A stretch of 64,000 bases of DNA, taken from the NCBI GenBank assembly GCA_965224085.1, contig CBDCYI010000005.1, positions 1,632,001 through 1,696,000 of the forward strand, in the 5' to 3' direction. The notes under the pieces are model-generated. The model was not told the DNA's origin and did no database searches. It worked only from the letters and a program-made list of their open reading frames with translations. Below are positions 1-64,000 of this stretch, one piece after another (the first letter of the stretch is position 1; every line of letters starts with the position of its first letter). Both the position numbers and the translations under genes were made by a program. This stretch comes from Candidatus Marinacidobacterales bacterium (lineage in GTDB: Bacteria > Acidobacteriota > Vicinamibacteria > Marinacidobacterales > SMYC01).

Positions 1-921
1 ACGCTGCTCCTGCGGCTTCTACGAAGCTTCGCACGTCACTTGAGCGGCGTGTTTTTGTCGGACGTCGCGGTAGGCGAAGCCTCGCTGATTCGCCAAGTCG
101 CCCGAGCCTTGCTGATCCCCTACAAGCCCCAGGATTCAACGGACACGGTGGCGCAATACCTGGACATCTTTCTCCGGGGCCAAGCCACCGCGGGTAAAAC
201 GGTTGTGGTATTGGTCGACGAAGCCCAGGGTCTGATGGATGGGCAATTCGAAGAGCTGCGTCTGTTGACGAACCTGAAGCACAAAAGCCGCAAGCTCGTG
301 GAGATCGTGCTGGCCGGCTTGCCCTCGCTCGAGCGCAAGTTCCATACACCTGATTTCGAGTCTCTCAACCAGCGTGCCGTCGTGCGGTGCTGGGTCGAGC
401 CCATGGATCTCCAAAATACCGAAGCCTATATTCGGCACCGCCTCGACGTCGTCGGAGCCCCCAATCCGAACATGTTCGCCGGAGACGCTGTCGAACGTGT
501 GCACCAGTCGTCGATTGGCATCGCGCGCCTCGTCAATATCGTCTGCGAGCGCACCCTTCTTATCGGCTACGTCGATGAGCAGCAAGTCCTCAAAGCCGAG
601 CATGTCGATCAGGCGGTCGCGGACTTGAACCTCAAGCCGCTGGGCGATCGAGACCAGCAAACAGGCGCGCTCGGCTTCGAAGGGAATCTACTGCTCCGGA
701 TGGCGTCGCAGCTCGACTCTATCGTGAAAAGGCTGGACCAGCTCGAGGTGCCTCAGAAACTCGCCACGGACATGCGAGAGCCCCCAGAAGGGCCGCGGAT
801 CCGGCAGTGGCTCAAATCGTTACGCCAGAATCCTTTAAAGAAGGTCCACCAGACCGCGGAGCCGCTCGACGAGCTCATAGATTCTCCGGTGGCGCTCAAA
901 CCGGCAAAGACCGAGCATTAG
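1..921 (+). CDS. ExeA/GspA-family AAA ATPase, 5'-partial
   Basis: Frame open from base 1 (TLLLRLL, typical of the segment after Walker A); Walker B VVLVDEAQ, LRLLTN, LAGLP, IARLVNIVCER. Confidence 0.85.
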   Translation, partial: TLLLRLLRSFARHLSGVFLSDVAVGEASLIRQVARALLIPYKPQDSTDTVAQYLDIFLRGQATAGKTVVVLVDEAQGLMDGQFEELRLLTNLKHKSRKLVEIVLAGLPSLERKFHTPDFESLNQRAVVRCWVEPMDLQNTEAYIRHRLDVVGAPNPNMFAGDAVERVHQSSIGIARLVNIVCERTLLIGYVDEQQVLKAEHVDQAVADLNLKPLGDRDQQTGALGFEGNLLLRMASQLDSIVKRLDQLEVPQKLATDMREPPEGPRIRQWLKSLRQNPLKKVHQTAEPLDELIDSPVALKPAKTEH

Positions 922-2862
922 TCGGAGCTTCCGCCGGCTAGACGCATGTAAACCCGTACGTTTAAAGCAGATGTGGCCGTTCTAAGTGTAATCAGTACGC
1001 ATGTAATAATAACGGTATGGTTGATAATGCTGATTAGATCCTGTATAGTCGGCGCATGTACATCGCCAAGGTGCCGAACCGTAACTCGCCCCCAGCGATT
1101 CTCATTCGCGAAAGCTACCGCGAAGGCGGTAAGCCCAAAACGAGGACCGTCGCCAACATCTCGAAGTGGAAGCCCGCTCGAATTGAAGCTCTTCGCCAGT
1201 TGCTGAAGGGCAACGTGGATTTGGGTGAGGCTCAGCAATTCGAGATCACCAGAAGCAAACCTCACGGACATGTTGCGGCCGTGCTGGGAACGCTGCGCAA
1301 AGTTGGCCTCGAGCGAATCATCCATAGCCGCCAGCGCCGAGAGCGTGACCTCGTGGTGGCGATGATTGTGGCGCGAATCGTAGAGCCGGGCTCCAAGTTG
1401 GCCACGGCCCGTGGTCTATCGAAACAGACCTTGACTTCGTCTTTGGGTGAGTGTGTTGGAGTTGAAGACTCCAACGAGGATGAGTTGTATGAGGCCCTGG
1501 ATTGGCTTTTGAGCCGCCAAGCTGCCATAGAGGAGAAACTGGCGAAACGCCATCTGCAGCAGGGCAGCTTGGTTCTCTACGACTTGACGTCGACTTGGGT
1601 GGAAGGTCGGTCGTGCCCTCTGGCGAAGCTCGGTTACTCGAGAGACGGCAAGAAAAACAAACTGCAGATCGTGTTCGGCTTACTGTGTGAGCGTAATGGT
1701 CGGCCGGTCGGGGTAGAGGTGTTCGAAGGCAACACCGGAGATCCCGCAACACTGGGGAGCCAAATTCGCAAAGTCCGAGAACGTTTTGAGCTTGACAATA
1801 TCGTCTTCGTAGGTGACCGAGGGATGATCACCGAAGCTCGGATTCGCGAGGAACTTCGACCAGAGGAAGGTCTCGAGTGGATCAGCTCACTTCGTGCCCC
1901 GCAGATTCAGCGACTTGCAAAAGACGGAATGCTACAGCCTTCTCTGTTCGATGAGGTCGACCTAGCGGAGATCCATCATCCTAACTTTCCTGGTGAGCGA
2001 CTCATTGCTTGTCGCAACCCTCTTCTTGCTGCCGAGCGGGCACGGAAACGGGAAGAGATGCTTGTGTCGACGGAGTCGAAGCTAGAAGTGATTCGCAAAG
2101 CGACGAAGCGAGACCAGCGTCCTTTGCGAGGCAAAGATACCATCGGCATACGATTGGGTCGAGTGTTCGCTCGGAGCAAGATGGGCAAGCACTTTCGCTA
2201 CACCATTACGGACGACAGCTTCGACTTCGAGCGCGACAACGATAACATCGAGCGTGAGGCGACCCTCGACGGTATCTATATCATTCGTACAAGCCTCACC
2301 GAAGAGGCCATCTCCGCAGACGAAGCTGTCAAGACCTACAAAGGCTTGGCAGTCGTTGAACGCGCTTTTCGTTGCTGCAAAACCGTGGATTTGAAAGTAC
2401 GGCCCATCTATCACTACAACGCTGAGCGAGTTCGAGCTCACATCTTTCTTTGCATGCTCGCCTACTACGTGGAATGGCACATGCGAAAAGCCCTCGCCCC
2501 GATCTTGTTTGACGACGACGACACTGACGGTGCCCAAGCCAAACGCTCATCCATCGTCAGCCCAGCAACGTCTTCAGACTCCGCCCAGGCAAAGGCTTCT
2601 ACCAAGAAGTCTCCCGATGGGTTGCCCGTCCACAGTTTCAGAACGCTTCTTTCTGATCTTGCTACGGTCACGAAAAATCAAGTCGAAAACGACGCCCGCG
2701 GCCTGTCCTTCGTCAGCGTTACTCGCCCTACACCCTTGCAGCACAAAGCATTCAACCTCCTCGGAATCAATCCCCGCACGATGTAAGCAGTACACACGCC
2801 TCTCTTAAAAAACAAGACTAATGATGCCAACACTTACGCTTGTTCATCTGTGGAAGTTCCGC
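922..2862 (+). mobile_element. IS1634-family insertion sequence
   Basis: Imperfect terminal IRs (tcggagcttcc / ggaagttccgc); TTAG repeated at 918-921 and 2863-2866; transposase inside. Confidence 0.85.
1056..2786 (+). CDS. IS1634-family DDE transposase
   Basis: LYDLTSTW, GYSRDGK, VFVGDRGM, YKGLAVVERAFR, RVRAHIFLCMLAY motifs; intact 576 aa. Confidence 0.92.
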   Translation: MYIAKVPNRNSPPAILIRESYREGGKPKTRTVANISKWKPARIEALRQLLKGNVDLGEAQQFEITRSKPHGHVAAVLGTLRKVGLERIIHSRQRRERDLVVAMIVARIVEPGSKLATARGLSKQTLTSSLGECVGVEDSNEDELYEALDWLLSRQAAIEEKLAKRHLQQGSLVLYDLTSTWVEGRSCPLAKLGYSRDGKKNKLQIVFGLLCERNGRPVGVEVFEGNTGDPATLGSQIRKVRERFELDNIVFVGDRGMITEARIREELRPEEGLEWISSLRAPQIQRLAKDGMLQPSLFDEVDLAEIHHPNFPGERLIACRNPLLAAERARKREEMLVSTESKLEVIRKATKRDQRPLRGKDTIGIRLGRVFARSKMGKHFRYTITDDSFDFERDNDNIEREATLDGIYIIRTSLTEEAISADEAVKTYKGLAVVERAFRCCKTVDLKVRPIYHYNAERVRAHIFLCMLAYYVEWHMRKALAPILFDDDDTDGAQAKRSSIVSPATSSDSAQAKASTKKSPDGLPVHSFRTLLSDLATVTKNQVENDARGLSFVSVTRPTPLQHKAFNLLGINPRTM

Positions 2863-2880
2863 TTAGTGCTCAAAGCGTGC

Positions 2881-2905
2881 AGGCTGCAGATGTAGTTTGC
2901 AGCCT
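2881..2905. terminator. Hairpin at 3' end of small ORF, possible terminator
   Basis: aggctgca-N9-tgcagcct perfect 8-bp stem. Confidence 0.4.
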
Positions 2906-3077
2906 AGGCAGCCTTTTTGTTCTCGCACTTCGGCATTCGCCTCGCAGGGCGAACAGGCTCGCCGACGGGACGCGTCTTGCGTAGCTCAAGCGACGCGAGG
3001 CTCAACAGAACGTCCGCGATCCATTTGATTCCCAACGCGACGACGACAAAGCTCATCCAAAATAGCGGGCTCAACAT
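2904..3077 (-). CDS. Small single-pass membrane protein (57 aa), below the ORF-track cutoff
   Basis: MLSPLFWMSFVVVALGIKWIADVLLSLASLELRKTRPVGEPVRPARRMPKCENKKAA; GAGGT RBS 7 nt upstream; promoter-like region upstream. Confidence 0.55.
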   Translation of the reverse strand: MLSPLFWMSFVVVALGIKWIADVLLSLASLELRKTRPVGEPVRPARRMPKCENKKAA

Positions 3078-3205
3078 GTTCTCGACCTCATTTAGTTGTC
3101 TCGACTTTGGTGTAAGTCAAGCACCTTTTATAGTGTAAGTCAAGTAAAGATCAACCCAAAAAATAAGGCACTCTCTCGTCGGCACACCACAACAAGTTGT
3201 AGAGC

Positions 3206-3231
3206 AAAAAAAACGGGGCACAAAGGCCCCG
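3206..3231 (-). terminator. Rho-independent terminator of the DUF2911 gene
   Basis: Minus strand cggggc-N6-gccccg followed by T8. Confidence 0.8.
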
Positions 3232-3250
3232 CTCGAGGTGTACGTTCGGC

Positions 3251-3824
3251 CTAAGTGCTGCTTTCGAAGCTCGCCGTCCAGGACGCGTCGCCCCAGGACA
3301 TGGTGAGCTCACTCGAGCTCAACTCGATGGTGAAGACATCCGTGGACTCCCCGGATTTCTTGGTCATAGGAATGCGCGCGATTTCTTCGCCCACGATGTG
3401 CGCTTTGTAGCCGCGCAGCTCGGGCCAGGGCTCTTTCGCCATTTCCGGCGGAGCTTGGTCCCAGATCTCGCCCAGCGGGACGCCGAGGTTCTTGTTGACG
3501 CAGAGCGCCCCAATTGCCTTCGGCGGGCGCATACACATATAGGCTGTACTTTCCCGCGGGAATCGACTTGCCGCCGATCTTGAGAGCTGCTTGGGTCTCG
3601 AGGGTCGTGACCTGGTTCTCGCCCGTGCGCCAGATGCGGTCTTCGGGCAGGTTCTTCATGAGCTCGTCGAGGCTGCGACCCTTCAAAGCGGGACGGCCAT
3701 ATTCGACCATAACTTTCGATCCGTTGACAGTGGCATCAACTTCACCACGAGGCTGGCGATCCTGTGCGAAGCTAATCGCAGCGAGACCGACGAGCGCGGC
3801 AAAGACCACGAGTCTTTTCATCAT
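3251..3824 (-). pseudogene. DUF2911-family exported protein, frameshifted
   Basis: Signal peptide, VEYGRP, WRTGENQ, IPAGKYSL; extra G in TGGGG near 3510 splits the ORF, which continues ALCVNKNLG...LTMSWG. Confidence 0.8.
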
Positions 3825-3916
3825 TTTGTAAAGCTCCTTGTGAGTTGGTTTCGGTGAGCCCGCTCTGATTTCGATCAGGCTCAAGGGAGTATAGCGCGGA
3901 CTAGCCAACCCGTCCG

Positions 3917-4447
3917 TTACGAGCCCCATAGCTTCAAAAGGAAGAAAACCGTGACGCCCGTCACAGAAACATAGAGCCAGACGGGGAACGTGACGCGGGC
4001 GATCTTGAGGTGGCGCTCGAACCGCTTCGTGCCTGCAAAGAACAGCGTCGTGAGCACAAGAGGGAGCGCCACGATAGAGCCGGCAATGTGGCTAATAAGA
4101 ATGAAGAAGTACACCGGGCGGATGAGACCTTGACCACCGAAGCGCGTATCTCCATGAAAATGGTGGTACACGATGTAGCTTGCCAAAAAGAGGCCGGCGA
4201 CACCGACCGCTGAGAGCATCAGCTTTATGTGGAGCTCGCGCCGGCCGGATCGGATCGCGAGGAGGCCCGCGACGAGAAGCACGGCGCTCGTGAAATTGAG
4301 CCCCGCGTTCAGAGCGGGGAGAGCGCTCGTCCAACCCGGCGCGAACGCGCCGGGTTCACGAAAGTAGAGCAGCCAGAAAAGAAACGCGACGACGATGATG
4401 CTGACGACACCAATGACGCCGAAGGCTCGCTGCTCGACGTCGCTCAG
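3917..4447 (-). CDS. DUF420-family membrane protein
   Basis: LPALNAGLN, HIKLM, FLASYIVYH, YFFILISH, PVWLYVSVTG; probable CTG start overlapping upstream TGA with GGAGG. Confidence 0.85.
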   Translation of the reverse strand: MSDVEQRAFGVIGVVSIIVVAFLFWLLYFREPGAFAPGWTSALPALNAGLNFTSAVLLVAGLLAIRSGRRELHIKLMLSAVGVAGLFLASYIVYHHFHGDTRFGGQGLIRPVYFFILISHIAGSIVALPLVLTTLFFAGTKRFERHLKIARVTFPVWLYVSVTGVTVFFLLKLWGS

Positions 4448-4812
4448 CTTCCCGCCTCCATCCGGTTCACGTCCGCCTCGGTCGCGATATAGCCGAACGC
4501 GGACCAATACTTCCCATCCAGCACCTTATTCAGAATCTCCCTGGCTTTATCGACCTCGCCGTTCACGAAGTACCAGTTCGCGACACCGTAGCCTTGTGTC
4601 GCGAGATCGAGCTCGGAGGCGTCCTGATTCAAGAGCTCTACGGGATCCAGGAGACCTTTGTACATGAGAAGCCGCTTGTGGTACGAGCCGTTCTCCAGGA
4701 TGTCCATCACCTCGCGGATGTCATCGAACACCTTTGCCGCGTCGTCCGTAAGGCAACCGAGCGCCGCCAAAAAGGCGGCGGCCGCACATACTTCCCGAAC
4801 GTCTTTCATCAT
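4444..4812 (-). pseudogene. Lipoprotein signal fused to a C-terminal TPR-like fragment (probable internal deletion)
   Basis: Lipobox LAALGC directly followed by a C-terminal-looking segment (LATQGYGVANWY...WSAFGYIATEAD). Confidence 0.5.
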
Positions 4813-4869
4813 CCCTCCGAGTCCTAGCCTCTCCGGGAGAGAGCCTAACCGCCCGAGACCGCCACTTCA

Positions 4870-5040
4870 AGGCACGGCCGTGGATAGAGAGCCAGTTCCC
4901 GCTCTCACGCACGAAGATCCTCGTGGATTTGCCGCGGTTCGTGAACCGTTCGCCAGCGCTCATTCCGGAATCGGTCCAGCAATACGTAATCCTGCCCGTC
5001 GCCACGAATGAAAGGTGACACTAAAAACGACTTTCTTCAT
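4870..5040 (-). pseudogene. Remnant of an NTF2/DUF4440-like gene
   Basis: GGAGG + MKKVVFSV start; another frame has RGKSTRIFVRESGNWLSIHG. Confidence 0.4.
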
Positions 5041-5058
5041 GGAGGCCTCCGTCGAAAA

Positions 5059-5790
5059 CTAGCTGAGTCGCAATAGATCGGATCCGAAAAAAATGGGACC
5101 GGCCTCGACGCCGAGCCGGCGATAGACGGCGTCGGGGACACCGATATCCGCGAGGTACAGCTGCCCGGTGAACTCCTCGGCGCCCGGGACCGCGAGCCCC
5201 GCTTTGGGAAGTGCGAGCGTCATCGTGGCGGTGGCTTTGACGGTCAGTGGCGACGTCTCTCCTGTTGTCGCGTCGAGCCCGGTCGGGATATCCAAAGCTA
5301 AAACGGGCGCGGGCTGCGCCTTCGCCCAGCGGACGGTGTCTGCGATCACCCCCCTGGGCCGACCGCGTAGACTGTAGCCGACCATGCCGTCGAGGATGAG
5401 CTCGGGCCCGTCCCCGAGCGGCGCGTCCTTGGCAACGACGAAACGGATGCCCATCTTCTGCGCAATGTGCAGTTGATGCGCAGGAACACCGTCATAGGCA
5501 TCGACCGGACGCATGAGCGCAACCTCGACATTAGCACCCCAATCGTGAAGCCTTCTCGCGGCGACGAGAGCACCTCCGCCATTGCCGCCGGTGCCGGCGA
5601 GTACCGCGACTTCTTTGCCGCGCGCATCGCCTACGAGGAAGCGATCCCGGGCGAGCTGTGCGAGATGTCTGCCGGCATTTTCCATCATCTGGAGAAGCTC
5701 GATGCCGAAATCTTCAATCATCGAACGGTCTACTTCGACCATTTGGTCGCGCGTCACCGTGGGGATCGTTTTCCGCCAGTCGTCGATCAT
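5059..5790 (-). CDS. nnrE: NAD(P)H-hydrate epimerase (stand-alone YjeF_N)
   Basis: QMMENAG, GTGGNGGG, LILDGMVG, LALDIPTG, LYLADIG. Confidence 0.9.
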   Translation of the reverse strand: MIDDWRKTIPTVTRDQMVEVDRSMIEDFGIELLQMMENAGRHLAQLARDRFLVGDARGKEVAVLAGTGGNGGGALVAARRLHDWGANVEVALMRPVDAYDGVPAHQLHIAQKMGIRFVVAKDAPLGDGPELILDGMVGYSLRGRPRGVIADTVRWAKAQPAPVLALDIPTGLDATTGETSPLTVKATATMTLALPKAGLAVPGAEEFTGQLYLADIGVPDAVYRRLGVEAGPIFFGSDLLRLS

Positions 5791-6050
5791 GACTTCGAGC
5801 GGCGCCTGAAAAGCGCCACCACAGCAACGATACACCAAGTTCCTTCGAGCACGATGAAGGGCGCGTACTCGATGAGATAGGAGGAGTAGCAAGACAGACC
5901 GGCACCGACGGCATTCATGCTCTGATAGGAACGCGCTCGATGCGGAAGGAACCCGGATAGGTTGAGAAAGAAAACGGCGAGACGCCTACGGAACCGAGGA
6001 GCTCGGCGGTCGTAATACTCATGAGACCGACCGTAAGCGCCCGGCGACGC

Positions 6051-6070
6051 CTTGTCTTGTCTTGTCTTGT
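6051..6070. repeat. (CTTGT)4 microsatellite in a hairpin loop
   Basis: Exact pentamer x4 flanked by cccggc-gacgcc / ggcgt-ggccggg arms. Confidence 0.8.
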
Positions 6071-6103
6071 CAATGCGGCGTGGCCGGGTGGGCCGTGATC
6101 GGT

Positions 6104-6510
6104 TTAGTTGAACGGAACGGTGTGCGTATGGCTCGCGTTGTTCGTTGAGGTCTTTTGAACGTTCATGTTCTGAGCGATCTGACCTACCTCCGCCGCAGTT
6201 AGAGCGACGGTGTGGCGGTGATTCGATGACCCCGTGATATCGAGGCTCAGGGCATTGCCAGCCGTCAGCTGAGCGACGTGATCGTCGCCGTATACCCGTG
6301 ATTCGAACCGACTACACCTTGGACATTTCCGGTCGAAGGGGTGGGCGTCGGGGTGGGGGTTCGGGTCGGGGTCGACGGGCTGCTACTGCCGCCGCAAGCG
6401 GCGATCGTGATGGGTACGCTACTCAAGATCAAGAGCGCCGATTTCAAAGTAAAATCGCGCCTCGTCAAGTTCTGGCAGTTCTCGACGTCTTTCATCGCAG
6501 TCCTTTTCAT
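6104..6510 (-). pseudogene. Tat-signal lipoprotein with His motifs, frameshifted
   Basis: TRRDF Tat motif, IAAC lipobox, PT linker; 1-nt loss near 6275, then AQLTAG...NHRHTV...SHTHTVPFN stop. Confidence 0.7.
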
Positions 6511-6711
6511 GATGTCCTCCGCTGACAGAATACCTGCGCAAGGTATGTGCCGCACGCCGGTTCGCGTGATTCCAAGGGTTTCGAGCGTTCCGCGAATGCC
6601 AGCCTTACGGAGGACGTAATATCTTACGTCGTTTGGAGGCACTTGCCCTCGTGCATCGACACAGTTTAACCTGCGGACGGCTGGGCGCCCTCTAAGTTTT
6701 GGAGACACGCT

Positions 6712-7152
6712 ATGAGCGCAAAACTGAGAATCGTGAGCTGGGTTTTGTTGACGATCGTCGGAGGCCTTACGCTTCTCGGATCCTTGGGCTCCGTGTACGT
6801 GGCCTACGTCGCGGACGCGAAGATAGATCAAATCGGCGCCATGAACTTGAGCGAGCTCGCCGAGGGTCGGAACGACCTCGAAATCGCCCTCCGAGCCCGG
6901 CGCGCCACCGCCGCGGCGTTCGCGACCGGTTATGCTCTCTTGTTCCTCACGATCGTGCTCGTCCCCTACCGCAGGGGCGACGTATGGGCGTGGTGGACCC
7001 TTCTGGTCGGGACGCTCGCGACGACGGGCATCATTCTTATACGGGTCTCGGTACTGGGCACAAATCTCGGCCTCGCAGCGGCGACGATTCCGCTCGCTGT
7101 CAACGTCGTCGCCCTTCTCCTCGATGCCGGCCGGCTGAAATCCGAAAGCTAG
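6712..7152 (+). CDS. Hypothetical multi-pass membrane protein
   Basis: GGAG RBS; four hydrophobic segments; YRRGDVWAWW. Confidence 0.75.
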   Translation: MSAKLRIVSWVLLTIVGGLTLLGSLGSVYVAYVADAKIDQIGAMNLSELAEGRNDLEIALRARRATAAAFATGYALLFLTIVLVPYRRGDVWAWWTLLVGTLATTGIILIRVSVLGTNLGLAAATIPLAVNVVALLLDAGRLKSES

Positions 7153-7248
7153 TGTCCTGTGTCAGTGATTCGCTCGTTGCACAAAGGCCATTTTGTGGGC
7201 TGGCGAAGCGAGACGTTTGTGTGACCTATCACGGATACAGGACAATAG
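7149..7248. mobile_element. MITE family A (~100 bp)
   Basis: ~20-bp imperfect IRs ctagtgtcctgtgtcagtgat / atcacggatacaggacaatag; related sequence at 29545. Confidence 0.7.
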
Positions 7249-7306
7249 CATGAGAATTCCCGGCCGCGATTCGATCCACGGCGCCGGGCTGCGATTCTAG
7301 TGGAAG

Positions 7307-8765
7307 ATGAACCTCGACGACCGTTTCAACGGCAAGACCTATGGCGACTTTCTCTTCCGCCCCCAAAAGGGGATCGTCGACACGCGGAAAAGCATCTCGC
7401 TCTCCTGTAAGCTGACCGACTCTCTCCGCCTCGAGCTTCCGGTCGTCTCTTCCAACATGGACAGCGTCACCGAAGCGGAGATGGCGAAAGCCGTCGCGCT
7501 CGAAGGCGGCATCGGTATCGTCCACCGCGCGCTTCCCATCGAGCGACAGGTTGAAATGGTGCGCTTCGTGAAGCGCAGCCACAGTGCCGTCATCGAGAGC
7601 CCGCATCGCGTGCCGCGCGGGACGACGATCGGCAACGCGAAAGCGATCGCCCGGCGGCATCAGATCACCGCGCTTCTTGTCGAAGAAAGCGCGGGGAGCG
7701 GCACACTTGCCGGTCTTCTGACCAACCGTGACATCCCTCGACGTAGCGAGCTCGACACCCAGCTCGTGGACGCGTTCATGACACCATTCGATCGCCTCCA
7801 CGTCTCTCCACCCGGCGTCGGCGAAGATGAAGCCGAGCGGCTTATGTTCGAAAACCGCATCGAGCGCCTCCCCCTCGTGGATGACGCCCGACAGATCCGA
7901 GGCCTCATCACGCTTCGCGACTTGCTCTTGTTCCCGGCACCGCCCGTTCTCTAGCAAAGACACGAAAGGACGGTTGCTCGTGGGCGCTGCGATCGGCGTT
8001 CGAGGCGACTATCTGGAACGTGCCGCGGCCCTCATGCAAGTGCATGCCGATGTCATCGTCATCGACATCGCGCACGCCCATTCCGCGGTCATGAAGAAGG
8101 GGATCGAAGCCGTGCGCTCGCGCTCCGAAGGGGTCGCGCTCATATGCGGCAATGTGGCGACCTATGACGGCGCGCGTTTTCTCGCAGACCTCGGTGTCGA
8201 CGCTATCAAGGTCGGCGTTGGACCGGGACGCGGATGCCGCACACGCCTCGAGACCGCCGCGGGCGTCCCACAGCTTCAAGCGATTCGTGAAGCATGGTGC
8301 GCCGTCGGCGGTGACGTGCCGATCGTCGCCGACGGAGGCATCAAAGACGACAAGGATATCTTCCTGGCGCTCATCTGCGGGGCCTCGACCGTCATGCTTG
8401 GAAGCGCGCTCTCAGGGACGGACGAGTCCCCGGGCCACCTCATCGAAGATCCGGCCACGCACCAAAAACGTAAAATCTACCGAGGCATGACGTCGCCGCA
8501 AGCAGTCCTGCAATCGAGTTATGACGAGGACGAAGGCAGCCGCGAGGTCGAGCTCGAAACCCCTGCCGAAGGCATGCAGATTCAAGTTCCCTACAAAGGC
8601 AGTGTCGTGGAGGTCCTTCACCGGGTGCGTGGACACGTGCAGTCGGCGGTGAGCTACGCGGGCGAAACGTCACTCGAAGCCGCGCGCAAGAAGATTTTGA
8701 AGGATCCGATGAAGTACCTGATCCCGCTCTCCGCCGCGTCCCGTCACGAGAGCTTCGAGCGCTGA
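7307..8765 (+). pseudogene. guaB: IMP dehydrogenase/GMP reductase family with CBS pair, frameshifted
   Basis: [43 protein letters not shown]; extra C at ttcccgg near 7934. Confidence 0.8.
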
Positions 8766-9263
8766 GGCTCCCGGCGCCCTTTGGTGGAGGGAGCCTGGCT
8801 TCCTGAATCGTTACCTTCAGTAACGCTTGGGGCCCGGGGCAACCCGATCGAAAACCATATAATCGCTTATGTTTGTGTTGGTTACGGCATAAGCGCCTGC
8901 TTGGCTTCGTTGTTGCAGTAGTCTTCATTGGCTTGCATGGGGATTCAGGGAAACGGGTTACACACACACTCACTTCCCGCTCCCTGAATCCCCGCGCGAA
9001 CCTATCCAGCCATCCGCGTCCGAATCCCAGTCCTGCTCGTCCGAGATGACGGACTTCACTTTCTCGACGAGATCGCGTCACTTCCAGCCCATGGTCGTCT
9101 TGGGCGTGTTTCGTCGCGCAGACCGAAGCGGTCCAATCTGAAGATCCTGAAAGCCGGACGATCACTCGCGGTTTGTGGTAGAAATCTAGCTTATGGCGGG
9201 AGCTTGGGAGTTGTCGGAGAAACCCTCGGTCGTCATCACCGGCGCGTCGAGCGAGGTTGACTT

Positions 9264-9506
9264 TTGAAACGACGCGATGTCTTGCGCTCGCTCATCGGTG
9301 TCGCCGGCGTTGGCGCCGCGCTTCCGGGCGAAGCACAGGCGTTGTCGCCCGCTGCAGTGGAAGAGCTCATGCGCGCGCATGGGCTCGAGCCGCAGCCGGG
9401 CGAGGGTGCTACGGTCCTGGCTTTCCTCCTGTCGGTACGCCCGCGAACACTACCGGCTCCACGCATCGAGCCGGCTATCCGGATGGATCCGGAGGTCGAC
9501 GCGTGA
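9264..9506 (+). CDS. Small Tat-signal protein, possible amidase small subunit
   Basis: GAGG RBS + TTG; KRRDVL, h-region, AQA cleavage site; C-terminal IEPAIRM; GTGA overlap with the amidase. Confidence 0.65.
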   Translation: MKRRDVLRSLIGVAGVGAALPGEAQALSPAAVEELMRAHGLEPQPGEGATVLAFLLSVRPRTLPAPRIEPAIRMDPEVDA

Positions 9507-10897
9507 GGGTCGCGCCCGAGCTTCTCGTCGCTCCTCTCCACGAGCTATCCGCACTCCTCGACAAAGGAGAGATCACTTCCGAGGAGCTCGTCCGAGCCAC
9601 GATTGAACGGACCGAGGCGCTCGAGCCCGAGCTCAACAGTTACATCACGTTTCTTCCCGAGCGTGCGCTCGAAGCGTCACGCCGCTCGGATGAACAACGA
9701 CGGCGCGGCGAAAGCAAAAGCCTACTTCACGGCATCCCGATAAGCTTGAAGGACGTGTTCGACACCGCGGAGATCGCGACCACGGCGGGCGCGCGCTTTC
9801 TGAAGAACCACGAGCCGACAACGGACGCTGAAGTCACCCGACGCCTCGACGAGGCCGGCACGATCCTTATGGGAAAAGCCAACTTGAACAAGTTCGCAGG
9901 CGGCGAGTCAGGCGAGAACCCCGACTTCGGCAACATGCGGAATCCGTGGAATCGCAATTATTCGCCGAGCGGATCGAGCGGCGGCTCAGCGGCGCAAGTC
10001 GCCACGGGCCTCGCGGCGCTCTCTGTCGGTTCGGATAACGGCGGCTCCGTCCGAAACCCCGCCTCGGTATGTAACGTCGTCGGGCTCAAACCGACCCACG
10101 GCCGCATCAGCACCGAGGGGATGTTTCCTCGGGCTTATTCGATCGATCACGCGGGTCCGATCACGCGCACCGTGAAAGACGCCGCCATCGTGATGCGCGT
10201 GCTCGCCGGGCACCGCGACGGCGACACGACGACGAGCCGGCGCGGTGTCCCCGACTACGAGGCGGAGCTCGACGGGTCGGTGCGCGGCACGAAGCTGGGC
10301 ATCGATCGCGAGCTTGCGCGCGTCGCCGAGCCCGCGGTCACGCGCATCTTCGAGCGCGCCCTCAGAAAGCTCGAAGAGATCGGCTGCGAGATCGTCGACC
10401 TCAGCCTCCCGACGCCAGAAGAGATGACAGAGGCGATGTATCTCATCTTTTTGTGCGAGTGGGGCGCCGGACACGAGCCGTGGATGCGGGACCGACCCGA
10501 AGAATATGGAGGCGGTGCGCGCGGCGCGCTCTTGATTCCGGCTGTCGACTATCTGAAAGCACAGCGCGAGCGGCGTACGTTTCAAGTACGGGCAGCTCAG
10601 GCGATGAAGGGCGTTGATCTTCTCCTCTCGCCGACCTATCCGATTGCGCAGCGCTCGCATCGCGGGCTCCCCTCGATCGCGGGACGGCGTCTCGACACCA
10701 TGGACGTGCTACGGTTCACGATGCCTTACGATCTGCTCGGGCTCCCGGCGGTGTCGCTACCTGGCGGCTTCGCGAAAGACGATGCGCCGGTGGGCATCCA
10801 AATCGCTGGGAGGGCGTTTCAAGAGGCTCGCGTGCTGCGCACGGCCTATGCTTACGAGCAAGCGACGGATTGGCACTTGCGACATCCTGATATCTAA
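9503..10897 (+). CDS. Amidase signature family protein (GatA/AtzE-like)
   Basis: LHGIPISLKD, PSGSSGGS, GSDNGGSVRNPAS, GLKPT; GGAGG at 9491 before GTG 9503. Confidence 0.92.
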   Translation: MRVAPELLVAPLHELSALLDKGEITSEELVRATIERTEALEPELNSYITFLPERALEASRRSDEQRRRGESKSLLHGIPISLKDVFDTAEIATTAGARFLKNHEPTTDAEVTRRLDEAGTILMGKANLNKFAGGESGENPDFGNMRNPWNRNYSPSGSSGGSAAQVATGLAALSVGSDNGGSVRNPASVCNVVGLKPTHGRISTEGMFPRAYSIDHAGPITRTVKDAAIVMRVLAGHRDGDTTTSRRGVPDYEAELDGSVRGTKLGIDRELARVAEPAVTRIFERALRKLEEIGCEIVDLSLPTPEEMTEAMYLIFLCEWGAGHEPWMRDRPEEYGGGARGALLIPAVDYLKAQRERRTFQVRAAQAMKGVDLLLSPTYPIAQRSHRGLPSIAGRRLDTMDVLRFTMPYDLLGLPAVSLPGGFAKDDAPVGIQIAGRAFQEARVLRTAYAYEQATDWHLRHPDI

Positions 10898-11087
10898 CCC
10901 TAATCGCAAATAAACGTCACCGTGTCTGAGGTCTTTGGCCCCCGTGAATAGCACCTTTTCCAGGTTCTGCATACACCGTGCAGAATCACCTATAGTGGCG
11001 GCGAGCGGGTGCCCCAGCACGAGCTTCTCGCCTGCGCCCAGTGCGGCTGTTTCGCGTTTTCGTGCTTCGAAGATTTTGCGATTAGGG
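10898..11087. mobile_element. MITE family B (190 bp)
   Basis: Perfect 13-bp TIR CCCTAATCGCAAA (10898-10910) / TTTGCGATTAGGG (11075-11087); CTAA on both flanks. Confidence 0.8.
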
Positions 11088-11134
11088 CTAATATCTAGGA
11101 GGGCCCGCGTGGACCCTAACTTTTGGAGCTGAAC

Positions 11135-12458
<1,324 letters not shown>

Positions 12459-13545
12459 TGCCTTGGTGCACAACTCCGATAGAGGCCGAGAGCTCGCTTG
12501 GCCCCGACTCCCATCATCCGATCATCTCGCTATCAGGCATCCCGAGCGCCGTCATGGTGTTGAGAATCTTGCACCCGATCCTTGCCTCGACTCTCTGTGC
12601 CGCCAACCCTCTCGCTCGCATCGCTGAGCCCACGATAGCCTTGTAGCGATGGAACGTTGTCTCGACTTTGCTCCGTTTGCTGTAGCCCGATTCTGTGTGC
12701 CACTTTCGTTTGCCGAGCCGAGCTTGTGCTGCAATGTTGCGATTGCGCTGTCGGCTGCTCGCCGGCCCCGATGCGAGCTGGGCGCCCTTGCGCGGCGGTA
12801 TCAGCACCCTCGGCGAGCGATGAGCGCTGTGATTCTCGATTGCCTCATAGACGCCGCTGGCGTCGTATGCGGTGTCAGCTCTGGCCGATGAGATGGGACT
12901 GTCGCTCTGTCCGACAAGCGATGCAACCCGCGATGAATCGCGGGCTCTTTTGCTCGTCAGCTCGCAGGCGACGACTTCGCCAGTCTGCTCGTCGACACAC
13001 AGATGGAGCTTGCGATAGTCCCTGCTATTTGGTGCTCTGCGCAGCTGGCCGGCGTGGACAGCGAGACCGCTGCTGTCGATCAAGATGTGCAACGGCGTCT
13101 TCTGCTTGTCTTGGTAGAAGGGGACCTTACCCAGCTTCACCTTGCGCCTCGAGATCGTGGTGTGATCGGGCACATCATTGTCTAGCTTCATCAGAGCGAA
13201 CAACGACCGCAGCAATCCCTCGCTCTGTCTAGATGACAGATGAAACACCATGCCCAGGGTGACAGCCGTCTCGATGGCGTGGTTCGAGTACTTGCGTTGA
13301 CGGCCCGGTTTCCTCCTCCTCGGCCGGGGCGCGTCCCAGTTCACAAGCTTGCCGGCGGTGAGCGAGATCCAGACGGTCAGGCTCCCGCGGTTGCGTAGAC
13401 CCGCCTCATATTCACGCCAATTCCTCACGCGATAGGCCTTCTTCACATACTTCCGCTGAGTGCGTTTGAAAATGCTCATGGGGAACCTCGAATCCGTGAG
13501 TAAAGGACAATTGTGGACCGAGATCGCGAGTTGTGCACCAAGGCA
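12459..13545 (-). mobile_element. IS5 family (IS903 group), copy 1, 1087 bp
   Basis: 18-bp IR TGCCTTGGTGCACAACTC at both ends; no target duplication. Confidence 0.92.
12514..13479 (-). CDS. IS5-family (IS903 group) transposase
   Basis: YRVRNWREYE..LRNRGSLTVW, IDSSG, RKLHL, ADTAYD, YSKRSKVET. Confidence 0.92.
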   Translation of the reverse strand: MSIFKRTQRKYVKKAYRVRNWREYEAGLRNRGSLTVWISLTAGKLVNWDAPRPRRRKPGRQRKYSNHAIETAVTLGMVFHLSSRQSEGLLRSLFALMKLDNDVPDHTTISRRKVKLGKVPFYQDKQKTPLHILIDSSGLAVHAGQLRRAPNSRDYRKLHLCVDEQTGEVVACELTSKRARDSSRVASLVGQSDSPISSARADTAYDASGVYEAIENHSAHRSPRVLIPPRKGAQLASGPASSRQRNRNIAAQARLGKRKWHTESGYSKRSKVETTFHRYKAIVGSAMRARGLAAQRVEARIGCKILNTMTALGMPDSEMIG

Positions 13546-14260
13546 GCCCGTCGCCTACAAAGTACTCGCAGAGACCCTCGCCAAAGATCCGACGGCTCGC
13601 GAACAGCTGTTGCAGGAAGCGCGCGCCGCCGCGGCGCTCAACCATCCCAATATCGTCACGGTCTACGATCTCGGTTTCGATGGGGACAACGCGTTCATTT
13701 GTATGGAGCTCATCGAAGGGGAGACGTATCAAGGTATCCTTCGAAAACAAACTTGGCTCGACATTCCGGACGCGCTTCACTGCCTGGTGTCGATCTGTCA
13801 AGGCCTCGACCACGCGCATAGTCGCGGGATCATCCATCGTGACTTGAAGCCGTCGAACGTTCTGCTCACCGCCGATCGACGCGTGAAGCTCCTGGACTTC
13901 GGGCTTGCCCGCCCTGCCGAGGATGAGAAGAGCGGAGAAAGTTGGGCCTACTCGATGTCGGGGACACCGAAATACATTTCCCCGGAGGCGATTCAGGGAA
14001 AGCCAACGGACCCCCGCACCGATGTGTACTCGCTCGGCGCGACGCTCTATGAGCTCCTCACGGGCCGCGCCCCGTTTACCGAAGGCAACCTCTTGATGCA
14101 CCACCTCCATACGCTGCCCCCGCCGCTGCGGCCAAAACGCACCGAGATCAACGAGAAGCTCGAAGAGCTCGTTCTTCTTTGCCTCGCGAAGAAACCCGAA
14201 GAGCGCTTTCAGAGCGCCGGTGAGATTCTCTCCTTCGCCGGCGCCGCCCAGCTTCTCTAG
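13546..14260 (+). pseudogene. Ser/Thr protein kinase, 5'-truncated by IS
   Basis: Begins at subdomain II PVAYKVL; HRDLKPSN, DFG, GTPKYISPE, DVYSLG; Gly-rich loop missing. Confidence 0.88.
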
Positions 14261-14272
14261 CAACCCCTCCGT

Positions 14273-14323
14273 TTGACGCGCGACAACCTTTCGCGTACCA
14301 TCGATGGTGTAATAGATACACTA
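14273..14323 (+). promoter_or_regulatory. Sigma70 promoter plus NrtR operator
   Basis: TTGACG-17bp-TACCAT (14273-14301); palindrome tggtGT-aatagat-ACacta fits NrtR GT-N7-AC. Confidence 0.8.
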
Positions 14324-14346
14324 ACACCGAAGGGACGCATACACGG

Positions 14347-15015
14347 ATGGCCAAGAAAAGGCAACAGGTTCTAGTCGCAGTGGATAACTGCATTTTCACG
14401 GTCGCCGAGGGACGGCTCGACGTGCTGCTCATCCAGATGTCACAAGCCCCGTTCGACGGTGTGTGGGCGCTGCCAGGTGGGCTCATTGACGACGGCGAAA
14501 GGCTCGATGGAGCAGCGGCGCGGATTCTCGAGGAGCAGACGGGGCTGCGCCACGTCTATCTAGAGCAACTGTATAGCTTCGACGACGAGGCCAGGGACCC
14601 GAGCGGCCGGGTCGTTTCGATCGCTTATTTCTCACTCGTCCAGCGCGACGGTCTCGAACTGCGGACGACCGACAAATATCGACAAGTGCGATTTTGGAAC
14701 TCTGACGGGCTCCCGGGGAAACTTGCCTACGACCACGAGACCATTCTCGACTACGCCCGTGCGCGACTGACCGCGAAAATTCAATACACGAACGTGATGT
14801 GGTCGCTCCTCCCGGAGAAGTTCACCCTCAGCCAGCTCCAGGCGGCCTATGAAACGGTGCTGAGCCGAAGGCTCGACAAGCGGAACTTCCGCAAGAAAGT
14901 CTCGTCGCTCGGTATCGTTCAGGCGTCCGGAGAGAGATCGACCGGGGGGCGTCACCGGCCAGCGATGCTCTATCGCTTCACGAGCCGTGAGCCCGAGATC
15001 GTGGAGGGATTTTGA
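14347..15015 (+). CDS. nrtR: Nudix-related transcriptional regulator NrtR
   Basis: WALPGG, YLEQLYSF, RDP, LAYDH, FTLSQLQ, DKRNFRKK, RPAMLYRF. Confidence 0.92.
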   Translation: MAKKRQQVLVAVDNCIFTVAEGRLDVLLIQMSQAPFDGVWALPGGLIDDGERLDGAAARILEEQTGLRHVYLEQLYSFDDEARDPSGRVVSIAYFSLVQRDGLELRTTDKYRQVRFWNSDGLPGKLAYDHETILDYARARLTAKIQYTNVMWSLLPEKFTLSQLQAAYETVLSRRLDKRNFRKKVSSLGIVQASGERSTGGRHRPAMLYRFTSREPEIVEGF

Positions 15016-16040
15016 TGATACCGGAACATTTCGATCCCGAAAAAGTGGGTGATGTATTTCGCGTCCCGTACGAGAAGCTCGCCCGGGACGCTCGCCGGTG
15101 GCGCGAGCAGCACGCCGTGGCGCCGTCCTCACGTGACGCGTATCGTGTCGGGCTTCTGCTCGTGGACGTCCAGAACACATTCTGCATTCCGGAATTCGAG
15201 CTCTTTGTTGCGGGGCGATCGGGGAAGGCGGCTGTCGACGACAACAAACGGCTTTGTCGATTCATCTACGAGCATCTCGACCGCATCACGCGCATCCATG
15301 CCACGCTCGACACCCACAAAGCGATGCAGATCTTCCACAGCGCCTTTCTCGTCGACGCGGCCGGGGAGCATCCCGAGCCGATGACGGTGGTAACGCTCGA
15401 CGACGTCGCCTCCGGCCGGTGGAAGGTGAGCCCGCGCGCGGTCGAATCGATTCCAGGCTGCGACCAGAAATATCTGGAGCGCTACTGCCGGAGCCTCAGC
15501 CAGGACGGCAACTACTCCCTCATGGTGTGGCCTTACCACGCGATGCTCGGAGGTATCGGCCACGCGCTTGTCTCCGCCGTCGAGGAGGCTGTCTTCTTTC
15601 AAAACATCGTGCGCGGCGCGCAGACGTCGTTCGAAGTCAAAGGCGATCATCCGTTGACGGAGAACTACTCGGCGCTTCACCCCGAGTTCTCCACGGAATC
15701 CGGCGGGCTCGCTCCACCCAAAGACGTCGCGTTCGTCGAAGAGCTTCTCGCCTACGACGCGCTCATCGTGGCCGGTCAAGCGAAGAGTCACTGCGTCGCT
15801 TGGACCGTCGCGGACCTACTCATGGAGATCGAAAAGCGCGATCCCGGGCTCGCGCGGAAGGTCTATCTTCTCGAGGACGCGACTTCACCGGTTGTCGTTC
15901 CCGGCGTCATCGATTTCACCGAGGAGACCGATGCCGCCTTCCGAAAATTCGAAAAGGCCGGGATACATCGAGTCCTCGCTACCACGCCCCTTGACGCTTG
16001 GCCCGAGTTCCCCGCGACGCTCGAAAAGAAAAGGCGGTAG
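15012..16040 (+). CDS. pncA: Nicotinamidase-like cysteine hydrolase (isochorismatase family)
   Basis: LVDVQNTF, LDTH, WPYH, GQAKSHCV; lies between nrtR and pncB. Confidence 0.7.
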   Translation: MMIPEHFDPEKVGDVFRVPYEKLARDARRWREQHAVAPSSRDAYRVGLLLVDVQNTFCIPEFELFVAGRSGKAAVDDNKRLCRFIYEHLDRITRIHATLDTHKAMQIFHSAFLVDAAGEHPEPMTVVTLDDVASGRWKVSPRAVESIPGCDQKYLERYCRSLSQDGNYSLMVWPYHAMLGGIGHALVSAVEEAVFFQNIVRGAQTSFEVKGDHPLTENYSALHPEFSTESGGLAPPKDVAFVEELLAYDALIVAGQAKSHCVAWTVADLLMEIEKRDPGLARKVYLLEDATSPVVVPGVIDFTEETDAAFRKFEKAGIHRVLATTPLDAWPEFPATLEKKRR

Positions 16041-16042
16041 CC

Positions 16043-17272
16043 ATGCCGATCATCGAATCTCTGCTCGATGTCGATTTCTACAAGTTCACCATGGGGCAGA
16101 TGGTGTTTCTGCGCTTCCCGGACGTTGCCGTCATCTATGCTTTAACCAACCGGACGCCGCACGTGCGGCTCGCGGACATCGTCGATCGGGACGAGCTCCG
16201 CGCCGAGCTCGACCACGCGCGGAGCCTCCGGTTCAACAATAGCGAGCTCCATTATCTCCGTGGGACGAACGAATACGGGGATCGGATGTTCACTGAGAAC
16301 TACCTTCAGTTTTTGCGCGAGCTGCGGCTTCCGGACTACGAGCTCGAAGAGGTGGATGGCTGCTTTCAGATGCAGTTCCACGGCTTGTGGTCCGAAGCTA
16401 TCTACTGGGAGACGGTAGCACTCGCTCTTTTGAACGAGCTCTATAACCGAAGCCTTTTGTTAAAGCTCTCGCCTTTCGAGCAAGACCTCGTCTATGCCCG
16501 AGGCAAGCTCAGGCTTGCGGAAAAGATTCGCGTTCTGCGGGAGCGTCCGGAGATCGAGTTCATCGATTTCGGTACGAGGCGTCGCTTCAGTCGTGAGTGG
16601 CAGCACTATGTCGACCGCGTGCTCGCCGACGAGCTCCCTGGCCAGTTCGCTGGCACCTCGGCCACCGAGTCGGCGATGCTGCACGGGCTCGTCCCGATGG
16701 GAACCTCCGCGCACGAGCTCTACATGGTTATGTCGAGCATCATGCACGAATCGGACGACCGCATCCGCGCTTCACACAATCAGGTGTTGAAGGATTGGTG
16801 GGAGCTCTATGGCTGGGGGCTCTCCATCGCGTTGACGGATACTTACGGCTCGGAGTTCTTCTTTCGCGACATGACACAAGCTCAAGCGCGGGTCTGGAAG
16901 GGGCTCCGGCACGACTCAGGGGATCCGTTCGAGTTCGGCGAGCGCGCCTTGAATTTTTACGAGTCGCACGGCGTGGATCCGAAGGAGAAGCTTCTCATTT
17001 TCAGCGACGGGCTCGAGCTCGACACGATCCTCCAATTGTCCCAGCGTTTCCACGGACGGATCAAGCTGAGCTTCGGATGGGGCACGAATTTGACGAATGA
17101 TCTGGGGTTCGAACCGATCTCGATCGTGGTCAAAGCAGTGGAAGCCGACGGCCTCCGCACGGTGAAGCTCAGCGACAACCTGGCCAAAGCCACCGGCACC
17201 GAGGAAGACATCGAGCGCTTCAAACGCATTTTCGGCCACGATCATGAACACGTCGAGGCGGTCCGCTATTGA
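16043..17272 (+). CDS. pncB: Nicotinate phosphoribosyltransferase
   Basis: LLDVDFYKFTM, DFGTRRR, GTSAHE, GLRHDSGDP, FSDGL, FGWGTNLT, VKLSDN. Confidence 0.95.
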   Translation: MPIIESLLDVDFYKFTMGQMVFLRFPDVAVIYALTNRTPHVRLADIVDRDELRAELDHARSLRFNNSELHYLRGTNEYGDRMFTENYLQFLRELRLPDYELEEVDGCFQMQFHGLWSEAIYWETVALALLNELYNRSLLLKLSPFEQDLVYARGKLRLAEKIRVLRERPEIEFIDFGTRRRFSREWQHYVDRVLADELPGQFAGTSATESAMLHGLVPMGTSAHELYMVMSSIMHESDDRIRASHNQVLKDWWELYGWGLSIALTDTYGSEFFFRDMTQAQARVWKGLRHDSGDPFEFGERALNFYESHGVDPKEKLLIFSDGLELDTILQLSQRFHGRIKLSFGWGTNLTNDLGFEPISIVVKAVEADGLRTVKLSDNLAKATGTEEDIERFKRIFGHDHEHVEAVRY

Positions 17273-17423
17273 TCCGACACGAACGAGCTGTCCGTTGAGA
17301 TTCCTCTCCAGCTTCCCCAAAACGCGCGGTAGCCGGACGCGTCCGACCTCATCGCTCTTCTTCGGTTGTCACTTACGTACCGGATTTGTGCGATCCTGGG
17401 TCTGTGATATGGTCCTCGCCTGA

Positions 17424-17722
17424 ACCGACGAGCTGGCGCTCAAGCAAGAGGGCATCGACTATCTCCCCCCCAAAGTCATCGACGGCGCGGTGAAGATGCC
17501 GACCACGATACGCCCGCGCCGAAGCCGTGGCGGCTTCGGGGTGCTGATCGATCACCGGGGCCGCATCATTGCTGTGCACGTGACGCCGGACGCTAGCGAA
17601 TGGGCACCGACGATGCTGATGACCATCATACGGGCGCAGTTCCGCCCGCGCGTCTGAACGGCGTCAAGATACCGTGCCTCGTCATCGTGGGCGCGGATAC
17701 CGCTCTCGAATCGGACAATTAG
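17424..17722 (+). pseudogene. TonB C-terminal domain remnant
   Basis: FGVLIDHRGRI ... AQFR, frameshift, PARLNGVKIP; no clear start. Confidence 0.45.
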
Positions 17723-17736
17723 CGAAAGGGGAAGGC

Positions 17737-18675
17737 CTACGCTTTTGGGTGCGTTTTTTCGTAGACGTCCAATAGCCTCTGTGTCGACAGCATCGTATAT
17801 TTTTGAGTCGTCGACAAGCTTTCGTGGCCGAGGAGCTCCTGGATCGAACGCAAGTCGCAGCCACGCTCGAGCAGATGCGTCGCGAAAGCGTGTCGCAGGC
17901 TGTGTGGGGACAAGCTGGTACTAAGAGCGGCTTGCTGGAGGTAGCGATCTAGGAGCCGTCGCACCGAGCGTGATGTGAGACGGCCGCCACGCGTGTTCAG
18001 AAACAACGCGTCGGTGCCGCGTCCGGCGCGCACGAGCTTTCGTCGATCTTGCAAATAGACGCGGAGCGCGTCGGCGGCGAGCTCGCCAAAGGGTACGATG
18101 CGCTCCTTGTTGCCTTTGCCGTGGACGCGCACGAGCCTGTTGTCGAGATCGAGCGTCGCGAGGTCGAGAGAGACGAGCTCTCCCACGCGTAGGCCTGTCG
18201 CGTAAAGAATCTCGAGCATGGCGCGATCACGCCGTCCGAGCGCGGTGCACGCATCGGGGGCGTCTATAAGTCTCTCGACTTCGCTTTGCTCGAGCCGCGC
18301 GGGCACCTTCTTGTCGAGCCGCGGCGTGGCCACGAGCCGGGCCGGGTTCTTGTCGACTCTGCCTTCTCGCGTCAGATAGCGGAAAAAGGTCCGGATCGAG
18401 GCGAGCTTTCGTGCGATGGAGGAGCGGGCAATACCGTTTTTGTGAAGCTCGGCGAGAAACGCCCGGATGGTCAGCACGTCAATAGCGCTCCAGGTTTTGA
18501 CGTCGAGAGACGCTTCGGCGAAAGCACGAAACTGAAGAAGATCCGAGCGATAGTTCTTGACCGTATGCGCGGAAAGCCCGCGGCGATGCGTCAAGTCTTC
18601 GAGAAAAGACTCGATGGTCTCCGCTGCGGATCGAGCGCGAGACGTTGTTATTATTGTCATCGAACGTTGCTGCAT
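17737..18675 (-). CDS. xerC: Tyrosine recombinase XerC (exact start uncertain)
   Basis: RDRAMLEILYATGLR, GKGNKER, HSLRHAFATH, LGHESL, TTQKYT; near a trmFO remnant. Confidence 0.9.
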   Translation of the reverse strand: MQQRSMTIITTSRARSAAETIESFLEDLTHRRGLSAHTVKNYRSDLLQFRAFAEASLDVKTWSAIDVLTIRAFLAELHKNGIARSSIARKLASIRTFFRYLTREGRVDKNPARLVATPRLDKKVPARLEQSEVERLIDAPDACTALGRRDRAMLEILYATGLRVGELVSLDLATLDLDNRLVRVHGKGNKERIVPFGELAADALRVYLQDRRKLVRAGRGTDALFLNTRGGRLTSRSVRRLLDRYLQQAALSTSLSPHSLRHAFATHLLERGCDLRSIQELLGHESLSTTQKYTMLSTQRLLDVYEKTHPKA

Positions 18676-18757
18676 TGTCCCTCAGGTCTCGTTCGAAGCC
18701 AAGGTCCCCGCCCGGCCGGCAGTTGATTCGTCCGTTGGGGCCACTTAACATCACTAC

Positions 18758-18947
18758 ATGAGTCAATGCACGAAGTGTGGGCGCCATTTCCAGGGAAACG
18801 AGACCGTTTGCCCCGATGACGGCGCGATCCTCGAGGGTACCGTTAGCTTCGAGGAGCAGGCGGTCGGGAAGACGCTCGACGGCAAGTATCGGATCGATGG
18901 CTTCTTGAAGCGCGGCGGGATGGGTGCCGTTTATCGAGGCACGCATA
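18758..18947 (+). pseudogene. N-terminal fragment of a Ser/Thr kinase (Zn ribbon + subdomain I)
   Basis: CTKC...[28 protein letters not shown], then an abrupt junction. Confidence 0.85.
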
Positions 18948-19286
18948 GGACGGGGCTCACCGCGTCGTAGAAATAGAGGTAGTCGCTGCCGGTAAAAGCA
19001 TGAATGGATGCCGCGAGCGCGTCCGAAGTGAGCGGGCCTGTTGCGACGATGACGATCCCGTCCTCGGGAATCGCTGAGATCTCCTCGCGCACGATGTCGA
19101 TCGCGGGCGAAGCTTCGAGCCGCTCGGTGATGGTGCGCGAGAAAAGGTCGCGGTCGACGGCGAGCGCTTGGCCTGCCGGAACACGACTCGCTTCGGCCGC
19201 CTCGATCACGAACGAGCCGAGCCGCCGCATCTCCTCTTTGAGCAGACCGTGCGCGTTCGTCAGGTCATCGGAGCGCAGCGAGTTGC
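18948..19286 (-). pseudogene. trmFO: Internal fragment of tRNA (U54) methyltransferase TrmFO/Gid
   Basis: [44 protein letters not shown]; both ends missing. Confidence 0.9.
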
Positions 19287-20373
19287 TGCCTTGGTGCACA
19301 ACTCGCGATCTCGGTCCACAATTGTCCTGTACTCGCGGATACGAGGTTCCCCATGAGCATTTTCAAACGCACTCAGCGGAAGTATGTGAAGAAGGCCTAT
19401 CGCGTGAGGAATTGGCGTGAATATGAGGCGGGTCTACGCAACCGCGGGAGCCTGACCGTCTGGATCTCGCTCACCGCCGGCAAGCTTGTGAACTGGGACG
19501 CGCCCCGGCCAAGGAGGAGGAAACCGGGCCGTCAACGCAAGTAGTCGAACCACGCCATCGAGACGGCTGTCACCCTGGGCATGGTGTTTCATCTGTCGTC
19601 TAGGCAGAGCGAGGGATTGCTGCGATCGTTGTTCGCTCTGATGAAGCTAGACAATGATGTGCCCGATCACACCACGATCTCGAGGCGCAAGGCGAAGCTG
19701 GGTAAGGTCCCCTTCTACCAAGACAAGCAGAAGACGCCGTTGCACATCTTGATCGACAGCAGCGGTCTCGCTGTCCACGCCGGCCAGCTGCGCAGAGCAC
19801 CAAATAGCAGGGACTATCGCAAGCTCCATCTGTGTGTCGACGAGCAGAGTGGCGAAGTCGTCGCCGGCGAGCTGACGAGCAAAAGAGCCCGCGATTCATC
19901 GCGGGTTGCATCGCTTGTCGGACAGAGCGACAGTCCCATCTCATCGGCCAGAGCTGACACCGCATACGACGCCAGCGGCGTCTATGAGGCAATCGAGAAT
20001 CACAGCGCTCATCGCTCGCCGAGGGTGCTGATACCGCCGCGCAAGGGCGCCCTGCTCGCATCGGGGCCGGCGAGCAGCCGACAGCGCAATCGCAACATTG
20101 CAGCACAAGCTCGGCTCGGCAAACGAAAGTGGCACACAGAATCGGGCTACAGCAAACGGAGCAAAGTCGAGACAACGTTCCATCGCTACAAGGCTATCGT
20201 GGGCTCAGCGATGCGAGCGAGAGGGTTGGCGGCACAGAGAGTCGAGGCAAGGATCGGGTGCAAGATTCTCAACACCATGACGGCGCTCGGGATGCCTGAT
20301 AGCGAGATGATCGGATGATGGGAGTCGGGGCCAAGCGAGCTCTCGGCCTCTATCGGAGTTGTGCACCAAGGCA
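19287..20373 (+). mobile_element. IS5 family (IS903 group), copy 2, 1087 bp, inverted relative to copy 1
   Basis: Same 18-bp IRs; near-identical to 12459-13545. Confidence 0.92.
19353..20318 (+). pseudogene. IS903-group transposase with nonsense mutation
   Basis: TAC (copy 1) is TAG at 19542-19544. Confidence 0.9.
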
Positions 20374-22982
20374 GGGCGACAGCGACCCCGGCGGAGGCTC
20401 CCTTCGGGCTGTACTTGATAGCGTTCGAGAGCAGGTTGATGAGGACTTGCTCGACGAGATTGCGGTCGCCGAAAACTTCGGAGAGGCCCTCGGGGAGCGG
20501 CCTGTACTGCAGCGCGATGTTCTTCTCATCGGCCAGCGGTTTGAGGTCGGCGAGCGCGTTTTGGATGAGCTTGTCCATATTGACGGGTCCCTTGGTGATC
20601 AGTTGGCGCCCCGACTCGATGCGGGTAATGTCGAGGAAGTCGTTCACGAGGTTGACCAGCCGATTCGACTGACGATTGATGATCTCGAGAAACTCCGAAC
20701 CCTTTTCGTTGTCGATGCCGCCTTTGAGCAAAATCTGCGCAAAGCCCCGTACTGTCGCGAGCGGCGTGCGGATCTCGTGCGTCACCATCGACATGAGATC
20801 CGTCTTCATCTGATCCATTTCCTTGAGCTGGGTGATGTCGGACAATACGGCAACGATCCCGTGAACGAGGCCGTCGGAGCTCCTGATGGGACCCAGAGAC
20901 AAGGTGTAAAAGCGCGTCGTCGGAAGAGATAGCTTGATATCAACAGTAAAGGTCTCTCCGCGCTCGACGATCTTCTGGAACTTTTTGTGCATCTCCGCGT
21001 AAGGTATCTCCTCGAAGCGCCGGATGAACTCGACCGCGCTCTGGCCTATAGCGCTTTCGGCGTAGAGTCCGAGGATTTCTTTGGCCTTCGGATTGAAGAG
21101 CTGGATCGTGCCGAGAACGTCGGTGACGATGACGCCATCCGCGACGCTGTCCATGATCGAGCGCATCAGCGACTTTTCATCCATGACGGCGTCGTTCAGA
21201 GCGCTCAGGGTCTGGATGCGCCGCTCCTGACTCTGGTAGGTAAATGTCGCGAGCGGATTGGTGTTCTTCGCTGTCAGGTGCTCGTAGAGATTGGCGTTGT
21301 ACCAGATAGTGCCGAACTCGGCTGACACGGATCGCAGGAGATTCTCGTCCTCGGTGCGGAACTCCTCGCCGCGCGGTCGGAACAGGCACAGCACACCCAC
21401 CGTTTCGCCTTTCGCGACCAGCGGCACGATCATCACTTGAAAGGCGGAAATCTGCGCTCTAGGTACGATCGCCGCCAGCGGATGACTCTGCAGGCTGTTC
21501 ACGAGAATCGGGTCGAGGCTTACCAACACGCTCGTGAGATTCCCCGTGAGCTTCAAGCTCGTCTTTTGGTTCGGGTTGATTCCCGTCAGTCCGTATTGCG
21601 CCGTGGGGGTCAGGGTTCCTTTGTCACGCTCGACTCTCAGAAGAGCGGCGGCGGGAATGCCGAGGAGATGACGCAGCGTCGGCTCCGCGGCTCGAAAGAG
21701 CTGGATGATGATTTTCTCACCTGCTTTGTCTCCGAGGGCCGCCGCCTGTGAGAGGCTGAGAACCTCTTTATCGAGCGCTTCGTTCACGTGACGCATCTTC
21801 AGCATCAAGCCAAAGATGAACGAAATCAGAAGAGCCGTCACGAGAGGCGAGATCTCGACCCAAAAGCCGTGGGAGCCGAACAAGTACATCTGGATGGCGA
21901 CCGCTGCCACGGTGAGCAGAACGAGAGACAGTGACGGCCATTCGGGTGTCGAAGTACAGATAGATCGCTGCGACGGCCATGGCGCTGACGGTGGTGATGA
22001 GGGCCAGAAGCCAAAGCGGGGCTCGACGGATGTGTTGTTGGTCGAGAATGGCGGCTATCACGCTCGCTTGGATCTCGACGCCTGGGGTCGGGCTGCGATC
22101 CAGAGAGAACGGCGTCATGTGCGTGTCGAAGAGGCCGGCGGCGTTGCCTCCGTAAAGGACGATTTTGCCGTCGAAATAGTTCGCGGGCACGCGTCCGCCG
22201 ATGACTTCGTGCGCGGAGATGTACTCGAACGCTCCCTGGTCGCCGAAATAGGGAATGTTCATCTCGTAATCGATGACGAAAACATTGTCGAGAGCCTCGG
22301 CGGATTCCGGCGCCGCGGAAACCGGGATCTCGACATTGCCGATGCTGAGTACGCCTGGGCTCGTTTCGCGGATGGCGTCATCCGGGAGGTCGAGATACAC
22401 CTTGAGGATCTCGAGGTTCATACCCCAGTAGGTCCTCTCCGGCGTCTTGTAGGCCAGATGAACCCGACGGACGAGGCCGTCTTTGCTTTGTTCGATATGC
22501 GCGTGGCCGATCCCCGCGGCGGACTCCTTCAATTCCGGAAGCGGCTCGAAGCTCACGAGCTGTGCCTCTCCGGAATCGACGATTCTTTCCATGATGACGG
22601 GGAAGATGACATTGCCGGCGTCGCGCGTCGCGCGCGTCGCGTGCGCGAGTTGGACGTCGTTGTCAGGCTCGCGCCGATCCGGCTCGAAGAAGCCGATATC
22701 CACTCCGACGGCCTTCGCGCCGTTCGCGCTGACCTGACGCAGAATCTCGGCGTGGAAAGCGCGCGGCCAAGGCCAGCTTCCCAATCGTCGGAGCGAGGGT
22801 TGGTCGATCGCGACGATGACGATGTTGCCCGGAGCGGGTCGCTCGTTCAACCGGATGTTCTGGTCGTAAAGCTGGTACTCGAGCGCCTCGAACACCTGGA
22901 AGAAATAGAGCGTGCACGCGATGACGGCAGCAGTAGCGCCCGCTATCAGGCCACGGATCACGAGAGCTTTGCTATCTTGCAC
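20374..22982 (-). pseudogene. CHASE2-GAF-PAS histidine kinase, frameshifted and IS-truncated
   Basis: CHASE2 (IVAID, WPWPR, DGLVRR, PGVEIQA); H-box THEIRTPL; N-box NLLSNAIKYS; frameshift in the CT repeat near 21925; G-boxes lost. Confidence 0.88.
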
Positions 22983-23952
22983 TGCCCAACCCTTGGCTCA
23001 CGGTGACCGTGTTCACTTGCTCCCGCACGCCGCGTCGCTCGGAGAGATAGTTGCTGCCTGCATATTTCTTCAGATACTTCTTGAGCTCCGCCGCGCGTTC
23101 GGCAATGACGTGCGTGCTCGGGAAATCGCCCTTCACGCCGCTGACGATCGCCATCGTGATCGACATGATGGGGAATCGCTCGAGCTTTCTGGAGCGGTTC
23201 TCGATTTGAATGCTCCCTCGCTCGAAATCTTGAGCGTCGTAGAATTTGCCAATAGAGCCGTCAAAGATTTCGGCGATGGCTTTGCACGTCAGGTTGTCGC
23301 GCGCTGGCGTCGTGACGACGACGAAATCATCGCCTCCGATATGTCCGACGAAATCTCCGTTGCCGCCGAGAGTGCGCATGCTGTTCATGATGGTTTGGGC
23401 GGTATGGAAGATGACGCGGTCGCCTGCCTCGTAGCCATACTTGTCGTTGTAGGCTTTGAAATTGTCGAGGTCGCAGTAGCAGACGGAGAAGGGTTCGCCG
23501 CTCTCGAGCCTTGTTTTGATCTCGCGCTCGAGAGCAAGGTTGCCGGGCAGACGCGTCAAAGGATTGGCGGCCGACTGCTCTTGAGTGCGGCGTATAACCA
23601 TCTCGATCCGCGCCTGGAGCTCGAGCGGGTCCACGGTTTTGATGACGTAGTCGTCAGCGCCTTTGCCGAGGCCGTGCACTTTGTTCTGCACCTGGTCCTG
23701 GCTCGTGAGCATGATGACGGGGATGAAAGAGGTGGAGAAGTCACTCTTGATCTTTTCGCAGGCCTCGAAGCCGTTCATTTCTTCCATGTTCACGTCCATG
23801 AGAATCAGATCAGGTTCTTCCGTTTGAGCCCTTTCTACGGCTTCCCTACCGCTCGCTGCCGTCGAGACTTCGTATCCCCACGACTCGAGTAGGAACTGGG
23901 TGAGCCTCAGGATGTCCGGCTCATCGTCTACGGCGAGGATCTTCTGCGACAA
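22972..23952 (-). CDS. Response regulator, REC + GGDEF-like (GGDDF) domain
   Basis: ILAVDDE, DLILMD, GADDY, NPLTRLPGN, DLDNFKAYND, GHIGGDDF. Confidence 0.9.
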   Translation of the reverse strand: MSQKILAVDDEPDILRLTQFLLESWGYEVSTAASGREAVERAQTEEPDLILMDVNMEEMNGFEACEKIKSDFSTSFIPVIMLTSQDQVQNKVHGLGKGADDYVIKTVDPLELQARIEMVIRRTQEQSAANPLTRLPGNLALEREIKTRLESGEPFSVCYCDLDNFKAYNDKYGYEAGDRVIFHTAQTIMNSMRTLGGNGDFVGHIGGDDFVVVTTPARDNLTCKAIAEIFDGSIGKFYDAQDFERGSIQIENRSRKLERFPIMSITMAIVSGVKGDFPSTHVIAERAAELKKYLKKYAGSNYLSERRGVREQVNTVTVSQGLGSAR

Positions 23953-24350
23953 CGCTATGTCCTTCCTCTAGGCCAGAGGGGCCCAGACCAGGTTGTAAAC
24001 AGCAATATCCGTACCAATGAGATCCCGATTCCATGGTGGTGCGCCTCTCCGACAGGTCGTGATTGTGACGGCTTAAGTGATTATTCGAGTGTCGGATACA
24101 AGAACGAGCTTTGGAGCCATTGGGAACTGACACTCAAAACGGCGATCCGATCACGAGGGCTTTTCCCTGCGACGTGCCGCCAAACCCCTACAACGGAGAA
24201 GCTTTGGAGCGATGGTCTCGGCCGAGACCGGTCTTGCCGCCTGCGGGAGAAAGCCTATGTCCTGAGGACGTATTTCGGGTGGAATTGACCGCACGGCGCA
24301 AGTAAGGATCGCCTAAGCCTAATAGATGTAGCGGTTCGCCTGTGCTTGTT

Positions 24351-24367
24351 TTGGCATACCGGTTGCT
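24351..24367 (+). promoter_or_regulatory. Sigma54 (-24/-12) promoter
   Basis: TTGGCAtaccggTTGCT, exact GG-N10-GC spacing. Confidence 0.7.
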
Positions 24368-24545
24368 ATGTCAAAGATTATGAAGGTTCGCAAGGAAAAG
24401 GGTTCAAAGACTCGGGAAAACGTAGCTGAAGAATCCCCGTTAGCCTTGCAGATCCTCGATTACTTCCGCCGTCACCCCCAGGCCAAGGACTCCGTCGAGG
24501 GCATTGCGAGGTTCTGGGTCGATGCCGATCCTGTCGTTGTTAGTC

Positions 24546-25171
24546 CGCTAATAAACGCGCCGCCTCTGGCGGCGTGACCCGAAGAGCTTCGAGCGATCCG
24601 GCGTGTGCTAGGTTCCCCCTCCGGGAAGACCCTGTGGGGCCTCCGAAAGGAGAACCTGCATGCACGAATGGAAAAGCCTGTCGCAAGTGCGATGGGAATG
24701 CAAGTACCACGTGGTGATCATCCCCAAGTATCGTAGAAGGGTGTTATATGGGGACCTTCGGCGTCGCGTGGGGCGAATTCTTCGAGAGCTTTGTGAGCAG
24801 AGAGGAGTAGAACTGATAGAAGGCAACGCGCAACCGGACCACATCCACCTGTGTATGAGCATCCCTCCCAAGTACAGCGTATCTCACACGATCGGTTTTC
24901 TGAAAGGGAAGAGTGCGGTACGCATCCACCGAGAATTGCTGAAAGAACGTCGTATGACGGGCTTGCATTTTTGGGCGAAGGGGTACTGTGTGAGTACGGT
25001 TGGCCTTGACGAGGAGCGAATAAGAAAGTACATCCGGGAGCAAGAAAAGCTTGAGTCTCGCCAAGGTGATCTCGACCTGAGTTAACGAGAGACGGCCCCA
25101 ACGGGGCCTTCCCAACGTCATCGGCCCCCTCGGGGGGGCCTTCCTAAACCCACGCCCTATGGGCGTGGTCG
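24546..25171 (+). mobile_element. IS200/IS605-family element (tnpA only)
   Basis: Subterminal hairpins at 24558-24574 and 25150-25168; flanked by GTTAGTC. Confidence 0.88.
24660..25085 (+). CDS. tnpA: IS200/IS605 Y1 transposase TnpA
   Basis: KYHVVIIPKYRR, HUH motif DHIH, LKGKS, FWAKGYCVSTVG, YIREQ. Confidence 0.95.
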   Translation: MHEWKSLSQVRWECKYHVVIIPKYRRRVLYGDLRRRVGRILRELCEQRGVELIEGNAQPDHIHLCMSIPPKYSVSHTIGFLKGKSAVRIHRELLKERRMTGLHFWAKGYCVSTVGLDEERIRKYIREQEKLESRQGDLDLS

Positions 25172-25352
25172 GTTAGTCATGCGTTAGAGAAGCTCGTCGA
25201 GCTCGATCTCATCTCGAAACGCAAGAACGCCTCGATGGATCTGTACTGCATGGGCGTCGAAAAGAAATCCGCCTAGGGCCCGCGCGGGCCCTGGGACAGC
25301 GCTCAACAATCTGTTCCTCCACCGAGACGAAGGTGCCAGGCGGGTGAGCGTT

Positions 25353-26054
25353 TCAGTGGCTTTCCGCTTTTCTTTCGTCCGCAAGCTGGCGGCGTCCCTT
25401 CCGTGTCATCCAATAGAGCGCGACGGACGCGGTGAGCACGACGAGCCCAAGCGCCGTGCCAAAAACGATGACGGTCGTCGCCAACACGGAGCGGCGCTCG
25501 AAACGCGCTTCGATCCGCAGCTCGTCTCCGCCGAAGAGCTCTTCCGCCGTGCGTTGCCAACGGATGATGTTGCCCCTTTCTATGTCGTGTCGTGAGTTGT
25601 GAAATCGAACCGAGCTCGGAAAATGAAAACGAAACGCAAGGACGTCGTCCGGCTCGACATGATTCGGCCTTTCGGGGGTGATGGCGGGCACAGAGAGAAA
25701 AAGCGATAGCTCTCGCTGATCTTCGCGGCGGAGCCCGCAATCGCGAACGCGAAACACTGGGTGGCGGCAAAGCGCGTTCCAATCTTCGAATCTTCCCTGC
25801 ACATGTATGTAGCGCCGGCCGTCGCGGCTCGTCTCACGAACGGAATCGATTCTTAGAGCGGGGTCCTCGAAACGGGCGCGCATCGAGCTGACGCCGGGTG
25901 CTTCCACATCGTGTATCACGCCGAGTAGCTCGTGCGTGCCGCTGATGCGGATGTTGCCAGAGCCGTCGGTTGCGAGAAAAACCTCTTCCTCATATTCGTA
26001 GGATTCGCACCCGGCAAGAGCGAAGGCAAAAGCACAAAGGAAAACGACGCGCAT
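25353..26054 (-). CDS. Hypothetical lipoprotein with C-terminal TM
   Basis: LAGC lipobox; C-terminal hydrophobic helix and basic tail. Confidence 0.65.
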   Translation of the reverse strand: MRVVFLCAFAFALAGCESYEYEEEVFLATDGSGNIRISGTHELLGVIHDVEAPGVSSMRARFEDPALRIDSVRETSRDGRRYIHVQGRFEDWNALCRHPVFRVRDCGLRREDQRELSLFLSVPAITPERPNHVEPDDVLAFRFHFPSSVRFHNSRHDIERGNIIRWQRTAEELFGGDELRIEARFERRSVLATTVIVFGTALGLVVLTASVALYWMTRKGRRQLADERKAESH

Positions 26055-26102
26055 CGCGTCGATTCTATAGCGCGTCGGTCGGTGGGATACAATGCGCTCC
26101 CC

Positions 26103-28793
26103 ATGGCCGAGGCGGACAGCCTTAATCGGGATCACCGGGAAGTCCTACTTCTCGTCGACGGGAACAACCTGTTTTACCGCTCTTTCTATGCGATCCCTCC
26201 TCTCGCTATTCGATCGGGACTTCCAACCAACGCCGTCTATGGCTTCGCCAACATTTTGCGAAAGCTTCTCGCCGACGAGTCGCCGGCCCTCGCGGCCGTC
26301 ACCTTTGATGCCGGGGGAAAAACCTTCCGCCACGAGCGCTACGACCAATACAAGGCGAATCGCCCTCCCATGCCTTCCGACCTGAAGTCGCAGCTACCCT
26401 ATACACGCAAGCTCTGCGACGTGCTCGGGCTTCCCATCGTCGAGATCTACGGCATCGAGGCTGATGACATCATCGGAACACTTGCTCGCCGCGGGATGGA
26501 TGCCGGTTACGAGATTCTCATCGCGTCCTCGGACAAGGACTTGTTCCAGCTGGTGCGCGAAGGCGTCACGATCATCCACCCCGTTCAATATGAGCGTCTC
26601 GATGCCGAACGTGTACGCGCGAAGCTCGGCGTGCCTCCCGAGGGCGTCATCGACTTGCTCGCGCTGAAAGGGGACTCCGTCGACAACATTCCGGGGGTCC
26701 ACGGGATTGGTGACAAGGGCGCCGCGAAGCTTCTCGCGGAATGGGGCTCGCTCGAGGGTGTGCTCGAGCACGCGGCAGAGGTCAAGAACAAACGCCAGCG
26801 CGAAGCGCTCTTGGAGCAGCGCGACGCTGCCCTTCTCTCCAAAGAACTCGTTACGATCGATACCACGCTCGATTTCGAGCTCGATTTCGACGAGCTGAGG
26901 TACAAAGGAGCCGACCGCGAGGCGGCGTTCGCGCTCTTCGGCGAGCTCGAGTTCACGTCGCTGCTCAAGGATTATCTTCCGAGTCACGAGCCGGCGGATA
27001 TCTCGGCGACCTTTCGGGAGCTCGCATCCAAAAAGGAGCTGGCCGCTTACCTGGCGCGAGCGCGCAAGAAGGGGAGCCTTTCTCTTTGGCTGGATCTCGG
27101 CGCGATAAAACGGTTCGATCCCTGGAATACCCCCCTGAACGGAGCGGGCCTCGCCATCGAGCCCGGAGAAGGCGTCTACGTGTCCTGTGGACGCGGCGTG
27201 AGCGAAGATGCGCTCGTGGCTGAATTGAGTGCCATCGCTTCCGAGCCCGAGGCGAGTATCGTTGGACACGATCTGAAACAGGCCGTGACCTTCTTTGGGG
27301 CGCGTGGCGTCGCGATGAAAAGCATCGGCTTCGACACCCGCGTCGCGTCCTATGTCCTCAACCCTTCGCGCCGCTCGCAAGAGCTAAACGACCTGCTGCT
27401 CGAGTTCTTGCAGACCCCTTTGACCAAGGAAGGGGAGGCCGCTTCGCCTCAAGGGGTTCTGCCCGGCTTGGAAGAGCCGGGTGCCGAGACCGCCGGCCCG
27501 CTCAATGCGGAGCGCGCCGAGCGGATCCTGCGGCTCCAGGAGAAGATGGAGCGCCGTCTCGAAGTGGAGGAGCTCACGAAGCTGTACCGTGAGCTGGAGC
27601 TCCCGCTGATTGGAACGCTGGCATCGATGGAGCTTGCTGGGATCGCGATCGACCGCCGGGCCTTCGACGACATGTCGCGAGAGATCGAGATCGATCTCGA
27701 GAAACTGACGACGGACGTTTACGAGCTTGCCGGCCAAGAGTTCAATATCAACTCTCCCAAGCAGCTCGCCGAAGTGCTCTTCGTCAAGCACAATCTCCCT
27801 TCGTTCAAGAAAACCCAGAGACAGCGGGTGGCGTCTACGAGCGTCGAGGTTTTGGAGGGGCTCGCGCGAAGCTTCCCGCTCCCCAAGAAAGTCTTGGAAT
27901 TTCGGAGTTTCTCGAAGTTGAAAGGGACCTATGTCGACGCGCTACCGCAGCTCATCCATAAAAAGACGCGCCGCATCCACACGACCTTCAATCAGACCGT
28001 TGCCGCGACGGGTCGTCTGTCGAGCAGTGACCCCAACTTGCAGAACATCCCCATCCGCACGGAGTTGGGCCGGCGCATCCGCCGCGCCTTCGTTGCCGAG
28101 CCGGGTGGTGTCTTGCTCTCGGCCGATTACTCGCAAATCGAGCTCCGCGTTCTCGCGCATCTCAGCCAGGACGAGAACTTGATCGAAGCGTTCCGCGCTG
28201 GCGAGGATATTCACGACCGCACTGCCCGTCAGATATTCGGGGAACAGACGGACTTGGGCGAGCACGAAAAAAGGCGCCGTGCGAAGATCATCAATTTCAG
28301 CATCATTTACGGGAAGACGGCCTTTACCCTCGGGAAGGATTTCGGCATCCCCACGAGGGAGGCGGAAGCGTTCATCGAGAGCTATTTCGAGCGCTACCCG
28401 AGAGTTCGCGAGCTCCTCGACACGATCGTCCGCGATGCGCGCCGAACCGGCAAAGTGCGGACGCTCTTCGGACGTCAGCGTTATGTACCGGAGATTGGCT
28501 CGCGGAACGGGAACACGCGGGCGGCGGCCGAGCGCGTCGCGGTCAATACACCCGTCCAGGGGACGGCGGCAGACCTTATGAAGAAAGCGATGATCGATTT
28601 GCACCGGGAGCTCGAGGCGGGAAGCTACGCCTCGCGTCTCCTGCTGCAAGTGCATGACGAGCTGGTCCTCGAGGTACCGGACGAAGAAGTGGAAAAGGCG
28701 ACGGAGCTCGTGCGCGAGACGATGGAGAACGTTTACCCGATGGCGGTGCCGCTGACGGTCGATATCGCAACCGACCGGTCCTGGAAGCACTAG
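26103..28793 (+). CDS. polA: DNA polymerase I
   Basis: 5'-3' exonuclease LVDGN/EADD/GDSVDNIPG; TGRLSSSDPNLQNIP, ADYSQIELR, LLQVHDEL. Confidence 0.97.
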   Translation: MAEADSLNRDHREVLLLVDGNNLFYRSFYAIPPLAIRSGLPTNAVYGFANILRKLLADESPALAAVTFDAGGKTFRHERYDQYKANRPPMPSDLKSQLPYTRKLCDVLGLPIVEIYGIEADDIIGTLARRGMDAGYEILIASSDKDLFQLVREGVTIIHPVQYERLDAERVRAKLGVPPEGVIDLLALKGDSVDNIPGVHGIGDKGAAKLLAEWGSLEGVLEHAAEVKNKRQREALLEQRDAALLSKELVTIDTTLDFELDFDELRYKGADREAAFALFGELEFTSLLKDYLPSHEPADISATFRELASKKELAAYLARARKKGSLSLWLDLGAIKRFDPWNTPLNGAGLAIEPGEGVYVSCGRGVSEDALVAELSAIASEPEASIVGHDLKQAVTFFGARGVAMKSIGFDTRVASYVLNPSRRSQELNDLLLEFLQTPLTKEGEAASPQGVLPGLEEPGAETAGPLNAERAERILRLQEKMERRLEVEELTKLYRELELPLIGTLASMELAGIAIDRRAFDDMSREIEIDLEKLTTDVYELAGQEFNINSPKQLAEVLFVKHNLPSFKKTQRQRVASTSVEVLEGLARSFPLPKKVLEFRSFSKLKGTYVDALPQLIHKKTRRIHTTFNQTVAATGRLSSSDPNLQNIPIRTELGRRIRRAFVAEPGGVLLSADYSQIELRVLAHLSQDENLIEAFRAGEDIHDRTARQIFGEQTDLGEHEKRRRAKIINFSIIYGKTAFTLGKDFGIPTREAEAFIESYFERYPRVRELLDTIVRDARRTGKVRTLFGRQRYVPEIGSRNGNTRAAAERVAVNTPVQGTAADLMKKAMIDLHRELEAGSYASRLLLQVHDELVLEVPDEEVEKATELVRETMENVYPMAVPLTVDIATDRSWKH

Positions 28794-28819
28794 CAGCTAC
28801 CCGATGTCTCGTCTTCTTA

Positions 28820-28841
28820 CTAGTGTCCCGCTAGTGTCCCG
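28820..28841. repeat. Tandem 11-mer CTAGTGTCCCG x2, matches MITE family A end
   Basis: Exact duplication; shares CTAGTGTCC with 7149 and 29545. Confidence 0.6.
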
Positions 28842-28872
28842 AATGTTCGGCGACCGGTCGACGTAACGAACT

Positions 28873-29511
28873 CTATTTGAGGCCCAAGTTTTTGGGGAGG
28901 TGGCCCGCGTGCGGGAGGATGAGGTCGGGCTCCGCCTCTTCGAGGATTTCTCGCGGGCCGTACTCGCTTTCGACGCCGACCGTGAACGATCCGACCCTAC
29001 GACCCATCTCGATGTCTTCTGGGCGATCGCCGACGAAGACGGCCTTTTCTGGCTCGATCCGAAGCTCGTGGAGAGCGCGCTGGAGCGGTGCAGGGTGCGG
29101 TTTCTTCTCTTCTGTATCTTCGAAACACACCACAACGGCAAAAAAGTCCATGAGAGCGTGGTTCTTGAGCTCGCGTAGAACGCGGTCGCGGTCGCCGCTC
29201 GTCACGAGCCCAAGGGTGCGGTCCGCGTCGCGCAGGCGCGTCAACATGGTCAGAACGAAGGGAAAGGGCTCGGAGACCTGCTCGCGATAAGTGCGTCGCC
29301 ACATCTGATCGGCGTTGTCCCATTCCGACCTCGGAACGCCGAGCTTCTCGTAGGAGTCGTACCAGTTGGGGCTATAGGTCTCAAGGAACTGTTCGCGGCC
29401 CACGTCGATACCGAAATGCTTCAAGACCGTGATGGACGCGTGGTAGCCGGCCGAGTAGGAATCGATGAGAGTTCCGTCCCAATCGAAGAGTATGGTGCTC
29501 GCCTTTTTCAT
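28873..29511 (-). CDS. HAD-superfamily hydrolase
   Basis: FDWDGTLID, VTS, KPHP, VGDRPEDI. Confidence 0.92.
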   Translation of the reverse strand: MKKASTILFDWDGTLIDSYSAGYHASITVLKHFGIDVGREQFLETYSPNWYDSYEKLGVPRSEWDNADQMWRRTYREQVSEPFPFVLTMLTRLRDADRTLGLVTSGDRDRVLRELKNHALMDFFAVVVCFEDTEEKKPHPAPLQRALHELRIEPEKAVFVGDRPEDIEMGRRVGSFTVGVESEYGPREILEEAEPDLILPHAGHLPKNLGLK

Positions 29512-29544
29512 GGTCGCCTGTGGATCGATCGTTCTGGTCTAAGT

Positions 29545-29610
29545 CTAGTGTCCTGTATCAGGAGCTTGTTGCATAGCGCTCGAGGACATTTTGTGTGCTG
29601 GCGAGGCGTG
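29545..29610. repeat. Partial MITE family A copy
   Basis: ctagtgtcctgtatcag...ttgca...cattttgtgtgctggcgaggcg matches 7149-7210; right IR not found. Confidence 0.6.
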
Positions 29611-29707
29611 GTGACGACATCATATCTAGATCTTGGGTCACTCGTCCGCGCGGCATCGTTTGTCGCGTCGCGTTGTTCGTGCTAGAAGAGGTCAGGGCTC
29701 ACCGGCC

Positions 29708-30235
29708 ATGCTTCTTCATTCCACCCTCGAGATCCCCGACCTGGAGCTCGAGATCTATTCGAGTGAAGCAGGACTCATGGCTATAGGTCTCGGCTCGGGG
29801 GAGCAATCCAAGCTCGAGTCGTGGCTTGGCCGTTTCTACGACGCGGTGCAAATCTTTCCGGCGGAGAACGGGCACGAGCTCTACCGGGGGCAGCTGCGCG
29901 AATATTTCGCCGGCCGCCGCCGCGTCTTCGAGTTTCCGCTAGATCTTCGCGGCACTACCTTCCAGAAGGACGTTTGGAGAACCGTTGCGAAAATCCCTTA
30001 CGGGCATACAGCCTCCTACGGAGAGATCGCGCATCTCGTGGAACGTCCAGGCGCAAGCCGCGCCGTGGGTGCGGCGAACCACGCGAATCCTGTTCCGATC
30101 GTCGTGCCGTGTCACCGTGTGATTGGCACCGACGGGACGCTCACGGGCTATGGTGGCGGGCTTGCCCTGAAGCGACGCCTCCTTGCGCTCGAGGGTATCC
30201 TCGAAGTGCCTGCGGTGCAGATGCGCTTGTTCTAG
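29708..30235 (+). CDS. ogt: Methylated-DNA-protein-cysteine methyltransferase
   Basis: GTTFQKDVW, IPYG, ASRAVG, VPCHRVIG, GYGGG. Confidence 0.93.
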   Translation: MLLHSTLEIPDLELEIYSSEAGLMAIGLGSGEQSKLESWLGRFYDAVQIFPAENGHELYRGQLREYFAGRRRVFEFPLDLRGTTFQKDVWRTVAKIPYGHTASYGEIAHLVERPGASRAVGAANHANPVPIVVPCHRVIGTDGTLTGYGGGLALKRRLLALEGILEVPAVQMRLF

Positions 30236-30270
30236 AATGGAACTGTCTTTCAAACAAGGAGATTTCGAAT

Positions 30271-30993
30271 ATGCCCTCGACTCGATTGGTATGGCTCCTC
30301 GCTTTCGTAATGCTCGCCGCGCTCGCCTTTGGATGTAGCACCGGCGAGGAGGCCCCAGCGGCGCCAGCGGAGGATACGAGCGCTGCTGAGGCCGCGCCCG
30401 ACCCGGAAGAAGCCGCTCCGCCCCCGGAAGAAGAAAGCGCCGAAGAAGCCGCGGAAGACCTCGCCGATGTCGGCTCCGGCTACCCGGTGGTCGAGATGAC
30501 GACGAGCATGGGCGTGATCAAGCTCGAGCTCTACCCGGACAAAGCGCCCAAGACCGTGGAGAACTTTCTCACCTATGTCCGAGACGGGTTCTTCGATGGG
30601 ACGATCTTCCACCGCGTCGTGCCCGGATTCGTGATCCAAGGAGGCGGCTTTCGACCGCCAAGTCCGTCGGACATGACGAAAAAGGAAACGCAGCCCCCCA
30701 TTATGAACGAGGCGGATAACGGGCTCAGAAACGATCACTATACGATCTGCATGGCGCGTACGAACGATCCCCATAGCGCCACGTCGCAATTTTTTATCAA
30801 CACGAAAAACAACGACATGCTGAATTACAGAAGTAAAGACGCGTCCGGTTGGGGCTATGCCGTTTTCGGCAAGGTCACCGAAGGTACGGGCGTCATAGAT
30901 GCGATCGAGAAAGTGCCGACGTCGCGTTCGGACGGTTATTCTGACGTGCCGGTTGACGCGGTCGTGATCGAGACCGCACGGCGCGTATCGTGA
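30271..30993 (+). CDS. ppiA: Cyclophilin-type PPIase lipoprotein
   Basis: AGGAG RBS, AFGC lipobox, acidic linker, FHRVVPGFVIQGG, MART, SQFFIN, YAVFG. Confidence 0.9.
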   Translation: MPSTRLVWLLAFVMLAALAFGCSTGEEAPAAPAEDTSAAEAAPDPEEAAPPPEEESAEEAAEDLADVGSGYPVVEMTTSMGVIKLELYPDKAPKTVENFLTYVRDGFFDGTIFHRVVPGFVIQGGGFRPPSPSDMTKKETQPPIMNEADNGLRNDHYTICMARTNDPHSATSQFFINTKNNDMLNYRSKDASGWGYAVFGKVTEGTGVIDAIEKVPTSRSDGYSDVPVDAVVIETARRVS

Positions 30994-31144
30994 CCAGCGC
31001 TCACGAGGTCAGCTCTTGCAAACGCCAATGACGACTTCGGGGACGCCTCCGGATTCTCCGAGCTCTCTTGGTTCGTGGCGGGATTCTCGCTCCCACGGTA
31101 GCCCACAGATATTGCGCAGCTGGTGAAGGCGAATCGCCAAGAGG

Positions 31145-31570
31145 TTGGCGGAGCAAGGGACCCTCGAGGAGGCCGCCACACATCTGCGCGAGGCGATCCG
31201 CACCCGAGAGGCCGATGACGCCAAGCCTCACTACAACCTCGGGAACGTCCTTCTTAAGCGTGGGGAGCTCGATGAGGCCGCTGCTCAATACCGGACAGCG
31301 ATCTCCATCGATCCTGAATATACCAGCGCACATTACAACCTCGGCAATGTCTTCTTCAGACAAGGAGATCTGAAGCAGGCGGCGACGCAGTACTAGCGTA
31401 CCCTCGCCATCGATCCGGAACACGCCCAAGCGCACAACAATCTGGGCATTGTGTACGCTACCCAAGGGCGATTGGCGCACGCGGCCGCCGCGTTCGAGAG
31501 AGCTCTCGAGATCGATCCCGACTACACAGAGGCCCGAAGGAACTTGGAGCGGGCCCGAGAAAACCCGTGA
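31145..31570 (+). pseudogene. TPR-repeat protein fragment with in-frame TAG
   Basis: HYNLG/HNNLG repeats continue in frame across TAG 31394-31396; 5' part missing. Confidence 0.75.
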
Positions 31571-31702
31571 TCGGGAGGAGAAGGTGGTCGAAACGCGTGG
31601 TATCGTGAGCTTCGAGTGCTTCGCGGTGAGGCCCTCGAGACTGCGGGTCGGTACGAAGAAGCGCTCGAAGCCCAAAGAAAGGCCATCGATCTAACCAGGT
31701 AA

Positions 31703-32699
31703 ATGCCCCCGAAGCGTTCGACGCGTTCGCTCGAGTCGAAGCTCGCCCGGCTCACCGAGCTTCGAGATACGGCCGACACCGCGGAGCTTTGCAGCGAGCT
31801 CGCGAAACACTTGACCGGCAAGAACTCACACGTCGTCGCGCGCGCCGCCTCTGTGATCGAAGCGCGCAGAATCGAGGCGCTCGCCGCCGCCGTCGAAGGG
31901 CAGTTCGAGCGCTTCATGGTGGACCCCGTTAAGCTCGACAAAGGCTGCATCGCGAAGACAGCGATCGTGGCGTGTCTCGCCTCTTTGGAGCAAGGAAGTG
32001 CCGAGTTCTTTCTCAAAGGTCTCCGCCATATCCAGCTCGAGCCGTCCTATGGCGGGCCCGTGGACGCCGCGGTCGAGCTTCGAAGCCAAAGCGCTTTCGG
32101 CCTCACGAGCACGGGAATATCCCGATACGGTGCTTGAGCTCACAACCGCGCTCGCCGACGAGGCCTACCCGGTTCGGCAGGCCGCGGTGCGCGCGCTCGC
32201 TTCTTTGGGTGGGATCGAAGTCGAGCCCGTTCTTCGTTTGAAAGCGCTTCACGGCGATCCCGAGCCACAGGTCCTGTCCGAGACTCTGGAAGCCTTGCTC
32301 GTGCTATCGCCGGAGCGTTCGCTCTGCTTCGTCGAGCGCTACCTAGACGCGAGCGACGAAGCCGTTGCGGAAGCCGCGGTGCTCGCGCTCGGCGCGTCCC
32401 GCTGCGTAGGCGCCTTCGAGCTACTAACATCGCGGCTCGACCGCAGCTTCACCCGGTCGTCCTCGACGCGCACCGTACTTCTCGCGATAGCGATGCTGCG
32501 CCGAGAAGGCGCGATCGCGTTCTTGCTGGATCTCGTTACCGAAGGGCCGAGAAGGCGCGCCGCGGATGCGCTTCGCGCGCTCGCCATCCACCGCTATGAC
32601 GAAGCCCTCGCGGTGCGGGTAGCCTCGGCTGTCGCGGCGCGCACGGAGGACGATCTGAGCGAGCTCTATGAGGAAGAGTTCTCAAAGAAGAGCGAGTGA
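31703..32699 (+). pseudogene. HEAT-repeat protein, frameshifted
   Basis: DPVKLDKGCIAK, VRQAAVRAL, LRLKALHGD; extra A near 32117. Confidence 0.75.
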
Positions 32700-32748
32700 G
32701 CCTTCAGCAACTGGATCAGGCGCGTCCGAGCGACTATGATGCCTCGTC

Positions 32749-33585
32749 ATGATGAGATTCGCGATTGCCCTTTCGTTGTTTGTCGCCGCGCCGGCTTCGG
32801 CGCAGCTGATAGCCGCCAAGGACCACACGGTCGCCATGGGTCACCACCACCTCATGGTCGAGGACGTCCAAGAAAACGTCGCGTTCTGGAAGTCGCTCGG
32901 CGGTGAGTCCGTCGCTTTCGGCACTTACGATGTGATCCGGTTTCCGAACGTTCTCATCTTTCTTCGGGAGCAAAAGCCTACAGGGGGCACGAACGGATCC
33001 GTCGTGAACCACGTGGGCCTTCAATTCCAAGAGCTCAGGCCGCTCGTGAAGCGCTTGAAGGGCGCCGGGACGCTCATCATTACCGAGGAAGTCGCAGGCG
33101 CGTCCTTCGACGTCGATGCTGACGATCTCGCCTGGAACGAGGGCGCCGGGGCTCATCTCGCGTTCGCGCGTGCGCCGAACGGGACACGCGTCGAGCTCTA
33201 CGAGAACAAGGAGCTCGGGCGGCCGGTGGCGAACCACCACATTCATTTCAACAATCCGGAGGTCGACGCGATGAAAGCGTGGTACGTCTCGAAGCTCGGC
33301 GCGAAACCGGGCCAGCGCTCCGGAATGGAAGCGGCCGACGTCGGCGGCGTGAACTTGACGTTCTCACCCGCGGACGAACAGCCCGCCGGCACCAAAGGGC
33401 GCGCTCTCGATCATATCGGCTTCGAGGTCGACGGGCTCGAGGCGCTCTGCAAGAAGCTCGAAGCGGAAGGCATCACGTTCGACCGCCCCTATCAAAAGAT
33501 CCCGGAGCTCGGCGTTGCCGTCGCCTTTTTCACGGATCCATGGGGAACGTATATCGAGCTGACCGAAGGACTCGACGAGTTATAA
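32749..33585 (+). CDS. Exported two-domain VOC/glyoxalase family protein
   Basis: Signal peptide; GHHHL, NHVG, VELYE, HHIH, DHIGF, DPWGTYIELTE. Confidence 0.88.
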   Translation: MMRFAIALSLFVAAPASAQLIAAKDHTVAMGHHHLMVEDVQENVAFWKSLGGESVAFGTYDVIRFPNVLIFLREQKPTGGTNGSVVNHVGLQFQELRPLVKRLKGAGTLIITEEVAGASFDVDADDLAWNEGAGAHLAFARAPNGTRVELYENKELGRPVANHHIHFNNPEVDAMKAWYVSKLGAKPGQRSGMEAADVGGVNLTFSPADEQPAGTKGRALDHIGFEVDGLEALCKKLEAEGITFDRPYQKIPELGVAVAFFTDPWGTYIELTEGLDEL

Positions 33586-34653
33586 AAGGCCGTGGAGCGC
33601 GCGCCTGAGAGCTAGATCGAGTTTTTCCACCAATTCGTCGAGGTGACGCTCTTCGACGTTGTACGGTGGTGCCAGAAGGACGTGGTCGCCACTTTCGCCG
33701 TTCGCCGTCCCGCCTCCTGGGTAGCAGAGTAGACCCCCGCGGAGAGCCTCGTGCCGGACGCGCGCATGCAGCTTTTGCTCTGGATCGAACGGAGCTTTCG
33801 TCGCACGATCGCGGACGAGCTCCAACGCCCAGAGTAAACCGCGCCCGCGCAACTCGCCCACGTGGGAGTGGTCACCGAAGGTAGCGTTCAATCGATCGGC
33901 GAGCCCCTCTCCCATGCGTCGCACGTTCGTCAGTAGGTGTTCGTTGAGGATGGCGCGCACGACGGCCAATCCTGCCGCGCAAGCGACCGCGTGCCCCATG
34001 TAGGTCTGGCCGTGACGAAGTTTTCCAGAGCCTTGCCGCACCGCTTCGACGACGGATTCGGAAACGATCACGGCGCCGATGGGTTGATAACCCGCGCCTA
34101 GCCCTTTGGCGATCGTGACGATGTCGGGCACGACGCCTTCCTGCTCGAACGCATAGAACGTACCCGTCCGACCCATCCCGCACAGAACCTCGTCGAGAAT
34201 GAGGAGGATCCCGTGGCGATCGCAGATGGAAGCTATCTCGCGAAAGTAGCCCGGCGCGGGAATGACCGCGCCTGTGGTCGCGCCGACGATGGTCTCGGCA
34301 ACGAACGCCGCGACCGTATGCGGCCCCGCACTCACGATGGCGCGCTCGAGCTCCAGAGCCGCCCGTTTTCCATACTGTTCCGGCGTTTCGTCTTCGCGCT
34401 GGTGGCGATACGGATAACAGGGAGGGATGAGCTCTGTTTCAACAAGCATTGGCTCGTACGGGCCGCGGCGCAGTACGTGGCCGCTGACTCCGAGTGCTCC
34501 GAGCGTATTGCCGTGATAGCTCGCGCGCCGCGCGATGAATCGTGTGCGCTCGGGCTCGCCTTTCTCGACGAAGTACTGGCGCGCCAGTTTCAATGCGGCC
34601 TCGACAGCCGCGGAGCCGCTCGAAACGAAAAGAGCGTGCGTCATGGACGCGGG
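33580..34653 (-). pseudogene. Class III PLP aminotransferase, 5'-truncated
   Basis: SYHGNTLG, LILDEVLCGMGRTG, PDIVTIAKGLG, RGRGL; N-terminal part replaced by CRTAC1 sequence. Confidence 0.85.
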
Positions 34654-35440
34654 TCTCGAAGCTCTCGCCCTTGCCGCCCGGCCAACGGACCTCGATACCC
34701 CTGAGCGTCTCGGCGCTTCCCAGGCCGAAGCCGAGCCGCGCGTCATTATGCGAGAGATAGCTGCCGCCGCTCCGCACCTCACGAAGCTTCCCGTCCACGG
34801 TGACACGCGCGCCGATCGCGTCGCGATTCCCACCACGTCCGACCAGGCGTAGCCACAGCCAGTGGTTGCCGCTATCGTTGTCGTTTCTCAAAAGGCTCGG
34901 CGGTGCGTCGAGGTTCACGATGAAGATGTCGTCGTCGCTATCGTCGTCATAGTCACCGAAAGCGACGCCGCGGCTCGAGGTCTCGCGCAGAAGGGGGCCG
35001 CCGACCTCCGCGGTGGCGTCGCGGAAGCGTCCCTCTTCGTTCAAGAAAAGCTGCTTTTTCTGGAGCCACGAAGTTCCAATAGGGGCTTCATCCACTTCGG
35101 GATAGACGTGGCCATTGGCGACGAAGAGATCGCGCCAGCCGTTGTTGTCCAGATCGACGAGCCCGACGCCCCAGCCGAGAGAAGCGATCGACGACACACC
35201 GAGACCAGCGAGGTAGGTCACGTCGATGAAGATATCCTCGGCGTTGCCCCGGTAAAGCGTATTGGTCTCGTGGGAGAAGTTGGTCACGACGACGTCGAGC
35301 CAGGAGGCGCCAACGCCGTCCCGGTTCGAGCGCACGCCCACGAGCCGGATCCCGACCCAGTGATTTTCGCGTCCCATCTCGTTCCGCGCGAGGTTGGGCT
35401 TGTCGTTATTGTTCATCAAGAGCAGATCGACATCGCCGTC
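34654..35440 (-). pseudogene. Chimera of two CRTAC1/ASPIC-UnbV (FG-GAP) gene fragments
   Basis: The segment DxDLL...N..NHW..RL.G...NRD..GA occurs twice; junction near 35304; SGGSYLS, FGLG, VRWPGG. Confidence 0.8.
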
Positions 35441-35442
35441 AA

Positions 35443-35547
35443 TGCATCACGGCGCCTGCTTCGGAGCGAAGGTCCGAATACTCGATCCAGGACGATCCCA
35501 AGCGGCTCGTCGACATCAGCAATGCTTATGACGAGGTGCTGCGCTAG
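35443..35547 (+). pseudogene. Probable 3' remnant of the gene formerly upstream of the ATP-grasp gene
   Basis: Open frame CITAPASERRSEYSIQDDPKRLVDISNAYDEVLR* ending 11 nt before the next ATG. Confidence 0.35.
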
Positions 35548-35558
35548 ACTTTCGTGAG

Positions 35559-36827
35559 ATGCCCCCTCGTGTTTTATTGTTGTTGCCGACCTCGACTTAT
35601 CGAACACACGACTTCATGGCGGCGGCAGAGCGACGGGGAGTGCTCGTCGTGGTGGCTTCGGAAGAGCCGAGCACGATGGAGCGTTTCGCGGGCGAGTCGC
35701 TTCTTACGTTGGACTTCGGCGACCCGCAAGGATCTGCGCAGAAGGTGGCTGCGTTTCACGAGAAGCACCCTCTGAGAGCGGCGATTGCTGTAGACGAAGA
35801 GACCGCTGTCGTCGCTTCGGTCATTGCCGAACGTCTCGGTTTTCCCGGCAACGCCCCCGAAGCCGCCGCGCGGGCGCGTTTGAAACATGTCATGCGGGAA
35901 GCGCTCGCGGCTGCAGGCGTTCCGGCACCAGCGCATCGCGTCTTCACGACGGATGACGACCCACGCGCCGCCGCACGCGAAGTGCGGTACCCGGCCGTCA
36001 TTAAGCCCGTCTTTTTGTCGGGAAGCCGCGGAGTGCAGCGGGTGGATGACGAGGACGCTTTCGTGCGCGCATTGGAATGGACCCGCGAGCTGCTCGCGCG
36101 GCCGGAGCTCGCGAAACGCGGCGGCGAGCACGCGAAAACGATTCTGGTCGAGGACTTCGTACCCGGCTCCGAAGTCGCTCTCGAAGCGATTTTGACTGAA
36201 GGCGAACTCACACCGCTCGCGCTCTTCGATAAACCCGATCCGCTGGACGGACCGTATTTCGAGGAAACGATCTACGTCACTCCGTCCCGCTTACCCGCCG
36301 AGACCCAAGCGAAGATCGCGAACGTGACGGCTCAGGCCGCGGCCGCGCTCGATCTGCGTCAAGGACCCATCCACGCAGAGCTGAGACTGCCGCCGGGGCC
36401 ATTGGACCCATTCGGAAAGAGCCCGTCCGTTCTCGAGATCGCGGGCCGCTCAATCGGCGGGCTGTGCTCGCGCACTCTCCGCTTCGGATTGGGACTCTCT
36501 TTGGAAGAGCTGATCCTGAAGCACGCACTCGGCCAAGACGTGACGACCGATAAACGCGAATCGAAAGCCGTCGGCGTAATGATGATCCCAATCCCAAAAC
36601 AAGGCGAGTTCATCAAGCTCGAAGGCCTAGAAGACGCCAAAGCCGTAGAGGGAATCGAGGAGGTGACGATAACCGTCCACCAAGGCGCGAATCTGATCCC
36701 GCTCCCCGAAGGCTCGACCTACCTAGGCTTCATCTTCGCAAGAGCCGAAACCCCCAAGGAAGCTGAACAAGCCCTAAGAAAGGCCCACGAAGCGCTAACG
36801 TTCCAAATCGAGACCAGGAGCAGGTAG
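35559..36827 (+). CDS. ATP-grasp domain ligase (L-amino-acid-ligase-like)
   Basis: KHVMR, YPAVIKP, SGSRGV, LVEDFVPGSE, FDKPDPLDGPYFEET, HAELR, LEIAGR. Confidence 0.9.
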   Translation: MPPRVLLLLPTSTYRTHDFMAAAERRGVLVVVASEEPSTMERFAGESLLTLDFGDPQGSAQKVAAFHEKHPLRAAIAVDEETAVVASVIAERLGFPGNAPEAAARARLKHVMREALAAAGVPAPAHRVFTTDDDPRAAAREVRYPAVIKPVFLSGSRGVQRVDDEDAFVRALEWTRELLARPELAKRGGEHAKTILVEDFVPGSEVALEAILTEGELTPLALFDKPDPLDGPYFEETIYVTPSRLPAETQAKIANVTAQAAAALDLRQGPIHAELRLPPGPLDPFGKSPSVLEIAGRSIGGLCSRTLRFGLGLSLEELILKHALGQDVTTDKRESKAVGVMMIPIPKQGEFIKLEGLEDAKAVEGIEEVTITVHQGANLIPLPEGSTYLGFIFARAETPKEAEQALRKAHEALTFQIETRSR

Positions 36828-37418
36828 CTATTTGGAAGGCGCGTAATAAGGATTGCGCCCCGAAGCGTGATCCGTCGTATCCATGATCGCGCCGATACTC
36901 GGGATCGCCTGCCGGATCGATTTCTCGACACCTTGCTTCAAGGTGACACCGGCCATGCCGCAACCCTGACACCCGCCTCCCATCTTGATGAAGAGCTCGT
37001 TCTTGCGCACGTCGATGAGCTCGACCCAACCGCCATGAGACGCCACCGCCGGGTTGATTTCTTGGTCGAGAACGGCCTGGACCTTCTTCTTTATCTCGTC
37101 CGGATCCGGTAGGGACTCGAGTGCTTTCGTCGAGACGGCGGCCTCGCCGCTTTGAAGATGGGAGCGGATAGAGGCGCCGACTTGCTTCGCGATGGGCATC
37201 CAATCGTCGCCCGCGGAGGCGGAGACGGTCACGACGCTGTCTTGGATCAGAACGGACGAAACGCCGCCGATAGCGAAGATTTTCTCAGCAAGAGGCGAGC
37301 CTGCCGCCTGCGCCGCGCCGCCGAAATACATGGAGCTGTCGGGATAGACCGGCCGGTCCACGCGAAAGTTGCAGGTTTGATTGTCTTTGGGCTCTGCTGT
37401 TATGCGAATCTCATCCAT
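36828..37418 (-). CDS. NifU/NfuA-family Fe-S carrier (Nfu_N + NifU_C)
   Basis: INPAVASHGG, GGCQGCG, TLKQGVE, DTTDHASGRNPYY. Confidence 0.9.
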   Translation of the reverse strand: MDEIRITAEPKDNQTCNFRVDRPVYPDSSMYFGGAAQAAGSPLAEKIFAIGGVSSVLIQDSVVTVSASAGDDWMPIAKQVGASIRSHLQSGEAAVSTKALESLPDPDEIKKKVQAVLDQEINPAVASHGGWVELIDVRKNELFIKMGGGCQGCGMAGVTLKQGVEKSIRQAIPSIGAIMDTTDHASGRNPYYAPSK

Positions 37419-37445
37419 GTCGTCTCCTGTCCTAGGACCGCATTA

Positions 37446-38849
37446 TTATAACGCGTGCCGCCGCTGCCTTCGTTCGAGAGGACCAAACTGGTCCTCGGTG
37501 GGCTCCGCTCAACAAAACCACGCCTCGGTGAGCCGCGGCGCCTTCGCGCTGGCAAGAAACGCGGCTTTCTGGCGGAGACCCACGCGCCCCGCCAAATTTC
37601 GGAAAATCTCTCCGTTCGGATGCCTTTTGCGAACACTGCTTTCGACCGCTGCTTCCACGTCTTTTTGGAGCTCGTCCATCGCCGGATCCGGATGCGACCA
37701 GCGATAAGTGAGCCCCGCTTTGTCGAGCTCACCGAGAAAAGGCTGCAAGCTCGTATTTTCGAGAAGGAGAGAGCCTGGCGGTATCAGAAGCCGTAATGTC
37801 AGCTGGATGGGGTCGACGTGCTCGACGAGATCCTCTTCGAGCACAAAGCGAAAAAGCTCCCGGTAGTCCTCGCGCGTGGTCCATGGCGTGAACGCGACGA
37901 ACGTGGGCCTCGGCGCGATGCCGGCCTCACGCACGGCACGTAACGCTACGCGGGCGTCGCGGCTCGAGTGGCCTTTGTCGAGCTCGGCGAGAACGCGATC
38001 GCTCAACGACTCCACCGCAGAAACGATGAACGCGCACCCCAAAGCGGCGAGCTCCGGCAACCGCTCGCGGTGCTTCAGCAGGTGCTCCACTTTCGCGGTG
38101 AAGTCGAAGGTGACGTCAGGATGTGCGCGATGAAGCGCGCGCGCCACCTCGAACGCATGGCCTGGGCCATTCAGAAAGTCGGGATCGGCGAAGTTGATAT
38201 GCCTGGCGCCAAGTGCAACGAGCTGGTCGATGTCTTCGAGTACGGTCGCCTTCGGCACAATGAAAAAGCGCCCCCCGTAAACGGGCGGAATAGGGCAGTG
38301 CCGGCACGAGTGAAGGCAACCGCGACTCGTCTCGACCGTTCCCACTCTTCGATGTGAGCCGTCGGGAAGCTCGAGGTGAACATATTGCTCGAGCGGCGGC
38401 AGCCCTTCTCGATGGGGCACCGGATAATCGAGCCTGTCGAGCACGGGTGGTGGCGCTTTGGTCCCGAGAGCCCCGAGGAGCCCAAACAGCTGGACACGCT
38501 CCACGAGCGCGTTTTCGCACTCGCCACTAAAAACGCTGTCAACGCCGGCGGACATCAACATCTCTGCGTTCAGGGTCGCGTAAAGGCCGAAGAAGCAGAG
38601 ATGAGCGCCTGGGTTCACCTCCTGGACCCGTTCCGCCACACGCATGCCCAGCCGCAATGCCGTGTGCATCGGAACGGACACTGCGATGAAATCCGCGCGC
38701 GCGATGGCGCTCTCGTCGAGCGATTCAACGCCCAGATCGAGGCTCTCGGCCGAATATCCAGCTCTATTCAAATAGGCGAGGGGGTTTGCAAGCCCGAGAG
38801 GCTGGCGCCCGAGCTCGTAGCAAGAGATCAGTAAGACGTTCGGACGCAT
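37446..38849 (-). CDS. CUAEP-tail B12-binding radical SAM selenoprotein (Sec at UGA 37509-37511)
   Basis: LISCYELGRQP, CxxxCxxC (CLHSCRHC), DPDFLNGP; tail WF-C-[UGA]-AEPTEDQF...HAL-TAA; SECIS-like hairpin. Confidence 0.9.
37478..37496 (-). promoter_or_regulatory. Bacterial SECIS element
   Basis: GAGGACCA-GUU-UGGUCCUC perfect 8-bp stem with G-first loop, 12 nt 3' of the UGA. Confidence 0.85.
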
Positions 38850-38940
38850 ACTGGTATTTATGACTAATTTGATATCAAAAGTCCAGGACATATGCGGCCT
38901 GGCATTCTTGAGGTGCCCGAGTGCATAATGCGAAGGCATC

Positions 38941-41097
38941 TTGCGAACCACGGCGTCTTTCTCGAGCGTGCTACATCGCTCATGGCTACTATGGGCACTC
39001 CTCGCCGCGGCGCCTTCGACGCTCGCGCAACCTGCGAGCGAGCTGACGCTACTCGCGGAACAACAGCAACAGCTCGCAGACGGGCACGTCCGAGCCGAAG
39101 GCTACGTCTCCATCCGGCTCGGCAACACCCACATCACCGCGGACACCGTCGACTTCTGGCCGGGCGAGCTTCGCGTCGTTGCGGAAGGCAACGTCGTATT
39201 CCAACAGGGCGACCAAAAGATCGTCGCGACTCGGCTCGAGGCCGAGCTCGACGGACAGACCGGGCGTTTCTTCAACGCTTATGGGATGGCTGGGCGCGAC
39301 TTGTACTTCTACGGCGATGTCATCGAGAAAGAGTCCGAAGATGTTTATGTGATCGAAGGCGGCGCTTTTACTTCGTGCTCTCAGCCGACGCCCCGTTGGC
39401 GTTTCACCGCGGGTAAAGCGCGGGTGCGGCGCGACCACCATGTCGCCCTCCGTCACGCGCTCTTGCGGGTGAAATGGCTGCCCGTGTTCTACATGCCGTT
39501 GCTCGTCTACCCCATCAACGAAGACGGCCGCGCGACCGGCTTTCTCATGCCGCAGATCGGCAACTCCACTCTAAAGGGTTTCATGTTCAATCAAGCTTTC
39601 TTCTGGGCGATCAACCGATCGATGGACGCGACGTTTACCTTCGAGCGTTTTTCCGAGATCGGCAATGGCGGCTCGATACAATATCGCTACCTTCAATCTC
39701 ACACGTCGCGCAGCCAGGCCGATACCTTTTTTATCAAGAACACCGCGGAAGGAAACCAAGAATATACGATCCGAGCGAGTGCGAACCAGGAACTGCCCGG
39801 CAACTTCACCGCGGTAGCGCGCGTCGACTTTTTCAGCAGCTTCGATTTCCAGCAATCGTTTCAGGAGAACTACAACCGCGCCACCCAGCGCAAGAAGCGA
39901 GCCCGCGGTAGCATCTCGAACAGCTGGAGGCAATACAGCCTGCGCGTCAACTTCGACCGCAACGATACGTCGTTCGGCGAGCGTGTCGCGGTCCGAAAGG
40001 TGCTTCCCCAAATCACCTTCAACTCGCGCCCGAGCCCCATTTTCAACACCCCGATCTTGTTCGCGTTCAAGTCGGAAGCCGCGTCGCTCGCACGAACGAC
40101 ACGCGGCGAGCTTTTCGAATATGAACGATTCGACATCGTGCCGACGGTCGCCTATCCCTTTACCGGCCTCAGCTACTTGACGCTGCGAGCGAGCGTCACC
40201 GGCCGATTCACGCACTACACGTCGTCTCTCGAAAGACGCACGCTCGTCGACGAGGCTGTGAATCGCAAATATTTCGAGACCCGCTTCGACATCCGGGGGC
40301 CGACTTTCGCCAGGATCTTCAATACGCCCGATAACTTCTACGCGGCCCGCTACAAGCATGTCGTCGAGCCTCAGATCGTATGGAGCCGGCGCTCGCTCGT
40401 GGATAACTTCGCCCAGGTCCCGAAATTCGACGGCCAGGATTACGTTCCGGGTACGAATCAAGTGTCTCTCTCGATCGTCAACCGGGTCCTGGCGAAGCGC
40501 TTGGTCGACGGGGAGGAACAACAGACCGCGACTGAAATGCTTACATGGAACGTCTCCCAGCGCTATTTCTTCGACATCAACGCTTCGCTCTACGACCGGC
40601 AATTTTCCACGCCCTATTTCTCGGAAGACGGGACGCCGAGCAACCGCTCGCCTATCACGTCGAGGGTGAACTTCCGGCCTTCGAGAAATCTCGCCGCGAG
40701 CTGGAACTTCGACTACGACCTCAATTTCAACGCGATCCGCTCTTCGAGCACATCGGCGTCCTATGGTGGTCGCTGGGGTTTGGTTCGGGGGCTCTGGACT
40801 CGGCGCAACATTCCCGACCGCGACGTGACGCGCAGTAACTTTCGACTCGGCACCCAGCTCAACGTGGCTCGCGGTCTCCAAGTGAACTTCGATACAGCCT
40901 TCGACGCCACGAACAAAGTGGTGAACAACGTGCGGGCCGGCGCGGTCTACAACGTTCAGTGCTGCGGCTTCATGGTTAGTTTCAACCGTTTCAACTTCGT
41001 CAGCCGCGTGGAGAACATATTCCGGTTCGGGATAACACTCGCGAATATCGGAAGCTTCGGCACTTCCCTCGGAGGCTCGGGGCGGCGATCTTATTAA
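38941..41097 (+). CDS. lptD: LPS-assembly outer membrane protein LptD
   Basis: OstA-like N-terminus, FTSC..PTPRW, TGFLMPQIG, FFWAINRSMDAT, KHVVEP, YNVQCCG. Confidence 0.88.
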   Translation: MRTTASFSSVLHRSWLLWALLAAAPSTLAQPASELTLLAEQQQQLADGHVRAEGYVSIRLGNTHITADTVDFWPGELRVVAEGNVVFQQGDQKIVATRLEAELDGQTGRFFNAYGMAGRDLYFYGDVIEKESEDVYVIEGGAFTSCSQPTPRWRFTAGKARVRRDHHVALRHALLRVKWLPVFYMPLLVYPINEDGRATGFLMPQIGNSTLKGFMFNQAFFWAINRSMDATFTFERFSEIGNGGSIQYRYLQSHTSRSQADTFFIKNTAEGNQEYTIRASANQELPGNFTAVARVDFFSSFDFQQSFQENYNRATQRKKRARGSISNSWRQYSLRVNFDRNDTSFGERVAVRKVLPQITFNSRPSPIFNTPILFAFKSEAASLARTTRGELFEYERFDIVPTVAYPFTGLSYLTLRASVTGRFTHYTSSLERRTLVDEAVNRKYFETRFDIRGPTFARIFNTPDNFYAARYKHVVEPQIVWSRRSLVDNFAQVPKFDGQDYVPGTNQVSLSIVNRVLAKRLVDGEEQQTATEMLTWNVSQRYFFDINASLYDRQFSTPYFSEDGTPSNRSPITSRVNFRPSRNLAASWNFDYDLNFNAIRSSSTSASYGGRWGLVRGLWTRRNIPDRDVTRSNFRLGTQLNVARGLQVNFDTAFDATNKVVNNVRAGAVYNVQCCGFMVSFNRFNFVSRVENIFRFGITLANIGSFGTSLGGSGRRSY

Positions 41098-41191
41098 TGC
41101 TGGGCCGCAAAACGCTACGCTTTCGAAAAACCGAATCGTGGCGGCGGCGGTCTTGGCTGCGGGGGCTGCGGCGTGAAAAGATAGCTCTGTA

Positions 41192-42034
41192 TTGAAGATT
41201 TTGATTACCGGGAGCGGTGGGCTTCTTGGTCGTTGTGTCTCGTCGGTGGCGGCCGCGCGGCATGAGGTTCTTGCGCTCTCGCGCGCGGATCTCGACGTTA
41301 CGGACCGGGCCGCGGTGGGCCGTGCCGTCAGGCGGTTTCTGCCCCAGGCCGTGTTACACTGCGCCGCTTATACCGATGTGGATGGTGCCGAGCGACACTC
41401 GGAGCTGGCCATGGAGGTGAATGCGGCCGGCGCCGAGTGGGTGGCGAAAGCTGCGTATCATGAAGGCGCCGCCATGGTTTCGGTGAGCACGGACTATGTT
41501 TTCGACGGCGAGAGACGCACACCCTATGAAGAGACGGCGCCGACCTGCCCGCTCTCGAGTTATGGTCGAACCAAGCTCGAAGGAGAGCGACGCGTCGCAC
41601 AAGCTTGCCCTGATGGCTGGCTTACGGTCCGGACGGGTTGGGTGTACGGGCCTTCCAAGGGTTTCGTGGACTGGGCTAAGAAGCGCCTCGTGGCTTCGGC
41701 AGAGCTTCCGCTCATCGAGGACCAGACAGGCTCACCGACCTACGCGCTCGAGCTGGCGGAGGCACTTCTCGCTCTCGTCGAAGGTGAGCATCGAGGGCTC
41801 TTTCACTTCGTGAACCGCGGAGAGACGACATGGGTTACGCTCGGACGTTTTCTCGCGAGCGAGCTCGGCGTCCACGAGCCCCGGGTGAAAACCATCTTGA
41901 GCGAAGCGCTCGGCCGGCCGGCACCGAGGCCGGCCTATTCGGCGATGTCAGTCGGAAAATTCGAAGACGCGACCGGGATCCACGTGCGAACTTGGCAGAA
42001 CGCTTTGAAACGCTATCTGGCAGATAGCCGATAG
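41192..42034 (+). CDS. rfbD: dTDP-4-dehydrorhamnose reductase
   Basis: TGSGGLLG, AAYTDVDGAE, STDYVFDG, YGRTK, GSPT, APRPAYS. Confidence 0.92.
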   Translation: MKILITGSGGLLGRCVSSVAAARHEVLALSRADLDVTDRAAVGRAVRRFLPQAVLHCAAYTDVDGAERHSELAMEVNAAGAEWVAKAAYHEGAAMVSVSTDYVFDGERRTPYEETAPTCPLSSYGRTKLEGERRVAQACPDGWLTVRTGWVYGPSKGFVDWAKKRLVASAELPLIEDQTGSPTYALELAEALLALVEGEHRGLFHFVNRGETTWVTLGRFLASELGVHEPRVKTILSEALGRPAPRPAYSAMSVGKFEDATGIHVRTWQNALKRYLADSR

Positions 42035-42075
42035 CGGGGAATCGGAAATCGGAAATCGATCAGGGAGGCGACTCG

Positions 42076-43038
42076 TTGCGTGTTTTGATTACTGGAGTCA
42101 CGGGCTTCGCGGGCAGCCACCTCGCCGAGTTCATTCTCGCGGAGCATCCCGATGCTGAGATCTTCGGCACGATGAGATGGCGCAGCCGCATGGAGAATAT
42201 TCGCAACGTCGAATCCAAGATCCAGTTGCTCGAATGCGATTTACGGGATTTGAGCTCCGCCAAGCAGTTGATGGAGCGTGCTAACCCCGATCGGATCTTT
42301 CATCTCGCCGCGCAGAGTTTTGTGCCCTCGTCCTGGAACGCGCCCGCAGAATCACTGACGACGAACATTCTCGGACAACTGAATGTTTTCGAAGCCGTGC
42401 GCGCGATGAGCGCGGATCCTTGGATCCAGATCGCTTGCTCGAGCGAAGAATACGGCATGGTCTACGAGAACGAGCTTCCGATCAAGGAGACCAACCCGTT
42501 GAGGCCGCTTTCGCCTTACGCCGTCAGCAAAGTGGGGCAGGATTACCTCGGCTATCAATATTGTCAAAGCTTTGGCCTCAAAGTTATCCGTACGCGCGGT
42601 TTCAACCACGACGGTCCGCGGCGTGGAGACGTGTTCGTCTCATCCAATTTTGCGAAGCAGATCGTGATGATCGAAAAGGGCAAAAAGCCACCGGTGATGT
42701 ATGTCGGCAACCTCGAAGCGCGACGAGACTTTACCGATGTGCGCGACATAGTTCGCGGCTACTGGCTCGCGCTCGACGGAAATTGTGAGCCGGGCGAGGC
42801 CTACAACCTGTGCAGCGGCACCGATTACGGCATTCAGGACGTCCTCGACAAGCTTGTCGAGATGTCGGGCCAGAAAGTGGAGGTGCGTGAAGATCCCGAG
42901 CGCTTGCGCCCCTCCGACGTCCCCGTGCTCCTCGGCGACGCCTCGAAGTTCAAAGCGGCCACCGGTTGGGAGCCAACCATTCCTTACGAACAGACCCTCC
43001 AGGACATGCTCGATTACTGGAGAGGGGAGATTCCCTGA
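42076..43038 (+). CDS. GDP-mannose 4,6-dehydratase / GDP-4-keto-6-deoxymannose reductase family SDR
   Basis: TGVTGFAGSHL, HLAAQSFV, SSEEYG, PYAVSK, FNHDGPRR, RDFTDVRD. Confidence 0.88.
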   Translation: MRVLITGVTGFAGSHLAEFILAEHPDAEIFGTMRWRSRMENIRNVESKIQLLECDLRDLSSAKQLMERANPDRIFHLAAQSFVPSSWNAPAESLTTNILGQLNVFEAVRAMSADPWIQIACSSEEYGMVYENELPIKETNPLRPLSPYAVSKVGQDYLGYQYCQSFGLKVIRTRGFNHDGPRRGDVFVSSNFAKQIVMIEKGKKPPVMYVGNLEARRDFTDVRDIVRGYWLALDGNCEPGEAYNLCSGTDYGIQDVLDKLVEMSGQKVEVREDPERLRPSDVPVLLGDASKFKAATGWEPTIPYEQTLQDMLDYWRGEIP

Positions 43039-44019
43039 GTGCGTGCTCTCGTGACGGGAGCGGCTGGATTCGTCGGCCGTCATCTGACAGCGCATCTCAA
43101 AGAGGCAGGGCACGACGTCTTCGGACTCGTGCACCCGAGCGAGCGGAATGACCGGCCTAGCGGGATCCGCGCGACCTCCGCGGATCTTCTAGACGATGTG
43201 GCGCTCGTGAAAGCCGTCAAGGACGTCGAGCCGGACGTCATCTATCATCTCGCGGCGTTCTCCAATCCCGAGACCTCGCTGCGCTACGCGCGGCTTACGT
43301 TCGAGACCAACTTTCTCGGCACCCAAAATCTGCTCGAAGCCGCGAAGGATACGGGGCGGAACCCGCGCATTCTGCTCGTCGGCTCCGGTCAGCAATATGG
43401 TCAAGTTGCGGAGGCCGAGCAGCCTATCGGCGAGGATCGGAGGCAGCGCCCGTTGACGCCCTACGCTGTGAGCAAGGCGTCTCAGGAGCTTCTCGGCCAG
43501 CGTTATTTCCTCTCGGAAGGCTCCGCCGTTTTTTGGACGCGCTCGTTCAACCATACGGGTCCGGGGCAGGCCGATTCCTATGTCTGCTCGAGTTTCGCGC
43601 GGCAAGTTGCGGAGATCGAAGCCTTGGGCCGCGAGCCGAAGATTCGCGTCGGGAATCTCGCTGCGCGACGAGATTTCACCGATGTACGGGATGTGGCGCG
43701 CGCCTATACGGCCATCATCGAGCGCGGTGAGCCGGGGCGAGCGTACAATGTTTGCCGTGGAGATGCTGTCGCCATCCAGGAGATCCTGGACGTTCTTGTC
43801 TCACTCTCCACAGTGCCCGTCGAAGTGAAGGTGGACTCGGAGCGCTACCACGCTCTGGACGCGGCACTCATCGTGGGAGACGCCACGCGGCTCAGAGACG
43901 AGCTCGGTTTCTCGCCGAGATATTCGCTGAGGGAGACGCTCGAGGATCTCTTGAACGATTGGCGGCAGCGGCTCGCTGTGGAAAAAAAGGAGATGGAGGA
44001 GCCAGAGGAGACGCCTTGA
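43039..44019 (+). CDS. Second Gmd/Rmd-family SDR
   Basis: TGAAGFVG, PYAVSK, FNHTGPGQ, RDFTDVRDV. Confidence 0.85.
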   Translation: MRALVTGAAGFVGRHLTAHLKEAGHDVFGLVHPSERNDRPSGIRATSADLLDDVALVKAVKDVEPDVIYHLAAFSNPETSLRYARLTFETNFLGTQNLLEAAKDTGRNPRILLVGSGQQYGQVAEAEQPIGEDRRQRPLTPYAVSKASQELLGQRYFLSEGSAVFWTRSFNHTGPGQADSYVCSSFARQVAEIEALGREPKIRVGNLAARRDFTDVRDVARAYTAIIERGEPGRAYNVCRGDAVAIQEILDVLVSLSTVPVEVKVDSERYHALDAALIVGDATRLRDELGFSPRYSLRETLEDLLNDWRQRLAVEKKEMEEPEETP

Positions 44020-45980
44020 CACCGGTCCTCGCCCTTCTCGCCGCTCTTTTTCTCCTCTCGCTTCTTTCGTTCCCGTTCGGAAATTACGGTACCTTCTTGA
44101 CGGCTAGCTTGGCCGCTGGCGCCTTTCTCATCGCCGCCCGGAGGACGAGCCCTCCACCTCATCAAGCGTCGCCTCCACACCACAGTCTTTGGGCCGCGCT
44201 TGCTCTCGGCGGGGTGTTCTTTCTTGCGCTCGTCGCTCGATGGCCCATCGCGACCCATGATGTCGAGCACTATGTCGGACCCGACGAAGGCGAGGTCGTC
44301 GAGAACGTTCTGGAGATGTTAAAGACCGGCGATTTCGATCACCGGCATCCGGGCTATCCCGGGCTCCACTTTTATCTCCAGATGATCCCAGCCAGGGCCC
44401 ATCTAAAGGCGTCGGGACGGACCATCCCCGAGCTGCCACGTTCTGGGTTCTATCTCGCGGCGCGGCGGCTGACTCTGGTCGCGGGACTCTTGGCAGCGGT
44501 GGTCGTGTTTTGGATCGGCCGCGCTTGGCTCTCTTCGTGGAGCGCGGCTTTCGGTGCGAGCCTCGTGCTGGTCTCACCGCTCGCGTTTCTGGAGTCGGCC
44601 GTCGTCAGTCCGGATCTCATGTTGATGTTGTTTGTCTTGATCTCCCTTTGGCTGTCGCTGCGCCTGCTCGAGCAGCGGAGTGCTCCGGCGTTCGCGCTCG
44701 CGGGAATCGCAGTCGGCCTCGCATGCGCGATCAAATATACGGGGGGCTTCGCGGTCGCACCGTATCTGGTGGCCTGGTGGCTCGGTCCGGAGAGGCGCTC
44801 CCACGCGGCGAGAGTTTTCTTTGGCCTCCTCGCTGCCGGCGTCGCCTTCGCGGCCGTGAGCCCATACACACTTTTGAATCTTCCCTTGTTCTACCGCGGC
44901 CTCACGATGCATATCGGCTACTACCGCGCGGCCGAGCTCAATGCGCCGCTCGCGCTGTCGCGACAACTCGCTACGCGCGGCGTCGGCATGCTTGCTTCGG
45001 TGGCGGCTTTTGCCTCTTCCGTGCGGGCGCTCGTCGCGCCTGACAAGAGGCTTCTCGTACTGCTCGCCTACCCAATCACCTATTGGGTCGTTTTTTCGTT
45101 CTTCGATCGAGCGTTTCCGCGCCACGCGCTCGTGCTGCTGCCATTCGTGGCGCTTCTCGCGGCGGACGCGACCGAGCGCATCGCGCGTCGTAGCCGCAAA
45201 GCCGGAATCGTTGTCGCTGCCGCACTTCTCGCGGCGCCTGCTTACGCGACGCTCGACGTCGCCGCGCGCGCCCGCCGCGCGACCCCGGCGGAGAATGCGG
45301 CTTCATGGGCCGCACAGAAACTTCCAGCGGGAAGCCGCGTACTCCAGGATCAATTTACGCCGAGCTTGGATCCGGAGCGATTTCGCGTCTATCGTCTGCG
45401 CGTCGAAGAGAAGCGTTTCGTCGGCAACTACGACTACGTGTTTCATTCGGGCTACCCGCCTGGATTGAGCACATTGGGGCTTCGGGAAGTCGCGCGCTTC
45501 GACAACGAGGAGGCGATCGGAAGCGGCGTCGCGGTCTATCAGGTTCCGGATCGTGCGAGCCTGATGCCGGTGAGCATGCCCGACGTCAGGTTCGGGGCAG
45601 GCGAGATCCCGTTCTTTGGAGAGGGCTGGTACGCGCCCGAAGCCGGCGCCTACCAGACCTCGCGGTTGTCGCAAGGACAACGCTCCGAGATCTACTTCAA
45701 ACTCCCCGACACCTTCGCGTCCGATTTGACGGCCGAGCTTTCCGTGGGTGCCTTGTCGCGCGAGCCGACTCGGGTGAACGTCTTGCTGAACAAGCATCGG
45801 CTCGCTCCGTTGAGCATCGAGGGAGAGCGCGGCCAATACCCCATTCGCTTTCCGAGCGAGAAGCTGAATCGTGGGCTGAATCGGCTGGAGCTAGGCTACG
45901 AGACGCTGACCCGAAGGAATCGCCGCCGCCGCGATACGGCGATAAGACTGTACAGCGTGGCCCTCTCGAATGTTCCCTGA
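44016..45980 (+). CDS. GT-C fold (ArnT/PMT-like) membrane glycosyltransferase
   Basis: GPDE loop, YPGL, GLACAIKY, many TM helices; TTGA overlap with the upstream gene. Confidence 0.8.
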   Translation: MTPVLALLAALFLLSLLSFPFGNYGTFLTASLAAGAFLIAARRTSPPPHQASPPHHSLWAALALGGVFFLALVARWPIATHDVEHYVGPDEGEVVENVLEMLKTGDFDHRHPGYPGLHFYLQMIPARAHLKASGRTIPELPRSGFYLAARRLTLVAGLLAAVVVFWIGRAWLSSWSAAFGASLVLVSPLAFLESAVVSPDLMLMLFVLISLWLSLRLLEQRSAPAFALAGIAVGLACAIKYTGGFAVAPYLVAWWLGPERRSHAARVFFGLLAAGVAFAAVSPYTLLNLPLFYRGLTMHIGYYRAAELNAPLALSRQLATRGVGMLASVAAFASSVRALVAPDKRLLVLLAYPITYWVVFSFFDRAFPRHALVLLPFVALLAADATERIARRSRKAGIVVAAALLAAPAYATLDVAARARRATPAENAASWAAQKLPAGSRVLQDQFTPSLDPERFRVYRLRVEEKRFVGNYDYVFHSGYPPGLSTLGLREVARFDNEEAIGSGVAVYQVPDRASLMPVSMPDVRFGAGEIPFFGEGWYAPEAGAYQTSRLSQGQRSEIYFKLPDTFASDLTAELSVGALSREPTRVNVLLNKHRLAPLSIEGERGQYPIRFPSEKLNRGLNRLELGYETLTRRNRRRRDTAIRLYSVALSNVP

Positions 45981-46000
45981 CTTCGCCGCGGCAAAGCCCG

Positions 46001-46807
46001 TTACTCCCCGCTGAAATCGAGCCCTTCGTCGCCGAATTCGAGCTCATCGCCGACTTCGTCCGTCTCCCACTCTTGTTCCTTTTCGTCTTTTGAGGCGGAT
46101 TCCGCTGCGGGTGGGGTTGTCGGCTCGGGGGGGCCTCCGTGTTGACCCACGACCACCCGGGCCGGTCGGATGAGCGAGTCCTTCAGCATATAGCCCGGCT
46201 GCAGCTCTTTGATGACCACTCCGTCTTGCGACTCGTCGGAGACTTCCACCATTTCCGCCGCTTCGCTGTGCATGGGATCGAAGGTCTGGCCACGAACGAA
46301 AATCTTCTCGAGACCTTCTGTTTTCAAGAGCTGCACGAGGCGTGAGCGTACGAGCATGATGCCTTGAAGGACGGCATCCGGATCGAAGCTGCCTTCGATT
46401 GAATCGATGGCGCGATCCAGGTTGTCGAGCACTTCGACGAAACGCGCGATGAAATCACCCTTGGACTGCTCGAAGCGTCGGCGCTCGGTCTTTTGGATGC
46501 GCCCGCGCTGCCTTTCGGTTTCCGTCTTCTTCGAGCGGTAGGCCTCCATGACCTGCTCGATTTGCTTGTCTTTGCGTTCGAGCTGGGCTTTGAGGCTGCG
46601 AATCTGCTGAAGCGCTTTTTCCGGGAAGTCAGGCTCAGCTCGTGGCGCGTCCGGCGCAGGCGCCTCCTCAACGGGCGCCGGGTCGTCCACGATTTCGATG
46701 ATTTCGTCCGCTTCTTCGGGAATACCCATAGACACCGACGGCGTGGTTTCGGGCTCCGGGTCTGTGGCGGATCCCGAAGCTCGGGCCTTATCGCTCTGTT
46801 CTTCCAA
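46001..46807 (-). CDS. grpE: Nucleotide exchange factor GrpE
   Basis: VLDNLDRA, FDPMHSEA, QPGYML, IRPARVVV; acidic termini. Confidence 0.85.
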   Translation of the reverse strand: MEEQSDKARASGSATDPEPETTPSVSMGIPEEADEIIEIVDDPAPVEEAPAPDAPRAEPDFPEKALQQIRSLKAQLERKDKQIEQVMEAYRSKKTETERQRGRIQKTERRRFEQSKGDFIARFVEVLDNLDRAIDSIEGSFDPDAVLQGIMLVRSRLVQLLKTEGLEKIFVRGQTFDPMHSEAAEMVEVSDESQDGVVIKELQPGYMLKDSLIRPARVVVGQHGGPPEPTTPPAAESASKDEKEQEWETDEVGDELEFGDEGLDFSGE

Positions 46808-46965
46808 AGCTCAAGTATCCCCTGGTTTCAGGGTCAAGACGGATTGTGTCCTTTAACTGAGAGAACAATAATATCTTACACAAAAAAACACCAGTTAGGG
46901 TAGCGTGTGAAGGGACGACGGATCGCCTCGGCGGCACGGGCTGAAAACCGCTAAGATAGGGCGCT

Positions 46966-48282
46966 ATGAACGACCCGCTGGCTTTTCTTCGTGCGACGGA
47001 TCCGGAGATTGCGGATGCCTGTGACCGTGAGGCCGAGCGCCAGGCCTCGGAGCTCGAGCTGATCGGGTCGGAAAACTTCACGAGCGAAGCCGTTTTGGCG
47101 GCCACGGGCTCGGTGTTCACCAACAAATACGCGGAGGGCTACCCCGGGCGACGTTATTACGGTGGCTGCCATGTCGTGGACGATGTCGAGCGTCTCGCGA
47201 TCGCACGCGCGCAGGAGCTATTTTCAGCGGAGCACGTCAACGTCCAGCCTCACAGTGGCACCCAGGCGAATATGGCGGTGTACATGACGCTGCTCGAGCC
47301 GGGTGACACGTTCATGGGAATGGATCTAGCACATGGCGGCCATCTCACCCACGGGCACCCGCTGAACTTCTCGGGCCGTCTCTACGGCGTCGTCCCTTAT
47401 GGCGTGAGGCGCGACGACGAACAGATCGACTACGACGCGATGGCGGAGCTCGCGCGCGAGCATCGTCCCAAGATGATCATCGCGGGAGCGAGCGCCTATC
47501 CACGGTTCATCGACTTCGCCCGCATACGCGCGATCGCGGACGATGTGGGCGCGAAATTTGTGACGGATATGGCGCACATCGCCGGCCTCGTCGCCGGCGG
47601 CGCTCACCCGAGCCCCGTGCCCCATTCGGACGTGGTGACGTCGACGACGCACAAGACCCTTCGAGGCCCGCGAGGAGGTCTGATCCTTTCCAAAGAGGAA
47701 TACAAGGGAGACATCAATCGGGTGACCTTTCCCGGCATTCAAGGCGGGCCGCTCGTGCATGTCATAGCCGGGAAGGCCGTGTGCTTCAAAGAAGCGCTTC
47801 GAGCCACGTTCAAGGACTACGCGCATCAGGTCGTGGCGAACGCCAAGGCCTTGGCCGCCGCCATCGGGGACGAAGGGTTTCGGCTCGTCTCGGGCGGAAC
47901 GGACAACCACTTGCTTCTTGTCGATGTGGGGGCGAGGGAGATCACCGGCAAAGAAGCTGAGGAGGCTTTGGGTTCGGCGTTCATCACCGTGAACAAGAAC
48001 GTGATCCCGTTCGATACGCGACCGCCACTCGTCGCGAGCGGGGTCCGGCTCGGGACGGCGGCATTGACCACGCGCGGGATGAAGCAAGACGAAATGAAGC
48101 TCATAGGGGGCCTCATCGGGCGCGCGCTGCGGGGCCGCGAGGATGCGACCGAGCTCGAGCGCGTACGCGCGCGCGTCGAGGAGCTTTCGGACGGCTTTCC
48201 ACTCTATCCATACTTGGAGGCAGGCGCCCGCCTTCGCCAAGGCTCCGGCGAGGCAGGCGCCGGGGAGGATCGGCGTCTTTGA
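46966..48282 (+). CDS. glyA: Serine hydroxymethyltransferase
   Basis: [43 protein letters not shown]. Confidence 0.97.
48217..48261 (+). repeat. Palindromic REP-like insert with 12-bp direct repeats in the glyA 3' end
   Basis: GAGGCAGGCGCC at 48217 and 48250 bracketing cgccttcgccaaggctccggc. Confidence 0.6.
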
Positions 48283-48293
48283 TCTCGTCCTAA

Positions 48294-50285
48294 ATGGAAA
48301 TGACCGAAAGTACGAGCCTCAGCACACCGGAGCGCGAGCTCGATAGGCTGGACGTCGACCATGTGCGGGAGCTTCTCGGAGAAGACAGCCCGCTGAGGGC
48401 GGCGCTCCCCGCCTTCGAGTATCGGCGCTCGCAGCAAGACATGGCGGCGGCGGTGGCCGAAGTCTTTCGAGACGGAGGCGAGCTTCTCGTCGAGGCGGGG
48501 ACGGGCACCGGCAAGACGCTCGCTTATTTGATCCCGGCCGTGCTTTCCGGTCAGCGGGTCGTGGTCTCCACCGGCACGAAGAATCTGCAAGAACAGCTTT
48601 TCTATAAAGACATCCCGTTGTTGAGAAAGGCGATGCAAGTGCCTTTCACCGCGTGTTTGATGAAAGGACGCGGCAACTATCTCTGCCTCACGCGCCACGC
48701 CCAATTCGCGATGCAGCCCACGTTTCGTCTCTTTCAAGAGGCGAGTCATTTCGACGCGGTCGAGCGCTGGGCTTCGATCACGAAGACCGGTGATCGCGCC
48801 GAGATCCCTGGCGTTCCCGACCGACTGGATTTTTGGAAAGGCATTTCCGCGAGGAGCGAGAACTGCACCGGCAGAGACTGCCCGGAATTCGAGCGCTGCT
48901 ACGTGACCAAGATTCGGCAGCGCGCGGCGGAAAGCGACATCATCATCGTCAATCATCACTTGCTCTTTGCCGACCTGATGGTGCGTGAGGGAAGCTATGG
49001 GGAAGTCCTTCCCGAATACGACTACCTCATCTTAGACGAGTCCCATCAGATCGAAGACGTTGCGACACAATATTTTGGACTCTTCGTAAGCAATGTTCGC
49101 GTCGACGAGCTCGTGCGTGATTGTGAGGAGGCATGGAAAACGCGCGCTAAGGGCGAGCGCGTGTCGAAAGCCCAGCTTCAGCTCAGACGTCTCAGACACT
49201 CGGGACAAGATCTCTTCGAGTCCTTCCGGGGTGGTGACGAGCGTTACCGTCTCAAGCCTAAGGCGATGACGACCGCTCAGGAGCGTTTGCGCAACGCCTT
49301 CGTCAAAGAGATCACCAAAGTTCGAAGCGAGCTTTCTGGAATCCCGAAGCCGGACGAGGCTACGATCGCTCTATCCCGCCGTTCCGGTGAGATCGAGCTG
49401 GACCTTTTGTCGATTCTCGCGGCCAGCGACCCGGAGGCCGTCTCGTGGTGCGAGCAGAGAGAGCGCTCCGTCGCCTTGCGCTCGTCGCCGATCCATGTCG
49501 CACCTTTCCTACAAGCGAGTCTCTTCGAGCGCAAGCACGCGGTCGTGATGACGTCGGCGACGCTCGCTGTCGACGATTCGTTCGAATATATGGCTTCGCG
49601 GCTCGGGGTTGCGACGGACCGCTGCACGACACTTGCATCCCCCTTCGACTATCGCGAACAAGCGCTCTTATACATTCCGCGACATCTCCCCCCGCCGCGC
49701 GAGAAGGCGTTCATGGAGGAAGCCATCGCGGAGATCCGATCGCTTCTCGACGTGAGCCGGGGCCGCGCTTTCGTGCTGTTTACCAGTTTTCAGAATCTAC
49801 GCGCGACGAAGCGCGACTTCGAGGGCAACCTGCCCTATCCTTTGCTCGTGCATGGAGACGCGCCCCGTGGCGAGCTGCTCGATCGTTTTCGTAAGACTCC
49901 CGGAGCCGTGCTGCTCGGAACGTCCAGCTTTTGGGAGGGCGTCGACGTCATGGGTGAACAGCTGTCCTGCGTCATCGTGGACAAGCTGCCTTTCGCTGTG
50001 CCGGGCGACCCGCTTGTTTCGGCGCGGATCGATCTCGTGGCCAGCACCGGTGGCAATGGATTCGCAGACTATCAGGTGCCCATGGCGATTCTGTCTCTGA
50101 AGCAGGGGCTCGGCCGCCTCATCCGCTCCAAAGCCGATCGCGGCGTCGTGGCCATCCTAGACAGCCGTGTCGCAAACATGGGCTACGGTAAGCGCTTCTT
50201 GTCGAGTCTTCCGCCCTATCGTCCGACCTATGATCGGCGCGACGTCGAGCGCTTTTTCGAAGCCCCTCGAGCCCCCAGTGCCTAG
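48294..50285 (+). CDS. DinG/YoaA-family ATP-dependent helicase
   Basis: EAGTGTGKT, Fe-S Cys residues, DESH, TSATL, LFTS, FWEGVD, QGLGRLIR. Confidence 0.93.
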   Translation: MEMTESTSLSTPERELDRLDVDHVRELLGEDSPLRAALPAFEYRRSQQDMAAAVAEVFRDGGELLVEAGTGTGKTLAYLIPAVLSGQRVVVSTGTKNLQEQLFYKDIPLLRKAMQVPFTACLMKGRGNYLCLTRHAQFAMQPTFRLFQEASHFDAVERWASITKTGDRAEIPGVPDRLDFWKGISARSENCTGRDCPEFERCYVTKIRQRAAESDIIIVNHHLLFADLMVREGSYGEVLPEYDYLILDESHQIEDVATQYFGLFVSNVRVDELVRDCEEAWKTRAKGERVSKAQLQLRRLRHSGQDLFESFRGGDERYRLKPKAMTTAQERLRNAFVKEITKVRSELSGIPKPDEATIALSRRSGEIELDLLSILAASDPEAVSWCEQRERSVALRSSPIHVAPFLQASLFERKHAVVMTSATLAVDDSFEYMASRLGVATDRCTTLASPFDYREQALLYIPRHLPPPREKAFMEEAIAEIRSLLDVSRGRAFVLFTSFQNLRATKRDFEGNLPYPLLVHGDAPRGELLDRFRKTPGAVLLGTSSFWEGVDVMGEQLSCVIVDKLPFAVPGDPLVSARIDLVASTGGNGFADYQVPMAILSLKQGLGRLIRSKADRGVVAILDSRVANMGYGKRFLSSLPPYRPTYDRRDVERFFEAPRAPSA

Positions 50286-50658
50286 AGACCAGTTCGAAGT
50301 AACCGTGGAAGTCACGTTTGCCGCGTCGCACCAGGTGCGGGGCTACAAGGCGGATCTCGAGCCGCTGCACGGGCACAATTTTCGTGTCGAGGCCTTCGTC
50401 GATGCCGATACGCTCCCCGACACGGGCTACGTCGTCGACTTTCTAGAGCTCGAAAAGACCCTCCAACAAGTCATAGCACCTTACGACCACCGCCATCTGA
50501 ACGACATCGCCCCTTTCGACGACATCAACCCCACCACTGAGAACATGGCCCGTTTGTTTTATCAGGAGCTCGAGAACAAGCTCCCCGAGGGCGCCTCTTT
50601 GGCCCGCATCCGCGTCTGGGAGGCCCCCACCTATAGCGCGAGCTTCAGCAGGCGCTAA
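50278..50658 (+). CDS. PTPS/QueD-family protein with PTPS-III-type motif
   Basis: FAASH, EPLHGHNFRV, DHRHLN, PTTENMA, VWE; no active-site Cys. Confidence 0.85.
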   Translation: MPRDQFEVTVEVTFAASHQVRGYKADLEPLHGHNFRVEAFVDADTLPDTGYVVDFLELEKTLQQVIAPYDHRHLNDIAPFDDINPTTENMARLFYQELENKLPEGASLARIRVWEAPTYSASFSRR

Positions 50659-50938
50659 AAGGTCATCTGCACCCCTGCCAGAGTTCTTCCCGAAGCGTTG
50701 ACGAACGCCCGCGAGCCCGCGCGAGCTTTGCGATGCCCGAACTTTACGCAGTGTCAGGGTGCCATAGAGCCACGGCCACCCTGTCGCGAGCGGAGCGAGC
50801 CCGGCCCGAAGGGCCGCCGACGGTAGGCGAGCGAACGAAGAGAGAGCGAGCACTAAACAGATAATGTGTAGAGTAATTCCCACACAGGGCCGAAAAGGCG
50901 CTATAATAAGCACTTCTGAGTTCCTGAGTCGACAACCC

Positions 50939-51649
50939 ATGGATATTTCGGCGCGTTTCGAGGATATACGTGACCGTATGGAAAAGGCGGCAACCCGTTC
51001 GGGGCGCGAACCCGGCTCGGTCCGGCTCATCGCCGTCAGCAAAACGAGAACCGTCGAGGAGATCGCCCAAGCTGTCCAGGCCGGAGTGACTGATGTCGGA
51101 GAGAACAAAGTCAAGGAAGCGGAGACGAAAAAACCTGAATTCGGGGCATCTCCGCGCTGGCATCTCATCGGCCACCTGCAGAAGAACAAGGCCAAGAAGG
51201 CTGTCCAGCTCTTCGACGTCATCCACTCCGTGGACAGCGTCGCCATCGGCGAGCGGATCGACCGCCTCGCCGGCGAACTCGACAAGGTTCAGCCCATTCT
51301 GTTGCAGGTCGATCTTGCGGGTGAAGAGTCGAAGTCCGGCCTCCCGGAAGAAAAGCTCTTCGACACGCTCGAAACGCTCAGCCGTTGCGCTCGTCTACGG
51401 ATCGAAGGCCTGATGGTACTGCCGCCCTATTTCGATGACGAGAACGAAGTAAGGCCCTATTTCCGCAGCCTGCGAGAGCTCTCGGAGACAGCACGTGAGC
51501 GCGGCGTGCTCACGGGAAAAGAGCTCTCGATGGGAATGAGCCACGACTTCGAGATCGCTATCGAGCAAGGCGCAACCCTAATCCGAATAGGAACGGCAAT
51601 CTTCGGCCCGCGCCCGAAGAAACCCGAAATCACCGAACAGCTCGTGTAA
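50939..51649 (+). CDS. yggS: PLP homeostasis protein YggS/PROSC
   Basis: LIAVSK, GENKVKE, WHLIGHLQKNK, LSMGMSHDF, IRIGTAIFG. Confidence 0.95.
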   Translation: MDISARFEDIRDRMEKAATRSGREPGSVRLIAVSKTRTVEEIAQAVQAGVTDVGENKVKEAETKKPEFGASPRWHLIGHLQKNKAKKAVQLFDVIHSVDSVAIGERIDRLAGELDKVQPILLQVDLAGEESKSGLPEEKLFDTLETLSRCARLRIEGLMVLPPYFDDENEVRPYFRSLRELSETARERGVLTGKELSMGMSHDFEIAIEQGATLIRIGTAIFGPRPKKPEITEQLV

Positions 51650-51713
51650 ACAAGATGAATAACAGTCAAAAGCGTTTAGCTGAATGCCGAATGCTGATAA
51701 AAAGGAGTCGAGG

Positions 51714-52256
51714 ATGAAACTAACCCCTCTGGACATCCAGCGACACGAGTTTCAGCAGAAACTAACCCCTCTGGACATCCAGCGACACGAGTTTCAGCAG
51801 CGCTCGTTCCGAGGACTAGATTCGGACGAGGTTAGAACGTTCTTGATCGACGTGTCCGAGGAGATGGAACAGCTCCGTTCCGAGCACGAGAAACAGTCGG
51901 AGGACATTCGCCGCGCGAACCTACTCTTGTCGGAGCACCATCAGCGCGAGGAGATTCTGAAGAATACGCTCGTGGCCGCTCAGCGCACGTCGGAAGAGCT
52001 GAAGGATAACGCAAAAAAGCAGTCGCAAATGCTTCTGAAAGAAGCCGAGCTCGCCGCCGATCGACTCGTCGAAGCCGCGCAAGCGCGGGCTCACGAGATC
52101 GAAAAAGACATCGTCGAGCTCAAGATGCAGAAGCGACAGGTTTTGAACTCGATCCTGGCCGCCATCGCGAATCTCAGGAACTTGATTCAGCTGATGAGCG
52201 AGAGCGACGCCCAGCAAGACAAGCTGAGCTTCCTGAAACGCAAAGCCGTTCCCTAA
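51714..52256 (+). CDS. DivIVA-domain protein with duplicated N-terminus
   Basis: MKLTPLDI..F...FRG.D..EV; coiled coil; follows yggS. Confidence 0.88.
   Translation: MKLTPLDIQRHEFQQKLTPLDIQRHEFQQRSFRGLDSDEVRTFLIDVSEEMEQLRSEHEKQSEDIRRANLLLSEHHQREEILKNTLVAAQRTSEELKDNAKKQSQMLLKEAELAADRLVEAAQARAHEIEKDIVELKMQKRQVLNSILAAIANLRNLIQLMSESDAQQDKLSFLKRKAVP
51717..51800 (+). repeat. Perfect 42-bp tandem duplication
   Basis: 51717-51758 = 51759-51800 (KLTPLDIQRHEFQQ x2). Confidence 0.95.
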
Positions 52257-52300
52257 TCCCTTATATAAGTAGTGATACAGGGGATTTGCCCGGCAGTCTG

Positions 52301-52665
52301 CTAGAAAAGCATGCTTTCTTCGTCGATCTCGACCGTCCATTTGTATGGACGACCCGGGAGCCACTCGGCCTTGAGCTCGTAGCGAACCTCGATGCGGGTG
52401 CGCGTCGGATGCCGCGTGACCTTGATCATGTCGCGGCTAATCGGTAGGTGAAGCTCCGCCGATTTCTTCAGCACCTCTTGCATGACGACGTCAGCGGTCT
52501 TCGCGCGGGAGAACTTCGTCGTGTCGATCACCGCGTCCAGAAACTGAAACTGCGCAAACAGGGGGGGCCGAACTGTTTGACCTCGTAAGCAATGAACAGA
52601 AGCACCAAGAGGAAGATCACTAACCCGAAGGCGCCATCGCCTCGCTCACTTCTGAATCTTTGCAT
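52301..52665 (-). pseudogene. DUF4845-like single-TM protein frameshifted in a C7 tract
   Basis: AGGAGG RBS, MQRFRSERG-DG + TM; adding one C at 52561-52567 joins it to ORF 52301; lies downstream of lepB. Confidence 0.65.
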
Positions 52666-52705
52666 CGCCTACCCTCCTAAGGGTGTCGTGCAGGAGCGTT
52701 GGGCC

Positions 52706-53440
52706 TCACCGCACGAGACGGAAGAAACGATCCCAGCGCGTTTTGGTCAAAAAATAAGGTATGATGGAAATTAGTTCCTTGACACGATCCCAACCTTGTT
52801 TGAAATAGGCGTCTCGTCCATCTGGAGCATCGTAGGACCAATAAATCATCAGCGCCCGCCCCTTGAGAAGGTCTCCCGAAAGCGTTCCCCAGAACCGGCT
52901 GTCGTGGCTGTTGTCTCGATTGTCCCCCATTACGAAATAATGGCCTTCCGGAACGACGATCTCCGGCATGTTATCGCGACGCGCGTCGGAGAGGATCCCG
53001 AGAGAGGATGAACCTGGCGGCTCGCTGAAATGGACGTAAGGCTCGTCGAGCGGCTCGCCGTCGATATAGACCTTCTTGTTCTGAATGTGGAGCCGCTCGC
53101 CGGGAAGCCCGATCACGCGTTTGATGAAGTCCCTCTCAGGCTCTCCTGGGAACTTGAACACGACGATGTCGTGGCGGCGCACGTTCCGAACGGGCGCGAG
53201 CTCTTCCTCGAGAACGGATGGCGCGTTCGTGTAGAGCATCTTGTTGACGATGAGATGGTCGCCGATTAGCAGGTTCTCTTCCATCGAGCCGGTCGGGATC
53301 TTGAAGGCTTGAAACACGAACGTGCGGATGAACAAGGCCAGGATGACAGCGACACAGATCGACTCGAAATATTCGCGAAGGGTGGACTTTACCGGTCCTC
53401 GAGTGTCGGTCTCTTCTTTCGATTTGTCTTTCTTGCTCAC
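52706..53440 (-). CDS. lepB: Signal peptidase I
   Basis: IPTGSME, DFIKRVIGLPG, MGDNRDNSHDSR. Confidence 0.95.
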   Translation of the reverse strand: MSKKDKSKEETDTRGPVKSTLREYFESICVAVILALFIRTFVFQAFKIPTGSMEENLLIGDHLIVNKMLYTNAPSVLEEELAPVRNVRRHDIVVFKFPGEPERDFIKRVIGLPGERLHIQNKKVYIDGEPLDEPYVHFSEPPGSSSLGILSDARRDNMPEIVVPEGHYFVMGDNRDNSHDSRFWGTLSGDLLKGRALMIYWSYDAPDGRDAYFKQGWDRVKELISIIPYFLTKTRWDRFFRLVR

Positions 53441-53518
53441 AGATAGGCCCCCAAAGCCTAATTAGTTAGTACTGCCTTTATGATAACTTGAAGTCAGCAA
53501 TAAAGTGGGATCGACGAC

Positions 53519-54262
53519 TTACAGAGCCGCCCCCGCCAACAGTGTCATCCACTCCCGCACCGCGGCGTCTAGCCCAACCATCATGGCGCGCGCCACGAGG
53601 TCGTGACCCACATTGACTCGATGGATGCTGCCGAGTTCGATGAGCTTGGGGGTATTGCGAAGCGTTAGCCTGTGACTGACCCCGACGTGAAGGCCGAGCT
53701 TGGCGCAGAGCCTGGCGCAGTCGCCGACGCGTTGGAGCTCGCGGCGAATCGCTTCCTTATCGCTCGCCATACCGATGCCTTCGCTTGCCGCGACATAAGC
53801 CACGGTCGAGATCTCCACGCCGAGAGCGCCGACGCTGTGTGCCGCTTTGACCTGATCGATGGAAGGGTCGAGATAGATCGATGGGAAAATGGAGCTCTCG
53901 CGCAGATCCCGCACACACTCCTTGAGCTGCGCGCTGTTGAGCATGACGTCGAGACCACCGCCGCCTGCGTTTTCGAGGCGCTCTGGAATGAACGTCACGC
54001 GCGTCGGCTTGGCGGTGAAGGCGAAGCGAGCCATCTCCTGGCGCGGCGTCACGACGAGGTTGAGCTCGACGCCCACGGTCTCGCGAAGGTGGTCGATGTC
54101 ACGCTCCTGGATCCCCACCCGATCGGCTCTAAGGTGAACGTTGATCGCGGCCGCGCCCGCTTGCTCGGCGGTGAACGCCGCGAAGACCGGGTCGGGATTT
54201 TTGGCCTTGCGCGACTCGCGCAAAGCGGCGACTGCGTCCAGAGTGACACCTAACTCAATCAC
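53519..54262 (-). CDS. pdxJ: Pyridoxine 5'-phosphate synthase-like protein, degenerate active site
   Basis: PDPV, HLR.DR, PE, GGLDV, NVGH; several catalytic residues replaced. Confidence 0.75.
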   Translation of the reverse strand: MIELGVTLDAVAALRESRKAKNPDPVFAAFTAEQAGAAAINVHLRADRVGIQERDIDHLRETVGVELNLVVTPRQEMARFAFTAKPTRVTFIPERLENAGGGGLDVMLNSAQLKECVRDLRESSIFPSIYLDPSIDQVKAAHSVGALGVEISTVAYVAASEGIGMASDKEAIRRELQRVGDCARLCAKLGLHVGVSHRLTLRNTPKLIELGSIHRVNVGHDLVARAMMVGLDAAVREWMTLLAGAAL

Positions 54263-55601
54263 GAGAACTCCCAATAGTGCTCTCCACCGCGTCGCGCACG
54301 GTGGCGGTCAAGGATTCGATCTCTTCTGAGTCCGGACCTTCCATCATGATGCGAAGCAGCGGCTCCGTGCCCGAATAGCGGATCAGCACTCGCCCGCGCC
54401 CGTCGAGCTGGGCTTCAGCCTCCTCGATCGTATCGGCGATTTCTGGGATGGTGCGGACGTCCGGCCTCGAGCTCACCCCGACATTAACAAGAACTTGAGG
54501 AAACGGATCGAGGTGCGCCAGCTGATCTAGGCTTTCTCGCTCGATGGCGATCGTTCGGAGCACTTGCATGAGCGTCAATAGACCGTCGCCGGTCGCAGCG
54601 TGATCGGAGAAAATGATATGACCCGATTGTTCGCCACCGATAACAATATTACGCCGTTCCATATCCTGTGCGACGAACTTGTCGCCTACCTGAGTTCGAA
54701 AGAGCGTGATCTCCTCTTGGGCCAGAGACACTTCGAGGGCCATGTTGCTCATGACGGTGGCCACGACGCCGGATCCCGCCAGTCGACCTTCCTTCTTGAG
54801 ACGTTTAGCGCACATGAGCAGCATGGCGTCCCCGTTCACCGGTCGCCCCTTGGAATCCACGAGCAACAGACGATCCCCGTCGCCGTCAAGAGCGGCTCCG
54901 AAATCGCATCCGTGGCGCCTAACCGCTTCGGCCAGCCCGTCGAGATGCGTCGAGCCGCAATCCCGGTTGATATTCTTGCCGTCGGGCTCCGTTGCGAGCA
55001 GTACGGGCTCGAGCCCGATGGATTCGAGAAGCTTTGGACCAACGCGGTAACACGCGCCATTGGCGCAATCGAGAGCCAACCTGAGCGACGGTAGCGACGC
55101 GTCATCGCCAAGACTCCGTTTCAAGTGTTCCAAATAGAGGCCTTCGAGGTGCAGGCTCGGCGTCTTCTTAATTTCGCTCTCCTCCGGCTCGTCTCGCGAG
55201 GCGGCGCCGGCGACGGCGATCTCAATGGCTTCTTCGAACGCCTCGCTCGGCTTCACGCCGGTGGCGGAGAAAACCTTGATGCCGTTATCGTGATACGGAT
55301 TGTGCGAGGCCGAGATGACGACACCGGCGTCGAAACCCTGCACCCGTGTCAGAAAGGCGACCGCGGGTGTCGGGAGAACACCCGCGGATACGGAAACGCC
55401 CCCTCCTGCGTCGACGCCCGTCGCGAGCCAGTTCTCGAGATCCGCTCCCGAGCTCCGGGTGTCCCTGCCGATCAGAACGCGAGGTGTGTCCGGCGAGAGC
55501 TCTTCCGCGAGGGCCCGGCCCACGCGGCGCACGGAGGTACAGTCCAAGGGCGGTGCATAAGCTTCGCCGCGGATTCCGTCGGTTCCGAAGAGCTTTGCCA
55601 C
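54255..55601 (-). CDS. glmM: Phosphoglucosamine mutase
   Basis: FGTDGIRG, ISASHNP, DGDGDR, GGEQSGH, RYSGTEP. Confidence 0.96.
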   Translation of the reverse strand: MAKLFGTDGIRGEAYAPPLDCTSVRRVGRALAEELSPDTPRVLIGRDTRSSGADLENWLATGVDAGGGVSVSAGVLPTPAVAFLTRVQGFDAGVVISASHNPYHDNGIKVFSATGVKPSEAFEEAIEIAVAGAASRDEPEESEIKKTPSLHLEGLYLEHLKRSLGDDASLPSLRLALDCANGACYRVGPKLLESIGLEPVLLATEPDGKNINRDCGSTHLDGLAEAVRRHGCDFGAALDGDGDRLLLVDSKGRPVNGDAMLLMCAKRLKKEGRLAGSGVVATVMSNMALEVSLAQEEITLFRTQVGDKFVAQDMERRNIVIGGEQSGHIIFSDHAATGDGLLTLMQVLRTIAIERESLDQLAHLDPFPQVLVNVGVSSRPDVRTIPEIADTIEEAEAQLDGRGRVLIRYSGTEPLLRIMMEGPDSEEIESLTATVRDAVESTIGSSRD

Positions 55602-56518
55602 TATTGGACCTGGACCTCGAGCTCGTCCGGAGCGACGGAGACGATATGCACGGCTGCCAACTCGTCGGGACGGATCACGTGCACGATCGGCACGACTTTG
55701 TGGCGTCCGGCACCGAGACCGTCGAGGCGCACTTCGACTTCGAGATCTTCCGCGCGCAGTTGCTCGATCAGGCTTCGCGGGCCCTCCACGACGACGCGAA
55801 CGGTTTTGGGCTCGAGACGCGCGTTCATCGCTTCCGGTCTGGTCATGACCTCGACCCCCGCGAGGCCCCTCCGGAGCAGGTCCTCGCGCACGTCGAGCGT
55901 GAGCTCGATGCTCGTCCCGGATTCCAGCCGTACGAGAGGATGGAGCTCGAGGCGCACGGCGCGTGAGAAAGGTTGGCGTAGGCCGTCGGCCGATACGGGC
56001 TCTGTCGTGACTTGCTCGAGCCCGCGCACTTGCGAGGCCGGTCCGACAACGGTGACCACCTGCGGCGAAAGCGTGATGTTCTGAAGCTCGAAACCCTCCG
56101 CGGGCGCGCCGAGAATACGCGGGATCACGTTGATCGTGCGCTCCATCGTGCGGTCGAGCTCGATTTTGAGACTCGACGGCGTCACGCGCATCACGCGTGC
56201 GCCGAACGGCACTACGACGTCTTCCGGCGTGAGATAGGCGATGCGCTCTCCCGGCTCGGCCTCCGAGAGATCCACCGCCACGCTCAAATCCTGAGCCGAG
56301 ATGCTCCGAAGAATCTCCGCGGGGCCTCGCAAGCGCACGTCTACCTGCTGGACGGACTCCTCGACTACTTCGAGCCCTTCGGGGACATCCCGGAGCTCGA
56401 AAGGGATGGAGAAAGCGAACTCGACGCCTGAATCCCGTGCCACCGCGTACCAGAAGGTGAAGCCGAGCAGAAGCGAGAATAGCTTCAGGGCGATATTGTC
56501 GGTCAGAAACGACTTCAT
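55601..56518 (-). CDS. cdaR: CdaR/YbbR-domain protein
   Basis: N-terminal TM (LKLFSLL...WY) and YbbR repeats; between cdaA and glmM. Confidence 0.85.
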   Translation of the reverse strand: MKSFLTDNIALKLFSLLLGFTFWYAVARDSGVEFAFSIPFELRDVPEGLEVVEESVQQVDVRLRGPAEILRSISAQDLSVAVDLSEAEPGERIAYLTPEDVVVPFGARVMRVTPSSLKIELDRTMERTINVIPRILGAPAEGFELQNITLSPQVVTVVGPASQVRGLEQVTTEPVSADGLRQPFSRAVRLELHPLVRLESGTSIELTLDVREDLLRRGLAGVEVMTRPEAMNARLEPKTVRVVVEGPRSLIEQLRAEDLEVEVRLDGLGAGRHKVVPIVHVIRPDELAAVHIVSVAPDELEVQVQ

Positions 56519-57357
56519 GTGATCGGCCCTTCGGTCGCGGAGACAGAACCGGTGCGTGTCTCGGCCGGGCTCGCCTCTTTGTCTTTCTGTCCCATCGCGT
56601 CCCGGAGCTTCGAGCGAAGCTGCTTTGCGTCGAGGCCGGAAACGATCGCTCCGTCCTCCATGAAGCTCACGAGCCCCGTCTCTTCAGAGACGACGATCGC
56701 GATCGCGTCCGTATCTTCACTAATGCCGATGGCGGCGCGATGGCGGGTCCCGAGCTGTTTGCCGAGCTGCGGATTGATCGAGATCGGAAGAAAACAGGCC
56801 GCTGCTGCTGCGCGGTCTCCTTGAATGATGACCGCGCCGTCATGGAGCGGCGATTTCGGGTTGAACACGGACAAGAGAAGGTCGTAGGTCACGACGGCAT
56901 CGAGCATGACGCCGGCTTCGGCATAACTGCGAAGGCCGATATCCCGCTCGAGGACGAGGATGGCTCCCACGCGCCGCTCAGCGAGCGTGAGCACGGAAAA
57001 AGCGACCTCGTCGAGTGTTCCTTTGCTGCTCGTGGGGTTCAAGAATCGAAAAAGTGGCGCCCGTCCCAGATTGGCGAGCCCGCGCCGGAGCTCCTGCTGG
57101 TAGAGAACGATGATGGCAAAGCCGATATAGGCCAGCGTATTCCGAAGCAGCCAATTCACGGCGGTGAGGTCGGCCCAACGCGAAGCGAAAAAGAGCAGAA
57201 CGAGCAGCAGCGTGCCGACCACCATCTGGAACGCGCGCCCGCCCCGGACGAGCTGAAAGAGCTTGTAGAACAGAAAGCTCACTAGCAAGATGTCGACAAC
57301 ATCGTTCCAGGAGAGCTCTCGGGACAAGCTCTGCCAAAACTCGACGAACACCGGCAT
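56515..57357 (-). CDS. cdaA: Diadenylate cyclase CdaA/DacA
   Basis: Three TMs, QQELRR, PLHDGAV, GTRHRAA, VVSEETG. Confidence 0.94.
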   Translation of the reverse strand: MPVFVEFWQSLSRELSWNDVVDILLVSFLFYKLFQLVRGGRAFQMVVGTLLLVLLFFASRWADLTAVNWLLRNTLAYIGFAIIVLYQQELRRGLANLGRAPLFRFLNPTSSKGTLDEVAFSVLTLAERRVGAILVLERDIGLRSYAEAGVMLDAVVTYDLLLSVFNPKSPLHDGAVIIQGDRAAAAACFLPISINPQLGKQLGTRHRAAIGISEDTDAIAIVVSEETGLVSFMEDGAIVSGLDAKQLRSKLRDAMGQKDKEASPAETRTGSVSATEGPIT

Positions 57358-58262
57358 CAGCTCGGGGTCCTGGCGGGCGAGGCTGCCTCATGCGGCACCA
57401 CATTTAGGGACGGGGAGGTGGCATTTCGAATCGCGTCGGCGACGGTCGCAACGTCCCGCATTTCGGAGACATCGTGTACCCGCACGATGCTGGCGCCGCG
57501 AAGGATGGCGGCGGCGACACTCGCCGCCGTGCCGAATATCCGAGCTTCGGCTTCGCTTGAGAGTAGCTTTCCGATGAAACCTTTCCGAGACGTCCCCACG
57601 AGGATCGGTTTGCCGAGCTCAGCGAGCGTCGCGAGCTCGTTCAAGAGCGTCAAGTTATGTGAAAGCGTCTTCCCGAAACCGATGCCGGGATCGACCACGA
57701 TCGCGTCGCTCGCGATGCCCGCGCGCACGGCGCGCGCTACGGCCTCGCTGAGGCTGGCTTTTACCTCGGCCACGACGTCGTCATATCGGGGCTCGGACTG
57801 CATCGTTTCCGGCGTACCTTGCATGTGCATGAGCACGATCCCCGCTCCGGCATCTGCGGCGACTTCGGCCATTCGGAGGTCGCCTCCGAGCGCGGTAACG
57901 TCGTTGACGATGTCGGCGCCATTCGCGAGGGCGTCTTCGGCGACCTCCGCCTTGCGCGTATCCACGGAGAGCATCCGCTCGGTCCGCGATCGCAAGTTCT
58001 CGAGCACCGGTAGGACGCGATCCAACTCCTCTTTCGTCGAGACCGGCGCCGCCCCCGGCCGCGTCGACTCGCCCCCTATATCGAGGATGTCTGCGCCTGC
58101 TTCCGCGAGACGAAGAGCCCCGGACGTCGCGGCGTCGACGTCGGGATACCGGCTACCGGCGTAGAACGAGTCTTTTGTGACGTTGACAACGCCCATGATA
58201 GCGGTTCGACGTGAAAGGTCGAGGCGCTTGGCTCTGGCTCGAAAGATTTGAGACACGATCAA
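57357..58262 (-). CDS. folP: Dihydropteroate synthase
   Basis: MGVVNVT.DSF, DIGGESTRPG, DPGIGFGK, GTSRKGF, VRVHDV. Confidence 0.95.
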   Translation of the reverse strand: MIVSQIFRARAKRLDLSRRTAIMGVVNVTKDSFYAGSRYPDVDAATSGALRLAEAGADILDIGGESTRPGAAPVSTKEELDRVLPVLENLRSRTERMLSVDTRKAEVAEDALANGADIVNDVTALGGDLRMAEVAADAGAGIVLMHMQGTPETMQSEPRYDDVVAEVKASLSEAVARAVRAGIASDAIVVDPGIGFGKTLSHNLTLLNELATLAELGKPILVGTSRKGFIGKLLSSEAEARIFGTAASVAAAILRGASIVRVHDVSEMRDVATVADAIRNATSPSLNVVPHEAASPARTPS

Positions 58263-58341
58263 ATGAAGCTCCGGCGACCGAGCCGAACCCAGGGTCCCGC
58301 ATTCGCGGGGCAGGCGTCCCTGGAGCGCGCTCGACTCGTCG

Positions 58342-60273
58342 TTAACTCTGTGGGACGCTACCGGGGTTTTGGAGAATCGGCGGCGTCAGAGGCGCCTTAC
58401 GCTTTTTCTCCTTCTCCGTGGCCTCCGGTTTATCGCGAACGGCCTCATCTACCGCCGTCTCGCGCTCCTTGAGCGGAAGGCCTTCGATGAGCATCTTCAC
58501 GTCCTCGGCGTCGAGCACTTCTCTCTCGATGAGCGCCGCGGCGACTCTTTCGAGCACCTCACGATTCTCGCTCAGAATCTTCTTCGCCCGATCATAGCTT
58601 TCGCTAACGATGCGTTTGACTTCCTGGTCGATCTGGAGAGCGGTGTGCTCGCTATAGTCTTGATGCCTCGCGATGTCGCGACCGAGGAAGACCTGCTCTT
58701 CTTTACGTCCAAACGTGAGCGGCCCCATTTTCTTGCTCATGCCCCACTCGCACACCATCTTCCTGGCGAGCTCAGTCGCTTTTTCGAGATCGTTGTTAGC
58801 GCCGGTCGTGAGCTGATCGAGAAAGATCTCTTCGGCTATGCGGCCACCCATGGCTACGGAAATGCTGGCTTCCACGTAGTTGCGATCGTGGCTTAGCCGG
58901 TCCGACTCCGGCAAGAGCATCGTGACGCCCATTGCCATACCGCGCGGGATGATCGTGACTTTGTGAATCGGATCCGCATCTTCGAGAAACGCCGCGACGA
59001 GCGCGTGGCCGCCCTCGTGATAGGCCGTCGTACGCTTTTCTTCGTCGCTCATAATCATGGAACGGCGCTCCGAGCCCATGAGGACTTTGTCCTTCGCTTC
59101 TTCGAAGTCTTGCATCCGAACGACTTTCAGCCCGTGCCGCGCCGCGTACAGCGCCGCCTCATTGACGAGATTGGCCAGATCCGCGCCGGAGAAGCCCGGG
59201 GTCCCCCGCGCGAGGACGGTGAGATCGACATCATTCGCGAGCGGGATGCGGCTCGTATGGACTTTGAAAATACCTTCGCGTCCCCCGACATCGGGAAGCG
59301 AAACGACGACGCGACGGTCGAAGCGGCCAGGCCTGAGCAGTGCCGGGTCGAGGACGTCGGGACGATTGGTAGCGGCGATGAGAATGACCCCTTCGTTGGA
59401 CTCGAACCCGTCCATCTCCACGAGGAGCTGATTCAGTGTTTGCTCGCGCTCGTCATGCCCACCTCCTAGACCCGCGCCGCGATGGCGGCCAACGGCGTCG
59501 ATCTCGTCGATGAAAATGATGCACGGTGCGTTCTTCTTGCCTTGCTCGAAGAGATCGCGCACGCGGCTCGCGCCTACGCCGACGAACATCTCGACGAAAT
59601 CGGAGCCGCTGATCGAGAAAAACGGCACATTGGCTTCACCGGAGATGGCGCGCGCGAGAAGCGTCTTGCCGGTTCCTGGAGGTCCCATGAGAAGAACGCC
59701 TTTGGGGATACGGCCGCCGAGCTTCTGGAATTTCTGAGGCTCTCTCAGAAAGTCGATGATCTCTTGGAGCTCTTCTTTGGCTTCGTCCACGCCCGCGACG
59801 TCTTTGAACGTGACCTTTTTCTGTTGGCTGCTAGATAGCTTGGCTTTGCTCTTGCCGAAAGACAAGGCTCTATTGCCCGATCCTTGCATTTGCCTCATGA
59901 AAAAGATCAAAAATGCGATCATGATGACGATGGGCGTCCAGCTTATGATGTGCCCGAGCCACGACGAACTGTTCGCATCTCTCGCGTGGACCTCGACCCC
60001 CTTATCGAGCATCACGTTGACAAGGTTCTCCATCTGCGGCGGAGCGAACGTGCGGATCGCCTGGCCGTTCTTGAACTCGCCGACGATCTGGCTTCCGGCA
60101 CCCGTTCCAGTGATGGTCACTTTGGCGACGTGGCCCTGGTCGAGCTGGGCCATGAAATCGCTGAAGCTGAGTGGGCGTTCGTTCTTCTGGATACGGGACG
60201 AAACACTATAAAACAGAAAGATCACAAGTGCTGCGACCATCCAAAACATCAAGTTCTTCATCGTGGAGTTCAA
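58342..60273 (-). CDS. ftsH: ATP-dependent zinc metalloprotease FtsH
   Basis: [23 protein letters not shown]; TTG start at 60273 with GGAGG. Confidence 0.96.
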
Positions 60274-60313
60274 AAGCCGCCTCCGATAAGCGAAATTTCT
60301 GGCGATTCCTTCT

Positions 60314-60841
60314 TCATGAGCTCGCGGCCTCGGCGAGGCCGAGAAAAGGCGCGCCGCGGTGATGCTCCGCGAGGCCCAAACCGTAGCCTGCGACGAAGCC
60401 TTCTTTTTCGAGCTCGAAACATGTGTAGTCCACCGGGCAGTCGACCTTCCGGTGTTTTTCACGATTGATGAGCGCTGCCACTTTGAGCGACCGAGGCTTC
60501 CATGTTTCCTGGATATGCCCCGTAATGAAGCTCAAAGTGATTCCCGTGTCGACGACACCCTGTATTAGTAGTACGTCACGAGCGCTGAAATCGTTCGCTT
60601 GGCCGAACGCGATATCGACCCGCTTCGAATCTTGTGTGCCGACCCTCATGAAATCGCAAGTCAGCGAAAGGTCGACCGCGCGGATGAGATCGGCCATGAA
60701 GACCATCGAGTTCGGGAGGACGCCCACGCAGGCGATGTTCCCGTCCGGGAAATCCGCGGTAATCTGCTGGCCGAGCTCGCGCACACGTACCCTGATGGCC
60801 TTCTCGTCGTAAACCACTGATAATTTTGACACTTGGCTCAT
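60314..60841 (-). CDS. hpt: Hypoxanthine phosphoribosyltransferase-like protein, degenerate
   Basis: tilS-hpt-ftsH position; [25 protein letters not shown]. Confidence 0.78.
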
Positions 60842-62259
60842 TGGCTCACCCAATCGAGGCGAAGGTGCACGCGGCCCGCACCGAGCCGCGCGGTTTCCGA
60901 AACCCTGTGACCCACGACCCAGAGGATGTCGTCACTTCGATTCTCAGATCCTGGCCTCACCACCAACGGCACTTGTTGCCTCTCTTCCTTAGCGACTTTC
61001 CGGTCCATCAGATAACGTGCGAGCGGCTTCGCTCCCGGGGCCCCAAGCGGTCGAAACCGGTCCGCGCTGCGGGGGCTTCTCACGACCAGGTCGCGAGCCT
61101 CACCCTCGACGCCGACCACGACCGTGTTTCCCGCGACTTTTGGAGGCTTGTCCCCACTTCGAATCGGCCCTATAAAATGCGCCGTCAGGAGACCCTGCCT
61201 CTCCAGGATTGGCAGCTGTGCAGGGATCCTCAGACGGTACTCATACGTATTATAGCCGGTTGGGAAGCGTTTGCGCCGGGAGCGGCCCGATCCCGGAGAG
61301 AGGGCCAGGCGATCGAACGATCGCGCCACCACGAGCCCCGGCAGATGGATCTCCCGCCCGCTCTTGCCGTTTTCGAGAAGCGAGAGAGCATCTTCGACAT
61401 GCCGCTGGCTGAGATTGCGGGTGTGACCGCGCAGCACTTCGACGGCTCGGCGCACCACACGGCGCTTGATAGCGACCGGAAAGGCGGCGAGCGCCTCGAC
61501 GGAGAGGGTGATGGTCGCGCCGTCGGCGGAGGCGAGCTCTTTAAAAGCGGTACGTGCCGCCGCATCCATGAAGTCTTCCTCGTCTCGAAGGATCTCCGCG
61601 TTCCGCGCAAGCGTTTCGGCCACATGAGGGTTGAGCTCGCCGAGTCGCGGGAGGATATCGTGCCGCAGGCGGTTTCGCGTGAACCGCAGGTCGCCGTTGC
61701 TCGGGTCGTCGCGATAGCCGAGCTCGCGCTCGCCCAGAAAAGCGATGATTTCGTCCCGGCGAAGCTCGATGAGTGGGCGGATGCGCTCTCTCGCGACCGG
61801 GCGCATCGAGCCGAGGCCTCGTGCGCCGGATCCGCGAAGAGCTCTCATGAGAAAAGTCTCAGCCTGGTCGTCCATCGTGTGGGCAACAGCTATCCGGGTG
61901 CAGCCGCGACAGGCCGCTTGTTCGGCGAGGAATCGATAGCGGCACACACGGCCCTGCTCCTCGAGCGAACGCTTCGAACGCGCCGCGAGGCTCGCGACGT
62001 CGACGCGCTCGAAAGTAAAGGGCAACCCTAGTCCCTCCGCGAGCTCGCGACAAAAAGCCTCGTCGTCATCGGCCTCGGGCCGAAGCCCGTGATGGAGATG
62101 GGCGAGCTCCACGTCGATCTCGAGAGTCGAGCGAAGCTCCGTGAGGACGTGCGACAACGTAACGGAATCTGCCCCGCCCGAGACCCCGACGAGGACGCGG
62201 TCCGACGGGCTGACCATGCCTGCACGTGTGATCGTAGTCAAGACTCTATCGAGCAGCAT
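60838..62259 (-). CDS. tilS: tRNA(Ile)-lysidine synthetase
   Basis: SGGADS, HHGLR, AHTMDDQAET, IRPL, DPSN, RNRLRH. Confidence 0.95.
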   Translation of the reverse strand: MLLDRVLTTITRAGMVSPSDRVLVGVSGGADSVTLSHVLTELRSTLEIDVELAHLHHGLRPEADDDEAFCRELAEGLGLPFTFERVDVASLAARSKRSLEEQGRVCRYRFLAEQAACRGCTRIAVAHTMDDQAETFLMRALRGSGARGLGSMRPVARERIRPLIELRRDEIIAFLGERELGYRDDPSNGDLRFTRNRLRHDILPRLGELNPHVAETLARNAEILRDEEDFMDAAARTAFKELASADGATITLSVEALAAFPVAIKRRVVRRAVEVLRGHTRNLSQRHVEDALSLLENGKSGREIHLPGLVVARSFDRLALSPGSGRSRRKRFPTGYNTYEYRLRIPAQLPILERQGLLTAHFIGPIRSGDKPPKVAGNTVVVGVEGEARDLVVRSPRSADRFRPLGAPGAKPLARYLMDRKVAKEERQQVPLVVRPGSENRSDDILWVVGHRVSETARLGAGRVHLRLDWVSQ

Positions 62260-62361
62260 GGTCGGACGGGTTTGCGGAGCCGTTGTGCGCTTTTGTATAA
62301 GTGTAATATAATATGAGAGTTAGGGCTATCTGTCAAGGACGAAGCGGGGGCCGAGAGCACC

Positions 62362-62529
62362 ATGGACAACAAGTGTTGCCATTGCGGGGTCAGCGAAGAC
62401 GAACGTCCGGTCGTGAAGTGCGTCATCTGCTTCCGCTACTACTGCAAGGAATGCGAGTTCGACCGCGGGGGTCGGCCGTTTTGCACCAAGCAGTGCTCCG
62501 AGTTTTTCTTTTTCGGAGATGACGATTGA
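62362..62529 (+). CDS. Small Cys-rich putative zinc-finger protein (55 aa), missed by the ORF track
   Basis: MDNKCCHCGVSEDERPVVKCVICFRYYCKECEFDRGGRPFCTKQCSEFFFFGDDD; 9 Cys; AT-rich promoter region upstream. Confidence 0.7.
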   Translation: MDNKCCHCGVSEDERPVVKCVICFRYYCKECEFDRGGRPFCTKQCSEFFFFGDDD

Positions 62530-62614
62530 TTCAGCATATTCGCGCTTCTCACTCACATCTGATTGTCTCGAAGCAGCCCGAATGCGGACGTTTCAGGAAT
62601 ATTAGTCCCGCTTG

Positions 62615-63865
62615 TCAGAGAGTTCTTGCTCGTACTCTAAGGATGCGATGAGCCACCACTTTGTCGACCGAGAAGATGGCGCCTCCCGCGTTGAGCTCTT
62701 CGCCGGCGACGGGGATGTGGCCCAAGCGGTCCAAGATCAAACCAGCGAGCGTGTTGTAGTCGGCGTGCTCGGGAAGCTCTAGAGACAATTGCTCGTTGGC
62801 GTCCTTGATGGAAAGCACGCCGTCTAATAGGTAGCTTCCATCCGGGAGTTCGAAGATTTGAGACTCCTCGACGTCTTTTTCGTCGAAGAGCTCGCCCACA
62901 ATCTCTTCGAGTAGGTCTTCGAGCGTCACGAGGCCTTCGATACCCCCGTGCTCGTCAACGACGAGCGCCATGTGCGTGCGTTGTTGCTGGAGCTGTTCTA
63001 GCGCTTGCTCGACTCTGGCAGAGTCGGGGATGAAGTACGGCCTTCGTAGCACTTGCTCGAGCTGGAAAGGGATCCGAGCGCCCCAATAAGTGAGAACATC
63101 TTTGGCAAAGAGCAGACCAACGATATTGTCGAGCGTATCGTCGAAGACGGGCATGCGGGAAAACCGTTGGTTCTGGATGATGCGGACGATCTCTTCGAGC
63201 GGCGTGTCTTTTTCGACGGCCACCATCTCCGTGCGCGGGATCATGACTTCCGCCACGCGTTTTTCTGCTAGCTCGATGACCTTACGGAGCATTTGCCGAC
63301 GGGCTCCGCGCTCGTCCTCGGGAACGCCGCCAGCGTAGAGGATCGCTTTGATTTCTTCGAGCGTGACCGCGGATCCGAGAGCCCCCGTGCCAACGCCGAA
63401 CAGCGAGAGAAAAGCGTTAGAGACCATCGTCAAGAGCTTGACCGCAGGAGAGAGCAAGCGGATGAGGCCGGAGAGGGGACGGATCACGCGCAACGACCAC
63501 GCCTCCGGATGGCGTGCCGCGAAGCTTTTCGGGACCATCTCGCCGAAGACGAGGATGAGTCCCGTCAGAACGATAGTGGCGATGATGGTCTGCCCCCACC
63601 GGTCTTCGGAAGCGACGAGGGCCGTGATGGCGTAGGTAATGAGCGCGCCGGCCGCCGTGTTGATGAACACGTTCCCGGTCAAGATCGTGCCGAGAACTCT
63701 TTCGGGATGCGCGATGAGATCCCTGACGCGCGCCGCGCGGGGCTCGGTCCGCTCCAAGTGCCGGAGCCGAAATCGGTCGAGGGACATGAGCGCCGTCTCG
63801 GAGCCCGAGAAAAAGGCAGACAAGGACAGAATAACGACGAGTCCGAGGACAATGGCGATGAGCAT
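62615..63865 (-). CDS. CNNM/CorC (HlyC/CorC) family transporter
   Basis: SAFFSGSETA, FGEMVPKS, CBS pair, DEHGG..GLVTLEDLLEEIVG, CorC domain. Confidence 0.92.
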   Translation of the reverse strand: MLIAIVLGLVVILSLSAFFSGSETALMSLDRFRLRHLERTEPRAARVRDLIAHPERVLGTILTGNVFINTAAGALITYAITALVASEDRWGQTIIATIVLTGLILVFGEMVPKSFAARHPEAWSLRVIRPLSGLIRLLSPAVKLLTMVSNAFLSLFGVGTGALGSAVTLEEIKAILYAGGVPEDERGARRQMLRKVIELAEKRVAEVMIPRTEMVAVEKDTPLEEIVRIIQNQRFSRMPVFDDTLDNIVGLLFAKDVLTYWGARIPFQLEQVLRRPYFIPDSARVEQALEQLQQQRTHMALVVDEHGGIEGLVTLEDLLEEIVGELFDEKDVEESQIFELPDGSYLLDGVLSIKDANEQLSLELPEHADYNTLAGLILDRLGHIPVAGEELNAGGAIFSVDKVVAHRILRVRARTL

Positions 63866-63928
63866 CGAAGGTCAGTGATTCAATTATAGTTTCCGCCGGC
63901 AGGTTTGGCATCGGGGTACAATTCGGGG

Positions 63929-64000
63929 ATGGAGCTCAGTGGTATCGTCCTGATGGTTCTGATCCTTGGCGGCATGTGGGGGGGGTTCGCTTACTTCCTC
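63929..64000 (+). CDS. Small membrane protein resembling MetS-like NSS transporter small subunits, 3'-partial
   Basis: MELSGIVLMVLILGGMWGGFAYFL runs off the window end. Confidence 0.5.
   Translation, partial: MELSGIVLMVLILGGMWGGFAYFL

Follow-up and report, generated by a model that had tools for sequence, protein, structure and literature searches.

A predicted radical SAM selenoprotein related to ArsL recurs with an ATP-grasp ligase and iron–sulphur proteins in several bacterial phyla

Introduction

ArsL (NCBIfam NF040542), an RCCLKC-tail enzyme of arsinothricin biosynthesis, is so far described as the only radical SAM enzyme of canonical fold that makes a 3-amino-3-carboxypropyl (ACP) radical. 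It converts SAM to MTA, its assay text, as excerpted, naming SAM and dithionite only and no cobalamin, and its C-terminal tail binds arsenite. For the related family NF040546, the CUAEP/CCAEP-tail radical SAM (seleno)proteins, we found no biochemistry in the literature for any member, and the sole paper found to mention the family by name describes it as uncharacterised. The Haft 2022 preprint, in its excerpted text, lists NF040546 only in this way, and proposes that Cys-Sec motifs interact with a heavy-metal atom.

Here we describe a locus in which a radical SAM protein of this family (rSAM) is encoded beside an ATP-grasp ligase and an Nfu iron–sulphur (Fe–S) carrier. Carriers of the Nfu type are exemplified by NfuA, which serves LipA and MiaB in E. 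coli. The ligase resembles the L-amino acid ligase BL00235, which makes Met-Gly and Met-Met according to a review (PMC6920838, Table 2).

Results

The three genes lie in a 64,000-nucleotide stretch of DNA (the window). The ligase, of the L-amino-acid-ligase type, is encoded on the forward strand (35559-36827, 422 aa). On the reverse strand, the gene for rSAM, a predicted selenoprotein with a CUAEP tail (37446-38849, 467 aa including Sec447), is followed by the gene for Nfu (36828-37418, 196 aa), which has an Nfu_N domain and a NifU domain with CQGC. The spacer from the rSAM stop codon to the Nfu start codon is 27 nt in the sequence (37419-37445), and rSAM and Nfu, which share a strand, are probably carried on one transcript. 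The ligase and Nfu genes converge, with abutting stop codons at 36827/36828. This layout, including the 27-nt gap left after selenocysteine read-through, is that of the original prediction, which had also considered all three genes intact. They are: rSAM covers positions 1-467 of 468 in NF040546, the ligase spans 2-411 of the 413 positions in its orthologue profile, and both Nfu domains are present.

The DNA upstream of the ligase had been called shattered, and was thought to hold the remnant of a lost fourth gene. It is indeed a place where two truncated genes meet: a class-III aminotransferase, which matches its model from position 80 to 440 of 444 only, overlaps an ASPIC/UnbV fragment with an open frame of 335 aa, compared with 530-1210 aa in most paralogues. 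The supposed remnant, CITAPAS...NAYDEVLR, closes a stop-free stretch of 105 codons (35230-35544) lying mostly antisense to the ASPIC fragment, and 253 of the 2816 stop-free stretches across the six frames of the window reach this length or more. Searching with this peptide by tblastn returned nothing from the genome (best E 0.43) or from 123 loci (best E 0.35), and similarity to the two closest relatives ends about 20 nt before the ligase ATG. We rejected the lost gene on these grounds. Intactness beside shattered DNA is a weak argument for selection, the real evidence for which is conservation across phyla, described below. LptD and RmlD are likewise syntenic in the closest relatives.

Translation of rSAM starts at 38849 (MRPNVLL...) and runs into an in-frame TGA at 37509-37511 (reverse strand). 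With this codon read as selenocysteine (U), the tail becomes ...WFC-U-AEPTEDQFGPLERRQRRHAL, followed by TAA at 37446-37448. The resulting protein belongs to NF040546 by score (621.5 bits over residues 5-456, cut-off 500; 614.9 bits in the genome scan), by its C-terminal motif WFC-U-AEPTEDQ, and by a CxxxCxxC motif (C178/C182/C185; PF04055, 54.3 bits) that is invariant in the family alignment. The same C-U/C-C-A-E-P motif runs across the readable tails of 80 loci found by profile search of genome contigs.

The prediction that rSAM is a true selenoprotein, with a Cys-Sec dipeptide near its C-terminus, is well supported because of the NF040546 score, the conserved peptide AEPTxxQ downstream of the TGA, and a covarying hairpin found only in relatives with TGA. 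Among 73 readable tails (72 of the 80 loci and the window), the codon at this site was TGA in 57 and TGC or TGT in 16. A SECIS-like hairpin, which in the window is GAGGACC-AGUUU-GGUCCUC (37478-37496, reverse strand, beginning 15 nt past the UGA), was present with at least five pairs in 53 of the 57 TGA-bearing sequences and in none of the 16 with a Cys codon, and showed compensatory exchanges (CG/UA, 44/11; GC/AU, 38/14). These counts were made by script in both loop registers. Ungapped RNAalifold of the 57 sequences recovered 4 pairs only, since the loops vary between 4 and 5 nt and put the stems out of register. Rfam searches around the UGA gave no SECIS family and two chance-level matches only, and the minimum free energy of the lone 76-nt stretch was unremarkable (z-score -1.03); the case for the hairpin is thus carried by the comparative test. 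The genome encodes tRNA-Sec, SelB (364.9 bits) and SelD (279.6 bits), so that an in-frame UGA, a downstream SECIS-like hairpin and the Sec machinery, as expected for a bacterial selenoprotein, are all present here. The original claim of a selenoprotein is therefore supported.

The family is large, with at least 7994 protein clusters at E <= 1e-20 among 8000 candidates scored, a count that may take in ArsL-type and more distant relatives. In one collection, relatives of rSAM are encoded on 560 genomic stretches. The family is mostly selenoprotein and has members in many uncultured phyla of soil and water. A cultured carrier is Thermomicrobium roseum DSM 5159, which has the gene on its megaplasmid; an orthologue of the ATP-grasp ligase was not found on the megaplasmid, the only replicon searched.

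The second-best NCBIfam match of rSAM was ArsL, at 315.6 bits. The two proteins are colinear over their whole length (33-38% identity) and share the N-terminal Rossmann-like domain and the CxxxCxxC core, and the first two Cys of the ArsL tail, RCCLKC, align with the Cys-Sec of rSAM. However, we rejected rSAM as a member of ArsL itself: its score is below the equivalog cut-off of 450 bits, and its tail (C-U/C-C-AEPTxxQ) lacks the third of the three arsenite-binding Cys. Selenocysteine, two extra invariant Cys (Cys10 and Cys272) and an insert of roughly 50 residues that precedes the tail also set it apart from ArsL. The sub-cut-off score, the missing and extra Cys and the insert therefore indicate that the substrate, and perhaps the reaction, differs from that of ArsL. 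No ars genes (the arsM, arsQ, arsN1 and aquaporin context) were found among the nine ORFs scanned in the window neighbourhood, and no ars-like cluster among the annotated neighbourhood clusters of relatives, most of the smaller clusters being unannotated.

The original prediction gave rSAM cobalamin-dependent chemistry. In the domain search, the one sign of this is a weak match of the N-terminal domain to the B12-binding family PF02310 (36.7 bits, cut-off 32.1); in ArsL this domain scores 29.4 bits. On this reading rSAM would be a class-B enzyme that uses a 5'-deoxyadenosyl radical to methylate or rearrange a substrate, from which the ligase would then make an amide. Weak NCBIfam matches to B12-dependent radical SAM methylases (40-49 bits) are consistent with it, as are the cobalamin enzymes OxsB, TsrM, MgmA, TokK and CysS among the Foldseek neighbours of an AF2 model of rSAM (pLDDT 89.3). 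A sequence search of the PDB found no close structure for rSAM (best 39 bits) and so offered none of ArsL for comparison. The top Foldseek match, however, was the diol dehydratase AprD4, which is not known to need cobalamin. No cobalamin genes recurred beside rSAM in our neighbourhood clusterings, and the match to ArsL, the closest characterised relative, is far stronger and full length. ArsL is assayed, by its excerpted text, with SAM and dithionite only. On balance we regard a class-B enzyme as unlikely.

The ligase has the domains of an L-amino acid ligase, namely ATP-grasp_4 (PF13535, 92.3 bits), LAL_C2 (PF18603, 61.7 bits) and ATPgrasp_N (PF18130, 33.6 bits), and its best solved relative is the L-amino acid ligase BL00235 (3VOT, E 2.5e-66, full length). 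With an ATP-grasp fold, the C-terminal domain of this class and similarity to a solved member, it is predicted to be an L-amino acid ligase, although it falls below all NCBIfam equivalog cut-offs. Orthologues were separated from paralogues by score (at least 356 bits and at most 161 bits, respectively). ATP-grasp proteins of the same architecture also occur in ArsL islands of Priestia, B. cereus, Alicyclobacillus and Pantoea; three of these four are Bacillales and may share a single origin. That of Alicyclobacillus is homologous to the ligase over 358 columns (hhalign 99.4%), though the island proteins are only 21-24% identical to it.

The association of rSAM with the ligase is real, recurs over phyla and goes beyond chance. 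In a phylum-wide sample of 401 genomes, 68 had both, 13 the ligase only, 3 rSAM only and 317 neither. In a second phylum, that of the Gemmatimonadales record G404, 11 of 151 genomes had both, 14 had the ligase only and none had rSAM only. Thus the ligase is present in 79 of the 82 rSAM-bearing genomes across both phyla, and this holds also where the genes are unlinked: the 68 genomes with both in the first phylum comprise 40 with the genes within 5 kb, 7 with them further apart on the same contig and 21 with them on different contigs, and in the second phylum the two were adjacent in 0 of 11. The converse differs, in that 13 of 81 and 14 of 25 ligase-bearing genomes in the two phyla have no rSAM; when near-complete genomes of this kind were checked directly, the best rSAM match was 62 bits. 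So rSAM hardly ever occurs without the ligase, and the ligase, which can exist without rSAM, therefore cannot depend on the rSAM product alone. Fisher values for the association overstate the case, because related genomes are not independent.

Linkage was also seen from the side of rSAM. Beside it, the 80 loci had the ligase in 35, Nfu in 37, DUF169 in 13 and none of the three in 33, many of these last being short contigs. Of the 43 loci that extend 3 kb or more to either side, 24 had Nfu, 21 the ligase and 20 both. The original prediction that the ATP-grasp gene clusters and co-occurs with CUAEP/CCAEP radical SAM genes elsewhere is thus borne out. Could the adjacency instead reflect no more than inherited gene order, together with the general need of an Fe–S enzyme for a carrier? 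The synteny of LptD and RmlD noted above, the convergence of ligase and Nfu in the window and the 27 sampled genomes with the ligase and no rSAM would all fit. Such an origin is nonetheless highly improbable: the module has at least four gene orders, co-directional operons included, in different phyla, the co-occurrence persists without linkage, and ArsL, the sister family, also travels with an ATP-grasp protein.

Nfu matched PF01106 at 75.9 bits and PF08712 at 52 bits, and its translation contains GGGCQGCG. It thus has the NifU C-terminal domain with CxxC and the Nfu_N domain of an Nfu/NFU1-type carrier. It fell short of the NfuA equivalogs TIGR03341 (88.9 bits, cut-off 269.35) and NF008392 (72.2 bits, cut-off 268), to which the C-terminal domain only matches. 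The original prediction made Nfu a supplier or rebuilder of the cluster, and its frequent presence in the same gene cluster fits such a role. That it is dedicated to this module, as also proposed, we rejected. It is the one PF01106 match, and hence the sole NifU-domain gene, in the whole genome, and NifU domains are found in 281 of the 401 genomes sampled from the phylum, irrespective of the module. No NifU match was obtained in at least 12 genomes that have both rSAM and the ligase, and there YggX adjoins the ligase. Within 2.5 kb of 66 ligase loci (forty of the loci examined were hand-picked, not random) we found Nfu in 40 and YggX in 16, and in three further lineages the gene immediately upstream of rSAM is YggX. 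The genome of the window has no YggX. Nfu is therefore the general and only NifU-type carrier of this genome and a facultative neighbour of the module. For DUF169, the literature held passing mentions only.

These Fe–S and iron-related neighbours (Nfu, YggX and DUF169) bear on two further readings. In the first, rSAM inserts S or Se in the manner of a methylthiotransferase, from a putative sacrificial auxiliary Fe–S cluster on Cys10 and Cys85 of the N-terminal domain, together with Cys272 or the tail, which Nfu or YggX would have to rebuild; this could be combined with ACP transfer. Three Cys of rSAM are family-specific: Cys10 and Cys272, which are invariant in the family and non-Cys in aligned ArsL, and Cys85, which is variable in ArsL. 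In the AF2 model, strands 5-9 and 83-87 of the Rossmann-like domain carry Cys10 and Cys85 at their C-terminal ends, and the structural neighbours include MiaB, RimO and MtaB. However, only two of the three Cys positions resemble the methylthiotransferase pattern, and the absence of NifU from some module genomes and of YggX from this one means that the helper is interchangeable and may simply serve any Fe–S enzyme. We think it rather improbable that rSAM is an inserter of this kind.

In the second, the ATP-grasp protein adds residues to a peptide or protein, Nfu or YggX for instance, much as RimK and LysX do to proteins, and rSAM modifies the same target. Loci where the ligase adjoins Nfu or YggX while rSAM is distant or missing (L108-L112, L114, L116, L118, L120, L124 and L134) are in keeping with this. 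The architecture of the ligase, LAL_C2 included, and its best solved relative are however those of an enzyme acting on free amino acids. No recurrent short ORF stood out in the clusterings, which were limited to ORFs from 80 or 90 aa upwards. In the window, as in many relatives, the ligase gene converges on that for Nfu, so they are not co-transcribed. Modification of a protein or peptide is, we judge, very unlikely.

Discussion

The data above make it reasonably probable that this locus is one copy of a conserved biosynthetic module, with a CUAEP/CCAEP-type rSAM and an L-amino-acid-ligase-type ATP-grasp protein as its core and an iron or Fe–S protein often alongside. The conserved grouping in several phyla points to an undescribed small-molecule pathway. 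The orphan family NF040546 can now be treated as part of a testable two-enzyme pathway, with a fixed partner ligase and iron-handling neighbours.

What might this pathway make? By analogy with ArsL, we tentatively suggest that rSAM uses ACP chemistry, which is possible though far from assured, as no sequence feature of rSAM separates ACP-type from 5'-deoxyadenosyl-type cleavage of SAM. Like ArsL, rSAM would cleave the C-gamma–S bond of SAM to give an ACP radical, and would join this to a soft atom (S, Se, a metalloid or a metal) held on the Cys-Sec dipeptide, perhaps with help from Cys10, Cys85 or Cys272. The product would be a methionine-like 2-amino-4-X-butanoate, which the ligase could condense to form a dipeptide or amide. 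The sequence of steps could also be reversed, with the ligase first making an acceptor that rSAM then modifies. In either order, Nfu or YggX may load or repair the Fe–S cluster or clusters of rSAM.

A more specific proposal, which we offer as speculation that is unlikely to hold, is that a widespread and mostly selenium-dependent sister of ArsL forges a C–S, C–Se or C–metalloid bond by ACP transfer onto an atom at Cys-Sec. With the ligase it would make a new dipeptide resembling methionine or homocysteine, possibly a thiol or selenol of low molecular weight, with a tie to the homeostasis of Fe–S clusters or iron in Acidobacteriota, Gemmatimonadota, Methylomirabilota, Nitrospirota, Planctomycetota and Chloroflexota. 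ArsL itself is often found with a homologous ligase, which suggests that amino acids of the arsinothricin type may be built into peptides. Its sister family, NF040546, is much larger than ArsL and mostly selenoprotein.

How does the module compare with known systems? The ligase shares the set of ATPgrasp_N, ATP-grasp_4 and LAL_C2 domains with BL00235 (3VOT), BacD and RizA, and BacD gives a full-length profile match to it (E 2e-30). Unlike these enzymes, it belongs to a separate orthologue group, tied to CUAEP rSAM and Nfu or YggX. Nfu resembles the NFU1/NfuA-type carriers that serve radical SAM clients, in having the NifU C-terminal CxxC and Nfu_N and in being encoded directly downstream of rSAM; however, it is not an equivalog of E. 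coli NfuA, and elsewhere it is cut to its C-terminal domain or replaced by YggX or DUF169. The vicinal Cys-Sec dipeptide of rSAM is also present in HgcA, MerT variants and SAO-locus proteins, according to the excerpted text of Haft 2022, though these differ from rSAM in fold and enzyme class. Finally, ArsL has an ars gene context, whereas the neighbours of rSAM are instead Nfu, YggX or DUF169.

Three adjacent genes and the radical SAM selenoprotein

The window's genome (6.87 Mb, 12 contigs) carries an ATP-grasp ligase gene at 35559-36827 (+, 422 aa), whose stop codon abuts that of a convergent Nfu gene at 36828-37418 (−, 196 aa; stops at 36827/36828). The radical SAM gene (rSAM) lies on the same strand as Nfu, starting at 38849. 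With its in-frame TGA (37509-37511) read as selenocysteine (Sec), its frame runs WFC-U-AEPTEDQFGPLERRQRRHAL to a TAA at 37446-37448, leaving a 27-nt gap to the Nfu start codon. Re-deriving the open reading frames, abutting stops and gap from the sequence bore out the coordinates and spacings of the original prediction. LptD-like (38941-41097, +) and RmlD (41192-42034, +) genes diverge from the rSAM; this gene order is common only to the closest relatives (4-6 loci) and does not belong to the module.

The rSAM, present as one copy in the genome, scored 621.5 bits on NF040546, 'CUAEP/CCAEP-tail radical SAM (seleno)protein' (cut-off 500). Its closest relatives in a public scan, at 87-88% identity, were Acidobacteria bacterium records. 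The second-best family was ArsL, the radical SAM enzyme of arsinothricin biosynthesis (NF040542, 315.6 bits, under its cut-off of 450), and all B12-dependent radical SAM methylase models scored <50 bits. The cobalamin-dependent chemistry previously proposed for this protein is a weak reading. An AlphaFold2 model (mean pLDDT 89.3, about 74 in the tail region) had AprD4, OxsB, TsrM and MgmA as Foldseek neighbours, with the methylthiotransferases MiaB, RimO and MtaB next. In the N-terminal domain of this model, Cys10 is at the end of strand 5-9 and Cys85 at the end of strand 83-87.

The genome encodes the machinery for selenocysteine, namely tRNA-Sec, SelB (364.9 bits) and SelD (279.6 bits). The SelD match (1545162-1546073 of the contig, outside the window) lies inside a 774-aa open frame and may therefore be fused to another domain. 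Tails were readable in 72 of 80 related loci, giving 73 with that of the window. The codon after WFC was TGA in 57 of these and TGC or TGT in 16, and an AEPTxxQ peptide was conserved beyond the TGA. A SECIS-like hairpin (GAGGACC-AGUUU-GGUCCUC, 37478-37496, −) begins 15 nt past the UGA. At least five consecutive pairs formed at this place in 53/57 TGA-bearing sequences versus 0/16 with a Cys codon, and the stem showed compensatory exchanges (CG/UA 44/11, GC/AU 38/14) around an AGUU(N) loop. An Rfam search around the UGA returned no model matching the hairpin. We conclude that the rSAM is a genuine selenoprotein and that its family is known but uncharacterised; NF040546 is listed as uncharacterised, and Cys-Sec motifs noted as rare, in a preprint (10.1101/2022.07.06.499078) that was the one relevant paper to emerge from full-text searches for the tail motif.

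Conservation of the rSAM and ligase

Among 401 genomes of the window's phylum, scores with the ligase alignment profile were two-peaked, with ≥356 bits in 81 genomes and paralogues at ≤161 bits. NF040546 matched in 71 genomes (68 above cut-off, 61 with an in-frame TGA). Both genes were present in 68 genomes, the ligase only in 13 (one of which, G024, is flagged as unpublished), the rSAM only in 3 and neither in 317. The 68 pairs lay within 5 kb in 40 cases, further apart on the same contig (up to 4.2 Mb) in 7, and on different contigs in 21. Five of the ligase-only genomes, each 97-99% complete, were searched again at E ≤ 1e-5; at this threshold none yielded the rSAM, and the best match scored 62 bits.

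A second sample, 151 genomes from the phylum of a Gemmatimonadales record (G404), contained the ligase in 25 genomes and the rSAM in 11. All 11 rSAM genomes had the ligase, 14 had the ligase only and none the rSAM only, and the two genes were adjacent in 0 of the 11 pairs. Across both phyla the ligase was present in 79 of 82 rSAM-bearing genomes, counts that come from related and so not independent genomes, for which reason the Fisher values of the association were given no weight. The relation is one-sided: genomes with the rSAM hardly ever lack the ligase, while the ligase can exist by itself. As the two genes co-occur in both phyla (68/71 and 11/11 rSAM genomes with ligase), the condition set for refuting the original prediction, a lack of co-occurrence or clustering in other genomes, does not hold. 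The module is real and conserved.

Searching one genome per species with the rSAM alignment profile gave 560 related stretches, of which we kept 80 loci. By their record titles these come from Acidobacteriota, Methylomirabilota/Rokubacteria, Gemmatimonadota, Planctomycetota, Nitrospirota, Poribacteria, Chloroflexota and others. By tblastn with the window proteins, the ligase was seen in 35 loci, Nfu in 37 and DUF169 in 13, and none of the three in 33 loci, many contigs being short. When the count was limited to the 43 loci whose sequence extends 3 kb or more in both directions from the rSAM, 24 had Nfu, 21 had the ligase, 20 had both and 27 had at least one partner gene. The order rSAM→Nfu→ligase, in one direction throughout, was found at 16 loci (4 of them with DUF169 too), the window's own arrangement of rSAM→Nfu facing a convergent ligase at 6, and ligase→rSAM→Nfu at 6.

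Upstream of the ligase the window contains two joined truncated genes (33580-35419, −). One, a class-III aminotransferase, aligns to NF005685 (444 positions) only from 80 to 440, about the first 80 being missing; it overlaps the 3′ portion of the other, an ASPIC/UnbV and FG-GAP fragment (a 335-aa open frame). Their junction may mark a past rearrangement or come from the assembly. The upstream DNA had been described as broken, which these two genes bear out in part. The short 'remnant' frame is of ordinary length and not conserved in the nearest relatives. A tblastn search with this frame found no similarity to anything searched, and the lost fourth gene it was taken to suggest is accordingly not borne out.

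Iron proteins and transporters beside the module

Is Nfu dedicated to the module, as had been proposed? The clustered gene is the sole PF01106 match in the window's genome, 281 of the 401 genomes have a NifU domain whether or not the module is present, and at least 12 genomes with both rSAM and ligase are listed without a NifU match. In those lineages YggX (PF04362; NF003817 117.5 bits, cut-off 74) adjoins the ligase instead; the window's genome lacks YggX. We compared 66 ligase loci (33 of the 80 loci, and 33 of 40 loci hand-picked from the phylum sample), and within 2.5 kb Nfu was found at 40 and YggX at 16. Nfu or YggX still lies beside the ligase where the rSAM is unlinked or missing, and YggX is directly upstream of the rSAM at one Gemmatimonadota, one Chloroflexia and one Ktedonobacteraceae locus. 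Pairings of the rSAM with the ligase, and of each of these two with an iron protein, thus all recur, and the iron or Fe-S protein is interchangeable. Nfu is not dedicated to the module but a general carrier often found beside it. DUF169 was downstream of the rSAM in 13 of the 80 loci.

At five loci (L089, L095, L096, L126 and L127) the gene immediately upstream of the rSAM, and co-directional with it, encodes a Na+/solute symporter (PF00474, with weak PutP/PanF-like matches); the same type lies directly upstream of the ligase, co-directionally, at L116 only. This placement hints at an imported substrate. An Atg22-like MFS transporter was present in 6 Blastocatellia-type loci. A molybdopterin oxidoreductase (about 690 aa, N-terminal 4Fe-4S domain) adjoins YggX beyond the ligase at eight loci (L088, L089, L090, L095, L097, L116, L126 and L127), and a CofD-family gene also recurs in the vicinity.

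Comparison with ArsL and L-amino acid ligases

ArsL is described as converting SAM to methylthioadenosine and a 3-amino-3-carboxypropyl (ACP) radical when given SAM and dithionite alone, its RCCLKC tail binding arsenite (10.1101/2024.02.01.577332). A further report has the arsenic bound by all three tail Cys residues and presents ArsL as the outlier among radical SAM enzymes of canonical fold (10.64898/2026.04.29.721666). CUAEP proteins and ArsL align end to end at 33-38% identity. The first two tail Cys residues of ArsL align with the CUAEP Cys-Sec, and its third has no CUAEP counterpart. Cys10 and Cys272, both invariant among CUAEP proteins, are not Cys in the aligned ArsL sequences, and CUAEP proteins have about 50 additional residues ahead of the tail.

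A tblastn search of plasmids returned 36 ArsL-type genes and one CUAEP gene, on the Thermomicrobium roseum DSM 5159 megaplasmid (NC_011961.1; 7935-9440 of locus L128). The CDS in that record ends early, at the selenocysteine, because the codon after its end is a TGA, followed by AEP and a hairpin. The neighbouring genes encode a PLP aminotransferase and an MFS transporter.

The ArsL islands on plasmids of Priestia, B. cereus, Alicyclobacillus and Pantoea (L129, L130, L131 and L133) contain an ATP-grasp gene together with arsM, an MFS transporter, an aquaporin, a CobW-like GTPase, arsN1 and a carboxymuconolactone-decarboxylase-family gene; the arsQ–arsL–arsM cluster of P. amygdali has no ATP-grasp. 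The Alicyclobacillus ATP-grasp is homologous to the window ligase (358 columns, hhalign 99.4%, 24% identity), and those of Priestia and Pantoea are 21-24% identical to it by BLASTP. This gene content suggests that a peptide form of arsinothricin may exist; a literature search for 'arsinothricin' with 'ATP-grasp' found one paper that mentions both and none that connects the two.

Among solved structures, the window ligase is closest to the L-amino acid ligase BL00235 (3VOT, E 2.5e-66), whose products are given as Met-Gly and Met-Met in a review (PMC6920838, Table 2). As analogies the two leads agree, because an ACP-derived amino acid is a methionine analogue. Our best working model is that the rSAM would carry out an ArsL-like ACP transfer and that ligation would come after, or before, that transfer.

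Follow-up and report, generated by a model that had tools for sequence, protein, structure and literature searches.

EF-P β-lysylation (EpmA with EpmB) follows a logic in which a protein lysine is modified by a ligase together with a radical SAM enzyme. The same logic on a protein lysine is outlined, in source excerpts, for lipoylation (LipB or LplA with LipA), and the available part of PMC9585516 reports that NfuA refills the sulfur-donating cluster in this process. L-amino-acid ligases have been described as joining free amino acids, and one of them, BL00235, is listed as making Met-Gly and Met-Met (excerpt of PMC6920838). As for radical SAM enzymes carrying a cysteine tail, ArsL was reported to cleave SAM into MTA and a 3-amino-3-carboxypropyl (ACP) species (10.1101/2024.02.01.577332), its Cys tail binding As(III) and being dispensable for SAM cleavage (10.1101/2024.02.01.577332; available text of 10.64898/2026.04.29.721666), and it has been proposed to form an electrophilic Fe-ACP species, which the bound atom would attack (same text of 10.64898/2026.04.29.721666). 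With methylarsenate, the best catalyst was a variant of ArsL with two Cys (excerpt of PMC13598754), and AprD4 and ArsL homologues are said, in the accessible portion of a review, not to bind cobalamin (PMC12931638). The related family NF040546 was named, and called uncharacterised, in a preprint by Haft and Gwadz (10.1101/2022.07.06.499078), whose available portion also ties CU motifs to heavy-metal handling. The literature retrieved on CUAEP, CCAEP or NF040546 comprised one relevant paper, and no mention of ligase or lysine-tailed carrier partners of the family came up in the papers searched.

The locus described here lies in a window of 64,000 nucleotides, by which we mean the whole stretch of DNA analysed, and comprises a selenoprotein gene of NF040546, a gene for an Nfu-type iron-sulfur carrier and a gene for an ATP-grasp ligase (Table 1). 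The ligase gene is convergent with nfu, their stop codons abutting, and nfu starts 27 nt past the stop codon of the radical SAM gene. Compared with lipoylation and the EF-P system, the ligases and the radical SAM subfamily are non-homologous, and the target here would be an Fe-S or iron carrier and the transferred group an ACP-derived amino acid.

Table 1. Features of the locus, with their positions in the window and the basis of each assignment
Feature	Position	Strand	Basis
L-amino-acid-ligase-type ATP-grasp enzyme, 422 aa	35559..36827	+	Pfam, fold, co-occurrence
Nfu/NfuA-like Fe-S carrier, 196 aa, with CxxC	36828..37418	-	Pfam Nfu_N and NifU
Codon of Nfu Lys196, proposed acceptor of the ligase	36831..36833	-	Lys tracks the ligase; acceptor role putative
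CUAEP-tail radical SAM selenoprotein gene, 467 aa	37446..38849	-	Likely ATG at 38849
Bacterial SECIS, 8-bp stem with GUU loop	37478..37496	-	Covariation in UGA forms only; rules of PMC13188914
In-frame UGA, almost certainly selenocysteine, residue 447	37509..37511	-	Cys/UGA in homologues, selABCD, read contig

The radical SAM enzyme and its in-frame UGA codon

The enzyme scored 621.1 bits against NF040546 (cut-off 500), covering profile positions 1-467 of 468, and 315.2 bits against the ArsL model NF040542, below the cut-off of 450; all other radical SAM models gave less than 50 bits, the B12-radical SAM equivalogs 18-49. The preliminary description had placed the protein in the CUAEP/CCAEP-tail radical SAM (seleno)protein family, for which no reaction has been assigned, and this placement is borne out: the protein is a full member with the Cys-Sec-Ala-Glu-Pro tail, its gene differs in nothing from the family, and it is an already catalogued selenoprotein, an uncharacterised family member. 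It carries a CxxxCxxC motif (C178, C182 and C185) and the pair Cys446-Sec447, and the four cysteines C178, C182, C185 and C446 were invariant in 83 aligned proteins. The family was present in 50 genomes of an even sample of 301 from the phylum of the window (at the level of Acidobacteriota). The AlphaFold model of the enzyme, with a mean pLDDT of 95.3, had AprD4 as its top fold match and OxsB, MgmA and TsrM among the top matches; searches of the ESM Atlas returned the same families only, and a sequence search found no solved structure of ArsL or of an NF040546 member.

Downstream of Trp-Phe-Cys, the minus-strand frame presents a TGA codon (37511-37509) and proceeds through 20 sense codons, beginning with Ala-Glu-Pro, to a TAA (37448-37446). 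A contig from run X6, a run perhaps not independent of the assembly, spans 36950-38504 at a depth of 26.5 with zero differing letters; it agrees with the window, so that the TGA does not stem from an error of assembly. The four genes whose absence had been named beforehand as grounds for abandoning selenocysteine were all found above cut-off in the genome, which is 95% complete: selA (550 bits), selB (365), the tRNA-Sec gene selC (74) and selD (280). Among 79 homologous loci, the UGA position was occupied by TGA in 20 and by a Cys codon in 58, the remaining one being cut off there, and the Cys or UGA preceded Ala/Ser-Glu-Pro in all 78 complete loci, with no complete locus devoid of the tail. 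A selB search, which comprised 50 of the 79 homologue genomes and in which some matches cover the N-terminal half only, gave a match over cut-off in 19/20 UGA-type versus 12/30 Cys-type genomes. In the 301-genome sample, 46 of the 50 enzyme-bearing genomes showed one TGA within the match, and selA, checked by eye, was found in 50/50 of them versus 229/301 overall.

The hairpin that follows the UGA was recovered as it had been described, with a stem of 8 Watson-Crick base pairs (37496-37489 with 37485-37478) after a 12-nt spacer and a 3-nt GUU loop, whose G stands at +21 and which lies 20 nt from the UGA; the minimum free energy (MFE) of the 40 nt starting at the UGA was -13.8 kcal/mol. The available part of PMC13188914 lists, for a bacterial SECIS, a loop of 3-9 nt, a stem of 4-16 bp, a G in the first two loop places, a spacing of 16-37 nt and an MFE of at most -7.5, and the hairpin satisfies all four rules of this source (3 nt, 8 bp, G first, 20 nt, -13.8). 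The folding energy alone is weak evidence (z of -1.51, with 15 of 200 shuffles equally stable). Among the genome's 3181 frames that end in TGA and run to 250 codons or more, a looser hairpin rule was satisfied by 41 and the strict stem was found in 9, accompanied by a GU loop in one of these, the radical SAM gene. In 40 distinct UGA-type tails, a 7-bp register was paired in 0.907 of cells, as compared with a mean of 0.712 and a maximum of 0.771 in 1000 shuffles; pairing ranged from 0.31 to 0.57 when the register was slid, and several compensatory pair types were present in place. In the 43 Cys-type tails, pairing in this register was 0.392 versus 0.41 when shuffled. This covariation in the UGA forms puts the hairpin beyond chance. 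The loop G was found in 40/40 UGA forms and in 36/43 Cys forms and is non-discriminating; therefore, it is by itself no evidence for a SECIS.

Taken from the comparison of homologues, the UGA is almost certainly read as selenocysteine, as the preliminary description had proposed. That it would be a true stop, followed by a hairpin arisen by chance or acting as a terminator, is improbable in the extreme: the unremarkable hairpin energy and the many database homologues that, judged by length, end at the UGA codon would agree with it, but the tail is kept past the UGA, Cys orthologues exist, the covariation is limited to UGA forms, selB is concentrated in the UGA-type genomes, and the hairpin had no terminator-like character, with no U-tract and no match to a sigma-70-type promoter or a terminator there.

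Three proteins with an RCCLKC tail, taken from plasmid records, shared 34-37% identity with the enzyme over about 420 aa, and their Cys pair aligned with its Cys-Sec pair, which in the enzyme is preceded by some 50 inserted residues. They matched 56-65 of 89 family-conserved columns, whereas four radical SAM controls of the B12-domain type matched 24-38; 53 of the 89 columns were identical in all three proteins compared and the other 36 differed. This ArsL comparison is defined by the three plasmid proteins, the characterised Burkholderia and Pseudomonas enzymes standing outside the alignment. The likeness extends to the two-domain layout, the C-terminal Cys-Cys/Sec pair and the ATP-grasp neighbours in some clusters. 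ArsL differs in having three tail cysteines, in contrast to the Cys-Sec pair without a third Cys found here, and the present enzyme is also set apart by Sec, by the insertion before the tail, by an Fe-S/sulfur instead of an ars context and by a ligase of another clade. By sequence, the nearest characterised relative of the enzyme is ArsL, and the shared conserved columns hint, suggestively only, that it may cleave SAM into MTA and an ACP species. Two ideas had been put forward for the Cys-Sec pair, and the substrate-carrying arm fits better than the pure redox arm, since the equivalent Cys tail of ArsL holds the substrate atom and is unneeded for SAM cleavage.

The partner ligase and the lysine-tailed carriers

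The ligase matched the Pfam families ATP-grasp_4, LAL_C2 and ATPgrasp_N and has an invariant Arg297 and Cys303. Its closest solved structure, both by sequence (E 3e-36) and by fold (TM 0.82), was BL00235 (3VOT), at 26% identity; BL00235 joins free amino acids, whereas the amine donor proposed here is a protein lysine. In the 301 genomes, enzyme and ligase occurred together in 49, the enzyme alone in 1, the ligase alone in 6 and neither in 245. The 49 pairs were adjacent in 29 cases, apart on one contig in 5 and on different contigs in 15, and of 39 additional enzyme-bearing genomes, the majority from other phyla, 35 had the ligase. A renewed search with the enzyme protein, run on five of the six ligase-only genomes, gave only distant radical SAM matches; two of the ligase-only genomes (G088 and G314) are nearly closed assemblies, and one unpublished genome (G073) was counted among the six and among the 30 full-length Nfu matches given below, and nowhere else. 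A search of plasmids for the ligase at E 1e-30 gave no match. Across genomes the enzyme is thus accompanied by a single clade of L-amino-acid-ligase-type ATP-grasp enzyme.

Counts over the 79 loci were 57 for the ATP-grasp ligase, 52 for Nfu, 29 for SaoD/DsrE, 18 for DUF169 and 5 for YggX, and the genes stood in varying orders and orientations. DsrE/SaoD and DUF169 were considered as core parts and set aside as lineage-bound; in the genome there was no DsrE match elsewhere, and the DUF169 matches there reached about 31-34% only. Five short, low-depth contigs from three RNA runs, possibly including DNA, lay on nfu, the end of the ligase gene and the enzyme gene.

The Nfu protein fell below the NfuA equivalog cut-off (TIGR03341, 88.9 versus 269). 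At the C-terminus of module-linked Nfu proteins stands Pro-aromatic-aromatic-x-x-small-Lys, with K196 invariant in 22/22 aligned proteins, and in 60/60 Nfu proteins encoded beside the module the Lys stood four (54) or five (6) places past the aromatic pair; as background, 266 of 3433 long frames of the genome have a Lys in the last two places. This Nfu type was found in 71 of the 301 genomes. With a profile built from module-linked proteins, the match reached the final Lys position in 30 genomes, all of them ligase-bearing, and was shorter in 41, none of them ligase-bearing. Because of this origin of the profile, the ends were read directly for 52 of the 71, and the Lys was at its fixed place in 29/29 ligase-bearing versus 0/23 ligase-less genomes, one of the latter having a Lys one place later. 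On a tree of 51 proteins built without the tail, the tail state changed 4 times (4-6 in bootstrap), at least 2 of the changes being forced by the starred branches.

Moreover, among 80 metagenome Nfu loci, 77 of them with a complete end, the ligase or the enzyme was nearby in 39/56 with the Lys versus 0/21 without it. Nine of the 21 non-Lys loci were at least 5 kb long; the module was absent from 17 of the 56 Lys-tailed loci, 4 of these 17 being at least 5 kb. In regions where enzyme and ligase lie apart, the carrier was mostly beside the ligase (among 14 regions, Nfu in 9 cases and YggX in 2; Nfu in 10/13 more). All five ligase-only genomes that were read keep the tail Lys, and the sole enzyme-only genome had neither the Nfu nor the YggX tail. 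The Lys is often followed by further residues and not the last one, which indicates the side-chain amine, not the terminal carboxyl. A prediction of the ligase-Nfu complex, run without controls, scored 0.02 against a mark of 0.32 and weighs neither for nor against the pairing.

A second lysine-tailed carrier was found in YggX. In the 25 ligase-bearing genomes without this Nfu type, YggX ended in aromatic-x-Pro-x-x-x-Lys in 25/25, the Lys being preceded by Ala, Ser or Thr in 23, whereas YggX of ligase-less genomes had a Lys at the same place in 5/30 (2 after a small residue) and a Lys anywhere in the tail in 11/30; these tails were counted by eye, 62 of 119 YggX genes being read. The sampled genomes are related, so that all of these counts, those for gene pairs and Nfu tails too, overstate independence. 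In 7/7 genomes whose Nfu carries the Lys, YggX was without the motif. The ligase thus travels with a C-terminal small residue and Lys on Nfu or on the unrelated YggX, depending on the lineage, and the lysine tail is, on this sequence pattern, very probably a functional site for the ligase. This link between lysine tail and ligase appears to be new, and the modification proposed below was not found in the papers searched, which covered the enzyme family and ArsL.

Proposed reaction and competing readings

The genes flanking the module were characterized by Pfam scans that comprised 274 of 291 called genes (34 loci) and 79 of 130 in 20 more regions. They encoded cysteine desulfurase-like proteins (4 loci), aconitase (4), Mrp/NUBPL (3), MoaA (3) and Rrf2 (2), as well as SufBD, ErpA with YgfZ, NadA, lipoate genes and a disulfide isomerase, and no transporter or peptidase family was conserved in these flanks. 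Genes of arsenic metabolism were rare across the 79 loci (ArsR-like 2, ArsB-like 1, ArsP-like 1, ArsM-like 3; ArsC, ArsN1 and aquaporin 0), and no ArsM scored over cut-off in the genome. The three ArsL-type plasmid clusters all carried ars genes and an ATP-grasp gene of another clade, with 21-26% identity to the ligase. Literature searches combining ArsL, ATP-grasp and arsenic returned nothing, and those combining arsinothricin and ATP-grasp returned one paper, unrelated.

In the reaction that we propose, the enzyme would, like ArsL, break the Cγ-S bond of SAM, and a soft atom bound by the Cys-Sec pair would receive the 3-amino-3-carboxypropyl group. Given the Fe-S and sulfur genes of the context, on which this assignment is based, the acceptor atom would most likely be sulfur, and the product then a homocysteine-type amino acid; as acceptor, selenium or a metalloid would also be possible. 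The ligase, a relative of a methionine-activating enzyme, would then use ATP to activate the carboxyl of the ACP amino acid and link it as an amide to the ε-amine of the tail Lys of the carrier, which would gain a flexible amino-thiol arm changing how iron or Fe-S clusters are bound or handed on. Covalent acylation of the carrier lysine is, from the sequence pattern of the tails, a fairly probable reading, and the analogy with ArsL gives somewhat better than even standing to the view that the radical SAM enzyme makes the acyl donor by chemistry of that type. The complete scheme, in which an ACP amino acid, probably sulfur-containing, is made by the enzyme and joined to the carrier lysine in an amide bond by the ligase, falls a little short of an even chance. 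The further idea of a dedicated modification system, in which a homocysteine-like, seleno- or metalloid amino acid on the Lys of Nfu or YggX constitutes a new swinging-arm cofactor for Fe-S trafficking, is speculative and rather unlikely. In that case Nfu and YggX would each have acquired their C-terminal Lys, and the arm would occur in many uncultured lineages from soil, sediment and sponges.

Against the proposed scheme, the conserved Lys could be a docking site instead of an acceptor, and six genomes keep the ligase and the Nfu Lys without the enzyme, which means that the ligase can dispense with the enzyme or use another source. A small-molecule pathway, in which a methionine-like ACP amino acid and a free amino acid would be joined into a dipeptide and the Lys of Nfu or YggX would be a docking handle for the delivery of a cluster or of iron, is unlikely, though of some weight among the alternatives. 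It would agree with the activity described for L-amino-acid ligases (PMC6920838, in excerpt), with the ATP-grasp gene accompanied by a transporter or permease gene in 3/3 ArsL-type plasmid clusters, and with the docking of NfuA on lipoyl synthase, which it refills (available part of PMC9585516); however, the Lys follows the ligase, for which no cluster in need of loading is known, and not the radical SAM enzyme, it arose on two unrelated proteins, transporter and peptidase families are not conserved in the flanks, and the ligases of the ArsL clusters belong to the other clade mentioned above. The order of the two steps might also be reversed, the ligase attaching an ordinary amino acid such as Met, Cys or homocysteine and the enzyme then altering the tethered residue. 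The persistence of ligase and Lys tail without the enzyme in 6 genomes, the lipoyl logic of ligase and radical SAM enzyme on a protein lysine (as given in source excerpts) and the redox-arm idea are all consistent with such an order, but the enzyme is close in sequence to ArsL, which holds the acceptor atom on its tail and yields a free ACP amino acid, and we regard the reversed order as improbable. In that order the Cys-Sec pair would be a redox arm or a sulfur/selenium shuttle.

The acceptor might be arsenic or another metalloid, with an ArsL-like carbon-metalloid bond being made and an arsinothricin-like unit passed on by the ligase. Methylarsenite held by two thiol or selenol groups would be one example. 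ArsL being the closest characterised relative, the performance of its two-Cys variant with methylarsenate (excerpt of PMC13598754) and the link between CU motifs and heavy metals (available portion of the Haft and Gwadz preprint) all point in this direction; yet ars genes are rare in the 79 loci and present in 3/3 ArsL clusters inspected, and the genome is without an ArsM over cut-off, which leaves a metalloid acceptor a small likelihood. The probability is slighter still for a cobalamin-dependent methyltransferase, or for another canonical 5′-deoxyadenosyl-radical enzyme in which the tail would have an unrelated role. The enzyme had been described as cobalamin-binding, and the domain part of that claim holds, the protein having an N-terminal Rossmann-type domain and Pfam giving Radical_SAM and B12-binding (PF02310, 36.5 bits versus a cut-off of 32.1), as the fold matches to OxsB, MgmA and TsrM would also suggest. 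However, the B12-radical SAM equivalogs reached 18-49 bits versus 315 for ArsL, AprD4 was the top fold match, and the nearest relatives, ArsL and AprD4, are reported without cobalamin (accessible portion of PMC12931638), which makes cobalamin binding by the enzyme doubtful.

On the preferred reading, acylation of the carrier, the lysine tail supplies a candidate substrate for an orphan enzyme-ligase module. If the ligase acylates the Lys, Fe-S carriers would have a new covalent modification, and an L-amino-acid ligase would be acting on a protein; if the proposed chemistry is true, it would be a second one for the ArsL-type cleavage of the Cγ-S bond of SAM. If the acylation reading fails, the enzyme counts as one ordinary member of a family that is known but uncharacterised.

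Some other roles were considered and set aside. Replacement of bacillithiol was rejected, bshC being present in 30/50 enzyme-bearing versus 146/251 other genomes, with no anticorrelation, and so was a sole route to homocysteine, MetY being over cut-off in the genome. Selenophosphate as an obligate substrate was likewise rejected: 12 Cys-type genomes, in incomplete assemblies, hold both enzyme and ligase with no selB or selD match, and selenium is therefore probably no obligatory substrate. SelD adjoins the ligase in four related genomes.

Gene content of the ArsL-type plasmid clusters

All three inspected plasmid clusters encoding an RCCLKC-tail radical SAM protein of the ArsL type carried an ATP-grasp gene and ars genes, together with a gene for either a small Cys-Cys-ended protein or a CMD-family protein. 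This co-occurrence hints at the production of an arsinothricin-containing peptide; a literature search on ArsL or arsinothricin with ATP-grasp retrieved no paper on such a peptide.

Selenium-related genes and the Sec-codon region

The selD gene directly adjoined the ligase gene in four genomes of one lineage, three of which harbored the Cys form of the enzyme. The SelD of the window's own genome was a 774-codon fusion with a pyridine-nucleotide oxidoreductase-like N-terminal part, presenting Cys in place of Sec in its motif. The same genome carried an arsenite-methyltransferase-like gene, possibly another selenoprotein, that scored 210 bits, below the cut-off of 263, with one in-frame TGA within the match.

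In sequencing runs X1, X2 and X6, a contig of a different organism matched the window in the Sec-codon region alone (35 nt, 3 differences). These samples therefore contain a relative with the same tail.

Location of the features described

Feature	Location	Remark
ArsL-type clusters	L104, L105, L106	Priestia, Pantoea, Alicyclobacillus
selD adjoining ligase	L055:3191-4147
selD adjoining ligase	L159:10201-11163
selD adjoining ligase	G033
selD adjoining ligase	G036
SelD fusion	C5:1545162-1546073	G000, L018
Arsenite-methyltransferase-like gene	C4:113650-114342	G000
Sec-codon region match	window 37486-37520
DUF169 gene	C9:8513-9133	G000
DUF169 gene	C5:2291876-2292496	G000
Aminotransferase and ASPIC/UnbV-FG-GAP frames	window 33580-35557

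Genes neighboring the enzyme and the module

In the Planctomycetota loci L031, L033, L035-L038 and L044, the enzyme and DUF169 genes were followed by those of a MerT-like transporter and a PLP-dependent decarboxylase, an arrangement confined to that lineage. The two DUF169 copies of the window's genome, placed at contig ends, had identical scores and are probably an assembly duplicate.

The class-III aminotransferase and ASPIC/UnbV-FG-GAP frames overlap by ~400 nt. The ASPIC/UnbV-FG-GAP frame appears to be either partial or shifted, and neither belongs to the module. In Chloroflexota (L053, L057, L061), the enzyme-adjacent YggX presented a long Gly/Ala/Pro/Lys-rich extension containing several small-residue plus Lys repeats.
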